The notes under the pieces: model-generated
Databases searched by the model: none
Seen by the model: only the letters and a program-made list of their open reading frames with translations
What the model was told of the DNA's origin: nothing
Shown: positions 1 to 64,000 of the stretch, in pieces
Position numbering within the stretch: position 1 is the stretch's first letter
Layout of the letters: every line of letters starts with the position of its first letter
Made by a program: the position numbers and the translations under genes
DNA from: Vicinamibacteria bacterium
GTDB lineage: Bacteria > Acidobacteriota > Vicinamibacteria > Vicinamibacterales > JAENWD01
DNA length: 64,000 nucleotides
Assembly (NCBI GenBank): GCA_963800785.1
Contig: CAWDCH010000016.1
Span: forward strand, 98,688-162,687
Direction: 5' to 3'

Positions 1-236
1 GCCTCGGCACCGTGCCGTTCGAGCATGGCCGGCTGGGGCAGATGATGCAGGCGCTGGAAGCGGCGTTTCCCGGCTCGAGAGCGGATCGGACCGACGGCCT
101 CAAGATCGCGGTTTCCGAAGGGTGGGTCCACGTGCGCGCCTCGAACACCGAGCCGATCATGCGGCTTGCGGTGGAGACTAGGACGCAGGGCGAGACGGAT
201 GGACTCTATAGCCGAGTGCTTCAGTTACTCGGCTGA
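1..236 (+). CDS. alpha-D-phosphohexomutase (phosphoglucosamine/phosphomannomutase family), C-terminal domain; 5' end outside window
   Basis: The frame is open from the window edge to the stop at 236. The translation GWVHVRASNTEPIMRLAVETR matches the conserved C-terminal SxTEPxxR motif of this family. Confidence 0.7.
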   Translation, partial: LGTVPFEHGRLGQMMQALEAAFPGSRADRTDGLKIAVSEGWVHVRASNTEPIMRLAVETRTQGETDGLYSRVLQLLG

Positions 237-322
237 GACCGATACAGGCTGGCCATCGCCAGGTCCGCGCCGGAAATCAGAAACACCAGGAAGAACAGAT
301 CGCTGCGGGCTACGGACTACGG

Positions 323-1269
323 CTACGGAACTGTCGCCGCGATCCGCGCGGTCTCTTCCCACAGCCGTCGCGCCATCTCGTCGTCCTGCGCCGCGAGCGT
401 TGGAGTCGCGCGGCGGCACTTCACGAAGTACTCACCGCTGACGCCTTCCACGTCGGGAGAGGACGCGAGGTAGACGAGCGTCTCGGCCCCTTGCTCGGGC
501 GTCAGGGCGAATCGCTTCCCGATCCGGACGCCAAGTGAAACCAGCCCACCGCTTTCGTCGCCGAAGCGGGTGGCCACGAACCCGGGATGAAAGCTGTTCG
601 CCGTCACGCCTGTGCCGGCCAGCCGTCGCGCGAGCTCGCGGGTGAACAGGATGTTGCACAATTTCGATCGTCCGTAGACGCGATAACCCGCTCCTCCGAA
701 TCGCATCCACTCCCATTTGCCCGATCGATACGCACGCTCCGATTGCAGGTCGTCCAGCTCCAGCGTCCCTGCGCGATGCGCGTCGGAACTCGTGTTGATC
801 ACGCGGGCTGGGACGCCGCGACCAGAGACGCTCTCGAAGTTCGCCGTCAGAACGAAGTAGGCCAGGTGGTTCAGCGCGAACGTTCGCTCCAGGCCGTCGG
901 CGGTGAGCTGGCGGAACCCGAACATCGCGCCCGCGTTGTTGATCAGGATGTCGATGCGAGGTTCGGCGTCGGCGATGTCGCGCGGCCGACACGCTTCATC
1001 TCGGCGAGACGCGAGAGGTCAGCGTAGTGGATTGCGTGGCGGACGCCGGGGGAGCTCGCCTGCAGACGCGTCATCGCGGCCTCGCCGCGCACCCGGTCGC
1101 GGGCGATCTGGACGATGCGCCCGCCCATCGCGGCGAGAGCGTCTGCAGCGACTTGGCCGATGCCTGACGTCGCACCGGTGATGACGATCACCTTGCCTGT
1201 GGCGTGGAACACTAACCCCTGCAGAGAAGCCACACCGTCATGTTCGGAAACTCGCGAAGCCGTCTTCAA
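323..1269 (-). pseudogene. short-chain dehydrogenase/reductase (SDR) split by a frameshift
   Basis: ORF 943-1269 carries the Rossmann motif VITGATSGIG. ORF 323-925 carries YGRSKLCN (YxxxK) and PGFVAT, and its frame read upstream gives DIADAEPRIDILINNAGAMFG. The two halves are in different frames, with the switch near 978-990. Confidence 0.75.
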
Positions 1270-1686
1270 TCAAGAAGACCCATCGGCGGCCTCGCAGTTG
1301 ATCAACCAGAGTATTCCAAACCGATCGACGACCATGCCGAAACGCACGGCCCAAAACGTCTCTTCGAGTGGCATCACAATCCTACCGTCAGCGGCTAGCT
1401 CACGAAAGATACGCTCGGCGTCTGCCGAGTTTGTGATTTGAAGCGAGAGCGAGAAGCCTCTGGGTGCCTCGTAGCGGTCCGGCATCACGGCCCCCATCAG
1501 TACCTGCTCCCCGATCGTCAGGCTGCCGTGCATGACTTTGTCCTGCCAGCCGTCCGGGACCTGGTCTGCCACTGGTGACCCGGCGTAACGGAAGATCGCC
1601 TTGATCTGGCCGCCGAGAGACTGCTGACAAAAAGCGAAGGCCGCTTCGCACTGTCCGTTGAAGCTCAGATACGGATTCATCTGCAT
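1270..1686 (-). CDS. VOC/glyoxalase-fold protein of the PhnB/YjdN (3-demethylubiquinone methyltransferase-like) type
   Basis: The 138-aa ORF starts MNPYLSFNGQCEAAF and ends FWAVRFGMVVDRFGILWLIN, which is typical of this family. Its stop abuts the SDR start. Confidence 0.7.
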   Translation of the reverse strand: MQMNPYLSFNGQCEAAFAFCQQSLGGQIKAIFRYAGSPVADQVPDGWQDKVMHGSLTIGEQVLMGAVMPDRYEAPRGFSLSLQITNSADAERIFRELAADGRIVMPLEETFWAVRFGMVVDRFGILWLINCEAADGSS

Positions 1687-2329
1687 GATCGACCTTTTCG
1701 GGCGTCAAGTTCGTTGATTCGCCAGCGCGTATCGTATGTTTCAGGAAGCGATTGCAACCAGATTCGACGCGCAAGTCCTTCCAGATCGCCTTGACTGGGA
1801 GGTCGTCCGACAATCCTCCAATCATCGTGCTGCAGAGCTGGAAAGAAGACAGCGAGCGCGCAGTATTACAACGGCACGTGGATCGTGTTCACGCTGCTGG
1901 CATGGGTCGCCGTCGATTTTCTCGTCGAGCGGCGCAGCCAGATCCGATGGAGCGGGGTAGCAATAACGGGCCTGCTTGCCGCGGCGTTGCTGGCCACGGT
2001 CGTGACCATCGCCGTTCGCTTGCACTGCAGCCACGGCACGCGTGGGGTGTAACGGGCCGACCATCAGCAATCAACAGCGAGTGGCTCGCACGATCGCGCG
2101 GCTTTCACCGTCAAGCCGCGTCGTACCTCACGTGAGCCTGTACAAGAGATACCCGCACACGCTGGCCATTCTGCGGGAATTGAATCCGGGCCCTCCCGGC
2201 GATCGTCTGGACTGGGACGCCGATGTGCGGTATGCGTCGGACGATCCGGCGTCCGGCGCGATCGAGGTTGACGGTGTCGATAGCGTATGGTTCTTCGCGG
2301 AGGCGTAGCGCCGTCTGAAGCATGTAGCC

Positions 2330-3841
2330 TTAGCCAGACATACTCCGCTCCTTCGAATCCTGCAGGATGAAATTCACATCCGGGGTCCCTTCGGCAATCA
2401 CCAGGATCTGATAGGAAAACAGCGTCCGGCTGATCCGGATGAGGGCCTGGTTGATGGCGAGTGCGGTCCTCCCGAGCAGGCCGGTGCCCAGGACCTTGGG
2501 GAAGGGCGCCGGGACGCCGCGAATCTCCTTGATTCGGAACCCGGCATCAGTGAGCAGCCGCCGGATGGCCCTGAACGTGAACAGCCGCGTGTGCGTGCGG
2601 TCGAGGATGCCGGCCTTCCCGTAGTTGAACTGCCCGAGCAAAAGCATGACGCGCTGGATCGCGAAAGCCACGTTGGGCGTGGTGAGGACCAGCGTCGGCG
2701 GCGAGTAGTCGAACTGAGCGCGGATGCGCTCGATGAATCGCTCGGGCTCCTTCAGGTGCTCGATCACGTCCAGCAGCAGCACGTAGTCATAACCGCGGAC
2801 GCTGAAGGTCGGCTCGTCGTCCAGGTCCTGCCGGAAGCATGTCATGAGCGGGTAGTCGGTCTGGTCGGGGAACGCGCAATCGACGACGGCGACCTTGCAG
2901 CCCTTCTTCACGAGCTCGCGAGCGACCCCTCCCGGACCTGCGCCGAGGTCGATGACCTTCGCCCCGGCCGGCACAGCGTCAAGGGCGAACTGATGGCTGC
3001 TCGGGTATCCGAGCTTCAAGTCGTAGTGCGCGTTGGCGTGCTCGCTGATCGGGTCGAACCGGCGCTGATACAGGATCCCCGAGCGATGCGTGACGCTCTG
3101 CAGCGTGGCCACCGTCACGTCCCTGGCGTACTTAATGCCGTTCACCCGGCTGATCTCGCCGCCGTAATACGTGGGAATGGACAGCTCGAGGATTCGTTGT
3201 CTCGCGTTGAGCAGCTGGATGATGATTTCGGTGTCGAAGTGGAACAGGTTGGAGTTCAGATGAAATGGGACCGTCTTCAGCGCCTGCACGGAGTAGACGC
3301 GATACCCACTGTGGAATTCGGTGAGCTTCGTTCCCAGCAGACGGTTCTGCATGCCGGTGAGGATCCGGTTCCCGACAAACTTGTAGAGCGGCATGCCCCC
3401 CTTCAGCGCGCCAAGCCGGGTCATCATGCGGCTGCCGAACACCGCATCAGCCTCGCCGCCCGCGATCGGCGCTACCAGCCTCGGAAGCTCCTCCGGTGCG
3501 TACTGCCCGTCTCCATGCACCATCGCCACGAAGTCGAACGCTTCGCGGATCGCAAATGCGTAGCCGACCTTCTGATTCCCTCCGTAACCCTGGTTGTACT
3601 CGTTGCGCAGAACCGTCATGCGGATCTGAGGATGGGTCTGCTGGTACTGCCGTCCGATCTCGGATGTTCGATCGTGAGACGCGTCGTCGACGATCAGAAC
3701 TTCGCAATCGTACTGGTCGAAGATCGAGCGCGGGATCCGTTCGAGCACCGACCTCAGCGTGTCTTCGGCGTAATAGGCGATGACGAACACGAGGAGCCGG
3801 TGCTGGCGGCTTTCGGCCATCCGGCGACTATACAACCCCAT
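2330..3841 (-). CDS. bifunctional glycosyltransferase family 2 / class I SAM-dependent methyltransferase fusion
   Basis: The N-terminal half has GT2 signatures (VFVIAYYAE, VDDASHD, MVHGDGQY). The C-terminal half has SAM motif I (VIDLGAGPGG) and the LLLDVIEHL motif. Confidence 0.75.
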   Translation of the reverse strand: MGLYSRRMAESRQHRLLVFVIAYYAEDTLRSVLERIPRSIFDQYDCEVLIVDDASHDRTSEIGRQYQQTHPQIRMTVLRNEYNQGYGGNQKVGYAFAIREAFDFVAMVHGDGQYAPEELPRLVAPIAGGEADAVFGSRMMTRLGALKGGMPLYKFVGNRILTGMQNRLLGTKLTEFHSGYRVYSVQALKTVPFHLNSNLFHFDTEIIIQLLNARQRILELSIPTYYGGEISRVNGIKYARDVTVATLQSVTHRSGILYQRRFDPISEHANAHYDLKLGYPSSHQFALDAVPAGAKVIDLGAGPGGVARELVKKGCKVAVVDCAFPDQTDYPLMTCFRQDLDDEPTFSVRGYDYVLLLDVIEHLKEPERFIERIRAQFDYSPPTLVLTTPNVAFAIQRVMLLLGQFNYGKAGILDRTHTRLFTFRAIRRLLTDAGFRIKEIRGVPAPFPKVLGTGLLGRTALAINQALIRISRTLFSYQILVIAEGTPDVNFILQDSKERSMSG

Positions 3842-3982
3842 CCTGCTTGGGGCAGCAGGACGTTCATGCCCGTCGGCTGGAGGGCCAGAGTGAGCGAAGC
3901 GAGCAATTGGATCTGCCCGGTCGCCACGACGGCCAGCAGAACGGCAGGGCGCGCGCCCACCAGCGCTTCCGTTTTCCGGGGG

Positions 3983-4729
3983 TCACTTCGGCGCGACGAC
4001 CTGATAACCAGAGGACACTTTCTGGTAGTGGGTCGTTCCGCACTGCGAGTAGGTGGCCCCGCCCGAATTGACGGACGTGCAGCCTGCCGGCAGCGTCGCG
4101 ATGACCGCGCCTGGCGGTGGCTCTATCACCTGGTAGACGACCTGCCCCTCGTGCATCGCCTTCGAATAGAACGTGCCATTGTCGTAGTAGTACGTGGTGT
4201 TGCTGACGACGACCGGCGCTGCCTGCGCCGGAGGCTTCCGCAGCAGCGTCCCGATGGCGATGCCCGCGGCCACGCCGGCTGCGACGCCAGCCGCCGTGCG
4301 CCACGCGTCGTTGTCCTCGTACACGGCGACGCCGCCTCGATAGCCGTAGCGCCCCGCCCTGGCAGCGCCTTCCTCCCCGACGACGACAGCGCCGCGCGGC
4401 CCGACGGCCGCGGCCCCCTCTTCGCCCACCACGACACCGCCGCGGGCCGCCGGAGCACGATAGCCGCGGTTTACAGTCGACACGCCCTCCTCAGTCTTCA
4501 CCGCCGCGCCGCGCCGGGTCACGGCTGCAGAGCCCTCTTCCGTCTTCACCGCTGCGCCGCGAGGGCCCGCCGCCGCGCCGCCCTCTTCGGTCTTCACGGA
4601 AGCCCCCCGGCGCGCCGCGCGCGCCTGCGCCAGGAGGCCCGACGTGGCCTGCATGGCCAACGCTGCAATCAGCCCCGCCGCAATCGCGGAGCGGGTCCAG
4701 TTCCGGTTGCTCGATATTGCTGTCATCAC
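3983..4729 (-). CDS. secreted/membrane-anchored hypothetical protein with 16-aa tandem repeats
   Basis: A signal-like N-terminus is followed by about 5 repeats (RGAAVKTEEG / RGAVVVGEEGAA) and a Gly/Ala hydrophobic segment. A Tyr-rich C-terminal domain follows (TTYYYDNGTFY ... GYQVVAPK). Confidence 0.55.
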   Translation of the reverse strand: MMTAISSNRNWTRSAIAAGLIAALAMQATSGLLAQARAARRGASVKTEEGGAAAGPRGAAVKTEEGSAAVTRRGAAVKTEEGVSTVNRGYRAPAARGGVVVGEEGAAAVGPRGAVVVGEEGAARAGRYGYRGGVAVYEDNDAWRTAAGVAAGVAAGIAIGTLLRKPPAQAAPVVVSNTTYYYDNGTFYSKAMHEGQVVYQVIEPPPGAVIATLPAGCTSVNSGGATYSQCGTTHYQKVSSGYQVVAPK

Positions 4730-4758
4730 GACCTCTCGGCTCTCTAACTTTAGTACCG

Positions 4759-5583
4759 CTATGGTTTGGACGAGCTTGCCGCGGGCGCCGGCGGGGAGGG
4801 GGCCGATCCAGTCGTCGCCGCCTTAGCCACCACGATTTGGACGCGCTCGTACCCGGCCGGCACTTCTGGAGCGAACGTCGCGTCGGCCGCCTCGCCACCC
4901 AACGTCCACTTGTCGAACACGACCTCCGTCGTCCTCGGGCGAGTGGACGTCTTGCTGGTGACGCGAAACTTCTTCGGCAACGTATCCCCCTCTTCGGAGA
5001 CCCAGAGATCCCAGTCGACAGCGGGGTGCTTGTAGGCGACGTGGAGGCACGGCACGCTCTCGATCGTCTCGCGGCCGACGTAGCCTCCGGTGGACTTCGT
5101 GCCGATCAGGGCGTCGTATGGCGAGCTGTAGAGGAAGTCGGCCATCGGCATCGGCATGGCGAGATGATCGGCCAGCCGGTCGAGCGTGTCGTCGATTGTG
5201 GGCGCGCCGTTGACGCGGGCCCACACCTTGTGCGGATCAGATACGAACGTCAGCTTGCTGCCGTCGTACCAGCCACGCAGGTCCATGTCGCCGGTCACGC
5301 GCAGGGCCAGACGGTCCGGCCGCCGCACGGTCAGCCGGCGCGTCGTGCGCACCGTGATTTCCTTCCCGCCCCGGGCGCGCGTGCGCGTGTCGGTGGTCTC
5401 GACCGCGAAGGTCCGAGCGCCAGCCAGGCGATCGCTCATCCGGCGGACGATCTCGTCACCGCGTTGCCGCCGGGCTTCAGGCGTCGTGGGCTCTCGGGAG
5501 CAGCCCACTCCGGCCAGCGAGACGACGCACGCGATCAGGACAACGCTCGTTCGCGCGCGGGTTGTGGGTGCGATTGCGTGCAT
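4759..5583 (-). CDS. DUF2092-family (LolA-like) periplasmic lipoprotein
   Basis: The internal Met (MHAIAP) is followed by a lipobox-like LAGVGCS. The body (VRRPDRLALRV, WYDGSKLTF, MPMADFLY) resembles DUF2092. The ORF-track start at 5661 is probably too far upstream. Confidence 0.65.
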   Translation of the reverse strand: MHAIAPTTRARTSVVLIACVVSLAGVGCSREPTTPEARRQRGDEIVRRMSDRLAGARTFAVETTDTRTRARGGKEITVRTTRRLTVRRPDRLALRVTGDMDLRGWYDGSKLTFVSDPHKVWARVNGAPTIDDTLDRLADHLAMPMPMADFLYSSPYDALIGTKSTGGYVGRETIESVPCLHVAYKHPAVDWDLWVSEEGDTLPKKFRVTSKTSTRPRTTEVVFDKWTLGGEAADATFAPEVPAGYERVQIVVAKAATTGSAPSPPAPAASSSKP

Positions 5584-6042
5584 CTTGCCTCCAGATCGTC
5601 TCCGCTCGACTCGGTCTGATGTCGTTCCTCGCGACGCTTCGTACAGCTGGCACGGCAGCATTTGCCGCTGGATGAATGGCTGTGCTCGGGATCCAAGGGA
5701 GCCGGCAGGCGAGGAGACGACTCGCTGGGCGGCTGGGGCATTCTACGACGACCGGAGCGGCGGCGACGGTACGATTCCGGTTCCGGAGCGCCGGCGCACG
5801 GCGGGCCCTACGCTTCAACGCGATGCGCTTCGCGAGAGTGGGCGAACAGACCAGGCTTCGAGATTGATGAGCTGCGCCGGCCGGCTGGACAACGACGCGA
5901 GACGTCTCCGACTGCCGACGTGGCGTCGAGCGCTGCGAGGATGGAGTTCGCAACCGCTCAGGAGATAGGGAGGCCCCGCAGGTCGACGCGCGCTGGTCGT
6001 CTTTGCCAACGCGCCCGTCGTTGACGTGTACCAGCCCGAAGG

Positions 6043-6747
6043 TCAGCCGCCTGCCGCCGCCCTCGTCGCCGTCGTGGGCACCGCGCGCACGATGAACCGC
6101 TGCGGGGCCGGGCCGACGTGGTAGAACGGGTAGCAGCCGACGAGCGTCACTGCGGGTCCTGGTGTCGGCGCGATGACGCTGACGTCGGTCGGGATCGTGA
6201 TCCGGATCCACTCCACGCGGTATTGCTCGGTCGCGACTGGTGTCTCCAGCACGAGTGCGTCGCCCTCTTTGAGGTTTCCCAGCACTCGGAAGTAGCCGTC
6301 ACGGTGGGCCGCGATGCCGACGTTGCCCGTGGTCCCGGGTAGGGCCGTTCCCTCAATCCGACCCGCCGCGAGGTCGAGCACCGCGTCTGTCGTGCCGTCG
6401 TAGACCGGCACTTCGAGCGTGAGCCGCGGAATGCGCAAGATGGCGAGCGCGGGTGGCGTTGCCCTTTGCAGCGCGGTCTTGTAGGCCTTCACCCGGTTCG
6501 GCGACCAGAGCTTCATGTCGACTTTCCCGTTCCATGAGAGTTCTCGCCGCGGCGGGGGCGGTGGCGGCTCAGCGGATGCGGGAGCCGGTTCCGGCGCCGC
6601 CGTGGTGGCGGCCGCCCGATTGTCGGCCGCTGGGGCGTCACTGCCGCGGCCGCACGAGGAAAGTGTCGCGAGGACGATCGCGATGCCCGCAAACGGCAGG
6701 GTCCGATTCGAGCGAGAGCGGTGAGTCATCATCGAGGAACCCTCCAT
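6043..6747 (-). CDS. sortase-family transpeptidase (class D/E-like), lipoprotein-type N-terminus
   Basis: The catalytic triad context is visible: GNVGIAAHRDGYF (His), VTLVGCYPF (Cys) and QRFIVRA (Arg). The N-terminus has LATLSSCG. Confidence 0.7.
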   Translation of the reverse strand: MEGSSMMTHRSRSNRTLPFAGIAIVLATLSSCGRGSDAPAADNRAAATTAAPEPAPASAEPPPPPPRRELSWNGKVDMKLWSPNRVKAYKTALQRATPPALAILRIPRLTLEVPVYDGTTDAVLDLAAGRIEGTALPGTTGNVGIAAHRDGYFRVLGNLKEGDALVLETPVATEQYRVEWIRITIPTDVSVIAPTPGPAVTLVGCYPFYHVGPAPQRFIVRAVPTTATRAAAGG

Positions 6748-7322
6748 CCGAAAAGCGCGTCAGTCGAGTCCCTCGCCTAAATCCTCGCACGGCGATTCAC
6801 GCGCGTTCGGCAGGTCGACCGGTAATCGAGCGGACAGTTGATCGGCCAAAGCTCGCCCAAGCGTCCAGGAACTTGGCGGCGGCGATATAGATGGCGTCTA
6901 CCTCGCAGAAGATACCAGGCTCGAGCCTCCCTCAGCACTGCTGTTCGTCGGTGGGGGCGACCGGAACCTGATGCGCCCCGTTCCCGTCGATCTCCGCCAG
7001 TTCCTCGAGCGTCACGCGTAGTATTGCTCGCCCGGCTCGAGTGGACAACCCGGTTGCCGATCCCGCGTGAGCCGTATGCCACGTCCTATGGTCTTCGGGA
7101 CGCCCACGTACGAGTGAAAACGACGTCGCGGTGCGGCGTCACCGCTTTCGCGGCCGCGTGATCTCAGGAGCGATTTGATAGGCGGCCATTCGATTCGCAC
7201 AAGTTCGCACACGGCTATACTGGGCCGGCCGCCTAGCTCGAGCCTGATCAGCTCCGGGCGAACGCCGCGGACCCTGCGCGGCGGCGGCGCCTTTTTTCCA
7301 GGGATGAATCGCCGAGGGAGCG

Positions 7323-7544
7323 ATGGAAACCGTGCAGTTTTGGCGCGAGCTCGAGTCGGAGGTTTCGACTCTCTGCAAACGCCCGGGGGCCGACTACTTG
7401 CACGCCGTTCACAACGAAACAACTCCCGTTGAAATCGCTAACTTGGTAGAAGCGGTCGCTGAGCGGATGAAGAGTGCGATCCAAGACGCATCGCCGGAAG
7501 CGGCCGCTGCCCCGATGCTGTCGTCACCGACGGCCATATCGTGA
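7323..7544 (+). CDS. hypothetical small protein
   Basis: A 73-aa ORF preceded by a GAGGGAG Shine-Dalgarno-like sequence. I recognise no family. Confidence 0.25.
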   Translation: METVQFWRELESEVSTLCKRPGADYLHAVHNETTPVEIANLVEAVAERMKSAIQDASPEAAAAPMLSSPTAIS

Positions 7545-7768
7545 CGGCGCCTGCATCGCCGGCGCATCCGGCGTGGCTCGCGCAGTTCTTCAGCCTGTTG
7601 GGCACGCGGATCGAGCACTCGTCGATGGTCGCCGTCTGAGCGGCCAGCTCGCCGCTTCGCTGATCGAAATGGGCCTCCGGCGAATCGCGGGTATCCTCCT
7701 GGCTGGCCAGTTCTCTTCAGTCGACCGCAAACCCGGCTCGTGCCCGAGGAACCGTCGGCGGCAATAAT

Positions 7769-9367
7769 ATGACCTCGAAAAGGCGCCTTGCCGATCCTCA
7801 CGATCCGCCTGCCCGAATGATGATCGAGACCCGACCCTCAGCAGCGGCGCCGCGCCGCATGTGGCTGGGGCGAAGACTCGAAACACTGTTCTCCCTCGCG
7901 GCCCTCGGCCTATCCGCAGTCACCCTGGTCTTCTATGCGATCGTCGTTCTGACGCACTTATCGGATAGGCACAACATTGACTGGATGGCAGGCATCTGGA
8001 TTGCCCTGGCAAAGTTCGTGAACTCTGGCACGCTCTACCCCCCGCTGTATGACGGTGCCTCTTTCGGCGGCACCCGCTATATGCCCATCTTTTTCGTCCT
8101 TCATTCCGTGTGGGCTCAGTTGTTCGGCCAGAACTATTTGCTCTCGGGCAAATTGCTTTCGCTGGTGATCGTGATCGCACTGACGAGCGTGACGTTCGCG
8201 ATCGTTCGTCGCTTTGGCGTTCCTCGTTCCTTCGCGCTCCTGCTCGCGACCCATTTGCTGCTTACTGGCCCCGGGCTTCAGGCAGCCACCAGCATCAGGG
8301 CCGACGCTCTTGCGGCACTCTTCCAATTGAGTGCGGTCGCCTTGATCGCCCATCTGGGCCCGCGACTCGCCGTTCCTGCGGCCGCGCTCGCGGCGTTGGC
8401 AGTGTTCACAAAGTTCAATGCCTTGTGGGCTCCCACCGCAATCGCGGTGTGGCTCTTTCTCGAGCATCGTCGCAGTTTCGTCCCGTTCGTGGCAAGCTTC
8501 ATCGGATTTGTCTTCGCGTCAGCGTCTGTCGTCCAGCTCGTTAGTCGTGGCCATTTTTTCGAGAGCCTCGCAACGATGGCCAACAGCGGCATCCGTCTGG
8601 GGTTCGCAGTCCAGAAGTCGACTGTCTACACCCTGGAGATGGTTCTGACCGATGCCCCAGCGACGTGGGCCCTGGTTCCGTTTGTGGCAGCCAGTTGGGT
8701 GCTGGCAGCCCGACGGCGGCAACTCACTGTTTACCACTTCGCGTGGCTGGCTTCGATGATTATCCTCCTCGTGGTGATGGCGGATTCGGGAACGGGCGCA
8801 AATCACTTCGTCGAGCCGATCGTCCTCGGCTCGGTCGTCCTCGCGACACTGTGGCCCGCGCATGCTTCTGACATGTCTTCAGCGATTCGCGTCGTCGTCG
8901 CGACGGCCGTGCTGTGGGCGGGCGCGAGTGGCCTAGTCCTCCACTTACGTGCACCCGTGCAGGAGCTCATCCGCGGGCGTGCCCATCCGCAACCGTGCGG
9001 CGATTCCGCCGGGCGAGTGTGCCCGACAGTCGACGCACTGCTCGCCAGAATTTCGCGCGGAACTCGGGTACTCGCAGAGGATCCGTCCATACCTGTTGCT
9101 CGTGGAGAGCTTCCGGTTGTTCTCGACGCATGGGCGATTCCAAAGATTGAGCGTCGACACCCAGAGTGGGTGGCGCAATTAGCAAGACGGGTCGAGGCTC
9201 GCGAGTTCGACTATGTGATTCTGCTGCATCGCTACGAACAAGTCGATCCTGAGTTCAAGCTGTGGTACGCAGACGAATTCGGGAAGACCGTTATGTCTGC
9301 CGTCAAACGACGGTACACCTGGGTTGGCGAAGTCGATGGCTTCCATCTGTACGAACCCCGCAAATAA
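7769..9367 (+). CDS. large polytopic membrane protein, possibly a GT-C-type glycosyltransferase
   Basis: Many hydrophobic segments span the first ~370 aa, followed by a soluble C-terminal ~140 aa. The function is inferred only from this architecture and the envelope-gene neighbourhood. Confidence 0.5.
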   Translation: MTSKRRLADPHDPPARMMIETRPSAAAPRRMWLGRRLETLFSLAALGLSAVTLVFYAIVVLTHLSDRHNIDWMAGIWIALAKFVNSGTLYPPLYDGASFGGTRYMPIFFVLHSVWAQLFGQNYLLSGKLLSLVIVIALTSVTFAIVRRFGVPRSFALLLATHLLLTGPGLQAATSIRADALAALFQLSAVALIAHLGPRLAVPAAALAALAVFTKFNALWAPTAIAVWLFLEHRRSFVPFVASFIGFVFASASVVQLVSRGHFFESLATMANSGIRLGFAVQKSTVYTLEMVLTDAPATWALVPFVAASWVLAARRRQLTVYHFAWLASMIILLVVMADSGTGANHFVEPIVLGSVVLATLWPAHASDMSSAIRVVVATAVLWAGASGLVLHLRAPVQELIRGRAHPQPCGDSAGRVCPTVDALLARISRGTRVLAEDPSIPVARGELPVVLDAWAIPKIERRHPEWVAQLARRVEAREFDYVILLHRYEQVDPEFKLWYADEFGKTVMSAVKRRYTWVGEVDGFHLYEPRK

Positions 9368-9438
9368 CGCGGTCGACGGGCTCGAAGTCAAGGCGACCAA
9401 GAGCAGTCCGTCGCTCACGATAGCAACTGTCTTGAAAG

Positions 9439-9825
<387 letters not shown>

Positions 9826-10221
9826 GTGTCAGGCCGGTTCAAGATCGATCGCGCGAGCCCGCTGCCGGTCTACGTGCAGCTGGCCGAGCAGATCCGCCTG
9901 CTTGTCCGCCGTGGCGCGCTCAGCCCGGGCGACCCGCTCCCGACCGTGCGCGAGCTCGCCGTCGCGCTCGGCATCAATGCGAACACAGTAACGCGAGTCT
10001 ATCGCGATCTGCAGCAGGAGGGCCTGCTCCGCCTGGAGCGCGGCCTGGGAACGTTCGTCCAGCCGCAGCAGCGCGAGCCGACGCTCGTCGATCGCGACTA
10101 TCAGCGCATCGTCAAGCGGACAAGGGAGCTGGTGGCGCTCTGTCGGGAGTCCGGGCTCACAGCGCGTGAGCTCGCGCAACTCGTGGACGGTGTCTGGAAG
10201 GAGGTCGATCGTGAAGGGTAG
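9826..10221 (+). CDS. GntR-family (YtrA-like) transcriptional regulator
   Basis: Winged-helix motif LPTVRELAVALGINANTVTRVYRDLQQEGLL. The short 131-aa length is typical of the YtrA subfamily. Confidence 0.8.
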   Translation: MSGRFKIDRASPLPVYVQLAEQIRLLVRRGALSPGDPLPTVRELAVALGINANTVTRVYRDLQQEGLLRLERGLGTFVQPQQREPTLVDRDYQRIVKRTRELVALCRESGLTARELAQLVDGVWKEVDREG

Positions 10222-10815
10222 AGGGAATCCCATCGCCAACCTGATCGTGCTCGCGACCGCGATCCTCGCATTCGGCAGCTGGCTTGCCGCCGGCGCAGTA
10301 ATGGCCATAGCGGTCTTCGCGATCGGCATATACGTCAGCCTCTCACCGCGGCTGCTCAAGGAATGGGAGCGAGGCGTGCTCCTGCGACTGGGCCGCTTCA
10401 AGCGGGTTCTTGGACCGGGTATCAACTGGACCTTCCCTGGCTTCGATCGACTGGTGGCGACCGTGGACATGCGCATCCGCTCGACGCCCTTCCAGGCCGA
10501 GAAGACGCTGACGAAGGACACGGTTCCCGTCAACGTCGATGCCGTGCTGTTCTGGGTGGTCACCGATGCCAAGAAGGCCGTCGTCGAAGTCGAGCACTAC
10601 GCCGCCACCGTGAGCTGGGCGGCTCAGACGACGCTCCGAGACGTGATTGGACACACCGAACTGGCGGGCATGATCTCGGACCGGGAGCAGGTCGATCGTC
10701 AGTTGCAGGAGATCATCGACGCGAAGACGAGCGACTGGGGGATCACGGTGCAGTCGGTCGAGATCCGCGACGTCAGGCTGCCCGGCATGCTCGAGGATGC
10801 GATGAGCCGCAAGGT
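10211..10815 (+). pseudogene. SPFH/band-7 (stomatin-like) protein, 3'-truncated
   Basis: The GTG at 10211 overlaps the GntR stop. A TM segment is followed by KEWERGVLLRLGRFKRVLGPGINW ... ITVQSVEIRDVRLP. Family similarity ends after LEDAMSRK (~10812), after which the frame reads Arg/Ala-rich nonsense to 11071. Confidence 0.55.
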
Positions 10816-10826
10816 CCCTGCTCCGC

Positions 10827-11390
10827 ATGGTCAGCCAGCAATCCTTGAAATCGCGCCGGCTCGAGTTCGAGGGTCGGTCGCTCGAGGGCGCCGCGCTCTT
10901 CCCGATGTTCGACGACGAGGGGCGGACGCGGATGGTGATGATCACTGCCGAGGAGAACGGGCGCATCATGCTGGCCGACTGGGCGCCTGGCCTGTTCGCG
11001 CGCGACTGGGCGCGGCGAAATCGCCTGCGCCTGCGATTCGCCGATCTCAACGACGCGTCGACGTGGGATGAGGCACGCGTCGCGGATCTGTGGCACTTCG
11101 ATCCCTGGTGGGTGCTCGGCGACCAGCGGTATCAGGGCCACGGGTCCGTGCCCACCCTGCGGAGCACGAACATCCCAGGCTACGATTCGACAGTGTCCGG
11201 AATCGTATTTGACCCAGACCTGGGACGCGCATCGTACGTGGTGAGGAGGTCCGGCGAGTCGGTGCGCGTACGGCGCTTCACTCCGGAGACGCTGGCGGCC
11301 ATTGCCCGTCGCCGTCGCGCGGCGCAGGAGCGGCCACGCGCCGCTGTCGTGGCCGGGTGGCAGCTGCGGCCGTTCTGGCGCTCAATGTGA
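10827..11390 (+). CDS. hypothetical protein
   Basis: The 187-aa ORF has protein-like composition (MVMITAEENGRIMLADWAPGLFARDW). It overlaps the nonsense tail of the SPFH frame. No family recognised. Confidence 0.45.
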   Translation: MVSQQSLKSRRLEFEGRSLEGAALFPMFDDEGRTRMVMITAEENGRIMLADWAPGLFARDWARRNRLRLRFADLNDASTWDEARVADLWHFDPWWVLGDQRYQGHGSVPTLRSTNIPGYDSTVSGIVFDPDLGRASYVVRRSGESVRVRRFTPETLAAIARRRRAAQERPRAAVVAGWQLRPFWRSM

Positions 11391-11645
11391 CCACGCGCGG
11401 GTCTAACGCTGATGGGTACATCGCCGCCTCCACCGACGCCAGCAGTTACACGACGGCGCACGGACGCGTCCGTCGCGAACTAGCCAACGACCACAGTCGC
11501 CAACTCTTCCTGCGGCGCGTCATGATCCAACATGCGCTCAACCATCATCGAATCCGACGACGATCCGCTCCACCAAGTCGAGCAGCGCGCCGACCATTTC
11601 GCTCGTTCGAGTGACAGCCGCGATCAACTCCGCGCGTTCGTCCGC

Positions 11646-11837
11646 CTATACGCTCACCGCATCAGCTACGCGGACGGCTCGCAGACGATCGAGTTGCCGC
11701 GCAATCGACCGGCCGAGTAGACAACTACATGGTTCGTCTGGGTCGCCACAGTCGTCGTGGCGCATGGGCAAATCTGGATGTGCCTCGCAGCGCCATCCTG
11801 AGTCGGCGCAGTACGGGCAACGCGCCTTCGCAGTCAC
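11646..11837 (-). CDS. small Cys/His-rich (putative metal-binding) protein
   Basis: The translation is CPYCADSGWRCEAHPDLPMRHDDCGDPDEPCSC. It lies immediately downstream of the RHH gene on the same strand. Confidence 0.45.
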   Translation of the reverse strand: MTAKARCPYCADSGWRCEAHPDLPMRHDDCGDPDEPCSCLLGRSIARQLDRLRAVRVADAVSV

Positions 11838-11861
11838 GGTCGATACGTCTCCAGTCGCCGC

Positions 11862-12056
11862 TTAGGGGCGCTTGCGCGTTGCGGCCCGCTTCCGCCCCGT
11901 TTCTATTTTGACGCCACGCTCCTCTAGCCATCTGCGCAGAGACCGTCTCACCTGTTCTGAGAGCGGGATGCCGTCGCGATCCTTCACAGCCTGAAGTCCA
12001 GCAAGGATCTCAGGGTCGATCCGGAACGCGGTCTGCTTCTTCTGACTTGGCGTCAT
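11862..12056 (-). CDS. ribbon-helix-helix (CopG/Arc-like) DNA-binding protein with basic tail
   Basis: The 64-aa ORF reads FRIDPEILAGLQAVKDRDGIPLSEQVRRSLRRWLEERG. It is a paralog of ORF 43339-43551. Confidence 0.65.
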   Translation of the reverse strand: MTPSQKKQTAFRIDPEILAGLQAVKDRDGIPLSEQVRRSLRRWLEERGVKIETGRKRAATRKRP

Positions 12057-12260
12057 TGAATGCGATGTAGAACACCTTCATGCTGACGCCGTCAAGCCGA
12101 CCGCCGTCTCCGGTAGTTGTGTATGAACACAGCGTTTGCCCGCCCGTCCACCCGTAATCGTGCTAGAGTCAGTTGTTCTCGCTTTCCCCTCGGGCTCTGC
12201 CCGCCTTCGGCGGGTCTGACGAGCAGTGCCTCCGCTGAAAGCCCACGCGCTGGAGGTACT

Positions 12261-12608
12261 ATGCCGAGCCCCTTCTGTATCGCTTCGGAATCGGTGCCCC
12301 TCCCACCCACCGCCGACGGCATGGTGTTCGTGCCTAGGTGCCCGACCTGTGGCGGGTTCGAAGACGCTGCGCCAGTGGAAGTCACGGAAGTGGATCCTGG
12401 CGTCCACTATTGGTCCTGTACGAAGTGCCAACTGATCTGGGGAACGCGCGGAATAGTGACGGCGCGCGACCCGTATCGTCGGCGATGCCCGAACTGCTGG
12501 CAACCGGGGCGTTTCGACAGCGCCGATCCTGCATGGGACCACCATTTCATCTGTGTGGCGTGCGGCGGGCACTGGACGCTTCGCGCTCAGTACGCGCTGA
12601 CCGCATAG
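12261..12608 (+). CDS. small protein with two zinc-ribbon modules
   Basis: The internal ATG is preceded by GGAGG. Module 1 is CPTCGG...WSCTKCQLIW and module 2 is CPNCWQ...FICVACGGHW. Confidence 0.5.
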   Translation: MPSPFCIASESVPLPPTADGMVFVPRCPTCGGFEDAAPVEVTEVDPGVHYWSCTKCQLIWGTRGIVTARDPYRRRCPNCWQPGRFDSADPAWDHHFICVACGGHWTLRAQYALTA

Positions 12609-12624
12609 CGCAGAGGAACCATCG

Positions 12625-12741
12625 ATGGCAGAGTACCTGTGGATCGGTCTGTCCGGCGCGCTGCTTATCGCAACGGTCATCGCCTTGAGCTATTTCACGC
12701 GCCCACGGCTGCGGCAGGCCGACGTGAGGCGTGCGCCATGA
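12625..12741 (+). CDS. 38-aa single-TM micropeptide (not in ORF track)
   Basis: The ATG is preceded by GAGGA. The translation is MAEYLWIGLSGALLIATVIALSYFTRPRLRQADVRRAP. Its stop overlaps the next start (ATGA). Confidence 0.35.
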   Translation: MAEYLWIGLSGALLIATVIALSYFTRPRLRQADVRRAP

Positions 12742-12935
12742 ACCCACTATTCGGCTCAGAGCAGCCAGGATCGCGACCCGACGCGTGCCCGTTCTGCCGC
12801 TCGAAGGCGATTGGGACGCTCGCGAAGGTGATCACAACCAGGACGTATTGGCGCTGCGAAGTATGTGGCGAGATTTGGAATGTTGTAAACCTTAGAGATA
12901 CATACCCGGTAGCTTACCGTCGGGCTCGTTGCTAA
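12738..12935 (+). CDS. small zinc-ribbon protein
   Basis: The translation is MNPLF...CPFCRSKAIG...YWRCEVCGEIW, the same module type as ORF 12261-12608. It is translationally coupled to the preceding micropeptide. Confidence 0.5.
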   Translation: MNPLFGSEQPGSRPDACPFCRSKAIGTLAKVITTRTYWRCEVCGEIWNVVNLRDTYPVAYRRARC

Positions 12936-12970
12936 CACTGTCCCTTGCACGGAACTGCGGTGGAGGAGTC

Positions 12971-13042
12971 ATGCTCGAACGGTTACTGATGCTCAGCTCT
13001 GTGGCGCTCATCGCGTTGGGCATTGTCATCGCGTTGTTCTGA
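12971..13042 (+). CDS. 23-aa hydrophobic micropeptide (not in ORF track)
   Basis: A strong GGAGGAG lies 3 nt upstream of the ATG. The translation is MLERLLMLSSVALIALGIVIALF. Confidence 0.3.
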   Translation: MLERLLMLSSVALIALGIVIALF

Positions 13043-13095
13043 CACCCAAGCACGGAACGCGCTACCCTGCGAGATTTTCCGCTTCTTGGCCATCT

Positions 13096-13257
13096 ATGCA
13101 CCCACACGACGCACGGCACTGTCACCGCTGCGCAGGCGTGCTCGCCCAAGACCGTGAGACGGTCCCGTATGTGGGCTGTCCCTACCAAGAATTCAATCGT
13201 GGGCAAACGGCAGGCCTGGAGGAGACAGGCATTGGTTGCCGCCAGTGCCCGCTGTAG
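13096..13257 (+). CDS. 53-aa CxxC...CxxC small protein (not in ORF track)
   Basis: The translation is MHPHDARHCHRCAG...VGCPYQEF...GCRQCPL. There is no obvious SD, so support is weak. Confidence 0.25.
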   Translation: MHPHDARHCHRCAGVLAQDRETVPYVGCPYQEFNRGQTAGLEETGIGCRQCPL

Positions 13258-13347
13258 ACCATCCAGACCGTCATGGCGGACAGAAACGGGATAATGAACG
13301 TCCAGCTCCCGCCGAACGACGCCACGCGGTAGGCCAGGCGCTCGCCT

Positions 13348-14172
13348 CTAGGGGCTCAGAAAGCTCCGAGAGTTTTCCCTGGTCATGCGGACATTCACGA
13401 CCTCGCCGATCTTGCCCAGTGAACGAACGGGAGCCCCGTTGAGGAACATCGTGAGAGCCCCGGCACTTCCCAGCTCGAGACTAATCCCATCGTGTGCCCG
13501 GATGGTCTCTTGGTCGCCTGCAAGCATCAGGCGGTACGCGACGCGTTGTCCGTCTGCAGACGCTGCGAGCCAGCATTCCTTGTCGGCACGAATTTGAAGC
13601 GTCAGCGTCGTGAACCCCATTGCGGCGTCGACCGCGGAATTCGAGGAAGTCTCTGCGTCTGCACCGGCCAACGCAGGCTCGCTCAGGGGCTCTTTGGTTC
13701 CGGCGGTGGCAACGGAGGGTTTGGAAGAATCCAGCGGCGGTGCGGGAATCGATGTCCTACTCGCACGTCCGAACCACAACACACAGAGGATCATCGCGAC
13801 TGCGGCGACACCGGCTCCGAGGAGCACACGCGCACGTGACGCTCGCTGCCCTTCGGCGCGTCCCTGCCCAGCCCCGCCCTCTTGAGCCTGCCTGGCGCCG
13901 CCCGTCGAACCGAGCTGGATTTCGGCCTCCTGTGCGAGGCACTCACGGACGATCTCTTCCGGATTCAGGCCGACGGCCGCCGCGTAAGCTCGGAGGAAGC
14001 CCCGCGTGTAGAAGTCTCCCGAGATCGTCAAGGGTTCGTTGTTCTCGAGTGCCTTGAGGAGGGCCACCCGGATCTTGGTGATCTGCGAAAGATCTGAAAG
14101 GGAGAGATCGCGCTCTTCGCGTGCCCGTCGTAGTTGCGCGCCGACATCCATGATGCGCCTCGTAAGCCGCAT
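13348..14172 (-). CDS. RodZ-like protein (XRE-type HTH + TM + DUF4115-like C-terminal domain)
   Basis: N-terminal HTH (LSLSDLSQITKIRVALLKALE, FYTRGFLRAYA), a central TM segment (LLGAGVAAVAMILCVLWF), and a C-terminal beta-rich domain ending VNVRMT. Confidence 0.7.
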   Translation of the reverse strand: MRLTRRIMDVGAQLRRAREERDLSLSDLSQITKIRVALLKALENNEPLTISGDFYTRGFLRAYAAAVGLNPEEIVRECLAQEAEIQLGSTGGARQAQEGGAGQGRAEGQRASRARVLLGAGVAAVAMILCVLWFGRASRTSIPAPPLDSSKPSVATAGTKEPLSEPALAGADAETSSNSAVDAAMGFTTLTLQIRADKECWLAASADGQRVAYRLMLAGDQETIRAHDGISLELGSAGALTMFLNGAPVRSLGKIGEVVNVRMTRENSRSFLSP

Positions 14173-14310
14173 TGTGTTGTCCGCACATCCAGTTTACTAC
14201 CGCAAGGACGGCGGTCGTTGCTACGTACCGTGCGAGCCCAGACGAATAGCCGTCGGGCGTAGTGTCCCAGAACTCGGCCGACGCGTCGCCCGAAGCGTAG
14301 TACTTCATCA

Positions 14311-15430
14311 GTGGAGGAGACTTTCGCCGCCGTGGTTGTTGCCCTCGCTCCGTTGTTCTTCGCCGCCCTCGCCAGCTGGCTCAAGCGGCAGCAGCAAGAG
14401 GTGATCGCGTATCTGGTGGAAGAGCATCGAGTCTTGCGGGCTGCGCGGCCGACGGCTGCGGCTCACGGATGATCAACGGCGCCGGCGGGCGGCGCGTGGA
14501 CAGTGTCTCGGGCGCGCCGCCTTGCGCCAGGTGGCCACGATTGTGACGCCGGACACGCTTCTGCGGTGGCATCGGCACCTCATCGCACGGAAGTGGACCT
14601 ACGCCCACAGGCGGCCCGGACGCCCGGGGTGATCCGGGAGATTCGGCGAGTGGTCGCGCGGAAGGCCGAAGAGAGTCCCACATGTGGCTATACCCGGAGC
14701 CGCGGTGCCCTGAAGAACGTGGGCCATCGCGTCGGTCGCTCGACGATCGCGCGGATCCTCAAGGTGCACGGGCTGCCGACGGTGCCGGAGCGGCCGACCT
14801 CGTGGCAGACATTTATTCGCGCGCATTGGGGCGCGATCGCCGGGGCCGATTTCTTCACGACCGAGGTCTGGACCTGGCGCGGATTGGTCACGTACTACAC
14901 GGTGTTTGTGATCGATCTTGCATCCCGCCGCGTCCAGATCGTCGGGTCTACGCCGCATCCCGGTGAGCTGTTCATGTGCCACGTCGGTCGATCGTTGACG
15001 GCCGCTGAGGTCGGGTTGCTACGAAACCACCGCGTGTTGATCTGCGATCGGGATCGGAAATGGAGTGGGGAGGTGGGGCGGCTGCGACACGAGGCCGGCC
15101 TTCGAGTCGTACAGACACCGCTCCGAGCACCGAATGCGAATGCGTACGCAGAACGCTTCGTGCGATCGATTAAAGAGGAGTGCCTCGATCGGATCATTCC
15201 GATTGGCGAGCGCCACTTTCGACGAGCCGTCTCGGATTTCGTGGCTCACTATCATCGTGAGCGGAACCATCAGGGGCTGGGGAATCGGCTGATCGAGAGT
15301 GCTGGACGTGTGCAAGCCGAGGGTCGGATCCGTCGGCGTGCCCGGCTCGGGCGGTCTGTTGAATTACTACGAACGGGCGCATGACGGCAACGCTCATCAA
15401 CGTGCACGGTTCGGCCGAGTGAAGGGACAT
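14311..15430 (+). pseudogene. DDE (rve/integrase-core) transposase with at least three frameshifts
   Basis: Frame 0 reads [24 protein letters not shown] and then stops at 14470. Frame +1 reads [13 protein letters not shown]...[25 protein letters not shown]. The sequence returns to frame 0 for the catalytic core (ORF 14503-15384, ending HYHRERNHQGLGNRLI). The C-terminal GGLLNYYER lies in yet another frame. Confidence 0.75.
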
Positions 15431-15434
15431 TACG

Positions 15435-15488
15435 GCCGCGGAGGATCGCCTGCCGCGACTGCTCGCCGTACACAATCTGTTTGGCCAT
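15435..15488 (-). pseudogene. groEL: groEL 5' remnant (first 18 codons only)
   Basis: The translation [18 protein letters not shown] lies 54 nt downstream of the groES stop with an AGGAG SD. Similarity to GroEL ends at ~15434, where the transposase remnant abuts. Confidence 0.7.
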
Positions 15489-15542
15489 TGCGCTTTTGCT
15501 CCTGATGCTTCAAAGATGCGGTGGGCCTGCCGGAGCAGAGCC

Positions 15543-15869
15543 CTACTTCTTCGTCTTCGTCGTCTTTTTCTTGATGTCGCCTTCTTCGACCACCGCCAGG
15601 ACGTCGTCTTCACGCATGATGAGGTATTCGTTCCCATCGAGCTTGATCTCCTGGCCGGAGTACTTGCCGAACAGAATGCTGTCGCCCGGCTTCACGTCGA
15701 GCAGGACGCGCTTGCCATCGTCTTTGGACTTGCCATTACCCGCGGCGATGACTTTGCCCTGTTGCGGCTTTTCCTTCGCGCTGTCGGGGATAATGATTCC
15801 GCCGACTTTCTGTTCGCCTTCGTTGATGCGCTGAACAACGATGCGGTCGTGTAGGGGTCTGATAGTCAT
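15543..15869 (-). CDS. groES: co-chaperonin GroES with Lys-rich C-terminal extension
   Basis: The translation reads [42 protein letters not shown]...[14 protein letters not shown]. An extra tail [13 protein letters not shown] follows. Confidence 0.9.
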
Positions 15870-15925
15870 AGATGTCGACTCCAGCGTGGCGCGAATGCGT
15901 GAATCAGCTCGGACGTGTCATAAAC

Positions 15926-16438
15926 TCACAGCATCGGGGGCCGCCCTCGAGCGCGCCCTCGTAAGCCGTCTCGTAGGCCCAGCCCGCGCGATGCCTGCCC
16001 GGGTGACCTGTTGCCGAGATCGGACGGCACCATCCTGCGATCGTCCGATGCTGCGCGCGTTCGTCGTTGGATCGCCGCCGGAACGCCCCTGACATGCCAA
16101 AATCGCGCGCCTGCGCTGACGACGATCCCCAGCACTCTGCGCATGACAACCGCGATCCATGAATCCACATCGATCGAAGGCAGCACTGCGACAGCTGTTC
16201 CTTGAGGGGTGTATGTGTGCGGCACCGGGCCCAGGACGGCGGATACCATCAACGCGAGCAGCGCCGATACCGCCAACGCGAGGCCCAGCAACTGCAGGAG
16301 ACCGGTCGTCGCCCCAAACGGTGGGGCCAACAAGGCGATCAAAGCGAACAGGATCATCCATACCGGAACGACGACCGCGCGCGCGCGAACAACACAGACA
16401 TGGCGGTCACCTTTTTCTTTCAACCACGGTGCTTTCAT
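15926..16438 (-). CDS. small 2-TM membrane protein, diverged paralog of the RMDSDKG family (3' extent uncertain)
   Basis: Its ATG overlaps the stop of ORF 16435-16719 (GGATGA). It has two hydrophobic segments. The tail AIQRRTRAASDDRRM resembles DIQRMWHRGRDDRAA of its neighbour. The long Arg-rich 3' part looks non-coding. Confidence 0.4.
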   Translation of the reverse strand: MKAPWLKEKGDRHVCVVRARAVVVPVWMILFALIALLAPPFGATTGLLQLLGLALAVSALLALMVSAVLGPVPHTYTPQGTAVAVLPSIDVDSWIAVVMRRVLGIVVSAGARFWHVRGVPAAIQRRTRAASDDRRMVPSDLGNRSPGQASRGLGLRDGLRGRARGRPPML

Positions 16439-16719
16439 CCCTTGTCACTGTCCATCCGCATGAGGTCCTGTGCATCGCCGTCAAGACCGAGCGCCGCTCG
16501 ATCGTCGCGCCCTCGGTGCCACATTCGCTGGATGTCCATCGCCCCGGCGCCGTTCAATCCCCTCTGCAGCACGAAGGTGATGATGACGGCCGAAGCGGCG
16601 ATCACGGCACCCAGGAGCAGGACGCCCTTAGGGACAATCGGCGGCGACGACAACGCCACCAGTCCCACGACAACGAACCATGTCGGAACGACGCACATCC
16701 GGCTGAGCAGAATCGACAT
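16435..16719 (-). CDS. small 2-TM membrane protein with conserved C-terminal DLMRMDSDKG tail
   Basis: The 94-aa ORF has two hydrophobic segments. Its C-terminal seven residues are identical to those of ORF 23108-23362, despite synonymous nucleotide differences. Confidence 0.55.
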   Translation of the reverse strand: MSILLSRMCVVPTWFVVVGLVALSSPPIVPKGVLLLGAVIAASAVIITFVLQRGLNGAGAMDIQRMWHRGRDDRAALGLDGDAQDLMRMDSDKG

Positions 16720-16829
16720 ACGGCTCCCATCCGATTCGTGATTTCAATCAGCAGCCGCACCAGCAGTGCCACGGGCGCGCCAACCAGGAGAATCACGAGC
16801 GGGAACAGCCAGATCACAAGCAGCAACAT
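16602..16829 (-). CDS. possible small membrane protein (overlaps next ORF; boundaries unclear)
   Basis: The translation MLLLVIWLFPLVILLVGAPVALLVRLLIEITNRMG is strongly hydrophobic. The frame then runs into ORF 16435-16719 without a stop, so a frameshift or gene overlap is possible. Confidence 0.25.
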   Translation of the reverse strand: MLLLVIWLFPLVILLVGAPVALLVRLLIEITNRMGAVCRFCSAGCASFRHGSLSWDWWRCRRRRLSLRASCSWVP

Positions 16830-17039
16830 CAGCGCATCATCGAGCAGCCCCAGGAGCTTGTGGAAAGGACTCCTTGCGTTGCCGCGTTCAGCCCGTCCGC
16901 CGACGCGCGTCTTGTGACCAATTGGCGTCTCCGCCGTCGCACTGCCCAGCGTCCGTACGAGGCGGCGCTCGATGTGGTCACGATGGCTCTTCCACCGTGT
17001 GCACGGGATTGGTCGCTGACTTCGCGTCTCTGGATTTAC

Positions 17040-17327
17040 TCATGACGTCATCTCGGCACCCTCTCGCCCTCTGGAGGGCGGATCGCGGCGAAAGGTTTCG
17101 AGGTATTCAAGCGTCGCCGTCTCATCAGAGGTGTACCAGAGATTGCCGCCTCGGCCGCTAGCGAGCCTGGCGCCTCTCGCCACGGCATACTGGACATTCC
17201 AATCGTTTCCTCGATACGTGAGCGACAACCGATCGCTTGGATCGGGGGTGACGATCCAGAGTAAGTGCCCGTCCTGAAACTTCGAGACGACCACATCATC
17301 GACGTCGAGCGCACTTCTGGCCGCCAT
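17040..17327 (-). CDS. hypothetical protein
   Basis: A 95-aa ORF with ordinary composition (FQDGHLLWIVTPDPSDRLSLTYRGNDWNVQY). No family recognised. Confidence 0.4.
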   Translation of the reverse strand: MAARSALDVDDVVVSKFQDGHLLWIVTPDPSDRLSLTYRGNDWNVQYAVARGARLASGRGGNLWYTSDETATLEYLETFRRDPPSRGREGAEMTS

Positions 17328-17360
17328 GTATTTCTCCTTTGCCCCACGCGTCGCCCCCGC

Positions 17361-17395
17361 GCAAAAAGAGAGGCGGGGTTGCTCGACCCCGCCTC
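17361..17395 (-). terminator. intrinsic terminator downstream of hsp20
   Basis: On the minus strand, GAGGCGGGG-tcgagcaa-CCCCGCCTC is followed by TCTTTTTG. It lies 12 nt after the hsp20 stop. Confidence 0.7.
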
Positions 17396-17406
17396 GCTGC
17401 AGTGAC

Positions 17407-17853
17407 TTACGCGGCTACTGCGACCTTGATCTTGTTCGGCTTGGCTTCCTCGCGCAGCGGCAGCCGGACCGTCAGCACGCCGGACTTGTACTCGGCGCTG
17501 ACCTTGCCAGCGTCGACCGTCGGCGGCAGCGCGAACGTCCGCGCGAACGAGCCATAACTGCGCTCGATGCGATGGAACTGCTCCTCCGTGACTTCCGTGT
17601 CGAGCTTCTTCTCGCCACGCAGCGTGAGTGTGTTGTCTTCAACCGTCAGCTCGATCTCCTCCTCCTTCATGTCGGGCAGCTCGGCTTTCAGCACGAGCTC
17701 ATGCTGGCCGTTGCTGTAAATGTCGACCACCGGCACCCACGCGCCGCGGTTGAGGTCTTCCTGAGGACGGGCGTAGAAGCCCGCGAGCATCCGGCTCAGC
17801 TGCTCCTCGCGCGCAGCCAAGTCACGGAACGCATCCCAACGAACAATAGTCAT
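17407..17853 (-). CDS. Hsp20/alpha-crystallin small heat-shock protein
   Basis: The alpha-crystallin domain is visible: PVVDIYSNGQHELVLKAELPDMKEEEIELTVEDNTLTLRGEKK...FARTFALPPTVD...GVLTVRLP. Confidence 0.9.
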   Translation of the reverse strand: MTIVRWDAFRDLAAREEQLSRMLAGFYARPQEDLNRGAWVPVVDIYSNGQHELVLKAELPDMKEEEIELTVEDNTLTLRGEKKLDTEVTEEQFHRIERSYGSFARTFALPPTVDAGKVSAEYKSGVLTVRLPLREEAKPNKIKVAVAA

Positions 17854-17956
17854 GATGATTCTCCTCTCCTGCGGTCATTACAGTTGCGGCGGGACTTCCC
17901 CACCGAACTCACGGGGCGGCCGTGGCCGCCCCATCGGACGAACCGACGTATCAGCT

Positions 17957-18277
17957 TCAGGCACTCGCGCGAGCGGCGATCTTGTGAAAGGTCGAGTTGG
18001 ACACCTCATACGTCTGCACCTGAGGCGTGCCCTCCACCACCGGCTCCAGTGCCTTCAGCACACCGGAATACGCGCTCCGGGCATAGGTCTCCGCGTTTTC
18101 TTTCAGGTCCCACACGCTGATACCGACCGCCTCCGCTCCGCCGGCGGCGACGAGCGAGATTTCGTCCTGGAAGCCCTTCTGCTTTCTGAGCACGGGGATA
18201 ATGTCCTGGTCGAGGAGCCGGGTGAACTCTCCTGCACGACCGGGCTTGAGATGGAAGGAAACGGTGCGAGCAAACAT
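17957..18277 (-). CDS. ABM/Dabb-like (ferredoxin-fold monooxygenase-like) small protein
   Basis: The 106-aa ORF reads MFARTVSFHLKPGRAGEF...ISVWDLKENAETY, consistent with ABM-type domains. It lies upstream of hsp20 on the same strand. Confidence 0.6.
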   Translation of the reverse strand: MFARTVSFHLKPGRAGEFTRLLDQDIIPVLRKQKGFQDEISLVAAGGAEAVGISVWDLKENAETYARSAYSGVLKALEPVVEGTPQVQTYEVSNSTFHKIAARASA

Positions 18278-18379
18278 GTCAACCTCCTGGTTGGCGTGCC
18301 TAAGAGGAGGGACCAGATAACCTGACTTAGTTCAGAGCATCTGAAGGATCGAGGGGGGTAGGCTGCAATCCTGTTAACC
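18278..18379 (-). promoter_or_regulatory. structured 5' UTR, candidate SD-sequestering RNA thermometer
   Basis: In the minus-strand RNA, hairpin I is CAGAUGCUCUGA-loop-UCAGGUUAUCUG (18314-18343). Hairpin II pairs CCUCCU (18305-18310) with the SD AGGAGG (18283-18288) across a 16-nt loop. Confidence 0.4.
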
Positions 18380-18408
18380 ATTATGGGTGAATTAACTAAT
18401 CATGTCAA
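18380..18408 (-). promoter_or_regulatory. sigma70-like promoter of the ABM-hsp20 operon
   Basis: The minus strand reads TTGACA (18403-18408), a 17-nt spacer, then CATAAT (18380-18385), within an AT-rich patch. Confidence 0.5.
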
Positions 18409-18483
18409 GCTTAATGTGCGATAATGTCGACATCGTCCAAGTTGCTTAATCAAACAAGTTAATTAGCAAACGGAGGAATTCCT

Positions 18484-19410
18484 GTGGATTTCCCGCTCCT
18501 CATCCGCCAGCGGCTCAAGGAACTGGGGACCGAGCAAAGGGACTTGGCGGCGGCGGCCCAGGTAACCGAGTCCTACATTTCCCAATTAATGACAGGAAAG
18601 AAGGCGCCACCCGCGCCCGAGCGGACCGACATCTACGAAAAGATGGAGACCTTCTTGAGGTTTCCTGCCGGGAAGTTAGCCACGCTGGCAGATCTCAGCC
18701 GCATGGACGGCCTGAAGAGAAAGCTGGCGGACCCTCCGTCGCCCTTGTTCAAGCAAGTACGGGAGTTGATTCTTCGCAAGTACGCTTCCGGCAACGCGCA
18801 GCCCATCCGTGCGATGTTCGAGAAGGAGCCCTTCGGCGCCCTTGAACGCCTCGTCACCCAGAAGCTGCTGGACGTTGCCAAGCGACTGACGAAACAGGAG
18901 TTGAACGATGAAAACTGGCTCCGTCTCGTCGCTCGACTCAGCGACAGAAGCTACGAGCAGATGCGGGTCATGGTGCTTGAGTTCCTGGAAACAGATGTCT
19001 TCAACGTTTCGCCCGAGAATTGCGTCACGTTTTTGGATCCGCTGATCGAATCGTGGGACATCGACCTCACGACGTTCGCGATGGAGATCGTCCTGAACCG
19101 CCGCCTGGCGCCCGGGCACCCGAAAAAATTTGAGTTCGTGGAACGGGAACCCGTCCCACCCGTCAACGAAGAGCCGGGGCTACAGGCCTTCCTGCAGGAT
19201 CCATCTCTGGCGGGCGATGCGACCGCGGAGGAAATCGAGTTTCTCAAGAAGCTCAAATTCACACGAAATCGGCCAACCCCGCTCTACTACTACCGGGAGC
19301 TGCAAAGCCTGCGAGATCCGCTCCATTTTCGCCGCGGCCCGGCGGATGTGGCATCTGGTGATGAGTTGTTGGCCGTGCACCGCGACTCGATCGGGCTGGA
19401 GGAGAAATAA
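18484..19410 (+). CDS. XRE-family HTH regulator with long uncharacterised C-terminal domain
   Basis: The N-terminus IRQRLKELGTEQRDLAAAAQVTESYISQLMTGKK is a typical HTH_3 motif. The protein is 308 aa and is transcribed divergently from the ABM-hsp20 operon. Confidence 0.7.
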   Translation: MDFPLLIRQRLKELGTEQRDLAAAAQVTESYISQLMTGKKAPPAPERTDIYEKMETFLRFPAGKLATLADLSRMDGLKRKLADPPSPLFKQVRELILRKYASGNAQPIRAMFEKEPFGALERLVTQKLLDVAKRLTKQELNDENWLRLVARLSDRSYEQMRVMVLEFLETDVFNVSPENCVTFLDPLIESWDIDLTTFAMEIVLNRRLAPGHPKKFEFVEREPVPPVNEEPGLQAFLQDPSLAGDATAEEIEFLKKLKFTRNRPTPLYYYRELQSLRDPLHFRRGPADVASGDELLAVHRDSIGLEEK

Positions 19411-19412
19411 CA

Positions 19413-19678
19413 TGCCGGACCGACACGATTTTGCGATGGCATCGTCAGATCATCGTGCGCAAGTGGACGTACGCGAACAACCGCTCCGGCCGCCCTCGGC
19501 GAGCGCCACTGTCGAAGGGCCCTCAAGGAATTCGTCGATCACTCCCATCGCGAGCGGAATCACCAAGGACTCGAGAATCGGCTGATCGACGGGAACGCGG
19601 AGGCGACGTGAGGGCGCGATCCGTCGGCGTCCGCGGCTCGGTGGCTTATTGAATGACTACTACGAGCGAGCGGCGTGA
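19413..19678 (+). pseudogene. internally deleted remnant of a DDE transposase homologous to 14311-15430
   Basis: DTILRWHRQIIVRKWTYANNRSGRPR is joined directly to ERHCRRALKEFVDHSHRERNHQGLENRLID. After a further frameshift it reads GAIRRRPRLGGLLNDYYERAA-stop. The catalytic core is missing. Confidence 0.65.
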
Positions 19679-19679
19679 G

Positions 19680-19757
19680 GTGTGCCGCCAACCGACCCGC
19701 CGGGCGGAGATCTGGGACACCACGGGCGTGATTCACGAGTACGTCCTGGCAGCGTGA
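19680..19757 (+). pseudogene. possible C-terminal scrap of another transposase
   Basis: The translation ends TTGVIHEYVLAA-stop, resembling the LGGVIDEYAVAA tail at 45318-45380. It is very short, so support is weak. Confidence 0.3.
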
Positions 19758-19886
19758 CGATGTTTTCGCACCCTACCAGGCCGCAGCCATTGTGTTGCGA
19801 TCCATTTTCGAAGAGCAGATCACCATTGACGGTTAATCAAAATCGGTAACCCTTACGCTAATAAGCGGGCGTATAAGCGAATTAAC

Positions 19887-19915
19887 TTGACTTGTAAAGT
19901 TAAGTACGCGATAGT
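19887..19915 (+). promoter_or_regulatory. sigma70-like promoter (duplicate of the ABM-hsp20 promoter)
   Basis: TTGACT (19887-19892), a 17-nt spacer, then GATAGT (19910-19915). Confidence 0.5.
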
Positions 19916-20008
19916 CCCCCAGATTGCGGCCCGTCCGGAATCCTCAGATCCCTCTGAGCTGATCAGGTCATCTGCGCTCCCAATCAGCACGCCAACCGGG
20001 AGGTTGAC
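19916..20008 (+). promoter_or_regulatory. structured 5' UTR homologous to 18278-18379, candidate RNA thermometer
   Basis: Hairpin I is CAGAUCCCUCUGA-loop-UCAGGUCAUCUG (19945-19974). Hairpin II pairs CUCCC (19977-19981) with GGGAG of the SD (19998-20002). The loop is again 16 nt. Confidence 0.4.
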
Positions 20009-20764
20009 ATGGTCGCTCGCACCGTTTCCTCCGACCTTCGCATCCTTGCCCTCTCGGTCGTCTGGCTCGTCGTGTCCGTCGTGCCGACCGCTGCTGAAGA
20101 TCTGTCTCGATACCGCGGATTTCAGTTGGGCATGAGCCTCTCCGCGGTGGCGCGGCAGGCGGGCATCGGACTTGAGCCGCGCGTGCTCCAGCACCGGCCG
20201 GCACTCATTCAGGAACTGATGTGGCAGCCGGCGCGCGTTGTCGGCGCGTTAGCGCAACCCGACTCGGTGCGGAAGGTGCTCTTCACCTTCTACAACGGCC
20301 AGCTCTATCGAATGGTGATCTCGTACGACAGACAGAGAACGGAAGGACTGACCCCGGACGATGTCGTGGCGGCGCTGTCAGTGACCTACGGTCCGCCGAC
20401 ACTCGAGGCGACCCCGCTGGCGCCGTTGCTGTCCCGGGACGCCGAGGGCCGCGACGCGATGGCGCTCTGGCAGGAGTCTCTTTACTCCCATTACCTCGAG
20501 TTCGACGACGAGGTCGTGGCGCGCTGGGGAGATGCAGAGAACTCGGTGCATCTCTTCAGATCGTCGTATCAGTTCACGTTCCGGCTGGTCCTGTTCTCGA
20601 AATCGCTCGATCGCCTCGCGCGAACTGCGACGCTGGAAAGCGTCCGTCTGGACGCGCAAGAAGCGCCGCAACGGGAGCTCGACCGCCAGCTGCAGCTATC
20701 GGACGACACCCGCCTCAAGCGCGAAACGGCGAGACGCCTGAACAAGGACACATTCCGGCCCTGA
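20009..20764 (+). CDS. secreted hypothetical protein
   Basis: The 251-aa ORF has a signal-like LRILALSVVWLVVSVVPTAAED. Its first 8 codons (MVARTVSS) are homologous to the ABM gene start (MFARTVSF). Confidence 0.55.
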   Translation: MVARTVSSDLRILALSVVWLVVSVVPTAAEDLSRYRGFQLGMSLSAVARQAGIGLEPRVLQHRPALIQELMWQPARVVGALAQPDSVRKVLFTFYNGQLYRMVISYDRQRTEGLTPDDVVAALSVTYGPPTLEATPLAPLLSRDAEGRDAMALWQESLYSHYLEFDDEVVARWGDAENSVHLFRSSYQFTFRLVLFSKSLDRLARTATLESVRLDAQEAPQRELDRQLQLSDDTRLKRETARRLNKDTFRP

Positions 20765-20770
20765 GGTCGG

Positions 20771-21019
20771 ATGGCATTCGTAAACGTGGTCTCAGTCGAG
20801 ACCGAGAGGATCATGCGCGCCGTGTGGGAATTCCTTCGATGGATCGAACAGCTGTCCTGCCGTCTGAAGGGTCATGACGAGCTCATGCACTTTTCGCCAC
20901 GGCGCCTGTCGCTGCATTGCACCCGGTGCGGGTATCGCTCGCCCGGCTGGGAAATCTGCCCGGTTCGAAATGGCCTGGTTACCGGGCCGGGCGCCGCACG
21001 GCGGCCTGAAGCTGCGTGA
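20771..21019 (+). CDS. small hypothetical protein with CxxC motif
   Basis: The translation contains LSLHCTRCGYRSPGWEI. It lies directly upstream of groEL on the same strand. The start is uncertain. Confidence 0.35.
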   Translation: MAFVNVVSVETERIMRAVWEFLRWIEQLSCRLKGHDELMHFSPRRLSLHCTRCGYRSPGWEICPVRNGLVTGPGAARRPEAA

Positions 21020-22699
<1,680 letters not shown>

Positions 22700-22826
22700 T
22701 GGTCCGGTGGGCCCGGATCCACCGAGCGACCGAGGCGAGGTAGTTCAGTGGCGCGCTGACGCGAGACGCCCGGGTCTGTGCTCTTGTGAACAGCGCGCCC
22801 GCTCGACGTGGTTGTAGTCTGAACCC

Positions 22827-23051
22827 ATGAAACGCACCGCGGTTTTAGGCCTCGTTCTGGTTGCGCTCGGCCTGCTGGTGCTCGCTTATCAGGGAGTCAC
22901 GTACCAAAGCCGTGAAACGATCGTGGACATCGGTCCGCTTCACGCGACGGCAGAGCGAAACAAGACGCTGCCGCTGCCACCCGTGCTCGGAATCGTAGCG
23001 GTGGCCCGCGGAGCGGCACTATGGATCGCCGGCTCTCGCAAGCGCGCATAG
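22827..23051 (+). CDS. small 2-TM membrane protein
   Basis: The 74-aa ORF has an N-terminal TM (AVLGLVLVALGLLVLAY), a conserved-looking IVDIGPLHATAERNKTLPLPP, and a C-terminal TM. Confidence 0.5.
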   Translation: MKRTAVLGLVLVALGLLVLAYQGVTYQSRETIVDIGPLHATAERNKTLPLPPVLGIVAVARGAALWIAGSRKRA

Positions 23052-23107
23052 GGCTGTTGTACGCGCCGCTCTGCGTCACGCGCCACTTGTCGGTTGGAGT
23101 GCTGATC

Positions 23108-23362
23108 ATGCCATTCACACGCGCCTCCCTGACGTCGGCTTGTTGCGTCGTCCTCGCGTTCTTTGCTTTTTCTGCGTCCGGCATGGTCGGTGATCCAGAC
23201 GTGCCGCTGCTGGTCCTCGTCGGTCTCGTGGCAATAACCGTCCTGGGGATCGTTGCCGCGAAACGGTGGCACGTCGTCGGCATGACGCCGGCCGGCGCTG
23301 CACGCCAGTTCGACGTGTCCGACGCGCGGGATCTGATTCGGATGGACAGCGATAAGGGCTGA
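23108..23362 (+). CDS. small 2-TM membrane protein with C-terminal DLIRMDSDKG tail
   Basis: The internal ATG gives MPFTRASL. It has two hydrophobic segments. The tail is identical over RMDSDKG to ORF 16435-16719. Confidence 0.55.
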   Translation: MPFTRASLTSACCVVLAFFAFSASGMVGDPDVPLLVLVGLVAITVLGIVAAKRWHVVGMTPAGAARQFDVSDARDLIRMDSDKG

Positions 23363-23967
23363 CCCCTGGCTGCGCAGTGGTCGAAGGCGCTGCGATTACA
23401 GGGACTTCAAATCATGCCCGCACTGCGCGTCGCTAACCCGCCCGCGCCGATGGGCGCGAGGATTTCGTACGGGCCAAGCCGGGATCCGGCAGCAAGGCTC
23501 ACGGTGGAGCGGAGATTGTAGCGCGGCGCTCGAATCGAGAACTCGCCCCTTGGTGGGGGCGAAAGCGTGCTCGGACACTTAGCGCGTCGTGAATTCCTGT
23601 AAGTGATGAATTCAGCGAGGCGAAAGGTCAGCGATTTGTTCGGGAATCCCGCGTTTCGCCGATGTTTTACAGCGAAGGGACAAAGTGCGCATGCTTCCAG
23701 GCGAGCGCCGCCCTGAGCGAGTTCTGACGGTGGACGACGAGAAGGCCGCCGTGAAAAGCAGGTGCAGGTGACTCACGGTAAGACCGCGGCTGCGCGGCGC
23801 TCGGTCCCGATGACGACCCGCTGCCTCCAGTGCGACTCGGGCGAACGCTGCACGGCTTGATAAATCGATTGGTTTCGCACACGGTTCGCACAACACGACC
23901 CTAGAGTATTACTCCAGGGCCGATGTTTCGCGCACCGAAATCACCGCTAACTTATTGAACTAAAAGG

Positions 23968-24054
23968 TGGTGCGGAAGGGGGGATTCGAACCCCCACGTT
24001 CTTGCGAACGCCAGCCCCTCAAGCTGGTGCGTCTGCCAGTTCCGCCACTTCCGC
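23968..24054 (-). tRNA. tRNA-Leu (anticodon GAG), long variable arm, CCA encoded
   Basis: The reverse complement folds as a cloverleaf: acceptor GCGGAAG/CTTCCGC, anticodon stem CCAGC/GCTGG with loop TTGAGGG, and T-arm GGGGG-TTCGAAT-CCCCC. Confidence 0.9.
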
Positions 24055-24071
24055 TTGGGCGAGTCGAGCGC

Positions 24072-24434
24072 TTACGGCTTCGGCTGCGCGGGCGCCGGGT
24101 TCTGCGAAGGCGCCGGTGCTGGTGTGGCCGGCGGCGTCGCGGGCGCGGGCTGCGTCGCCGCGGGCTTTGGCACGGGTGCCGAACCCACGACGGATCCCGG
24201 GCCGCGCTGGCCGAGGATCGACAGTGCCAGCGCCCCGATCACGAACAGCGACGCGCACACCCACGTGACCTTGGTGAGCAGCGTCGCGCCCGTCCGGGCG
24301 CCGAACGCGGCCTGGCTGCTGCCGCCACCGAACGCGGCCGCCAAGTCGCCTCCCTTGCCCTGCTGGATCAGCACTACCAGCATCAGCACGAGGCACACAA
24401 GAACGTACAACCCTGAAACGAGGTAATAGACCAT
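24072..24434 (-). CDS. secG: preprotein translocase subunit SecG with Pro/Ala-rich tail
   Basis: The translation reads LVLMLVVLIQQGKGGDLAAAFGGGSSQAAFGARTGATLLTKVT. The gene is followed by tRNA-Leu, a common arrangement. Confidence 0.85.
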   Translation of the reverse strand: MVYYLVSGLYVLVCLVLMLVVLIQQGKGGDLAAAFGGGSSQAAFGARTGATLLTKVTWVCASLFVIGALALSILGQRGPGSVVGSAPVPKPAATQPAPATPPATPAPAPSQNPAPAQPKP

Positions 24435-24517
24435 GAGCGAAACTATGAGTTTAGCACGAGGAAGGGAAGGCGGGCTACGGGCGGAGCCTGACGTCTGGTG
24501 CCTGAAGCCGAGAGCGC

Positions 24518-24579
24518 GATCGCGGGGCTAAAGCCCCGCCGCCACATGTCCGATCGCGGGGCTAAAGCCCCGCCGCCAC
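24518..24579. repeat. two tandem REP-like hairpin units
   Basis: GATCGCGGGGCTAAAGCCCCGCCGCCAC occurs at 24518-24545 and again at 24552-24579. Each unit contains the GCGGGGC-taaa-GCCCCGC hairpin. Confidence 0.6.
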
Positions 24580-24607
24580 GTCTCTGAGCCTGAAGCCCGG
24601 AGCCCGA

Positions 24608-24829
24608 TCACGCCTCCGGTTCCAGCCTTCGTCGCGATGCCCACGCGGCCGCGCCGAGGACGAGCACGTTTGCCACGACGACGGGTGCCGCCTGCATCAG
24701 TGTTCCGTAGACAATCCACATCGTCGCACCCGCCATCTGCACGCGGCGAAGCGTGTCTGGGCGGCGGCAGGCGTACGAACCGACGAAGACAGCGGTCGCC
24801 GCCCAACCGAGCCAGTCGGTGATCACCAT
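24608..24829 (-). CDS. small membrane protein
   Basis: The 73-aa ORF has hydrophobic segments (WLGWAATAVFVGSY, MWIVYGTL, VVVANVLVLGAAAW). Family not assigned. Confidence 0.45.
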   Translation of the reverse strand: MVITDWLGWAATAVFVGSYACRRPDTLRRVQMAGATMWIVYGTLMQAAPVVVANVLVLGAAAWASRRRLEPEA

Positions 24830-24836
24830 CGGCGGC

Positions 24837-25664
24837 TCACGCGACGGCCGCGCCCGGCGCGGACGGATGCTCGCGAACGGTCACCCAATCAGTGTGCGCC
24901 TTCTCCCATTCGCGCAGGCTGAGGCCGTAGCTCTCGAAGAGCGTTCTGATCGCCGCGGGGCTCCAGCCGACAATCTGCTCGAACACGGGCACCAGCACGC
25001 TGAACGCGTTGTCGCTGAGGACGGTGCGGCGCGCGATACGCGCGATGTGCTTGTTTTCCGAGACGGCAATCGTGAGGCCATCGCGGTTGTTCACATGCAG
25101 CATCACGTGGACGTCCGAGCTCCCGTCGCCGACGTAGATCGTGCGGTCCGGGCTGATCTCGAGCTCCTGCTCGAGCCGCTCGACGGCGGCCACCTTGCCG
25201 TAGCCTGCCGGGACGCGCACGATCGAGCGCACTTCACCCGAGTGTGGGTCGTAATCCAGCTCAGTAGCGACGATGTGGTCAGGCGGCACGATGCCGTCGA
25301 GCGCCGCGAGGATCACCTCGCGCGGCGCGGCCGAGACGACATAAAACGAGAACTGATAGCCCTCAACTCCCTTGCTCAGGAAATCGACGAGCTGCGGAAT
25401 GTGCGAGCGCAGTCGGACGCGGCGACCCGCCTCGGCGAGATGCTCACGGCGTACGGTTCTGAACGCTGGGTCGTGGCGAATCAAATAGGCGAGCTCGCCC
25501 CCCTGCTGCACGAGGTTGCTGGCGGCGAGGCCCGCCACCTTGCGGTCGAAATCCGTCACCCCCAGCAGCTCGGCGAGCACGCGCCCCGAGTCGTGAAAGC
25601 TGAGGGTCTGGTCGAAGTCCGACGCGAACAGAAAGTGCTTGGTCGCTTCCGTGGGCTCCGACAT
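24837..25664 (-). CDS. HAD-superfamily hydrolase (subfamily IB-like)
   Basis: HAD motif I is FASDFDQTL and motif IV-like is [10 protein letters not shown]. The start is taken at the internal MSEPTE. Confidence 0.7.
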
Positions 25665-25860
25665 GTCACGCGCTCCGGGTAAATGAATAGGGACAGGAAT
25701 CATTGGATATAACAACTTCCTGAGGATCGTAGCGGCCGAAGCGGGCAGGCGTCAAGTCGTGTGACCATATCGAGCAATAAATACACCAATTTACACGGTG
25801 TTTCCGGCTCTCAACCTGTATTGACTGATTTTATGGGTTGTCATACCATCGGGGCGGTCG

Positions 25861-25950
25861 GCGGGGCTGAAGCCCCGCCTCCACGAACGAAGGGTGCGGA
25901 GCTGAAGACCGCTTCTACGCATGAGAGCAGGGCCGAAGCCTCGGCTCCAC
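25861..25950. repeat. three tandem diverged REP-like hairpin units
   Basis: The units are GCGGGGCTGAAGCCCCGCCTCCAC, GCGGAGCTGAAGACCGCTTCTAC and GGGCCGAAGCCTCGGCTCCAC, at ~34-nt spacing. They belong to the same family as 24518-24579 and 27079-27102. Confidence 0.55.
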
Positions 25951-25957
25951 ATGGCCT

Positions 25958-27074
25958 ATGGGAACAACCACCGTCGTACCGCCACCGAAGTACCGTCAGG
26001 TTTACGAAGCGCTGCTGCGCCAGATCGTTTCACGCCGCGTGCCGCCAGGCGGGCGGTTGCCCAGCGAGGCCGATCTCGTGCAGCAGTTCGGCGCTTCTCG
26101 AATCACGGTGGCGCGCGCCCTCAACGAGCTGCAGCTTGCCGGCCTGATCGAACGACGAGCGGGCTCGGGCAGCTTCGTCGCCCACAAGGGTGGTCACGTC
26201 GCCGCAGTCGCTCTCATTCGGCGTGCTGATCCCGGATTTCGGCGAGGTCGAGATTTTCAGTGCGGTCGTGCGTGGACTGATGGATCCTGTTGGAGGTCCG
26301 CCGCACGGTCTCCTCTGGGGCGCGATTGCAGACGGCAGTGAGAGCCAGGAGATCGAAGCGCGCCAGCTGTGCGCGCAGTACGTGGCGAGGCGCGTCGACG
26401 GCGTGTTCTTCGCGCCGCTGGAGCATGCGCCAGCGCGGCTCGCCGTCAACCGCCACGTCGCAGAGGCGCTCGCCGACGCGGGAATCCCGCTCGTGCTCCT
26501 CGACCGATCGATCGAGCCGTATCCGACGCGGGGCCATCACGATCTCGTCGCGCTCGACAACCGTCGCGCCGGCGCGCTCGTCACCACGCACCTCCTCACG
26601 CAAGGCAGTCGTCGGCCTGTCTTCGTTGGCATGCCGGGAGCGGCGTCGTCAGTGGATGCGCGCGCGGCCGGCTTTCGCGACTCCATCCTCCACGCCGGCA
26701 TCGATCCGGCGACGGCGCAGCTATGGCGCGACGATCCCGCCGACCGCGATCGTGTCGCCCGGCTGATCAAGGCCACGAAACCTGACGCGTTCGTCTGCGC
26801 CAGCGACCGGACGGCTGCCATCCTGATGCAGACGCTGCTCGCGCAGCAGATCCGAATCCCTGACGACGTGCGGATGGTGGGAATCGATGATGTCAGCTAC
26901 GCGGCTCTGTTGCCCGTGCCGCTGACGACACTGCGGCAGCCGTGTCGCGAGATTGGCGCAACGGCGGTGGCGGCGTTACGCGAGCGCGTGGCCCGACCCG
27001 ATCTCGCGCCGCGTGACATCCTGCTGCACGGGACCCTCGTCGTGAGGGAGTCGTGCGGAGCGAGTCGTAAGTAA
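25958..27074 (+). pseudogene. GntR-type HTH / periplasmic-binding-fold (LacI-type ligand domain) regulator with frameshift
   Basis: The N-terminal frame has the GntR HTH (LPSEADLVQQFGASRITVARALNELQLAGLIERRAGSGSFV). ORF 26190-27074, in another frame, has the sugar-binding-type domain (FGVLIPDF...VDGVFFAP...VCASDRTA...VGIDD). The switch is at the GGG run at ~26188. Confidence 0.7.
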
Positions 27075-27078
27075 TCGA

Positions 27079-27102
27079 TGCCCGAGCTAAAGCTCGGGCC
27101 TA
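27079..27102. repeat. REP-like hairpin between convergent genes (possible bidirectional terminator)
   Basis: GCCCGAGC-taaa-GCTCGGGC is followed by CTAC. The loop and 3' flank are the same style as the other REP units. Confidence 0.5.
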
Positions 27103-27115
27103 CGTACGATGGGGT

Positions 27116-27943
27116 CTACTTGTGCCGATGGACGCGTCCGTCCGTGCTCCGAACATGGGGCAGAGCGTCGCCAGACAGGGTGGAGAAGTACCACACCCAT
27201 CCTTCGCCCTCGGTATACAGCAGATATCCGCGGTAGAACGGCGCCTTGAACGGCGGGCGGGTCAGCTTGGCGAACATCGTCTCGAGCGGCAGTGCCTGCG
27301 GCGGTTCGGGCGCGAGGCCCTCATGCTCCCGAAAAGCGAGCAGCGCCGCTGGTGTCGTCGGCGCGACGACGCTCGCCGCGCCACCCTTCAGGCGAACCCA
27401 GAGTTCCGTTTGCGCATTGGCGTTGGCGGTCCGATCGGCGCGGCGCCGCAGCTCCTTGATTCGATCCGGCGAGACGAAGCGATAGGTGACTTCCGCCTCC
27501 TGATCGGCGGCGACGTCGATCAACCCATCCGCTCGCACCCGGACGACGTCCACACGATTCAGTCGCGCATCCTTGACCCACGCCTCGGCAATCGCCTGTG
27601 CCCACGGCAGGGCCGTCACTGCATCGAAGCTGGCGTAGCCGGACGGCGGCGGGCTGATCTCGAGCGGATGTTCACCAGGCGCCAGTTCGTCCAAATCCTG
27701 CAGCGTTACCGACGCCGAAGCCGCGCCGCCGGTCGTGGCGGCGGCCACTATCGCGTCCGCGGCGGTCCGCACGAGGACCAGCGGCTCACCGCCGCGCACG
27801 GCTGAATAGAGCATCAAGCCCACCGGGACGAGGATCGCGGCCAGGAAGACGGCGATCGCGAGGAACGCGGGCGTAAAGCCGCGCCGCCACTGGCGAACGC
27901 CACCCTTGAAGATTGGACGCCCGCTGGATTGCGGTTCGCTCAC
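27116..27943 (-). CDS. membrane-anchored hypothetical protein, last gene of the gap-pgk-tpiA operon
   Basis: The GTG start overlaps the tpiA stop (GTGA). It has a single N-terminal TM (FLAIAVFLAAILVPVGLMLY). No family recognised. Confidence 0.5.
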   Translation of the reverse strand: MSEPQSSGRPIFKGGVRQWRRGFTPAFLAIAVFLAAILVPVGLMLYSAVRGGEPLVLVRTAADAIVAAATTGGAASASVTLQDLDELAPGEHPLEISPPPSGYASFDAVTALPWAQAIAEAWVKDARLNRVDVVRVRADGLIDVAADQEAEVTYRFVSPDRIKELRRRADRTANANAQTELWVRLKGGAASVVAPTTPAALLAFREHEGLAPEPPQALPLETMFAKLTRPPFKAPFYRGYLLYTEGEGWVWYFSTLSGDALPHVRSTDGRVHRHK

Positions 27944-28704
27944 GCAGTTATCCGCGCGCGACGGATGATCTCTGAGAAGCTCTTGATGTCGAGGCTGGCG
28001 CCGCCGACGAGCGCGCCATCGACATCGGGCTGCCCGACCAGGTCGCGCGTGTTATCCGGTTTGACGCTGCCGCCGTAGATGACGTGACACTCGTCTGCGG
28101 CAGGGGCGCCGAACCACTGCCGCAGCCGCTGGCGGATGTGCGCGTGAGCGTCCTGGGCCTGCCCGGCGGTCGCCGTCCGCCCGGTGCCGATGGCCCAGAC
28201 GGGCTCGTAAGCGATGACGAGGGCACCGACTTGCTCGCCGGTGATGCTGTCGAAGCCATCCTTGATCTGTCGGTCGAGCACCGCGAGCGTGTCGTTCCGT
28301 TCGCGCTCCTCCAGCGTCTCGCCGATGCACACGATCGGAATGAGCCCCGCGCCCAGCGCCGCCCGAAGTTTGCGGTTCACCGTGGCGTCGGTCTCGCCGA
28401 AGTACTGGCGGCGCTCGGAGTGCCCGATGATCACGTAGTCGGCGCCGGCCTCGCGGACCATCGCGCCGCTGACCTCGCCGGTGAACGCGCCTTCCCGCTC
28501 CCAGTGCAAATCCTGACCGGAGATACCGATGTTCGAGTTGCGTGCCGCCTCGGCCGCCGCGTGGATTGCCGTGAACGGCGGCGCCAGCACGATCTCGACG
28601 TCCTCGATGTCCTTCACCACGCTGCGGAACTCTTTGACGTACACGACGGTGTCGTGCACCGTCTTGAACATCTTCCAGTTCCCCGCGATGAACGGATGAC
28701 GCAT
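27940..28704 (-). CDS. tpiA: triosephosphate isomerase
   Basis: The translation reads IAGNWKMF...IIGHSERR...IAYEPVWAIGTG...YGGSV. Confidence 0.92.
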   Translation of the reverse strand: MRHPFIAGNWKMFKTVHDTVVYVKEFRSVVKDIEDVEIVLAPPFTAIHAAAEAARNSNIGISGQDLHWEREGAFTGEVSGAMVREAGADYVIIGHSERRQYFGETDATVNRKLRAALGAGLIPIVCIGETLEERERNDTLAVLDRQIKDGFDSITGEQVGALVIAYEPVWAIGTGRTATAGQAQDAHAHIRQRLRQWFGAPAADECHVIYGGSVKPDNTRDLVGQPDVDGALVGGASLDIKSFSEIIRRARITA

Positions 28705-28722
28705 GGTGGCCCTCGTTCCGCC

Positions 28723-29913
28723 TCAGTCCTTGTCGGTCAGGGCCGCCACGCCCGGGAGCACGCGGCCTCCGAGGAACTCCAGCGACGCGCCGCCGCCGGT
28801 CGAGATGTGCGTGATCTCGTCGGCGACGCCGGCCTTGTTGATCGCGGCAATCGAATCGCCGCCGCCAACGATCGTAGTGCCGTTCACCGAGGCCACGGCG
28901 CGGGCCACGGCCTCGGTGCCCTTCGCGAGCTCGGCGATCTCGAAGACACCCATCGGACCATTCCACACCACGGTCTTGGCGCCGCCAATCACCGAAGCAT
29001 ACTTCGCCGCGGTCTTCGGTCCGATGTCCAGGCCCATCCGGTCGCCAATCGCGGCGTCGGTGACGTCGAGCACCTCCGTCGGCGCCCCCGCCTCGAGCTT
29101 GGGCGCGACGACATGATCGACGGGAAGCTCGAGCTGCACACCGCGTGACTTGGCGCGGGCGAGCACCTCCGTGGCGCTTTGCAGCCGATCATCCTCCACC
29201 AGCGACTTCCCGACCGGCAGCCCCTGCGCCTTGAAGAAGGTGTAGGCCATCGCGCCGCCGATGATCAGGGCGTCGACCTTGCCGAGCAGGTTGTCGATGA
29301 CCTCGATCTTGTCCGAGACCTTCGCGCCTCCGAGGATCGCGACGAACGGCCGCGTCGGATGCTCCAGTGCCTGACCGAGGTACTGGAGCTCCTTTTCCAT
29401 CAGGAATCCCGCCGCGCCCTGGCCAATCACCCGCACGATCGCGTCGACGGACGCATGCGCGCGGTGAGCGGCACCGAAGGCGTCGTTGACGTAGAGTTCC
29501 GCGTTCTCCGCGAGCTTTGCGGCGAACACCGGATCGTTCTTCTCTTCCTGGGAATAGAAGCGCAGGTTCTCGAGGAGCACAACGTGGCTGCCGTTGGTCG
29601 CGGCCTCCACACCTTTCCTGGCCTCCTCGCCGATGCAGTCGGCGGCAAAGACTACTTCGCGGCCGAGCAGCTCCGAGAGCCGGGCGGCGACGGGCGTCAG
29701 GCTGTATTCCGGAGCCACCTTCCCCTTGGGGCGTCCGAAGTGCGATGCCAGGATCACTGTCGCTCCCTGCTCGAGGGCGTACGTGATTGTCGGCAACGCG
29801 GCACGAATGCGCGTGTCGTCGCCAATCGTGCCGTTCTTGATCGGCACGTTGAAGTCGACGCGGATGAAGCCCTTCTTGCCTTTCAGGTCGAGATCGCGGA
29901 TCGACAGTTTCAC
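28723..29913 (-). CDS. pgk: phosphoglycerate kinase
   Basis: The translation reads RVDFNVPI...SHFGRPKG...GGGDS. The start is taken at the GTG ([14 protein letters not shown]), 4 nt after the gap stop. Confidence 0.92.
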
Positions 29914-29917
29914 CGGT

Positions 29918-32421
<2,504 letters not shown>

Positions 32422-32427
32422 CGCCAC

Positions 32428-33450
32428 GTGAGCGTCGCGTCCCATATTTATGGCTTGGTGGCTCTCCGCAGGCGAGCCTGGCTCGTCGATCACCCCTCCC
32501 GAATCCGCCGGCTCGATCGGCCCGTGGTCAGCGTGGGTGGTCTGTCGGCGGGTGGGAGCGGCAAAACGCCGCTCGCCGCCTTTGTCGCGCGACGACTGGT
32601 CGAGGCCGGCCATCGTCCCGCGATTCTGAGCCGCGGCTACGCGCGAACGGCTCCCGACGATGGCGTCACCATCGTCAGCGATGGGACTCGTCTGCGTGCG
32701 GACCTCGGTCGCGCGGGCGACGAGCCGCTGATGCTGGCGCGCGCGCTCCCCGATGTGCCCGTCCTCGTGTCGCCGGACCGCTATCTCGCGGGGCGTGTTG
32801 CTGAACTGCACCTGGGCGCGACCGTGCACGTGCTGGATGATGGCTTCCAGCACATGGCGCTGGCGCGGGATGTCGATCTCCTCATCGTCGACGCCACCGA
32901 GGTGGAGCGGCCGCGGCTGCTGCCGTCGGGCCGGTTGCGAGAGCCGCTCGCTGCGGCACGTCACGCGGATGCGATCCTCGTGGCGGGAGAAGGTAGCGAC
33001 CCCCGTGCGGTCGCAGATCGACTCCGTGTCGACACGGCCTTCACGCTGACCCGCACTGTCGGCACGCCTGTGGAAGAGACGTTGATGGCGCCGGTGCCCG
33101 TGAGACTGCCAGCGAGAGGGTTCCTGCTGAGCGGCATCGCGCGTCCGGACCGGTTCGAAGACGATGCCCGGCGTCTCGGCGTCGAGGTCGTTGGTACCAT
33201 GGTGCTCAGGGATCACTACGCGTATCGACCGGCCGATATCGCCGCGATCGGGAAGCTGGTACGCGAGACCGGAGCGGACATCGTGGTCACGACCGAGAAG
33301 GATCTGGTGAAGCTGCTGATTCACCGGCCGTGGCCGTTTCGCGCTGCTGTAGTGCCACTGCACGTCGGCGTCGAGCCGCGTGACGAGTTCACCTCCTGGC
33401 TCGAGGCGCGTGTCGCGCAGGCTCCCCGGCCTGAAGGATCCGCCTCGTGA
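32428..33450 (+). CDS. lpxK: tetraacyldisaccharide 4'-kinase
   Basis: P-loop VVSVGGLSAGGSGKTP, followed by ILSRGY...LDDGFQH. Confidence 0.85.
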   Translation: MSVASHIYGLVALRRRAWLVDHPSRIRRLDRPVVSVGGLSAGGSGKTPLAAFVARRLVEAGHRPAILSRGYARTAPDDGVTIVSDGTRLRADLGRAGDEPLMLARALPDVPVLVSPDRYLAGRVAELHLGATVHVLDDGFQHMALARDVDLLIVDATEVERPRLLPSGRLREPLAAARHADAILVAGEGSDPRAVADRLRVDTAFTLTRTVGTPVEETLMAPVPVRLPARGFLLSGIARPDRFEDDARRLGVEVVGTMVLRDHYAYRPADIAAIGKLVRETGADIVVTTEKDLVKLLIHRPWPFRAAVVPLHVGVEPRDEFTSWLEARVAQAPRPEGSAS

Positions 33451-34379
33451 GACACCGCGCCGAGTATCTGGCGGTATCCGGACTCCGCTGGCTCGTGCGC
33501 ATCCTGCCGCATGGAATCGTGCGGGCGATGGGCGGGGCACTCGGCCTGATGTTCTACGCCCTGGATCGCGTACATCGGCGTGTTGCCGACACCAACCTCG
33601 CGACGGCGTTCCCCAAACGCTCGGCGGCCGAACGACGGCAAATCACGCGCGCGATGTTCGTGCACTTCGGCCGGCTCCTCTTCGAGCTGCTGCGATTCAG
33701 TACACTCAGCCCGGACGAGATGCGCCGTCGAATCGAGTTCGACGGCGAGGAGCGCGCCCGGGCGGCCTACGCGCAGGGCAAGGGCGTGCTGTTCTTCACA
33801 GGGCATTTCGGCTACTGGGAAATTCACGCGATCGGTCATGGCCTCGAAGTTCAACCGATCGGAGTGCTCGCGCGCGCCCTCGACAACTCGTCCTTGAACG
33901 CGCTCCTCGAAGAAGTACGGTCGAAGACCGGCAACTGGGTGATCTATCGCCATGGCGCCGTGCGCAAGGTCCTGCGCGCGCTCTCGTCGGGACAGGGCGT
34001 CGCGCTCCTGATCGACCAGCACATGCACAGCGCTGATGCGATCTACGTCGACTTCTTCGAACGGTCGGCGGCCACGACGTCGATGCTGGCTGCGCTGGCG
34101 TTGCGCACGGGCGCCCCGGTCGTGCCGGTGTTTGCGCTGCCCCTCGGCAGCGGCCGCTACCGGTTGATCTACGAGCATCCCGTGGCGCCGCCCGATCAGG
34201 ACTCGCCCGACGCGGTTCGCGAGTTCACGCAGCGGTGTACCGACGTGCTCGAGATGTACGTGCGCCGCCACCCGTCGTTGTGGCTGTGGATGCATCGGCG
34301 CTGGCGCGATGCACCGCTTCCCGCGGAGACGCCCGGCATGTTTCCTCACGCGCGGCCCGACACCGAAGAACAGGGATGA
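33447..34379 (+). CDS. lipid A biosynthesis (Kdo2-lipid IVA) acyltransferase, LpxL/LpxM family
   Basis: The FTGHFGYWE acyltransferase motif (HX4E/D) is present. The length is ~310 aa. Its start overlaps the lpxK stop. Confidence 0.8.
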   Translation: MRHRAEYLAVSGLRWLVRILPHGIVRAMGGALGLMFYALDRVHRRVADTNLATAFPKRSAAERRQITRAMFVHFGRLLFELLRFSTLSPDEMRRRIEFDGEERARAAYAQGKGVLFFTGHFGYWEIHAIGHGLEVQPIGVLARALDNSSLNALLEEVRSKTGNWVIYRHGAVRKVLRALSSGQGVALLIDQHMHSADAIYVDFFERSAATTSMLAALALRTGAPVVPVFALPLGSGRYRLIYEHPVAPPDQDSPDAVREFTQRCTDVLEMYVRRHPSLWLWMHRRWRDAPLPAETPGMFPHARPDTEEQG

Positions 34380-35443
34380 GCCGCATCGTTGTCCTCGCAC
34401 CCAACTGGATTGGCGATGCGGTGATGGCGCTTCCCGCGATCGCCAGCGTCCGGCAGTGGCAGCCGGGTGCGCATCTGGCGGTGGCGGCGCGCGCGTCGGT
34501 CGCGCCGCTGTTCGCCATGGTCAGCGGTGTCGATGCCGTTGTGACCCTGCGCGGTCGCGGCGGGTGGGGGGATGCGTGGCGGACATCGATCGACGCACGG
34601 TCGCTGGCCGCCGGCAGATACGATGCGGCGCTGCTGATGCCCAACTCCCTGCATGCGGCGCTGCTGGCACGGCGCGCGGGAATCGGCCAACGTTGGGGGT
34701 ATAGCGCCGATTTCCGATCGCGGCTGCTGACGCGCGCGGTGCCAAAACCACGCGGGTTGATCCACCAGGCAGAGTACTATCTTCAGCTCGTGCGAGTGCT
34801 GGGTGCGCCGCGGGCGCCGATGGTGGCCGAGTTGCGTGTGACCGAGGACGACCGGCGGCGGGCGGTCGAGCTGTTGCGCGAGCAGGGCTGGGATGGCGCG
34901 GCGCTCGTCGCTTTTGCTCCCGGTGCGGCTTTTGGGCTGGCGAAGCGGTGGCCGCCTGATCGCATGGCAGCCACTGCGGCAGCGCTCGCCCAGCGCCTGC
35001 ACGTGACGCCTGTGCTGATTGGCGCGGGAGCCGATCGTTCCGCGACGAAAGCCGTCGCGCGCGAATACACGCGCGAGCGGGGCGCCGATGCACCGATCAT
35101 CGACGTGGCAGGGCGTACCGAGTTGAGCACGCTCGTGGCGCTGTTCGGCATGTGCACCGGCGCCGTGTCGAACGATTCCGGCGCGATGCATGTGGCCGCC
35201 GCGTCGGGCATCCCCGTGACCGCGATCTTCGGTCCCACCAACGAACAGCGCACGTCGCCTCTCCCGCACCCCTCAGGAGCCGGCACGGCAATCGTGGCCG
35301 GTCGCGCCTGGTGTCGACCGTGCGAACTGCGCGCGTGCCCCCTCGATCATCGCTGTATGACCAGCATCGAGGTCCAGACGGTCATCGAGGCCACCGCGCG
35401 CAATATCGAGCTGAGGCACCGCTCCCGAGGTCACCGCGCATGA
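34376..35443 (+). CDS. GT9 ADP-heptose:LPS heptosyltransferase (WaaF-like)
   Basis: The internal start MSRIVVLAPNWIGDAVMALPA overlaps the upstream stop (ATGA). The C-terminal motif NDSGAMHVAAA is present. Confidence 0.75.
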   Translation: MSRIVVLAPNWIGDAVMALPAIASVRQWQPGAHLAVAARASVAPLFAMVSGVDAVVTLRGRGGWGDAWRTSIDARSLAAGRYDAALLMPNSLHAALLARRAGIGQRWGYSADFRSRLLTRAVPKPRGLIHQAEYYLQLVRVLGAPRAPMVAELRVTEDDRRRAVELLREQGWDGAALVAFAPGAAFGLAKRWPPDRMAATAAALAQRLHVTPVLIGAGADRSATKAVAREYTRERGADAPIIDVAGRTELSTLVALFGMCTGAVSNDSGAMHVAAASGIPVTAIFGPTNEQRTSPLPHPSGAGTAIVAGRAWCRPCELRACPLDHRCMTSIEVQTVIEATARNIELRHRSRGHRA

Positions 35444-36030
35444 AGCCGGCAGTGTTTCTCGATCGCGACGGTACCCTGATCGAAGAGCGGGGATATCTGG
35501 ACAAGCTCGAAGACATTGCACTGTTTCCCGGTACGCTGGCGGCGCTTCGGCACCTCCGCGAGGCTGGTTACGCGCTCGTGCTCGTCACGAATCAGGCTGG
35601 AGTGGCACGCGGCTTCTTCGACGAGGCGTTCGTGCAGAAGGCGCATCGCCATCTTGCGGGCATGCTGGCAGCAGAAAATGTGGTCCTGGACGGGTACTAT
35701 TACTGCCCGCACCATCCGGACGGCGTGGTCGCCGAATATGCGCGTTCCTGCCGATGCCGAAAGCCGGCGCCTGGGATGGTGGAGCAGGCGGTTCGCGACC
35801 TGGACCTCGATGTCGATCGCTCGTTCGTCGTTGGCGACAAGTGGCTCGATGTCGAGCTGGCGGCGAACGCCGGCGCCCGAGGCATCCTCGTTCGCACCGG
35901 CTACGGTGCAGGCATCGAGGACAGACGGCCCGGGCTGACTAGGCCGGTGGCGATAGTCGATACCATCCTCGACGCGGCGCGCGAGATTATGCGCCGCTCC
36001 GCTGACGCCTCCAGGCAGATACGCGACTGA
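35440..36030 (+). CDS. gmhB: D-glycero-beta-D-manno-heptose 1,7-bisphosphate 7-phosphatase
   Basis: FLDRDGTL (HAD motif I), TNQAGV, the zinc-site CPHHP...CRCRKP, and VGDKWLD. Confidence 0.85.
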   Translation: MKPAVFLDRDGTLIEERGYLDKLEDIALFPGTLAALRHLREAGYALVLVTNQAGVARGFFDEAFVQKAHRHLAGMLAAENVVLDGYYYCPHHPDGVVAEYARSCRCRKPAPGMVEQAVRDLDLDVDRSFVVGDKWLDVELAANAGARGILVRTGYGAGIEDRRPGLTRPVAIVDTILDAAREIMRRSADASRQIRD

Positions 36031-36032
36031 CG

Positions 36033-37085
36033 ATGCCCACGACCGATACGAGTGCGCCTGCCGTTCCGCCCGGGCGACTCCTCGCTCTCATGCAGGCGTT
36101 TACTGGCCGTCGCATTGCCGTTGTTGGCGACCTCCTGGCCGACGAATTCATTTACGGCCGCGTCGAGCGGGTCTCCCGGGAAGCGCCGGTTCTGATCCTG
36201 CGCTACGACCAGACAATCGTGGTCCCGGGGGGCGCCGGCAATGCCGCCAGCAATGTTGCCGCTCTCGGTGGCGAAGTGGTGCTCGCCGCCATCGTCGGAC
36301 AGGACGACGCGGGAAAGCGATTGGTGGCAAGTCTGCCGCGCGGCGTGGATCGGGCATCCCTGATCCGTGCCGAGGGCTACGACACGCCACTCAAGACGCG
36401 AATTCTCGCCGGCGGGGTGCATTCCGCCAAACAACAGGTGGTGCGCATCGATCGGGTGCGATCGGTAGCACCGGCCGCATCGGACCGCCGCAGTCTTGTC
36501 CGCGCTGCACTCGATGCCGCAGCGGGCTCCGATGCGGTGCTGATCTCCGACTACGGCTCCGGTCTGGTGAACCCGGAGGTGGTGGCGTCGATTGCGGCTC
36601 GTGCGCGCCGCGGATCAGGCCGGGCTCGAGTGCCGGTGCTGCTCGATTCCCGCTACGACACGCTGCGCTATCGCGGACTCACGGCCTGTACGCCGAATGA
36701 GTCGGAAGTCGAGCAGATGCTGAAGATCACGATCGACGACGACGTTCCGTCACTGGAGCGGGCCGGGCGAACGCTGCTTCGACGGACGGGAATGGAGGCG
36801 GTCCTGATCACGCGGGGAAGCCGTGGGATGGCGTTATTCGAGGGCGGCAAGCCGACCCAGCACATCCCCATCTCCGGGTCGGATGAGATCGCCGATGTCA
36901 CTGGCGCCGGCGATACCGTGATCGCGACGCTCACCTTGGCACTGGCGGCGGGAGCGACGTTCTACGAAGCCGCGCGCCTGGCCAACCATGCTGGCGGCAT
37001 CGTCGTGATGAAGCGCGGCACTGCAACCGTATCGCCTGCGGAGCTTCGCGCCGCGATTCGCGGGGAATCGAGCGGCAGAACGTAA
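36033..37085 (+). CDS. hldA: D-beta-D-heptose 7-phosphate kinase (RfaE/HldE domain I as a separate gene)
   Basis: PfkB-type motifs [16 protein letters not shown] and [11 protein letters not shown]. Confidence 0.8.
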
Positions 37086-37549
37086 TGGCCGTCAGCAGCC
37101 TCGATGAGATCGACGCGTTCGTGGCCGATGCCCGCTCCCATCAGCACACAATCGCGCTGGCGAACGGCGTCTTCGATTTGCTCCATGTCGGCCACGTCCG
37201 CTACCTGCAGGCGGCGGCCCGCGAAGCCGATCGTCTAATCGTTGCTGTCAACTCGGACGCGTCGGTCCGCCGCCTGAAAGGTGAGGGGCGTCCGATTCTT
37301 GATGAGCACGGACGGGCCGAGATGGTGGCTGCGCTCCGAGGCGTCGATCGCGTCCTGATCTTCGATGACGACACGGTTGGACCGCTGTTGCTGCGTCTGC
37401 GCCCCGACGTGCACTGCAAGGGCACCGACTACACGGTCGAGACCGTGCCCGAGCGTGCCATTGTGATCGGATACGGCGGACGCACCGCAATCTGCGGCGA
37501 TCCCAAGGATCATTCGACAAGGGACCTGCTGCAAAGGATCGCGCGGTGA
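37085..37549 (+). CDS. hldC: D-beta-D-heptose 1-phosphate adenylyltransferase (RfaE/HldE domain II as a separate gene)
   Basis: The cytidylyltransferase motif [16 protein letters not shown] is present, followed by VAVNSDASV. The length is 154 aa. Confidence 0.85.
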
Positions 37550-38595
37550 GGGTGCTGCTCGTTCGCCTGGGGGCGCTCGGCGACATCATCCACGCCGTCC
37601 CGGCGGCGCTGGCCCTGTCAGCCGTGCCGGGCGCCGAGATCGACTGGCTTGTGGATCCGCGACACCGTGCCGTCCTCGACCTCTTTGATTTGCCGATACG
37701 GCCCATCGAAGTTGGACGTGTCACCAGTGGAGGCGAGGCCTCTGACGATCATGGGGGCGTGGCTTTAGCCCCGCCAGGAATACCCGGCCTGTTGCGAACG
37801 ATTCGTTCGCTCCGCCGGCGCGCCTACGACGTCGCAGTCGACTTTCAGGGTTTGATGAAATCGGCGACGTTCGCGCGGCTATCCGGCGCGCGGCGCGTGA
37901 TCGGCTTCGCTCGGGACGTGCTGCGCGAACCGCTCGCCTCGCTCTTATACACCGAGTCGATCGATCCAGGCGTCTACGGTCACGTGATACAGAAAAACGT
38001 GGGGTTGGCGGGCGCGGTAGGCGCTGCGCGTGCACCAACGACGATCTCGATGCCGCTGAAGCCGGACGCCACCGCCGTCACGGTCGCGCCGCCGGGTCCC
38101 TACGCGATTCTCAATCCGGGTGCCGGGTGGCCAAACAAGCAATGGGCGCCGGATCGGTTCGGCGCAGTCGCCGATCGGTTGCGGCGTGAGCACGGACTCG
38201 CGGTCGCGGTGACCTGGGGGCCAGGTGAAGAGCCGCTCGCGCGGGCCGTCGTCGAGGCGTCGTCAGGAGCCGCGCAGCAAGCGCCGCCGACGACGCTGCC
38301 GGAACTGCTGGCGCTGGTGCGCCGAGCGCATCTGGTCGTCTCCGGCGACACGGGGCCGCTTCACCTTGCCGCGGCGGCGGCGACGCCGATTGTCGGGGTG
38401 TTCGGCCCGACCGATCCCCGGCGGAACGGCCCATGGATGAGCGACGACGTGTCGGTCTCGCAGTTTCACCAGTGCATTTGCCATCACAAGCGGCAGTGCT
38501 CGCGGTCAACGCGTTGCCTCGATGACATCAGTGTCGACGACGTGATGCGTGCAGTGGAGGTGCGGCTGGCGCGGGCAGGAGCTGTGAAGCGGTGA
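37546..38595 (+). CDS. GT9 heptosyltransferase (WaaC-like)
   Basis: The translation reads [20 protein letters not shown]...DFQGLMKSA...[13 protein letters not shown]. It contains an internal REP-like segment at 37754-37775. Confidence 0.7.
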
Positions 38596-39125
38596 GCGCG
38601 AGGCTCGCCGGATTTCTGGCGCGACGCCGCGTGTCGCTCGGGTTCGTCTTCGCCCTGGCCGTACTCTTTTTCTCGAGAGCGACGTGGCGGTCGATTGCGG
38701 CGGGCGCGGCGATCGGCGTCGCCGGTGAGGCGATTCGTGTCTGGGCCGCCGGGCATCTCGAGAAGAGCCGCGAGGTCACATCATCGGGACCCTACCGAGT
38801 CACGCGACATCCGCTCTATCTCGGGTCGTCGATCATGGGGCTCGGCGTCGCGGTCGCGTCGCGGTCGCTGGTGGTCGCCCTGCTGATGGTCGTCTACATG
38901 GGCGCGACGATCGCCGCAGCGATCCGCACCGAAGAGGCGTTCCTCCGGAAGCAATTCGGCGATGCCTATGACGCCTACGCCGCCTCTTGCGGCCCGACCG
39001 CGACGCGCCGCTTCAGCCTCGAGCGGGCGTGGCGCAATCGTGAGTACCGTGCGGTTGTGGGCCTCGCGATGTTCGTGTTGCTGCTGATCGGCCGAATGTG
39101 GCTGCAGGCGCGCGGCGTGATTTGA
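38592..39125 (+). CDS. isoprenylcysteine carboxyl methyltransferase (ICMT)/phospholipid methyltransferase-family membrane protein
   Basis: The protein is multi-TM. The motif GPYRVTRHPLYLGSSIMGLG is typical of the family. Confidence 0.7.
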   Translation: MSARLAGFLARRRVSLGFVFALAVLFFSRATWRSIAAGAAIGVAGEAIRVWAAGHLEKSREVTSSGPYRVTRHPLYLGSSIMGLGVAVASRSLVVALLMVVYMGATIAAAIRTEEAFLRKQFGDAYDAYAASCGPTATRRFSLERAWRNREYRAVVGLAMFVLLLIGRMWLQARGVI

Positions 39126-39192
39126 CGGGCCCCGAAGCTGGAGTTTATAGTACGGTGTTTCGGTGGGGCGTCAGGGGACGAGCCTACTGGCC

Positions 39193-39265
39193 GGGCGGTT
39201 AGCTCAGTTGGTAGAGCACCGGCTTTACACGCCGGCTGTCACAGGTTCGAGTCCTGTACCGCCCA
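39193..39265 (+). tRNA. tRNA-Val (anticodon TAC), CCA not encoded
   Basis: Acceptor GGGCGGT/ACCGCCC, D-arm GCTC-AGTTGGTA-GAGC, anticodon stem CCGGC/GCCGG with loop TTTACAC, and T-arm ACAGG-TTCGAGT-CCTGT. Confidence 0.92.
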
Positions 39266-39380
39266 CTAAAGTGCCAAGTGCCAAGTGCTAAGTGCAAAGT
39301 GGTGGCTGACACCCGCCACTTGCTACTCCTCACTTTTCACTCCACTTCGCACTTGACACTTAGCAGTTAGCACTTCTGTT
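39266..39380. repeat. octamer tandem repeats forming a long imperfect hairpin in the tRNA-Val/tRNA-Asp spacer
   Basis: AAGTGCCAAGTGCCAAGTGCTAAGTGCAAAGTGGTGGC is followed by a loop and then the complementary GCCACTT...CACTT...GCACTT...CACTT...GCACTT units. Confidence 0.6.
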
Positions 39381-40342
<962 letters not shown>

Positions 40343-40384
40343 TGGCGCCATCATCGGTTTACCTAGAAAGTCATCGGGTAATAG

Positions 40385-41617
40385 TTACTGCGCTGGCACG
40401 GCCAATGCGCTGACGTCGCAGCCGAGATCGGCGAGACGCCGCAAGTGATACCGTTTCAGCTTCGCGGTGTTCATCCGATCGAAGTAGTCGGGTCCCAGAT
40501 CGTTGAACACCACGCCGTTGCGGAGCACGTGATAGGCGATGACGAGGATGCTGTGGGCCACGGCGATGCCGGCTCGTTTCGGTCCGCGTCGCCTGTTGAT
40601 GCGGCGGAACTGCGCGCCCAAATAACTCTTCCGGGAGTGAGCCGCCGCCCACGCCGACTCGAGGAGCGTCGTTCGCAGCCAGTTATTCCCGGTGCCCGTT
40701 CCCGCGCTCCGTCGCTTCCCGGCGCTTTCGTGGCTGCCCGGGCAGATGCGCGCCCACGAGGCCACATGACCGGCCGACGCAAACCGCGACATATCGACGC
40801 CGATCTCTGACACGATCACCTCCGCCGAGCGCCGTCCCACGCCCACGATCGTCTGAAGGCGCTGGATCTCAGCGTCGAACGGCTTCGAGATCTCAAGAAT
40901 GCGCGTATCGCACATCGCCACCAGCTCCGCGAGTTGGTCCAGTTGTCTGAGCATCTGTTCGAGGAGGAATGCGTGGTGCGAGGTGAAACGGCCTCGCAGG
41001 GCTTCGGCCAGCTGCGTCACTTTCGGGGTGAGACTGCCCTTTGCGAGCGTCGCCAGGCGCTCGGGATCGGTTTCTCCGCGGACCAGCGCGTTCAGCATGG
41101 CGCGGCCCGAGACCCCCAGCACGTCCGCGACGACGTTCGCGAGCTTGATGTTGGCCGTCTCGAGCAGCTGATGCACACGGTTCGTCGCCTTGACCCGATC
41201 CCGAATGAGGCTCTTCCGATGCCGCGTCAGATCGCGCAGGTCGCGGACCGCCGGCGGTGGAATGAAGCTCGCGCGAATGAGGCCATGCGCGAGCAGATTC
41301 GCGATCCACTCGCAGTCTTTCACGTCGGTCTTCCGACCCGGCACCGCCTTGATGTGGTGCGCATTGGCCAACACGACGTGAAAGCTGCCCTCGAGCAGAT
41401 TGAAGACCGGCCTCCAATACACACTCGTTGATTCCATCGCCACGTGCGTACACGCCGCTTGAGCCAGCCAGTCGTGCAGCCGAAGCAATTCGGCGGTCGT
41501 CGTGCCGTACTGGCGGACTTCCGTCTTGATCCGCCGGCCTTCTTGCAGCCGCAGGCAGACGACCACGGATTCCTTGTGCACGTCGATCCCGCAGCAGCGG
41601 GCGTGTATCACGTCCAT
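40385..41617 (-). CDS. IS110-family transposase (intact)
   Basis: The internal start MDVIHARCCGIDVHKESVVVC is the canonical N-terminus. The C-terminal part reads IVGVGRRSAEVIVSEIG...LRTTLLESAWAAA. Confidence 0.88.
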   Translation of the reverse strand: MDVIHARCCGIDVHKESVVVCLRLQEGRRIKTEVRQYGTTTAELLRLHDWLAQAACTHVAMESTSVYWRPVFNLLEGSFHVVLANAHHIKAVPGRKTDVKDCEWIANLLAHGLIRASFIPPPAVRDLRDLTRHRKSLIRDRVKATNRVHQLLETANIKLANVVADVLGVSGRAMLNALVRGETDPERLATLAKGSLTPKVTQLAEALRGRFTSHHAFLLEQMLRQLDQLAELVAMCDTRILEISKPFDAEIQRLQTIVGVGRRSAEVIVSEIGVDMSRFASAGHVASWARICPGSHESAGKRRSAGTGTGNNWLRTTLLESAWAAAHSRKSYLGAQFRRINRRRGPKRAGIAVAHSILVIAYHVLRNGVVFNDLGPDYFDRMNTAKLKRYHLRRLADLGCDVSALAVPAQ

Positions 41618-41930
41618 CGCACACCTCTCTTGCGAGGCGTGCCGGGGAGTGCCACAGGGTGAGAGTTTACCTGGCGTGCTCCTCATCCCTCATCGGGGGA
41701 GGACAACAGTTCGGGGTGCCTGCGGCGCAGCACTCAGGTCCATTTTGTTCCGGGCTCGATGGCACCAGTAACCCTCGACCTTCGGCCCGACTCGCTCGCG
41801 CCACGGACGCTACCACTTTCATCGCCTTCGCGGGTGGGCCGTCGCCCATGACCATTTTGTTACGCGGCATGACGAGAGCTTTCGCACCGTACAGCCATCG
41901 TATGGGGGGCCGGCAGCGGCGGAGCGAGCT
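41618..41930 (-). ncRNA. candidate IS110 bridge (guide) RNA region in the 5' non-coding end
   Basis: The call rests on position (upstream of the IS110-type recombinase) and visible stem-loops, e.g. CGGGCCGAAGGTCGA...TCGAGCCCG on the minus strand. The boundaries and the RNA itself are not demonstrated. Confidence 0.3.
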
Positions 41931-42062
41931 TCGTTGGGGCTTCGACTACAATCTGTCAATCCAAGGCGAACGGGCGATGTCCACGCTCGTCGGCTTCCGG
42001 GCTGTCCGGAGCCACGTAACGGATCCTGCGGCCCGCCCGCCCGCGCCGAAAGGAGCACGACC

Positions 42063-42353
42063 ATGCCAACCTACATCGTCCTTGGAAACTTCACCGACCA
42101 AGGCATTCGCAATATCAAAGACACGACAAAGCGCGCGAGCGCGGTCAAGGAGGCCGCGAAGAAGGTGGGGGCGTCGGTCAAGAACCTCTACTGGACGCTC
42201 GGCCCCTACGATGTGGTGACGGTGGTTGACGCACCGGATGACCAGTCCGTCGCGGCGCTGCTCTTCAGCATCGGCAGTCTCGGCAACGTCCGGACGCAGT
42301 CGCTCAAAGCATTCGAAGCCGACGAGGTCGAACGCATTCTCGGAAAGATCTGA
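42063..42353 (+). CDS. GYD-domain protein
   Basis: The translation reads MPTYIVLGNFTDQGIRNIKDTTKRA...LGPYDVVTVVDAPDD...GNVRTQSLKAF. AAAGGAG lies upstream. Confidence 0.75.
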   Translation: MPTYIVLGNFTDQGIRNIKDTTKRASAVKEAAKKVGASVKNLYWTLGPYDVVTVVDAPDDQSVAALLFSIGSLGNVRTQSLKAFEADEVERILGKI

Positions 42354-42530
42354 GCCAAGGCTGTTGCGAGTCCGACAACGGAACGCGAAAACGGTACCTA
42401 CGTGGCACCTTCAGGCGGGCGTGTCGTGAGCGCCACGTCGATTCGCGCCGTGTCGCGCACAATTGCGGCACGTCTCAGGACGCGGTAGCGCCCGATAGGC
42501 GCGCAGTGTCGTTCTAAACACTGCGACGTT

Positions 42531-43064
42531 TCAGTCGCGACCGACTCCTCTGGACAGCAACTTTCGCATAAAGACGCAGGGCATAGACTGTCCCGTAAGG
42601 AGGTCCGCCTCTCCTCGGCTAAGTTCTTCGAACCCGTTGACTTTGTAAAACTCGACACCGGCCAGCGACGCTTGAATCTGGAGCCTGCAGGCACCATGAG
42701 CACGAGCGTGATCTTCCGCATGCCGCAGGAGCAGAGTGCCGATCCCCCTCCGAGCCGCTCGGCCTCTGACATATACGGAGGCGCCGTCCTGCGCGTCGTC
42801 GACACGTTGCGTCGAGAATCCGAGCACGGTGAGTTCGCCATCGAGAGTGCCGGTCGCAACGAAGAATGCTTCGCCGCCGTCCATGGCTGTCACGTAGATG
42901 TCAGGACGTAGCCCAGCACTCCACGCCTCCACTACGTCGGCCGGATAGAACGCGGGCCCGAACGAACGAATGGAATCAAGGTGGGCAAGCGTGATGGCCT
43001 TTGCGTCAGCTGGTGTCGCAGGGCGAATGCAGACGTCACCTAGGTCATGAGGGTCGCCACCCAT
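42531..43064 (-). CDS. GNAT-family N-acetyltransferase
   Basis: The acetyl-CoA binding motif is VYVRGRAARRGIGTLLLRHAEDHARAHG, followed by FYKVNGFEE. Confidence 0.8.
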   Translation of the reverse strand: MGGDPHDLGDVCIRPATPADAKAITLAHLDSIRSFGPAFYPADVVEAWSAGLRPDIYVTAMDGGEAFFVATGTLDGELTVLGFSTQRVDDAQDGASVYVRGRAARRGIGTLLLRHAEDHARAHGACRLQIQASLAGVEFYKVNGFEELSRGEADLLTGQSMPCVFMRKLLSRGVGRD

Positions 43065-43338
43065 TGCAGCCTCCCGACCGATACGTGCCTAAATCACAAT
43101 ATCACCGGGCTCACGTCGAGGATTACTCCTGAGCAGTCGCCCAGTGTTTATCTATCCAGTCCCGGGGGGCGAGAAGCCCCTTCGTTTTCCGAGCCTCGCG
43201 TTGCGGTTAACTCCTCGGCGGTTGAACTCGGTTGGTCTTGTTTTGTGGCGTAGGCCGACGACCAATCCATAGTTGGTTGCGGCTTAGGGGTGCTCTCGGT
43301 GCGATCAACACCGGAGTGCCCCGCTCTAAAATCTCGCT

Positions 43339-43551
43339 CTATCTCGACGTGCTCCTCCTTTTCGTGGTTGACAGTGCCTTCCGCTCATTCAGCCACTGGC
43401 GGATAGCCCTTCGCGCACTCTCCGCGATTGGCACCCCGTCTCGAGTCCTGACGAGCTCCAGCCCCGCGACGAGATCGGGGTCCATGTAGATACTGACCAC
43501 CTTGCGCTTGCCGCTCTCGGGTGAACTTCGAGGCACAAGACTATCATACAC
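43339..43551 (-). CDS. ribbon-helix-helix (CopG/Arc-like) protein with basic tail, paralog of 11862-12056
   Basis: SIYMDPDLVAGLELVRTRDGVPIAESARRAIRQWLNERK aligns with the other RHH ORF. An AT-rich patch lies upstream. Confidence 0.6.
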   Translation of the reverse strand: MYDSLVPRSSPESGKRKVVSIYMDPDLVAGLELVRTRDGVPIAESARRAIRQWLNERKALSTTKRRSTSR

Positions 43552-43943
43552 ACGAACAATGAAACGTCAATATATTTGTCTTCGTTTGTATACCTTGCTG
43601 CATGTGTGCGACTCGTTGCCGGCGCAATGAAGTCTTCAGATTACCAAGCCGTTGCACTTCCGGAAGCCACTCGACGCGCAGTGGTTCGGCCATGGGCGCT
43701 CGGCAGCATCCCTGCCGCGACTCGTGCGTCGAACCGGAGTCGGTCAGCCTGTATTGAACCGCTGAAATGGGTGCGGAGCCCGCCTGAAAAACCGTCTACC
43801 AGTGCGGGAGCCACCTTGCCTGGGGTCCCAGACCCGTCGGTTGTTGTCTAAGCTGTGCCTCATCGCATCACTCTTGTGTCGCGTGTGTTGCGACGTACCA
43901 CCGACAACACGGTGTCGCCGGCAGTACGTCGCGCTCATCCTGA

Positions 43944-45050
43944 CTAGTCCTTGCTGACCGTCGTCTTTGTAGTCGCCGAGTTGTTGCTGCTGTTCAGGTC
44001 TTGCGTCGTCGCGGTGACCGTCACCGTGTCGGTCAGCACAGTTCCGGACGCTGCCGTCGCGGTGACGACGACGCTGATGGTCGCGGTCGCGCCCTTCGCG
44101 AGACTGCCGAGATTCACCGTCACGGTCCCGTTGCTGCCCAGCGCAGGTGCCGTCACGGTCCCCTGACTCGATGAGGCACTCGCAAATACGGTCCCGGCCG
44201 GAAGCGCGTTGGAGAGCACATTACCGCTCGCGGTGACCCTACCTGCGTTCGTCACCGTCATTGAGTACGTCAGCGTCCCGCCGGGTGATACCCTGACTGG
44301 CGCCGACAGCGTGATCCCAACATCTGCTGACGTCTGTCCACCGCCGCCGCCCGAAACGACGCTGTACGTCACGGTGAGGGTGGATGGATTACCGACGGGA
44401 TCGGCCGATGTCACCGTGAACGTCTTGGTTCCCGTAGACGACGTGTTGATTGGACTCCCGTTAGCGACCGGTCCCTGACACGAGGCCACCCCAGAGCCAC
44501 CATCGCCGCAGGCATAGCTGGCGCCGACGCTTGCGTTCAACTGATACGTGGCATTCGCCGCCGGTGACGTAAACGTGATCGTCGGCGGCTTCTTGTCCAC
44601 CTTGTTGCCGGTAATCGGACCGGCCGTGGTGCATTCGCCGACGGTGTTACACACCTGACGGCTGTTCGTGGCGGCATTGGCCGTCTCCGTCCCGATCGGC
44701 ACATTCGTTGTCAAGTTGAAGCTCGCGTCTGCTGCGTTCGCCAGCCCCGATTCGGGATCACTCGCCGTACACGCAATGGTGACGTCGCTGTTGTGCCAAG
44801 CGTCGTCCGCTCCACCGCACAACACTTGTGGGGGAGTCGCGTCTTGCGAATAGATCTCCGCGCTGGCCAAGGAGCCGCCGTAGAAACCGCCGCTGACGAC
44901 CACCCGGCCGTCTGACAGTCGAGTGGCTCTGAAGTGAGAGCGGGGAGTGCTCATCGGGGCCGTCGTCTTCGTCACGTCGTCGATCGACAGGGCGCGGATA
45001 AGGGTCCTCAGTTGGCCAGAGGACCAATTTGCGAACACCGCGGAGACCAC
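43944..45050 (-). pseudogene. N-terminally truncated surface protein (Kelch remnant, Ig-like/HYR-like segments, DUF11-type repeat)
   Basis: The Kelch-like ATRLSDGRVVVSGGFYGGSLASAEIY lies at the very N-terminus with no signal peptide. The C-terminal TLTYSMTVTNAGRVTASGNVLSNALPAG is DUF11-like. A transposase scrap lies upstream. Confidence 0.55.
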
Positions 45051-45317
45051 GTTCCCCTCTATTGTTCGCTTGCTCCAACCACAGTATTCCAGGACCTCCG
45101 CCGGTTTCTCTTGGGTTCGATTTTGCGCTAACCAACTCCGATAAGCTCCGCGTCGAAGTCGATCCGCCGCATCTACCCCCCATCACGAACGGCCGCGATT
45201 CCGCAGCCGCCGCGGTCTCGATCGCGAATCAGATCACTACAACGGCCATTGCCCTCACCGTTCGCTGCGCTTGACATCATCGCAGCGCTATGGCCAGCGC
45301 CGGAAGCATGGAGCGGC

Positions 45318-45380
45318 GGACAGGTCCAGCGGCGCGATCGACTTGGTGGTGTCATTGATGAGTACGCCGTTGCGGCATGA
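45318..45380 (+). pseudogene. C-terminal scrap of a transposase
   Basis: The translation is GQVQRRDRLGGVIDEYAVAA-stop, which resembles the extreme C-terminus of rve-type transposases. Only ~20 codons remain. Confidence 0.3.
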
Positions 45381-45424
45381 TCGGGTTTGTGAACCTTACA
45401 GGCCTTTCATGGATGTGTAGGTGA

Positions 45425-45841
45425 TCACAGAGCATCCGAGATGGCTTTGCAGATGAAGGGATCGCTCAGGTACCTCGCGATATGGTGCGCGTCGCTGCCG
45501 TTGTCGATGTCCAGCTTGTTGTCAATCCCGCTGGCGAACGTCGCAGCCGTCAAGCCTTTGCCCAAAGTAACGAAGTTGTCGCGATCGACCCCGTTGAGCC
45601 ACCGGTCAACGCCTTTCGGAACGCGCCGCGGCCGGCCGAGCGCTGACTGCACCGAGATGAGCGGCAGCGGGGATCCCAGGGTCACGTAGAGCGGCACCTG
45701 CTGCGGCTCGTTCACCGACCGCGGGCGCCTCTGCATGGACCAGAGGCTACGCGGCACAGATGAGCCAGTTGCGACGCTCGTCCCAGACAGCCCACCATCC
45801 CGTAACCCGCGCTGAATCAATCGTTTCCAGAGCAGGGTCAT
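45425..45841 (-). CDS. hypothetical protein, probably a gene fragment
   Basis: The C-terminal half looks protein-like (VPLYVTLGSPLPLISVQ...FVTLGKGLTAATF...GSDAHHIARYL). The N-terminal third is Arg-rich and doubtful. Confidence 0.3.
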   Translation of the reverse strand: MTLLWKRLIQRGLRDGGLSGTSVATGSSVPRSLWSMQRRPRSVNEPQQVPLYVTLGSPLPLISVQSALGRPRRVPKGVDRWLNGVDRDNFVTLGKGLTAATFASGIDNKLDIDNGSDAHHIARYLSDPFICKAISDAL

Positions 45842-46181
45842 TTAACCTTGGAACTCCGGATGTTCTCAGCGACGTGAGACACGCCGCCGGAGTAACGTGG
45901 CTCCTGCTCGACGCTGCGCCGTTTTGGAACTCATTGGCCATGCGTGTGGATGGCGGGCGATGGCGCGTCCAAGGTATCCGCCGATCAGGCCATAGAGCTG
46001 CGGGCGCGCACCATGTTGGTCAGAATACTGAACATGGCTTGCTCAGTTATCGGGTGGGCACGGTGGGTGATGTCTGTGAACGTTGGGAAGGAACGAACTT
46101 GTCGTACCGGGTGCGCGCAAAGAGAATCGCCACGATCGCCGCGAGAATTGCCACGGCCGCGTACCTGACAAGTCGCCGCGT

Positions 46182-46528
46182 TCAGGGGCGCGGCGCATTC
46201 GCCGGACGCGCCTCGGGTCTCGCGGTCACGGGCTCGACGAACCGATAACCCCTCCGCGGCACGGTCTCGATAAATCGAGCGCTCGAGCCCTTGTCGCCAA
46301 GAACCGTTCGGAGGCGGCTGACGACGACGTCAAGACTGTGGTCAAAGTGTACGTTTCTGTCGGGCCACAACGCGCGCTCGATCTCCTCACGAGTGATCAA
46401 CTCGCCGGGCCGCTGTAGCAGCAGACAGAGCAGGTCGATGGCCTGTCCGCTGAGCCTGACCGGCTGCCCTCCGGCCCTCAGGACCCTCCGCGATCGTCGA
46501 ACTCAAATTTTCCGAACGTCTTGACCAC
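46182..46528 (-). pseudogene. OmpR/CadC-type winged-helix DNA-binding domain gene, frameshifted and lacking any C-terminal sensor part
   Basis: GTG-VKTFGKFEFDDRGG is followed by a stop. The next frame continues VLRAGGQPVRLSGQAIDLLCLLLQRPGELITREEI...RLRTVLGD...IETVPRRGYRF. The frame switch is at ~46483. Confidence 0.6.
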
Positions 46529-46689
46529 GGCGGGCCCCGTTTCCAGCGGATCGCGGCTCAGATTCTACCTTCGTGACAGTTTGCGAGGAAGAATTGAGCG
46601 TTTGTGAGTTGAATCGGCGTGCGCCGGATGGTCCGATGCCAGGCACGGGATCGCTCGCGCTGAACGCGATCTCGCTTGGAGGGCGCACA

Positions 46690-47079
46690 ATGATCAGGCT
46701 TCCCAGGGCAGCGGTGTGGGCAGTGGCCCTCTTCCTGGCCGTGGCCTTTGTCGCGGTTGGAATTTCGAAGCTCGAAGGCGCCTCGGCCATGCGTTGGACC
46801 GAGAGGTTCCGGCATTGGGGTTACCCCGCGAACGCGCAGTATGTCGTCGGCATGTTCGAAATTCTCGGTGGTCTCGGTGTGTTGATTCCACGATGGAGAC
46901 GAACCGCTGCCCTGACGCTCGGCGCCCTCATGATCGGCGCGTTGTGCACGCATGTCGCTAACGCCGAATTCCCGCGCGTCATTCCACCGCTGGTCCTTGG
47001 CGGACTCGCGTTACTGATGTATTTGTCGCAGGGTCGGCCTCGAGCAGAACAGACGCCCGAACGCAGGAATGGAGTGTGA
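46690..47079 (+). CDS. DoxX-family membrane protein
   Basis: The internal start is MIRLPRAAVW. The motifs GISKLEG, FEILGGLGVLIP and ALMIGALCTH are typical of DoxX. Confidence 0.75.
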   Translation: MIRLPRAAVWAVALFLAVAFVAVGISKLEGASAMRWTERFRHWGYPANAQYVVGMFEILGGLGVLIPRWRRTAALTLGALMIGALCTHVANAEFPRVIPPLVLGGLALLMYLSQGRPRAEQTPERRNGV

Positions 47080-47370
47080 TGCCGTCACGGCTAGTCGCTA
47101 TCGAAACCCCACGATTGGCTGGCGCGCGCAACCGGTCATGCCGCATGGACGAGCCAGTTGCGGAAATCGTCCCAGACACCCCGCCAACATCCCTCGCTGC
47201 GCTCGGTCTGTTGATCGGGCTCGACATCTTGAGGCACACCGCCGAGACCTCTGGTCTCGGCGGTGTGCTCACGAGTCCCGGGCGTCACTGCGGGCGGCAA
47301 CGATCGATTCGATCTCGATAGACATTGGCGGTGCCCCGGGGGATAAAGTCGTCTGAGGTGATTCTTCCCT

Positions 47371-49785
47371 GTGAAGAGCCGACGCGACTTTATACGGTCT
47401 CTCCCGATTGCTGCCGCCGCACTTCACACCTCCGGGCCACTCGTTCCCAAGGCCCACGGCGCAGCCGGAGACGCGCAGATTGCCAACGAGTTCCTCACCG
47501 CGCGTTTCGATCCTGGCTCGGGCCAATTTCACGTTGATCGCAAGGACGGCACTCCGCTCCTCCGCAATGCCGTGGCCCGCGCCGCGTTTACTGATGCTGT
47601 ACGAGCGACCTCGGATCCCGAGTACGAGCGATCCAGTTCGGTCCGGCAATACCAGGATGCGCTAGGCAAGGGTCGCCAGCTATCAGGCCAGTGCGTCGAC
47701 CGTCGGAAACGGGTGGCATTCGAAGTCCGGCTGACGCTCTACGACGGCAGAAATGCGCTGGTCGTCGAGGTGATCTGTCGGAACACCTCGAGCAAGGGCG
47801 CGAGGCTCGCGCGGATAGAGCCTGTTCGAGCGGTGTTGGAAGAGGGCGCCGGCTGCGGTTGGGCGGGGGCCAGCAAGGCACTCACCAATGGGTACCTCTA
47901 CGCCGACCCGGGCCGGGTTGAAGAGTTAGGCGGCTCGAACCGGCACGCGATCACCAGCATGTGGAACATGGGCTTCCATCGCGGCGAGCGCGAGGAGGGC
48001 CTCGTTGTCGGCTATCTCGAAAACGAAGTGGCTGCCGGACGCATTGCCGCAGTGTACGACCACACGATGCGGCCATTGGCGCCGCACGACGGCATGTCGC
48101 TCGTGCTCGAGTCGCTTTACGACGCCGAATACGAGTTGAAGCCCGGCGACGGTGTGACGTCCGGACGCGTGATCTTCAACATCGCCTCTGATCCATTCGC
48201 GGCTCTCGAAACCTACGCGCAGGCGATCGCCAGCGTCCATCAGGTCCGCCTGAATCCCATCATCAACGGCTGGTGCAGTTGGTACTACTCGCACGAATAC
48301 ATCAGCGAAGACGAGGTACTTCGCAATGCCGAGTTCGCCGCACATGCGCTGAAGCCATACGGCTTGGAGTACGTGCAAGTCGATGCCGGCTGGTTTCGCA
48401 ACTACGGCGACTGGGAAGGCAATCAGAACTTTCCGCACGGCATGAAGTGGCTTGCGGAACGGATTCGCGAGTATGGCCTGCGTGCTGGACTGTGGCTTGC
48501 CCCGTACTGCATTGCCGAAGGCACGGAGATGTTCGCGCGACATCAGGACTGGCTCATCACTGATAGTGCGGGCAAACCGAAGCTGTGCGGGGGCGGCCTA
48601 CCGGGACCACAGGTCGGCGGGGGCTACGGCGTGCCAAGCTTGATGAAGAAAATTTACGGCCTGGACGTCACGCATCCCGGAGCCGCAGGTTGGCTCAGCG
48701 ATCTCTTCAAGAAAGTGGCCGATGACTGGGGCTACGACTTCATCAAGATTGACTTCGTCGAATGGACGATCCTGAGCGCCGATCGCTATCGCGACTCCGG
48801 CGTCAGCAAGGCTGCCGCCTATCGCAAGGGGTTCCGGATCATCCGCGACGCGGTGGGACCGACGCGCCACCTGCTCGATTGCGGGCCAATGAACCACACC
48901 GTCGGTCTACTGGATAGCGCGCGGATCGAAATGGACCTGCCTCGCCTCACGTGGGAACAGTACACGGCGAACTTCAACAGCAACGCCCCGGCCATGGCAA
49001 AGCGGTACTACTTCAACCGGAAGACCTGGATCAACGACGCCGATCATTTGGGCCTTGCGCTGCTGACCCTGCCTCAATCCCGGGCGGCGGCATCCATCAT
49101 CGCGCTGTCAGGCGGCACCATGATCTGCGGCGATCGCCTGGTCGACCTCGACCCTGACCGTCTCGAGATTCTGCGAAAGGTGTACCCCGCCTATGGTGTC
49201 GCGGCACGTCCCCTCGATCTCTTCGAAGCGGACCGTCCAGAGCGCTTCGAGCTTTCAGTCAGGACGACATTCGCAGCGTGGTCGGTCGTCGCGCTGTTCA
49301 ACTATGCCGACGCCACTATCGAGAAGACCCTTCCGCTGAACCGGCTGCGGCTTCCCGGCAGCCGGGGCTATGTGGCGTTCGAGTTCTGGAGCCAACGTCT
49401 GGCCGGGGAGTTCGATCGCGAACTAAAGGTTCGTGTCGAACCGCAGTCGGTCGCGCTGTTGAGCGTGCACCCGCAGACGGGAATCCCTCGCGTCGTTTCC
49501 ACTGACCGGCACTTTACACAAGGTGCGCTGGAGCTGGAGGACGTCGCCTGGGAAAGCCTGTCAAACACTCTCAGTGGTACTTCGCTCGGACCTCCGGGAA
49601 GCGCACACAACATCAGCGTCTATGTTCCGCAACAGTATCGATGGGACAACGAACGTCCCGAGTATTTCCAGGAGCACGGACAATACTCACTGAGGCAGAT
49701 CGGATCCGATATCCTGCGCGTCCGGGCACGATTCGATCGGGACGCCACGACGAAATGGCACGTGAAGTTCGCTCGAGTAAGCTAG
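47371..49785 (+). CDS. secreted glycoside hydrolase, alpha-galactosidase-like (GH36 clan)
   Basis: A Tat-like signal is present (SRRDFIRSLPIAAAAL). The catalytic-domain motifs are INGWCSWYY, YVQVDAGW and DFIKIDFVEW. Confidence 0.75.
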   Translation: MKSRRDFIRSLPIAAAALHTSGPLVPKAHGAAGDAQIANEFLTARFDPGSGQFHVDRKDGTPLLRNAVARAAFTDAVRATSDPEYERSSSVRQYQDALGKGRQLSGQCVDRRKRVAFEVRLTLYDGRNALVVEVICRNTSSKGARLARIEPVRAVLEEGAGCGWAGASKALTNGYLYADPGRVEELGGSNRHAITSMWNMGFHRGEREEGLVVGYLENEVAAGRIAAVYDHTMRPLAPHDGMSLVLESLYDAEYELKPGDGVTSGRVIFNIASDPFAALETYAQAIASVHQVRLNPIINGWCSWYYSHEYISEDEVLRNAEFAAHALKPYGLEYVQVDAGWFRNYGDWEGNQNFPHGMKWLAERIREYGLRAGLWLAPYCIAEGTEMFARHQDWLITDSAGKPKLCGGGLPGPQVGGGYGVPSLMKKIYGLDVTHPGAAGWLSDLFKKVADDWGYDFIKIDFVEWTILSADRYRDSGVSKAAAYRKGFRIIRDAVGPTRHLLDCGPMNHTVGLLDSARIEMDLPRLTWEQYTANFNSNAPAMAKRYYFNRKTWINDADHLGLALLTLPQSRAAASIIALSGGTMICGDRLVDLDPDRLEILRKVYPAYGVAARPLDLFEADRPERFELSVRTTFAAWSVVALFNYADATIEKTLPLNRLRLPGSRGYVAFEFWSQRLAGEFDRELKVRVEPQSVALLSVHPQTGIPRVVSTDRHFTQGALELEDVAWESLSNTLSGTSLGPPGSAHNISVYVPQQYRWDNERPEYFQEHGQYSLRQIGSDILRVRARFDRDATTKWHVKFARVS

Positions 49786-49810
49786 CCAGCAGCCGCGAGG
49801 CTTCTCGGGA

Positions 49811-50287
49811 GTGGTTATGCCTGCCAGGATGCGCTCGCGCACCGACGATGAGACGCGATTCCTGAACGTCGATGTCGACGTCTGGGGGAGAGCGAATCTG
49901 CAGCCGCTCGTGGCCGCGCTCGGTAACAATGTGCTCGTCCACTACGTTGGCGCGGAGGGCTCCGAACAGACTGCCCACTTCTCGCTCACGAGCGCGCACG
50001 GCAAGAGCGCAGACACGATCGTCCGGCAGCTGGTGGCGCTCATCGAGAAATTGCCACGCTCGGCGCGACAGCTTTGGAATCACGCGCGTGCAAGAGACCT
50101 CAACGTCGGCATTCAGGCCGGCGTCACGCCGTATAGCCACGAGATTGCATTCCACCAACGCACGCTCGACCTCGTGGCTCGCGTGCAGGGCAGAATCGTG
50201 ATCACGACCTACGCCGTCCCTGCACGAACCCCTCGAGCCATTCGCAACGCTTCAAAATCTCGCATCGCCCGAAAGCGACACGCATGA
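49811..50287 (+). CDS. hypothetical protein, DUF4279-like
   Basis: The 158-aa ORF has a pattern (LNVDVDVWG...HFSLTS...LNVGIQAG...RIVITTYA) that resembles DUF4279-type small beta-rich proteins. The assignment is by eye only. Confidence 0.4.
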   Translation: MVMPARMRSRTDDETRFLNVDVDVWGRANLQPLVAALGNNVLVHYVGAEGSEQTAHFSLTSAHGKSADTIVRQLVALIEKLPRSARQLWNHARARDLNVGIQAGVTPYSHEIAFHQRTLDLVARVQGRIVITTYAVPARTPRAIRNASKSRIARKRHA

Positions 50288-50763
50288 CAGACGACGAGAA
50301 GCTGACCAAGGTTTACGTGGATCTGCCGAACCACTGGGCCGCCGGCGGCGAATCCATGTGGGCGGTCGATCTCGGCGGCGACCTGTACGAGTTGCGCAAC
50401 ACGCCGTTTTACAGTTACGACCTGAACCTTCGTGACGTCGTCAGGGCGAGGGCGGGCTCGCCCGACGTGAAGCCCGAGGTCAGCGAAGTGGTTCGGCGCA
50501 GCGGCCACCGGACGCTGCGCGTGTTCTTCGAGGAAGCGCTTCCTGTCGATCGGCGCGTGCCGCTCCTCGAGTCGCTACGCGACCTTCTTGTCTCCGTCGA
50601 GGGGGCGACCGATGCCTTCTTTGCCCTTGATCTCGAGCCGGAGGCCGACATCACTCGCGTGCGACGGCAGCTGGACGAGTGGGAGCGAAACGGCTGGCTG
50701 GCGTACGAGACGTGCGAAGCGCGGGTGTCCGGCGGTTTCGACGACAGGCCACCCGAAGACTAG
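50284..50763 (+). CDS. DUF4265-domain protein
   Basis: The N-terminal GGESMWAVDLGGDLYELRNTPFYSYDLNLRDVV is typical of DUF4265. Its start overlaps the upstream stop (ATGA). Confidence 0.6.
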   Translation: MTDDEKLTKVYVDLPNHWAAGGESMWAVDLGGDLYELRNTPFYSYDLNLRDVVRARAGSPDVKPEVSEVVRRSGHRTLRVFFEEALPVDRRVPLLESLRDLLVSVEGATDAFFALDLEPEADITRVRRQLDEWERNGWLAYETCEARVSGGFDDRPPED

Positions 50764-50819
50764 CGGAGGGCGCGGGCCCAAAATCAGGGACGATCCTTGA
50801 CCATTCGCTCGAGCGCCCC

Positions 50820-51311
50820 TCAGTCGGGCGACACCCATTGCTTGGTGCGAGCAACCTCGTCGATCAGCTGCTCGAGCTCGGAGAGCCCTTCAGGGGCCCC
50901 GACGTAGTCTTCAATTCGCTTCGAGCGGCCCGCGCGGGTGATCGTCACGAATGTGGTCGGAAGGTCCGACACGATGGTCTGCGAGCCGTCTGGGTGCCGA
51001 ATTGCGAGGTACTGGTCCTTCAGGTCGAAGAAGCGAAGGCGATCGGCGCGCTCGAGAATCTCAGCGACGCGCTCGGTTGGAACCTTGTCCGTCCGCCTTC
51101 CGGTCACATGGACGAAATTCGTTCCGTCGTAAACGACGTTGCCCTTTGCGTCGATGCTTACGCTGTACACGGGACACTTGCCGAAGCAAGACGTCCGTTC
51201 CAGTGTGATCAACACATCGTCCGGCACCGACGGCGTCTGAGCGCGTGCGGTAGCAATCGGAAGGCAGGGAAACAGAGTGGCGGTTACGGCGAGTGCGAGC
51301 CCGAATCGCAT
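50820..51311 (-). CDS. secreted DUF6438-like protein
   Basis: A signal peptide from the internal MRFGLALAV is followed by ERTSCFGKCPVYSVSIDAKGNVVYDG. Confidence 0.55.
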   Translation of the reverse strand: MRFGLALAVTATLFPCLPIATARAQTPSVPDDVLITLERTSCFGKCPVYSVSIDAKGNVVYDGTNFVHVTGRRTDKVPTERVAEILERADRLRFFDLKDQYLAIRHPDGSQTIVSDLPTTFVTITRAGRSKRIEDYVGAPEGLSELEQLIDEVARTKQWVSPD

Positions 51312-51390
51312 GACGGACGGTGACACGCAACCACAACGGACACGGGAATGCAAGGCATTGGTGTCGGAGCGCAGCGCCGAGCAGCCCGGG

Positions 51391-52638
51391 TCAGTCCTCG
51401 GGCCGCTCGCCGGCGGGTGCCATCTTGACGAGGCGCGGTTGAAACCGCGCCAGCGGCTCGACGAGATCGCGTTGTGCGGCCATGACCTCGTCGATGTCTT
51501 TGTACGCCATCGGCACCTCGTCGAGTCCGGCGGAGAGCAGTGTCACGCCGCGCTCGCGGAGAAATTGGTGCGCGGCATTCCAGGTGAAGATCTGCTTGGC
51601 CTTCGTGCGGCTCATGCGACGCCCCGCGCCGTGTGCCGCGGAGTTCATGGAGGCGGCGACGCCCCTGCCGCGGACCACATAACCGGGCGTGCCCATCGAG
51701 CCGGGAATGATGCCAAGAACACCGCTGCCGGCCGGCGTCGCACCCTTCCGGTGAACGATGACGTCGTCTTCGGACCCATCGGGCAGCCGATGCCGCTCGC
51801 GCCAGGCGAAGTTGTGGTGGTTCTCGATGTCGACCAGCACCTCGACCCCGAGATTCCGCGCGATGTACTTGTGAATCAGCGCGTGGTTCGCTGCTGCATA
51901 ACGGCCCATCAACTCCATCGCCGCCCAGTACTCCTGGCCCGCGTTCGTCGACAGATCGAGCCATGCGAGATGCGCCAGCTCCTTCGGCAGCTCCGGGTGA
52001 AGGCGGCGAGCCAGACGGCTGTAGTGATCCGCGACCTGCGCTCCCGTTCCGCGGCTTCCCGAGTGGCTCAGAAGCGCGAGGTACGTCCCTGGGGCGATCC
52101 CGACAATCTCATTTTCCACCGTGAGCTCGCCGAACTCGACGAAGTGATTGCCGCTGCCACTTGTGCCGAGCTGCCCCCAGGCGCGGTCTTTCATTCTCGA
52201 CGTGACCGGCGTGACGTTCCAGTCCGCATCCATCACGTCGTGCCGCCGCTTCGACTGGAACGTCGCACCCACGCCGAATCGCGTCTCGCGTTGGAGCGCG
52301 CTGGTCAGGCGAGACGTCTGATCCGTCAGCGCGCTCAGCGGGAGATCGAGCACCGAGAGCTTCATTCGGCACGCGATGTCCACGCCCACGGCGTAGGGGA
52401 TTACCGCGTTCTTCGTGGCCAGAACGCCGCCAATCGGCAGCCCATAGCCGACGTGCGCGTCGGGCATCAGGGCGCCGGCAACGGCGACCGGGAGCTTGCA
52501 CGCGTTGACCATTTGGCGCACGGCGTCGGGCTCGAGTCCCTCCCCCCAAATCCGATAAGGGGCATCGTGTAACGGTGCGTCCGGTCGTGACACTCCCTGT
52601 GCAGCAGCGCTCGACGACTTATCGACTGGAGGCATCAT
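51391..52638 (-). CDS. rtcB: RtcB-family RNA 3'-phosphate ligase
   Basis: Motifs [21 protein letters not shown] and [10 protein letters not shown] are present. The protein is 415 aa. Confidence 0.9.
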
Positions 52639-53380
52639 GACGGCTCGAATCGACGAAGTGGCACCAGATCTCTATCGCATTTCTTTGTATGTGCCTGACT
52701 TCGACCTGCAATTCAATCACTTTCTCATCAAAGATGACGAGCCCCTGTTGTTCCACACCGGGATGCGGGGGATGTTTCCCGTGGTGCGCGACGCGGTGGC
52801 CAGGGTGATCGACCCGGCCACCCTGCGGTGGATCAGCTGGAGTCATTTCGAGGTGGACGAGTGCGGCGCCCTGAACGAGTGGCTGGCCGTGGCGCCCCAG
52901 GCGACGCCGGTGTGCAGCGAGGTGGGGGCGATGGTCAACATCAACGATTTCTCGAACCGCCCGCCACGCGGCCTCAAGCCCGACGACGTGCTGAACACCG
53001 GACGCCATCGGTTCCGCTTCGTCCCGACCCCGCATCTGCCGCACGGCTGGGACGCGGGCGTGCTGTTCGAGGAGTCGGAGCGCGTTCTCCTCTGCTCGGA
53101 CCTCCTCCATCAGCTCGGCAACGTCGAACCGGTGACCTCCGACGATGTTGTCGAGCGCTATCGTCACGCGTTCGAAACCTACCAGCGATCGCCGGTGCTG
53201 ATGGACTACGTGCCGTATACCGACAACACGCGACGGCAACTGGCCACTTTGGCGGCGCTTCGGCCCCGCACTCTTGCCGCGATGCACGGCTCGACCTTTG
53301 TCGGCGACGGTGCGGCCGCATTGATGGCGAGCGCAGACGTCATCCAGCAGGTCTCGCGCGTGTCCGCGACAACTGCCTGA
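52637..53380 (+). CDS. MBL-fold (metallo-beta-lactamase-like/ODP-type) protein
   Basis: [32 protein letters not shown]...[12 protein letters not shown] resembles MBL-fold proteins with a degenerate HxHxDH motif. Confidence 0.5.
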
Positions 53381-53441
53381 CTTGCGCGTCGCGGCGTTAT
53401 GGTTGACCGCTCGCGGCGACGGCTGGTACCGTCAGCCGCTG

Positions 53442-54011
53442 ATGGAAACCGTTGGCGAGACGAGTGACGGCGATCTGGCGCGGGCCATCGCGAGCGCCAC
53501 GCCGGGATCCGCAGAGGCCGCGGAGAGCGAGCTCTATCGCCGCTTTGCACCACGCGTGCGCTTGTACGGGCTGCGGCACCTGCGCGACGAGGATGCGGCG
53601 CGGGATCTGACCCAACAGGTGATGCTTCTCACGATCGAGCGGCTGCGCCGGGGGGAGGTGCGCGACTGCGATCAGATTGGCTCCTTCATCCTCGGCGCCA
53701 GCCGGACCGTGGCGAGAGATGTCGCGCGAAAGGAAAGGCGGCGCGGCCATCTCAGAGACATGTTCATCGACCGAACGTTCATCGCGGGGCCCGCATCCGA
53801 CACGATTCTCGATCTCGATCGGCTGGACGCCTGCCTCACCGCTCTCGGCGAACGCGAGCGCATGGTCGTCACGTCCACCTTCTATGCGGAGCGGACGGCG
53901 GCGCAGGTGGGAAAGGACCTCGGCCTGTCGGAAGGAAACGTCCGGGTGATTCGACATCGTGCGGTGGAACGTCTTCGCCAGTGCATGGCGTCGTCGGAGG
54001 CGGTCCAATGA
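53442..54011 (+). CDS. ECF-type RNA polymerase sigma factor
   Basis: Region 2 is LYRRFAPRVRLYGLRHLRDEDAARDLTQQV. Region 4 is ERTAAQVGKDLGLSEGNVRVIRHRAVERLR. Confidence 0.85.
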   Translation: METVGETSDGDLARAIASATPGSAEAAESELYRRFAPRVRLYGLRHLRDEDAARDLTQQVMLLTIERLRRGEVRDCDQIGSFILGASRTVARDVARKERRRGHLRDMFIDRTFIAGPASDTILDLDRLDACLTALGERERMVVTSTFYAERTAAQVGKDLGLSEGNVRVIRHRAVERLRQCMASSEAVQ

Positions 54012-54571
54012 TCGGGGACTGCGACGCGCCAGTCCGCGACGAGGCGCTGGTGGAGTACTGGTGTGGCGAAATGCCCGCCGACAAGAGCGAGCGCATCGAG
54101 GAGCACCTTTTCGCCTGCGCCGAGTGTGCGCGCCGGCTGCAGCGGCTCATGTCGATCGCGGGCGGGATTGCGGCACTCGCGCGCAGTGGGCGCCTCACCG
54201 GAGTCATCTCGCGCGCGCTGCTCAATCGACTGCAGCGGGATGGCCTCAACGTGCGCGTGTATTCGCTGGCGCCCGGCGAAACGGTGCCGTGCGCCGCGTT
54301 TCCCAGTGACGACCTGCTCGTCGCGGCGCTCCGGGCCGACTTGAGCGGCGTCAGCACAGTCAGGTTGTCGGTGTCGCAGGCGGAGCAGGGCCCGATGGCA
54401 GAAATCACCGACATCCCGGTGCCTCTCGAGGACCATGAGGTCCTGTGGGCCACCCCGGGCGCGCAGGTACGTTCGATGCCGTCCACGCGCCTCCACCTCA
54501 CACTGTCAGTGGCTGGTGGAGACGGTCGGGTGCTCGGCGAATACCGGTTGGACCACTTTGCGACGCCATGA
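54008..54571 (+). CDS. putative anti-sigma factor (zf-HC2 type)
   Basis: Its start overlaps the sigma stop (ATGA). The N-terminal HLFACAECARRL is the H-x3-C-x2-C motif. Confidence 0.65.
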   Translation: MIGDCDAPVRDEALVEYWCGEMPADKSERIEEHLFACAECARRLQRLMSIAGGIAALARSGRLTGVISRALLNRLQRDGLNVRVYSLAPGETVPCAAFPSDDLLVAALRADLSGVSTVRLSVSQAEQGPMAEITDIPVPLEDHEVLWATPGAQVRSMPSTRLHLTLSVAGGDGRVLGEYRLDHFATP

Positions 54572-54593
54572 CGCGGGTTCATTTGAGCAAGAT

Positions 54594-56180
54594 TCATCGT
54601 GCCGCGGCGGAGAGAGAGGCGCGGGCCCGCTCCAGCTCGGGCCTCTTCGCGTCGGCGTGCTGTCCGAGCGCGACGAGCTTCGCGAAATATTCGGCAGCCT
54701 TCTTCGGCTCCCTGGACGCCTGGGCCGCGAGCGCCGCGCCGTAGAGGCCGCGGAAGCGGTTCGGCGTGTCACCGAGCGCGGAGACGTACTCACGGAACGC
54801 TGCCTGCGGGTCTCCGGTCCCTAACAGCAGGTCCCCCAGCAGCTCGCGCATCGGGTAGAGGCGGTTCTCCATCGCCACGTCCTTCACGCTCGCCTGCTCG
54901 CTCTCCGCGGCACTCCGCATTTCGAGCACCGCCTGCTGTTTCTCCCCGGATGCGAGAGCCACCCAAGCCGAGACCGCCCGAATCTGTTCAGCCGTGCGAT
55001 CCGCCCAATAGCCGGTGCCAACCTCGCGAAGTGCGCGCTCCAACGTCGCGAGTACCTCGATCTCACGCGTCGCCCCGGCGACGTCGCCACTCCGCGCCAT
55101 GCCGAGTCCACGGGCGAAGCGTGTCAGCGAATCGGCCTGCGGGTACTCCGTTGTGGTAACCGCCAGCTGCGCCGCGGCCTTCCAATCGCCACGCTCGAGC
55201 GCGTAGCGCGCCGGCATCGCGGCAAGCGCCGTGAAATTGACGATCGTCACGGGCCGATCGCCGCGCACGGGCGTCGACGTCGCTTTGTCGATCAGCGCCT
55301 TTGCCTTGCCGTCCTGCGCCAGCTGCAGATACGCGTACACCGCGAAGTCCGCGGCGTGATAGTAGTCGGGCTGGATCTCGAGCGCTGACAGATTCGAGCG
55401 AATCGAGTCCTCCCACATACCAACCATCGAGTAGATATGAGCCGGCATATGCCGCGCGTGCGGAACGGCGGGCGCGATGGCGGCGTAGCGTCGGGCTGCC
55501 GGAATGCCTCTTTCTGCGAGCGGCGCGTAGTCGTAAGCGTGGATGATCAAGTGCGTGGCCCCAGGATGGCGCGGATGGTTCGCGTACACACGCTCCAGAA
55601 TGGCGGCCGACTCGAGCTGGTTGGCGTACGTCAGATCGTTCTTGGGCGCTGACGCCTGGAGCGTCAAGGCGTAGAAGACCTGCGCGTCGACATCCTCCGG
55701 ATATCGTGCGGCCAGGCTCTTCATCGCGGCGTTATAGGCGACGAGGCGATCGGCCACAGGAACAGTGTCGTGATTGCGAAAGTACGCGCGCACCGCATCC
55801 AGCCACGCAGCCTCGCGCTCTGTCTTGATGGGAATCGCGCGCGCGTCCTCCAGCAGCGTCCACGCGGCGTTGGCATTCGGGCGCGATGGCGGTGCGGCGA
55901 GCGTGTTGCCGAGGAGATCGAGGGCCAGCCCCCAGTACGCAATGACGCAGCCAGGGTCCTTCTCCAGGACACTGCGGAATGTCTTGCCGGCAGAGCCGAA
56001 CCAGTAGGAGTGCAACATCGCGACGCCGCGTTGGAACTCTGTGTGCGCGGCGGGCGTGCACGATGTTGCGAAGTCGACCGTCCCCAGGTCGTCACCGTGG
56101 CCGTCATGGACTGACGGCGACTGCTGCAGCGGCGAAGAGGTGACGAGGCCGGCGACGAGCACAGCGAGGACGAGTTTCAC
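54594..56180 (-). CDS. secreted helical-repeat (TPR-like) hypothetical protein
   Basis: A signal peptide (MKLVLAVLVAGLV) is followed by 528 aa with Ala/Leu-rich helical-repeat composition. Confidence 0.5.
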   Translation of the reverse strand: MKLVLAVLVAGLVTSSPLQQSPSVHDGHGDDLGTVDFATSCTPAAHTEFQRGVAMLHSYWFGSAGKTFRSVLEKDPGCVIAYWGLALDLLGNTLAAPPSRPNANAAWTLLEDARAIPIKTEREAAWLDAVRAYFRNHDTVPVADRLVAYNAAMKSLAARYPEDVDAQVFYALTLQASAPKNDLTYANQLESAAILERVYANHPRHPGATHLIIHAYDYAPLAERGIPAARRYAAIAPAVPHARHMPAHIYSMVGMWEDSIRSNLSALEIQPDYYHAADFAVYAYLQLAQDGKAKALIDKATSTPVRGDRPVTIVNFTALAAMPARYALERGDWKAAAQLAVTTTEYPQADSLTRFARGLGMARSGDVAGATREIEVLATLERALREVGTGYWADRTAEQIRAVSAWVALASGEKQQAVLEMRSAAESEQASVKDVAMENRLYPMRELLGDLLLGTGDPQAAFREYVSALGDTPNRFRGLYGAALAAQASREPKKAAEYFAKLVALGQHADAKRPELERARASLSAAAR

Positions 56181-56332
56181 CAGCGCTTGCCCGGAATTCG
56201 GTCGGATTCTAGCACCGCGCCGCGGTCAGACTCATGAGTCTGTCAATGGCTCGTGGTGATTGCCGGGGGCTCGGCGAGCTGTGGCTGCGCCTGCTGAGTC
56301 AGCTGCGAGGCTGGGTCGCTGGGCGGCCTCAG

Positions 56333-58358
56333 TCACCAGACGGAGCATCGGTCGGCCGGCGACCGCACCATGACTGCATTGGCCGGGCACGAGAACGCCT
56401 TCTGGAATTCGGGCAGATTCGACAGCGGGCCGATTACCCGGTACTTCGCGACCGGGTGCGGATCGTTCTGCACCATCGTCCGCGCGAACTCGGGACGGAC
56501 GGCATCGCCGCGGAACTGACCCCAGGCGATGAAGAACTGTTGATCGGGCGTGAAGCCGTCAACGGCCGGCAGCGGCGGCTTCCCTCGCTGCGAGAGCTGG
56601 AACGCGCGATACGCGATCCGGGCGCCGGCGAGATCGCCGATGCTTTCCCCGAGCACGAGCTTCCCGTTGTGGTGGATACCCGGCTCGATGAAGTAGCCCT
56701 CGAACTGTTTGACCACGCAGGCGCCGCGCTCCTGGAAGCGGGTGAGATCATCAGGGGCCCACCAGTTGTGGAGTCGACCCTGCGCGTCGAACTGCGCTCC
56801 CTCATCGTCGAAGCCATGACTGATCTCATGGCCGACGACGACGCCGATGGCGCCGTAGTTCACGGCGTCGTTGGCATCCATCGAGAACGCCGGCGGCTGA
56901 AGGATGCCGGCAGGGAAGACAATCTCGTTGAGCAGCGGGTTGTAGTAGGCGTCGGACGTGGGCGGCGTCATGCCCCAGCGGCCGCGATCGACCGGTTTGC
57001 CGATCGTTGAGAGGTTGTCGTGCACGCCAAACCGCCGCGCCGCGACGACATCGTCCCAGTACCGATGTGCGCGTGATCAAGACGCGGCTGTAATCCTTCC
57101 ACTTGTCCGGATAGCCAATCTTCGGGTTGAACGTCGCGAGCTTCTCCAGCGCGCGTTCCCGCGTCTCGTCGCTCATCCAATCCAGCCCACGAATCGTTTC
57201 GCCCATCGCGGCGAGCAGGTTCCTGACCATTTCCTGGACGCGAGCCTTGGCGGCCGGCGGGAAGTAGCGTGCCACGTACTTCTGGCCCAGCGCTTCGCCA
57301 AGCAGGTCGTCGGTAGCCTCGGCGCAGCGGATCGCTCGCGGCTTCAGCGCCGTTGCGCCCGCAAGAAAGGCTCCCTTGAAGGCGAAGTCTTCGTCCACGA
57401 ACGCGGCCGACAGCGACGGCGCCGCCGAATCCAGCAGCTGCCAGTTGAAATACGTCTTCCAGTCGTCGATGGGCGCTGTCGTCAGCAGTCGACTGACGGC
57501 TTCGAGAAATCTTGGCTCCTCGACGTTCACATCGTTCGTCGGCAACTCGAAGTGGCGAAAGTAGCCGGACCAGTCGAACGCCGGCGTCAGCGCCTGCAGT
57601 TCGGCGAAGCGCGTCTTGTGATCGGTGGCTTTCGGATCGCGGCGCGCGACATTGTCGAGCGATGCTTCGGCGAGCTGCTTCTCGAATCGAACGATCGTAT
57701 CGGCCGCGGTCCTGGCGCTCGCCTCGCCGGGCCCGGCGAGCGCAAACATTTTGGCGACGTGGGCGATGTACTTCTCCCGGGCCTCGACGAACCGCTGATC
57801 CGGCTTCAGGTAGTAGTCGCGGTCGGGCATGCCGAGGCCGCTGGCGAGGATGTGGGCGATGACTTCCGTCGGGTTGTTGTTGTCGGATTGGCCGAACACC
57901 GCGAACGGTACTGGGATCGAGAGCTCGTGGAACGTGGCGATCATTCGCGCCACGTCGTCGCGCGTTTGCATCGCGTCGATTCTGGCGAATAGTGGTTGCA
58001 GAGGCGTGACACCCTGACGGTTGGCCTCGGCTTCGTTCATGCAGGCGCCGTAGAAGTCGCCGATCAGCTGATCCACGCTGCCCTTCGGATGGCTCGTGTC
58101 CTTCGACGCGACGTCGAGAATCTCCCGCAGCTGCTCCTTCGTTGATTCGCCGGCCGCCCAACGACGGCTCCAGCGCGGCATCGCCGCAGGGATGGGATTC
58201 GCGGCGCGCCATGCGCCGTTGGCGAACTGGAAGAAGTCGTCGCATGGCGCGACGCTGCGGTCGAGATCCGCGACCCAGATGCCGCGTTGCGTGCCCTCCT
58301 GTGAGAAGGCAGGCGCAGCAACCGCGAGAAAGACGACGAGGGCGACGGAGATATTCAT
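56333..58358 (-). pseudogene. M13-family (neprilysin/PepO-like) zinc metallopeptidase with a single frameshift
   Basis: The N-terminal frame (from MNISVALVVFLAV) has CDDFFQFANGAW. The C-terminal frame has VVGHEISHGFD (HExxH) and GESIGDLAG. The frames switch between ...LITRTS and YWDDVVAARRFGVHDN at ~57061-57064. Confidence 0.8.
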
Positions 58359-58404
58359 TAGTGCCGGCCTGAATGCTACATTACGGCCCGCTGGGGAGTG
58401 GCTC

Positions 58405-60153
58405 ATGCGTCACAGCCGTTCGGTATTTGGTCCCTGCCTTCTCGTGATCTGTGCCCTGACAGCGATGGGCGCGCACCAAGACACACATCTCAGCGGGATC
58501 AGATTCGCTGTCTCTTTCCCCGCGGCGCTGTCCAGCGACGCGCTCGACGGTCGTCTCGTCCTGATGTTGTCCACCGACGACAGTGCTGAGCCGCGGTTTC
58601 AGATTCTCGACGGCCCCCGCACGCAACAGGCGTTCGGGGTTGATGTGGATCGGTGGCAGCCTGGCACTGACGCGATCCTGGACAGCCGCGTCCTCGGTTA
58701 TCCGCGTGAAAGTCTGACCGACGTGCCGGCAGGCACCTATACAGTGCAGGCCCTCCTGCATCGGTACGATACCTTTTCACGCGCCGACGGCCGCACGGTG
58801 AAGCTGCCGATGGATCGAGGGGAAGGTCAGCAGTGGAACCGCGCACCCGGGAATTTCTATAGCACGCCGAAGCGGATCACGATTGATCCGGCGCGCGGCG
58901 AGACCATCACGGTGTCGCTCGATTCGAAGATACCGGTGATTCCCGATCCGCCCGAAACGAGGTACATCAAGCACGTCCGCATCCAGAGCGGGCGGCTGAC
59001 GAAATTCTGGGGTCGCCCGATGTTTCTCGGGGCGCACGTGCTGCTGCCGGAAGGCTTCGACTCGCACCCGGATGCGCGCTATCCGCTGGTCATCTTTCAC
59101 GGGCACTTCCCATCGACGTTCGACGGGTTTCGCGAGGAGCCGCCGGACCCGGCGCTGAAGTGCGAATACAGCGAACGCTTTCACCTGGACTGCTACAACC
59201 GGATCGAGCAGCAGTTCGCACACCAGTTCTACAAGGATTGGACCGGCTCGAACTTTCCCCGGTTCCTCCTCATCGAGATTCAGCACGCCAATCCGTTCTA
59301 CGACGACTCGTACGCCGTGAATTCGGCGAATGTGGGCCCGTATGGCGACGCGATCACCTACGAGCTGATTCCGGAAATCGAGAAGCGTTTCCGTGCGATC
59401 GGCAAGGGCTGGGCGCGGTTCATGTACGGCGGATCGACCGGGGGCTGGGAAGCGATGGGCGCGCAGATTTTCTATCCCGACGAGTACAACGGCTGTTGGG
59501 CGGCTTGCCCCGATCCGGTGGACTTCCGCGCCTACACGGTCGTCGACATCTACCGTGACAAGAACGCGTACTTTCTCGATTCCTTCTGGAAGCGCACACC
59601 GCGGCCCGGAATGCGAGACTGGCTCGGCCACGTCAGCACGACGCTCGAAGAGATGAATCGGCGGGAACTGGTGCTCGGCACGAAGACGCGGTCGGGTCAA
59701 CAGTGGGACATCTGGGAAGCGGTCTTCTCGCCTGTTGGAGAGGACGGCTATCCGAAGCGGATTTTCGACAAGCGCACGGGCGAGATCGATCGCACGGTTG
59801 CCGAGTACTGGAAGGAACGCTACGATCTCTCGTTCATCCTGCAGCGCGACTGGGACAAGGGACTGGGCGCGAAGCTGGCCGGCAAGATCAACATCTACGT
59901 CGGCGACATGGACAACTATTACTTGAACAACGCCGTCTATCTGATCGAGGACGTGCTGAAGGCGAGGACAAATCCGCCATTCGGCGGCGAGATCGACTAC
60001 GGCGATCGCGCGGAGCACTGCTGGAACGGCGACCACACGCGGCCCAATGCGGAATCCCGCCTGCGCTACCACCAGATGTTCGCGCCGAAGATCGTCGAAC
60101 GGGTTCAGAAGAGCGCGCCGCCCGGCGCCGATCTCACGAGCTGGCGCTATTAG
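58405..60153 (+). CDS. secreted hypothetical protein, possibly alpha/beta-hydrolase-like
   Basis: The internal start MRHSRSVFGPCLLVICALTAMGA (signal) is preceded by GGGGAG. A GGSTGGWEA motif is reminiscent of a nucleophile elbow. Family not recognised. Confidence 0.5.
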   Translation: MRHSRSVFGPCLLVICALTAMGAHQDTHLSGIRFAVSFPAALSSDALDGRLVLMLSTDDSAEPRFQILDGPRTQQAFGVDVDRWQPGTDAILDSRVLGYPRESLTDVPAGTYTVQALLHRYDTFSRADGRTVKLPMDRGEGQQWNRAPGNFYSTPKRITIDPARGETITVSLDSKIPVIPDPPETRYIKHVRIQSGRLTKFWGRPMFLGAHVLLPEGFDSHPDARYPLVIFHGHFPSTFDGFREEPPDPALKCEYSERFHLDCYNRIEQQFAHQFYKDWTGSNFPRFLLIEIQHANPFYDDSYAVNSANVGPYGDAITYELIPEIEKRFRAIGKGWARFMYGGSTGGWEAMGAQIFYPDEYNGCWAACPDPVDFRAYTVVDIYRDKNAYFLDSFWKRTPRPGMRDWLGHVSTTLEEMNRRELVLGTKTRSGQQWDIWEAVFSPVGEDGYPKRIFDKRTGEIDRTVAEYWKERYDLSFILQRDWDKGLGAKLAGKINIYVGDMDNYYLNNAVYLIEDVLKARTNPPFGGEIDYGDRAEHCWNGDHTRPNAESRLRYHQMFAPKIVERVQKSAPPGADLTSWRY

Positions 60154-60258
60154 CGCTCCGCCAGACGGGCCACCGTGGCGGCGACGTGGGCTGCGGGCGA
60201 CGCCCGGACTTCACGTCTCACGGGCCGCAGGACAGCCGTCATCAGCGAGCCGAACGCG

Positions 60259-61575
60259 ATGAAGACACCTGTAGAGCAGTTCCAGAGGGCCTTGTGCGAT
60301 GGCGATGTGGCGCAGGTCAGAACGTTGCTGTCCGATCACCCCGAGGTTCGCGGCGCGGTGAACGACCCAATCGCGGAGTTCGGCGCCCGGCCGATCGCCG
60401 TCGCGCAAAAAAACCTGCCTCTCCTCGACGTGCTGCTGGAGTACGGCGCCGATCTCAATCTGAAGAGCACCTGGTGGGCTGGCGGATTCGGCGTGCTGGA
60501 CGAATGCACACCGGAAGAAGCCCCGGCGCTCATCGCGCGTGGCGCCATCGTGGACATCTTCGCCGCAGCGCGACTCGGCATGTTCGAGCGTCTACGCGCG
60601 TTGCTGGCCGAAGACCCTTCGCTCGTCCATGCGCGCGGCGGCGATGGCAAGATGCCGCTCCATTGGGCGTCAACCGTTGATATCGCGCGTTATCTGCTGG
60701 ATCATGGCGCCGATCCCGAGGCTCGCGACGTCGATCACGAGTCCACACCTGCCCAGTATCTCGTTCGCGATGTGCCCGAGGTGACGCGCCTGCTGATCGA
60801 TCGCGGCGCCTCGGTCGACATCTTCATGGCCGTGGGACTTCGAGACGCCGCGCTCGTCGACCGTTGCTTGCGCGCCGATCCCGAGGCGCTCGACCACCGC
60901 ACGTGGCACGGGCAGTACTCGGTGGCGCACAACGGCTCGCGCCCCGCCACTCGTGAGGAGATCGGCGATCGCCGCGGCGACATCTACCGCTGGGTGTTCG
61001 GCCACAACGTCTCGGCGCTCGACGCTGCGGCTCAACTTGGCGACGACGAGATCCTGGCGCAGCTCCTGGCGTCCGCAACACCCGTGCAGCGTCTGCTGGC
61101 GGCGTGCGTTCGCGGTGACCGCGCCGCGGCCAACGCCGTCCTTGCGGAACACCCGGATCTGATCCGCCAGCTCACGCCGGACCAGCAGCGCCTTCTGCCG
61201 GATCGCGCGCATGCCAACGACACGAGGAGCGTCGCGTTGATGCTCGATCTCGCCTTCGATCCGCGCGTCCCTGGCGTCGATGATGCCGAGGCGATTCGAT
61301 GGGCCGTCTTCCACGGCAACGCGGAGCTGACGCGGCTGCTCCTGCGACACGATCCACCGATTCGGGTTCGCGATCGTCGCTACAACGGCACCCTTATCGG
61401 GTGGTGTATCTACGGCGCCCTCCACGGATGGCGCCGAACGACGGGAGACTTTGCTTCGACGGCGCGGTTGCTGCTCGACGCGGGCGAGCAACTCGATCCC
61501 GGCGTGCTGCCGACGGGTCGCGCAGATCTCGATGCTGTACTGAGTCACGGATCGACGGGGACCGCCACAGACTGA
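60259..61575 (+). CDS. ankyrin-repeat protein
   Basis: Repeated ankyrin signatures are present (LLEYGADLN, GDGKMPLHWAS...ARYLLDHGADPEARD, LLIDRGASVD). The last ~10 codons and the stop lie inside the downstream repeat array. Confidence 0.8.
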   Translation: MKTPVEQFQRALCDGDVAQVRTLLSDHPEVRGAVNDPIAEFGARPIAVAQKNLPLLDVLLEYGADLNLKSTWWAGGFGVLDECTPEEAPALIARGAIVDIFAAARLGMFERLRALLAEDPSLVHARGGDGKMPLHWASTVDIARYLLDHGADPEARDVDHESTPAQYLVRDVPEVTRLLIDRGASVDIFMAVGLRDAALVDRCLRADPEALDHRTWHGQYSVAHNGSRPATREEIGDRRGDIYRWVFGHNVSALDAAAQLGDDEILAQLLASATPVQRLLAACVRGDRAAANAVLAEHPDLIRQLTPDQQRLLPDRAHANDTRSVALMLDLAFDPRVPGVDDAEAIRWAVFHGNAELTRLLLRHDPPIRVRDRRYNGTLIGWCIYGALHGWRRTTGDFASTARLLLDAGEQLDPGVLPTGRADLDAVLSHGSTGTATD

Positions 61576-62400
61576 AGGATCGCGGACAGTCACGGATCGA
61601 CTGCGTCCACGTATTGGCACGGACCATCATGGATCGAGAGAACGGTCACGCAGGGCCCAGGACACTCACGGAATAACTGATCATGCTGCCCGCGGACGGC
61701 GGATGAGCACGGACTCAGAGCGTTCACGGACTGACGCGAATGGCCACGGACATTCACAAGTCAACGGGTCACGGACGCGCGCCGATGGGTACGGATTGGG
61801 ACTAGTCACGGACGGACGCGGACGTACGCGGAAGGTCTCGGACTAATTGTCACGGATTGGCGCGCAAGGTCATGGAGCGACGCGACGTCACGGACCGCGG
61901 ATGGGCACGGCCTCAGAGCGGTCACGGACGGACGCGGATGGCCACGGACACTCACAAATCAACTGGTCACAGACGCAAATGGGTACGGATTTCGGAGTAG
62001 TCACGGATTGACGCGGACAGTCGCGGACTACCGTCGCGGATGGCCCGGAAGGTCATGGATCAAGGCAACGTCTAGGACCGCGGACGGGCATGGACTTACG
62101 GTCACGGACGCGCACGGCCACGGACACTCGCGGAACAACATTGCACTGACGCCCGCGGATGGGTACGGATTTCGGAGTGGTCACAGACTGACGCGGACGG
62201 CTACGACCATTCACGAGTCAACTGGTCACGGATAGCATCGACCGCCACGGACAATCCCGGATTCCGTCACCGATTGGCACGGAAGGTCACGGACCTGCGC
62301 AACGTCGCGGTCGCCACGGACCTTCACCGATCAACGGGTCGGACACCGCAGACAAGCCCGGATTCGGAGTGGTCACTTTGACGGCGGACGTAGGCGGACC
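61540..62400 (+). repeat. left arm of the foldback-like array: degenerate CACGGAC/GCGGAC motif on the top strand
   Basis: I counted about 50 CGGA-core motifs on the top strand and about 1 TCCG. A higher-order period of ~180-200 bp is visible (GGCCACGGACA at 61742 and 61940; GGGTACGGATT at 61788, 61981 and 62161). Confidence 0.85.
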
Positions 62401-62640
62401 ACGCCACAACCATGGCCGTCGCCGGAACTCTTCTCTATAGGCATTGGGCCGCCACGCTGCAGTAGACGATCAGTGTGTCGCGCTCCGGGTGCCGCTCGGA
62501 ACTACCAGTGGTGTGTGGCTGCTTTCTTTTGCCCACACCGTCGTCGAGGGAACCACGCTCGTCGAGACAAAGGCCCGCTCCCTTCGAATCGATGGTCGCG
62601 CTGTAGCGCAGCTCGAGACTGTCTGATGTTTGCAAATCGT

Positions 62641-63390
62641 GTGTGTCCGTGTCCGTCTGTGACGTTGTCTGATGTCCGTGGCCGTTGGTGTCGCCGGCGA
62701 CCTGGTTGTTGTCCGTGGTGGTCCACGTCGGTCCGCGACGCGTCGGAGTCCGTTGGTCCGCGTCCGTGATGTGTCTGACGTCCGTGGCCGTCGGTGTCGC
62801 CGGCGACCTGTCTGTTGTCCGTGGTAGTCCGCGTCGGTCCGCGACCTGTCCGAATCCGTGTTGGTCCCTGTCCGTCCGTGTTGTGTCTGACGTCGGTGCC
62901 AGTCCGCATCAATCCGCGACCTGTCCGAATCCGTGTTGGTCCCTGTCCGTCCGTGTTGTGTCTGACGTCGGTGCCAGTCCGCGTCGGTCCGCGACCTGTC
63001 TGTTGTCCGTGGTAGTCCGCGTCGGTCCGCGACCTGTCCGAATCCGTGTTGGTCCCTGTCCGTCCATGTTGTGTCTGACGTCGGTGCCAGTCCGCATCGA
63101 TCCGCGACCTGTCTGATGTCCGTGGGGTCCGCGTCCGTCCGTGATCTGTCCGAGTCCGTGTGTGTCCGTATCCGTCCGTGACGTTGTCTGACGTCCGTGG
63201 CCGTCGGTGTCGCCGGCCACCGGTCTGTTGTCCGTGGTAGTCCGTGTCTGTCCGTGACCAGTCTGATGTCCCTGCAGTCTGCGTCGGTCCGTGACCCGTT
63301 TGAAGTCTGGTGATAGTACGTGCTCGTCCGTGACCCCAACTTCGGCGCCGTCCGTGACCGCGACGTCGAGCAGCGACGTCGACCCGCGAC
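62641..63390 (-). repeat. right arm of the foldback-like array: the same motif family in inverted orientation (GTCCGTG/GTCCGCG on the top strand)
   Basis: I counted about 48 TCCG-core motifs on the top strand and about 1 CGGA. The top strand is A-poor. Some segments match the left arm in reverse complement. Confidence 0.85.
62846..63108. repeat. near-identical 75-bp tandem units within the right arm
   Basis: The units are at 62846-62920, 62921-62995 and 63034-63108, and match at 72-73 of 75 positions. A 38-bp partial unit at 62996-63033 separates the second and third. Confidence 0.85.
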
Positions 63391-63407
63391 CGGGTTAAAG
63401 TGGAGTG

Positions 63408-64000
63408 ATGGTTCGGCTCAGCCACCTCGGCCGTGCGCTCGACGCATGCAGTAACGCGCTGATCAGGCGCCCGGGACTCGCGCGCGCGATCCTGGGACTC
63501 GTCCTCGTGTTCGCCTGGACCACCGCCGTGGGTGCGGTGTGGTTCACGTGGGACCTGATGGCGTCGACACCCAAGCGCGACATGCTTCGCAGCGTCGGCG
63601 ACATGGCGCAGGCGACAACCCTGCTCGATCTCAACGGTCGTCCAGCGTTCACGATCTTCAAAGAGCAGCGCATCGAGATCCCGCTGGCGAAGGTGTCGCC
63701 GAACGTCCGCAAGGCGATCCTTTCGGTCGAAGACCAGCGGTTCTACGAACATCGCGGCGTCGACACCATCCGCATCGTCGGCTCCGCGATCGCGAACTTT
63801 CGCAAAGGCCGTCGCGCGCAGGGTGCCAGCACTCTGACACAGCAGCTGGCGCGACAGAGCTTTCTCACTCTCGATAAGACGTACCGTCGGAAGTTCCAGG
63901 AGGTCATCGTCGCGGCAGAGCTCGAGTCGCAGTACTCGAAGAACGAGATTCTCGAGCTGTACTTGAACAAGGTGTATTTCGGCGACGGCCTCCACGGCAT
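63408..64000 (+). CDS. class A penicillin-binding protein (PBP1A-type), N-terminal TM and glycosyltransferase (GT51) domain; 3' end outside window
   Basis: This ORF is not in the ORF track because it is open at the window edge. The ATG is preceded by GGAG. The translation reads MVRLSHL...TM...SVEDQRFYEHRGVD...GASTLTQQLAR...ILELYLNKVYFG. Confidence 0.85.
   Translation, partial: MVRLSHLGRALDACSNALIRRPGLARAILGLVLVFAWTTAVGAVWFTWDLMASTPKRDMLRSVGDMAQATTLLDLNGRPAFTIFKEQRIEIPLAKVSPNVRKAILSVEDQRFYEHRGVDTIRIVGSAIANFRKGRRAQGASTLTQQLARQSFLTLDKTYRRKFQEVIVAAELESQYSKNEILELYLNKVYFGDGLHG

Follow-up and report, generated by a model that had tools for sequence, protein, structure and literature searches.

A kilobase-scale foldback array between ankyrin-repeat and PBP1A genes of a Vicinamibacteria bacterium as a probable degenerate GxxExxY nuclease hairpin cassette

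Results

The stretch of DNA analyzed here (the window) comprises 64,000 nucleotides from a Vicinamibacteria bacterium, and near its downstream end an ankyrin-repeat protein gene is followed by the 5′ part of a gene for a class A penicillin-binding protein (PBP1A). The locus of interest, approximately 1.85 kb in length, fills the spacer between the ankyrin stop codon (61575) and the PBP1A start codon (63408), and both genes lie on the + strand, as does the apparent nuclease-gene relic described below (Table 1). Specifically, the last codons and the stop of the ankyrin gene fall within the first repeat units, the first CACGGA units being found at 61547 and 61591. On the downstream side, window positions 63396–64000 match positions 8868–9473 of a related locus (L001) at 83% (blastn), and the PBP1A orthologue of L001 has Transgly and Transpeptidase domains.

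Table 1. Features of the ankyrin–PBP1A interval, in window coordinates
Feature	Position	Strand	Description or basis
Ankyrin-repeat protein gene, upstream flank	60259..61575	+	ORF; protein P0001 (438 aa, 100% identical) contains Ank Pfam domains
Left arm	61547..62428	+	~47–49 forward units, core RCGGAY, typically GTCACGGAC
Loop/core between the arms	62401..62640	.	Almost without the motif (CGGA 2, TCCG 1)
Apparent relic of a GxxExxY / PDDEXK_3 nuclease gene	62527..62614	+	Spans the D...ExK core region (FAHTVVEGTTLVETKARSLRIDGRAVAQL)
Right arm	62645..63356	+	~44–48 reverse units, on the + strand GTCCGTG / GTCCGCG
Short conserved leader before the PBP1A start	63357..63407	+	Ribosome-binding region aaagtggagtgATG; sequence comparison
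Class A penicillin-binding protein gene (PBP1A), 5′ part, exits the window	63408..64000	+	

With respect to the arms, each carries ~48 units, among which blocks of tandem duplication are clear. The unit, 10 nt long and non-palindromic, has the consensus (G)TC[A/G]CGGA[C/T], and its modal spacing of 10 nt agrees with the ~10-bp spacing given for some stretches in the original prediction. The two opposed polar arrays described there were likewise confirmed by a strand-specific recount, in which CGGA and TCCG occurred 49 times and once, respectively, in the left arm (61576–62400; 14 CACGGAC, 0 GTCCGTG), and once and 48 times in the right arm (62641–63390; 20 GTCCGTG, 0 CACGGAC). From its frequency in the remaining 61.5 kb of the window, CGGA would be expected ~4.8 times per arm, and the polarity has a binomial p of ~1e-13 for each arm. 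The base composition mirrors this arrangement as had been claimed, with 23% A and 14% T on the left and 8% A and 27% T on the right, such that the AT skew flips from between +0.2 and +0.27 to between −0.5 and −0.65. Outside the locus, CGGA (351) and TCCG (372) are neither enriched nor skewed, and the window contains a single array copy in 64 kb; further clusters of units at 32503, 36001 and 56819 lie inside coding sequence and look like chance.

The arms also possess a higher-order organization. In the left arm, a period of ~176–198 nt, close to the predicted 180–200 bp, reflects old tandem duplications whose copies are 60–88% alike. The right arm exhibits periods of 75, 113 and 188 nt, and certain of its copies are 98% identical, as in the recent tandem duplication that relates 62803–62928 to 62991–63116. 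The proposed homology of the two arms in inverted orientation was recovered as 73–85% complementarity across stretches of 26–52 nt.

In terms of structure, folding of the single strand from 61540 to 63395 predicted one giant hairpin with 470 left–right pairs and a minimum free energy of −952.9 kcal/mol (z = −9.9 versus dinucleotide shuffles), the z value for either arm folded alone being ~0. Taken together with the motif counts, this supports the description of the locus as a true foldback of polar tandem subunits around a short core. Its non-coding nature was also upheld, as GC content by codon position is flat in the arms (0.58–0.68), in contrast to GC3 of 0.77–0.83 and GC2 of 0.43–0.50 in the flanking genes, and the ORFs of the arms had no Pfam match. 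At gathering thresholds, Rfam models identified only three tRNAs in the whole window, while a permissive scan of the locus gave chance-level matches only. A simple scan of the locus for sigma-70 promoters and intrinsic terminators found none.

The core between the arms had been described as unique, and as a statement about anonymous DNA this did not survive, since the core holds what appears to be a relic of a GxxExxY gene. The evidence is similarity to the gene of one relative (L210), which consists of 80% identity over 55 nt to L210 positions 3182–3236 (blastn, E 1.6e-7), a local alignment score of 55 as compared with 19.2 ± 2.3 for shuffled sequences, and 55% identity over 29 aa to residues 70–97 of the L210 protein (tblastn). 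An independent family HMM built without the L210 gene placed the relic in the matching register at only E ~0.3. Outside the relic the core had no blastn match to other loci, the core as a whole had none before L210 joined the comparison, and its ORF had no Pfam match. On this sequence evidence, ~90 nt appears to be all that this genome retains of the nuclease gene.

Building from the L210 match, the orthologous spacer of related Vicinamibacterales (Acidobacteriota) is informative. In L209, the ankyrin–PBP1A spacer measures 207 nt and contains 4 forward and 5 reverse motifs, while the L001 spacer consists of 1.1 kb of tandem hairpin units. The same spacer in L210 comprises a forward arm, an insertion sequence (IS; rve_3 + HTH), an intact PDDEXK_3 gene and a reverse arm, and thus a relative bears the nuclease gene in the loop of its hairpin at this site. 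The outer spacer edges are orthologous across the window, L209, L210 and L001, and because the leader is orthologous in the relatives, expansion of the arms is internal to the spacer. Overall, these comparisons indicate that the ancestral state of the spacer was a small hairpin of the cassette type. They also speak against a decayed repeat-protein ORF, one of the scenarios under which the foldback interpretation would have failed, as the loop in relatives instead contains a nuclease gene that is intact and is not of a repeat-protein type.

It is very improbable that the locus is a chimeric or collapsed foldback created by long-read assembly. In favor of such an artefact, related metagenome-assembled genomes (MAGs) are long-read assemblies with frameshifted IS genes. 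However, the arms are not mirror copies, being complementary only locally and differing in their higher-order periods. Collinearity with relatives extends to the two flanking genes and the two outer edges of the spacer, and the element type also occurs in contigs assembled from short reads, L209 and L210 among them.

With a stricter motif pattern, genome searches identified foldback arrays at no fewer than 19 loci (8-kb stretches) on 12 contigs of the related MAG MFD04850 and at 9 loci of MAG MFD05567, all of them intergenic. A looser three-motif pattern applied to viral contigs yielded 109 mostly chance matches and one unrelated phage coding repeat. The arrays of the two MAGs contain 7 to 73 motifs, and the forward arm is nearly always 5′ of the reverse arm. 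Rough ORF calls placed ~9 arrays between convergent genes, ~8 between tandem genes and 2–3 between divergent genes. Copies of IS110-family and rve_3 IS are located in foldback loops. Apart from L180, no intact GxxExxY gene was found among ~28 fetched loci of the two MAGs. With regard to MITEs, which as non-autonomous derivatives of DDE transposons combine target-site duplications with terminal inverted repeats of a resident IS, the arms do not match the IS copies in the loops, and inspection by eye of the cassette edges (GGAC...GTCC ends) revealed no target-site duplication. To judge from these assemblies, gene-less foldbacks of the window's motif are dispersed across many spacers in related genomes and act as IS insertion sites.

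This dispersal bears on the idea that the array is a chromosomal landmark, either an iteron- or centromere-like array or a set of polar sequences converging on a terminus or dif-like point. The strict polarity of the units, their convergence on the core and a 10-bp spacing equal to one helical turn would suit such a role. Nonetheless, we regard it as extremely improbable, as relatives carry many such loci per genome and the orthologous spacer contains just 4 + 5 motifs or a non-polar tandem. The neighbors are the ankyrin and PBP1A genes with no adjacent rep, par or xer genes, and the motif shows no enrichment or skew in the other 61.5 kb, so that neither the iteron/centromere-like nor the KOPS/Ter-like likeness raised in the original prediction was substantiated. 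GC skew is flat in the window and uninformative at such a scale.

The dispersed arrays also raise the possibility of a host-owned repeat of the REP/BIME type, acting as a terminator or as a 3′ stabilizer of mRNA. The foldbacks would then be ordinary extragenic palindromes particular to each species, with loops that offer safe sites for insertion, and GxxExxY would be one guest among several, alongside the IS110 and rve_3 IS, with no functional tie to the motif. Several features are consistent with this proposal. Gene-less arrays are far more common than gene-bearing ones; arrays usually begin 0–30 nt past a stop codon and, by the rough ORF calls, are less frequent between divergent genes than between convergent or tandem ones; the whole locus is a very stable hairpin; and the IS110-family and rve_3 copies in the loops recall the known targeting of REPs by IS110-type elements (PMC1525189). 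On the other side of the balance, the unit is unlike REP in being a non-palindromic 10-mer, and the window locus yielded no terminator-like site. The remaining evidence comes from the nuclease genes themselves.

Two loci found through the motif alone, L180 in an Acidobacteriota MAG and L204 in Proluteimonas luteida (Gammaproteobacteria), each contain a GxxExxY gene exactly between the forward and reverse arrays. The gene in the L210 loop belongs to the same family (PDDEXK_3, E 2.5e-30; TIGR04256 (GxxExxY), E 5.8e-29). We also assembled loci by protein similarity alone, as a test set of 80 metagenomic GxxExxY loci with GC contents of 0.34–0.68. The seeds were three proteins to which the motif had led, the 80 genes are their closest relatives (41–99% identity), and an ispD|ispF site is common to several of them, so that the set is neither family-wide nor fully independent. 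Across the 80 loci, the density of forward motifs reaches 0.33–0.43 per 25 nt in the region 25–100 nt upstream of the gene, and that of reverse motifs reaches 0.35–0.42 per 25 nt in the 0–50 nt downstream, against a background of ~0.07 in both cases, which amounts to a pile-up of 5–6 times background beside the gene. At least three motifs on each side were present in 19 of 66 loci and at least two on each side in 6 more, while ~17 others exhibited a like layout built from variant units (e.g. GCAGAT, ACAGAT, GCTGAT and ACCGAT). In all, ~42 of the 66 protein-selected genes are flanked by arrays. What is conserved is the unit and not perfect pairing of the stem, as the middle two bases of the spacer in one arm do not complement those in the other.

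The unit core and a layout of 3–4 units of 10 nt around GxxExxY recur in Acidobacteriota, Gammaproteobacteria, Gemmatimonadota and low-GC metagenome contigs. Such recurrence around one gene family would not be expected if each host had a repeat of its own. In addition, the majority of genes chosen by protein similarity are flanked in this way, none of the 80 loci had a gene of another type within a triplet hairpin, and the arms adjoin the GxxExxY ORF tightly. We therefore consider a host-owned REP-like repeat to be unlikely. With respect to orientation, the gene runs in the direction of both neighbors in 18 loci, and in no locus is it antisense to a co-directional pair that encloses it. Named genomes provide similar layouts, namely fabD|GxxExxY|fabG in Sphingomonas and radA|GxxExxY|FAD-dependent protein gene in Bacteroides. 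Some members depart from the pattern, with a different unit (CGCGAAG) in Sphingomonas and only 1 + 1 motifs in Treponema.

These family data also bear on a further reading, in which the arms are transcribed towards the core as long, unstructured RNAs whose ~48 CACGGAC/U sites each would titrate a CsrA/RsmE-like RNA-binding protein. The unit (UCACGGAU/C) resembles the RsmE/CsrA site of hcnA, (A/U)CANGGANG(U/A). GGA exceeds TCC by 57 to 3 in the left arm and by 54 to 1 in the right arm when read as its reverse complement, and a single arm is no more structured than its shuffles. However, nearly all other family members have forward and reverse units on one strand, which would pair, and the variant units RCAGAT and RCTGAT lack GGA; the idea was dropped on these two grounds. 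The absence of an Rfam match and of promoter-like or terminator-like sites in the locus, as well as the link of the arrays to a nuclease gene, further reduces this reading to a highly implausible one.

The GxxExxY / PDDEXK_3 family is large, with 22,524 clusters at 50% identity (E ≤ 1e-3), and one survey listing it gives its function as unknown (PMC3424549). A protein model suggests a minimal RecB/Cas4-like PD-(D/E)XK fold, in which D72, E82-x-K84 and Q96-xxx-Y100 are invariant. A search of solved structures by sequence found none for a GxxExxY protein, and the fold search returned only generic PD-(D/E)XK neighbors. Neither PADLOC nor PHROGs had a family match for GxxExxY.

Discussion

Taken together, these observations are best explained if the window locus is a degenerate, hyper-expanded GxxExxY hairpin cassette whose gene has decayed, a reading to which we assign a probability of roughly 0.7. 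In intact cassettes, a PD-(D/E)XK nuclease gene of 125–140 aa (TIGR04256 GxxExxY, Pfam PDDEXK_3) occupies the loop of a foldback. Its 5′ arm consists of 2–4 direct units of 9–10 nt with the core RCNGAY, mostly RCGGAT, and its 3′ arm of the same units inverted. The cassette is wedged, in the sense orientation, into a short spacer between two host genes, where pairing of the arms may exclude the insert as a loop from the transcript of the host and render the insertion nearly harmless. The arms would have grown by tandem duplication from about 3–6 units to about 48 each, and repeated breakage, repair and slippage in the tandem units would allow such lengthening. After the death of its gene, the window copy would have become an inert giant foldback.

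With respect to mechanism, we infer that the nuclease recognizes the motif and is responsible for spread or maintenance of the cassette. By analogy with transposases and their subterminal repeats, the nuclease or a partner protein would recognize the phased RCGGAY units on both arms, and this recognition would maintain or spread the cassette, for example through cutting of empty hairpins and repair from a gene-bearing copy. Gene-less foldbacks would then be non-autonomous derivatives of the cassette. Both the mobility of the cassette and the binding of protein to motif belong to this putative scheme, and a trans-acting GxxExxY copy in the window's genome would be hypothetical, no intact gene being present in the 64-kb window. 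Since IS elements also occupy the loops, the nuclease gene could itself be another guest of pre-existing hairpins.

A broader proposal is that GxxExxY cassettes constitute an unrecognized class of selfish or mobile element, in which a minimal nuclease recognizes the phased RCNGAY units of the two inverted arms and by this means moves or inserts copies of itself into empty hairpins, with gene-less foldbacks, giant ones such as the window locus among them, as non-autonomous offspring. Such a class would be a counterpart of foldback transposons or of REP/RAYT systems with a different enzyme. We put this forward only tentatively and think it more doubtful than not, and no transposition, excision or insertion event of a cassette has been seen or documented. 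Consistent with the original statement that its author knew of no described bacterial element of this kind, our literature searches found no published description of the hairpin-cassette architecture or of such a bacterial element.

In terms of known systems, Foldback (FB) transposons of eukaryotes have long inverted arms of variable-number tandem subrepeats and a short or coding middle. The cassette shares with them the long inverted subrepeat arms, highly variable in length between copies, whereas the hosts, sequences and enzymes are unrelated, and the analogy first drawn with these elements thus holds for architecture and implies neither homology nor shared enzymology. Subterminal arrays are also found in the TnsB sites of Tn7, the ends of Mu, the AAACGG hexamers of Ac/Ds and the 12-mers of En/Spm. 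As in the cassette, short phased units (protein-binding in the transposons) run in direct order at one terminus and in inverted order at the opposite one, with the enzyme gene inside, but those elements rely on DDE-type or multi-protein machineries and generate target duplications, whereas the cassette encodes a single PD-(D/E)XK protein of ~130 aa. The heptamer arrays (STRR) of cyanobacteria and the BOX elements of pneumococci are short, tandemly amplified intergenic units with variable module number, and they resemble the cassette in their modular tandem units and potential secondary structure. Their units are different, and repeats of this type are not known to have a nested nuclease gene.

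The REP/BIME elements and RAYT genes of Proteobacteria (REPINs) offer a closer likeness, as they are extragenic, multi-copy and hairpin-forming, occur in clusters of variable number, are favored insertion sites of the IS110 family (PMC1525189), and are mostly gene-less, with a small nuclease-type gene flanked by only a few of the copies. However, the REP unit is an imperfect palindrome of 20–40 nt, whereas the cassette unit is a phased 9–10-mer that is inverted only at the level of the array. In addition, RAYT is an HUH Y1 transposase, in contrast to the RecB/Cas4-like cassette protein, and the cassette gene lies within the hairpin loop and in sense in host operons. The intervening sequences (IVS) of 23S rRNA, of the Leptospira and Coxiella type, similarly have a small ORF in the loop of a long stem inside a host transcript, and pairing of the stem would draw the host sequences on either side close to each other. 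Their ORF encodes a four-helix-bundle protein; the cassette differs in lying outside rRNA, in its protein family and in its unit-array arms, and an IVS interpretation was rejected because no rRNA or other Rfam family was found around 40 GxxExxY loci.

The motif link provides the GxxExxY family with a concrete, testable candidate substrate, namely phased inverted RCNGAY units, and it outlines a genomic lifestyle in which the gene is nested in sense in host operons (e.g. ispD|ispF, fabD|fabG and liu-type). It would also explain the intergenic foldback arrays that reach kilobase size in Vicinamibacteria. Should the nuclease act on the arms, the cassette would offer a very small gene a new means of persisting or spreading in the genomes of bacteria. 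Otherwise, the arrays would represent a new REP-like repeat family that serves as a landing pad for IS110-type elements. Finally, the arrays probably break short-read assemblies, since most GxxExxY-bearing contigs are only 1–2 kb long.

Architecture of the spacer

The 1.83-kb gap between the stop codon of the ankyrin-repeat gene and the ATG of the downstream class A penicillin-binding protein gene (PBP1A) was found to lack coding signal, as the original prediction had held. Long open reading frames do run through the arms of the locus, but were rejected as genes since GC content does not vary with codon position in them and Pfam returned no match; they exist because the composition is skewed. 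Computed composition also reproduced the claimed mirroring of A/T skew between the arms. With respect to the repeated motif, strand-specific counts gave CGGA/TCCG values of 49/1 in the left arm and 1/48 in the right (polarity p ~1e-13 for each arm). At the rate seen elsewhere in the window, an arm would contain ~4.8 CGGA. The corresponding GGA:TCC ratios are 57:3 and 54:1. The 240-nt middle of the locus holds two CGGA and one TCCG. The unit consensus in the arms is (G)TC[A/G]CGGA[C/T], and 10 nt is the most frequent distance between units, in agreement with the spacing first noted by eye.

The arms of this copy have been amplified as tandem blocks. Those of the left arm measure ~176-198 nt, with copies 60-88% alike, close to the higher-order period reported there; the right arm also contains such blocks, and some of its 126-nt copies are 98% alike. 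The left-arm blocks are the older ones, and some right-arm blocks are recent. The proposed homology of the arms in inverted orientation holds in patches that are 73-85% complementary, and the locus folds as a single strand into one giant hairpin with 470 inter-arm pairs (z = -9.9), whereas neither arm folded on its own exceeds shuffled sequence in degree of structure. No Rfam family matches the locus, and a simple scan found neither a sigma-70-like promoter nor an intrinsic terminator within it.

The first repeat units provide the final codons and stop of the upstream host gene here and at two other loci (see table). The ankyrin protein of the relative L001 ends in ...LVTDRRGSD*, whereas that of the window ends in ...LSHGSTGTATD*; the C-terminal tail of the adjacent protein is thus remodelled by the element.

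Features of the window and of loci retrieved from other genomes; the three tRNA genes are the sole Rfam matches within the window
Sequence	Positions	Strand	Feature
Window	23971-24054	-	tRNA gene
Window	39193-39265	+	tRNA gene
Window	39381-39454	+	tRNA gene
Window	61540-61575		Repeat units forming the ankyrin gene end (stop, 61575)
Window	61576-62400		Left arm
Window	62527-62581		Match to L210 nuclease gene
Window	62528-62614	+	Frame of the probable relic
Window	62641-63390		Right arm
Window	63408		PBP1A ATG
L001	7740-7770		Repeat units forming the host gene end
L204	2915-2935		Repeat units forming the host gene end
L002	11683-13179		Reverse transcriptase gene following the ankyrin homologue
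L210	1645-2789		IS with HTH_23/28/29 and rve_3 domains
L163	748-1860		IS with HTH_23/28/29 and rve_3 domains
L119	1058-2291		IS110-family copy (Transposase_20), frameshifted
L123	3453-4600		IS110-family copy (Transposase_20), frameshifted
L291	1140-1640		GxxExxY gene between CGCGAAG / CTTCGCG arrays
L179	4985-5090		Second simple array directly behind a single-arm array
L127	159-326		Empty Aeoliella foldback
L164	3664-3877		Empty Aeoliella foldback
L149, L129, L201			Empty Aeoliella foldbacks
L011	2320-2970		Coding repeat, unrelated

The same spacer in relatives and the probable origin of the core

The ancestral state of this site is a small hairpin. In the relative L209 the ankyrin-PBP1A spacer is only 207 nt long and consists of a hairpin with four forward and five reverse motifs, and in L210 a six-motif forward arm is followed by an insertion sequence (rve_3 + HTH), an intact PDDEXK_3 (GxxExxY) nuclease gene and a reverse arm directly ahead of the PBP1A start. 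The 1.1-kb spacer of L001 is a tandem ~94-nt unit carrying both motif orientations, and on two JGI contigs the gap lengths alone are just 354 and 54 nt. The outermost spacer sequences are orthologous in the window, L209, L210 and L001, and the differences therefore arose within a hairpin that was already present. Several results contradict the reading of the locus as an assembly artefact. Neither arm is a mirror copy of the other, and collinearity with relatives holds on both flanks, rendering a chimeric assembly unlikely.

A further 4+5 hairpin occurs in L001, at a distance of just 4 kb. In L002, from a 5.37-Mb relative, a reverse transcriptase gene (RVT_1) rather than PBP1A comes next after the ankyrin homologue, and synteny is thus broken at ~70% protein identity.

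The core had been described as unique. It is indeed poor in motifs but is not anonymous DNA, since 55 nt of it match the L210 nuclease gene at 80% identity (E 1.6e-7), with an alignment score of 55 against 19.2 +/- 2.3 for shuffles. Its plus-strand frame reads FAHTVVEGTTLVETKARSLRIDGRAVAQL and shares 55% identity with L210 protein residues 70-97, which form the D...ExK core. A family HMM built without L210 found the same place and register with E ~0.3, which is not significant alone, and for this reason we regard retention of a GxxExxY gene relic in the window copy as probable rather than certain.

A dispersed foldback family

The locus belongs to a dispersed family of foldbacks. A search by motif alone, with a pattern of three phased units and a single genome for each species, identified 19 distinct 8-kb stretches spread over 12 contigs in MFD04850, a long-read Vicinamibacteria MAG, and nine in MFD05567, another Acidobacteriota MAG, with further matches in Holophagales, Gemmatimonadota, Planctomycetota (Aeoliella) and Proteobacteria. 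Arrays comprise 7 to 73 motifs, the forward arm lies 5' of the reverse arm in nearly every one, and some are whole hairpins in tandem. All are intergenic, mostly starting 0-30 nt past a stop codon, and by rough ORF calls they are far commoner between convergent or tandem genes than between divergent ones. Several results contradict the interpretation of the arrays as a sponge RNA, and likewise as landmark sites.

One MFD05567 array (L179) is single-armed, with nine GCGGAT units, and is followed immediately by another simple array of a different kind, with ~12 CTGAAC/TTGAAC units spaced 7-9 nt. Empty 4+4 GCGGAT foldbacks sharing the prefix gaattcgtcGCGGAT were found in Aeoliella straminimaris, a cultured planctomycete, and in Aeoliella sp.; the retrieved Aeoliella stretches contain no GxxExxY gene. 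A phage-like IMG/VR match (L011) is a 12-nt tandem coding repeat, CAGGTCACGGAT..., encoding QVTDQV..., and is a chance match to the loose pattern, unrelated to the family.

A nuclease gene in the hairpin loop

In intact members of the family, the loop holds a GxxExxY gene (TIGR04256). Two loci found by motif, L180 (Acidobacteriota) and L204 (Proluteimonas luteida), have this gene exactly between the arms, the latter as a 450-nt cassette between enoyl-CoA hydratase and biotin carboxylase genes. We also retrieved 80 GxxExxY genes from metagenomes, selected solely on protein similarity (GC 0.34-0.68); they share 41-99% identity with their seed proteins, which had come from the motif search. Across the 80 loci, forward units peak 25-100 nt upstream of the gene (0.33-0.43 per 25 nt) and reverse units 0-50 nt downstream (0.35-0.42), over a background of 0.04-0.08 in far flanks and gene interiors. 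At least three units stand on each side in 19 of the 66 loci with both flanks, at least two in 6 more, and variant units (GCAGAT, ACAGAT, GCTGAT, ACCGAT etc.) in the same layout at ~17 more, although several loci share one site and these counts are therefore not independent events. The canonical cassette is GGAC-(RCNGAT-N3-4) x 2-4, 10-80 nt, the ORF, and (ATCNGY-N3-4) x 2-4-GTCC. Hairpins in the sample were gene-bearing in 17 cases (loops 385-573 nt) and empty in 12 (loops 13-159 nt), and no other gene type was enclosed among the 80 loci. The unit is conserved while the two middle spacer bases are non-complementary between arms, a sequence pattern suggesting that the unit is recognised, and arguing less for selection on stem perfection.

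At 18 loci the gene runs in the direction of both its neighbours, and it is never antisense inside a co-directional pair. The ispD-ispF junction is a recurrent site in the sample; annotated genomes add fabD-fabG (Sphingomonas parapaucimobilis) and radA-FAD-dependent protein gene (Bacteroides finegoldii). The unit differs at some annotated sites, with CGCGAAG and GGACRCAGA as examples. In L291, on an S. parapaucimobilis plasmid, inverted CGCGAAG arrays flank the gene within the fab operon, which indicates that the unit sequence can vary under a conserved architecture.

Metagenome contigs bearing ankyrin homologues or GxxExxY genes are mostly 1-3 kb and end near the elements, consistent with repeats breaking short-read assemblies.

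Insertions in the loops and a model for the element

The loops of several large arrays contain IS copies. Two IS110-family copies in MFD04850, 77% alike over 1.17 kb, each lie with a forward arm on one side and a reverse arm on the other, in separate arrays, which suggests that an IS110-type element targets these loops; extragenic palindromes are known targets of such elements (PMC1525189). Array loops of two genomes hold an rve_3 IS, that of L210 adjoining the intact GxxExxY gene. Such insertions, together with the position of arrays at gene 3' ends, fit our main alternative, in which the repeat is REP-like and belongs to the host, and its loops do no more than draw in insertions, the nuclease gene among them. 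What this leaves unexplained is the association of one unit layout with one gene family across phyla.

We favor a nuclease-bearing foldback element. By analogy with transposases on subterminal repeats, the nuclease or a partner may bind the phased units of both arms, and this binding could maintain or spread the cassette, for example if empty hairpins were cut and repaired from a gene-bearing copy. Foldbacks without the gene would then be non-autonomous derivatives, and arms could grow through break repair and slippage among tandem units. Arm pairing may also extrude the insert from the host transcript as a loop, limiting harm. In the literature searched, no publication was found that connects GxxExxY genes with arrays of units on their flanks, and none that describes these foldbacks.

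The GxxExxY protein

The family comprises 22,524 clusters at 50% identity (E <= 1e-3), and the single survey found to list it describes the function as unknown (PMC3424549). An alignment of 43 homologues shows D72, E82-x-K84 and Q96-xxx-Y100 to be invariant. No solved structure was found by sequence search, nor any defence-system or phage family match in PADLOC and PHROGs. The AlphaFold model (pLDDT 87, pTM 0.81) is a minimal PD-(D/E)XK core whose closest solved folds belong to Cas4, a Holliday-junction resolvase and a lambda-exonuclease-like enzyme, each with a modest TM between 0.4 and 0.5. Some members of 250-277 aa (P0241, P0242, P0246 and others) contain two matched stretches per protein, which indicates tandem fusions or read-through of neighbouring cassettes.
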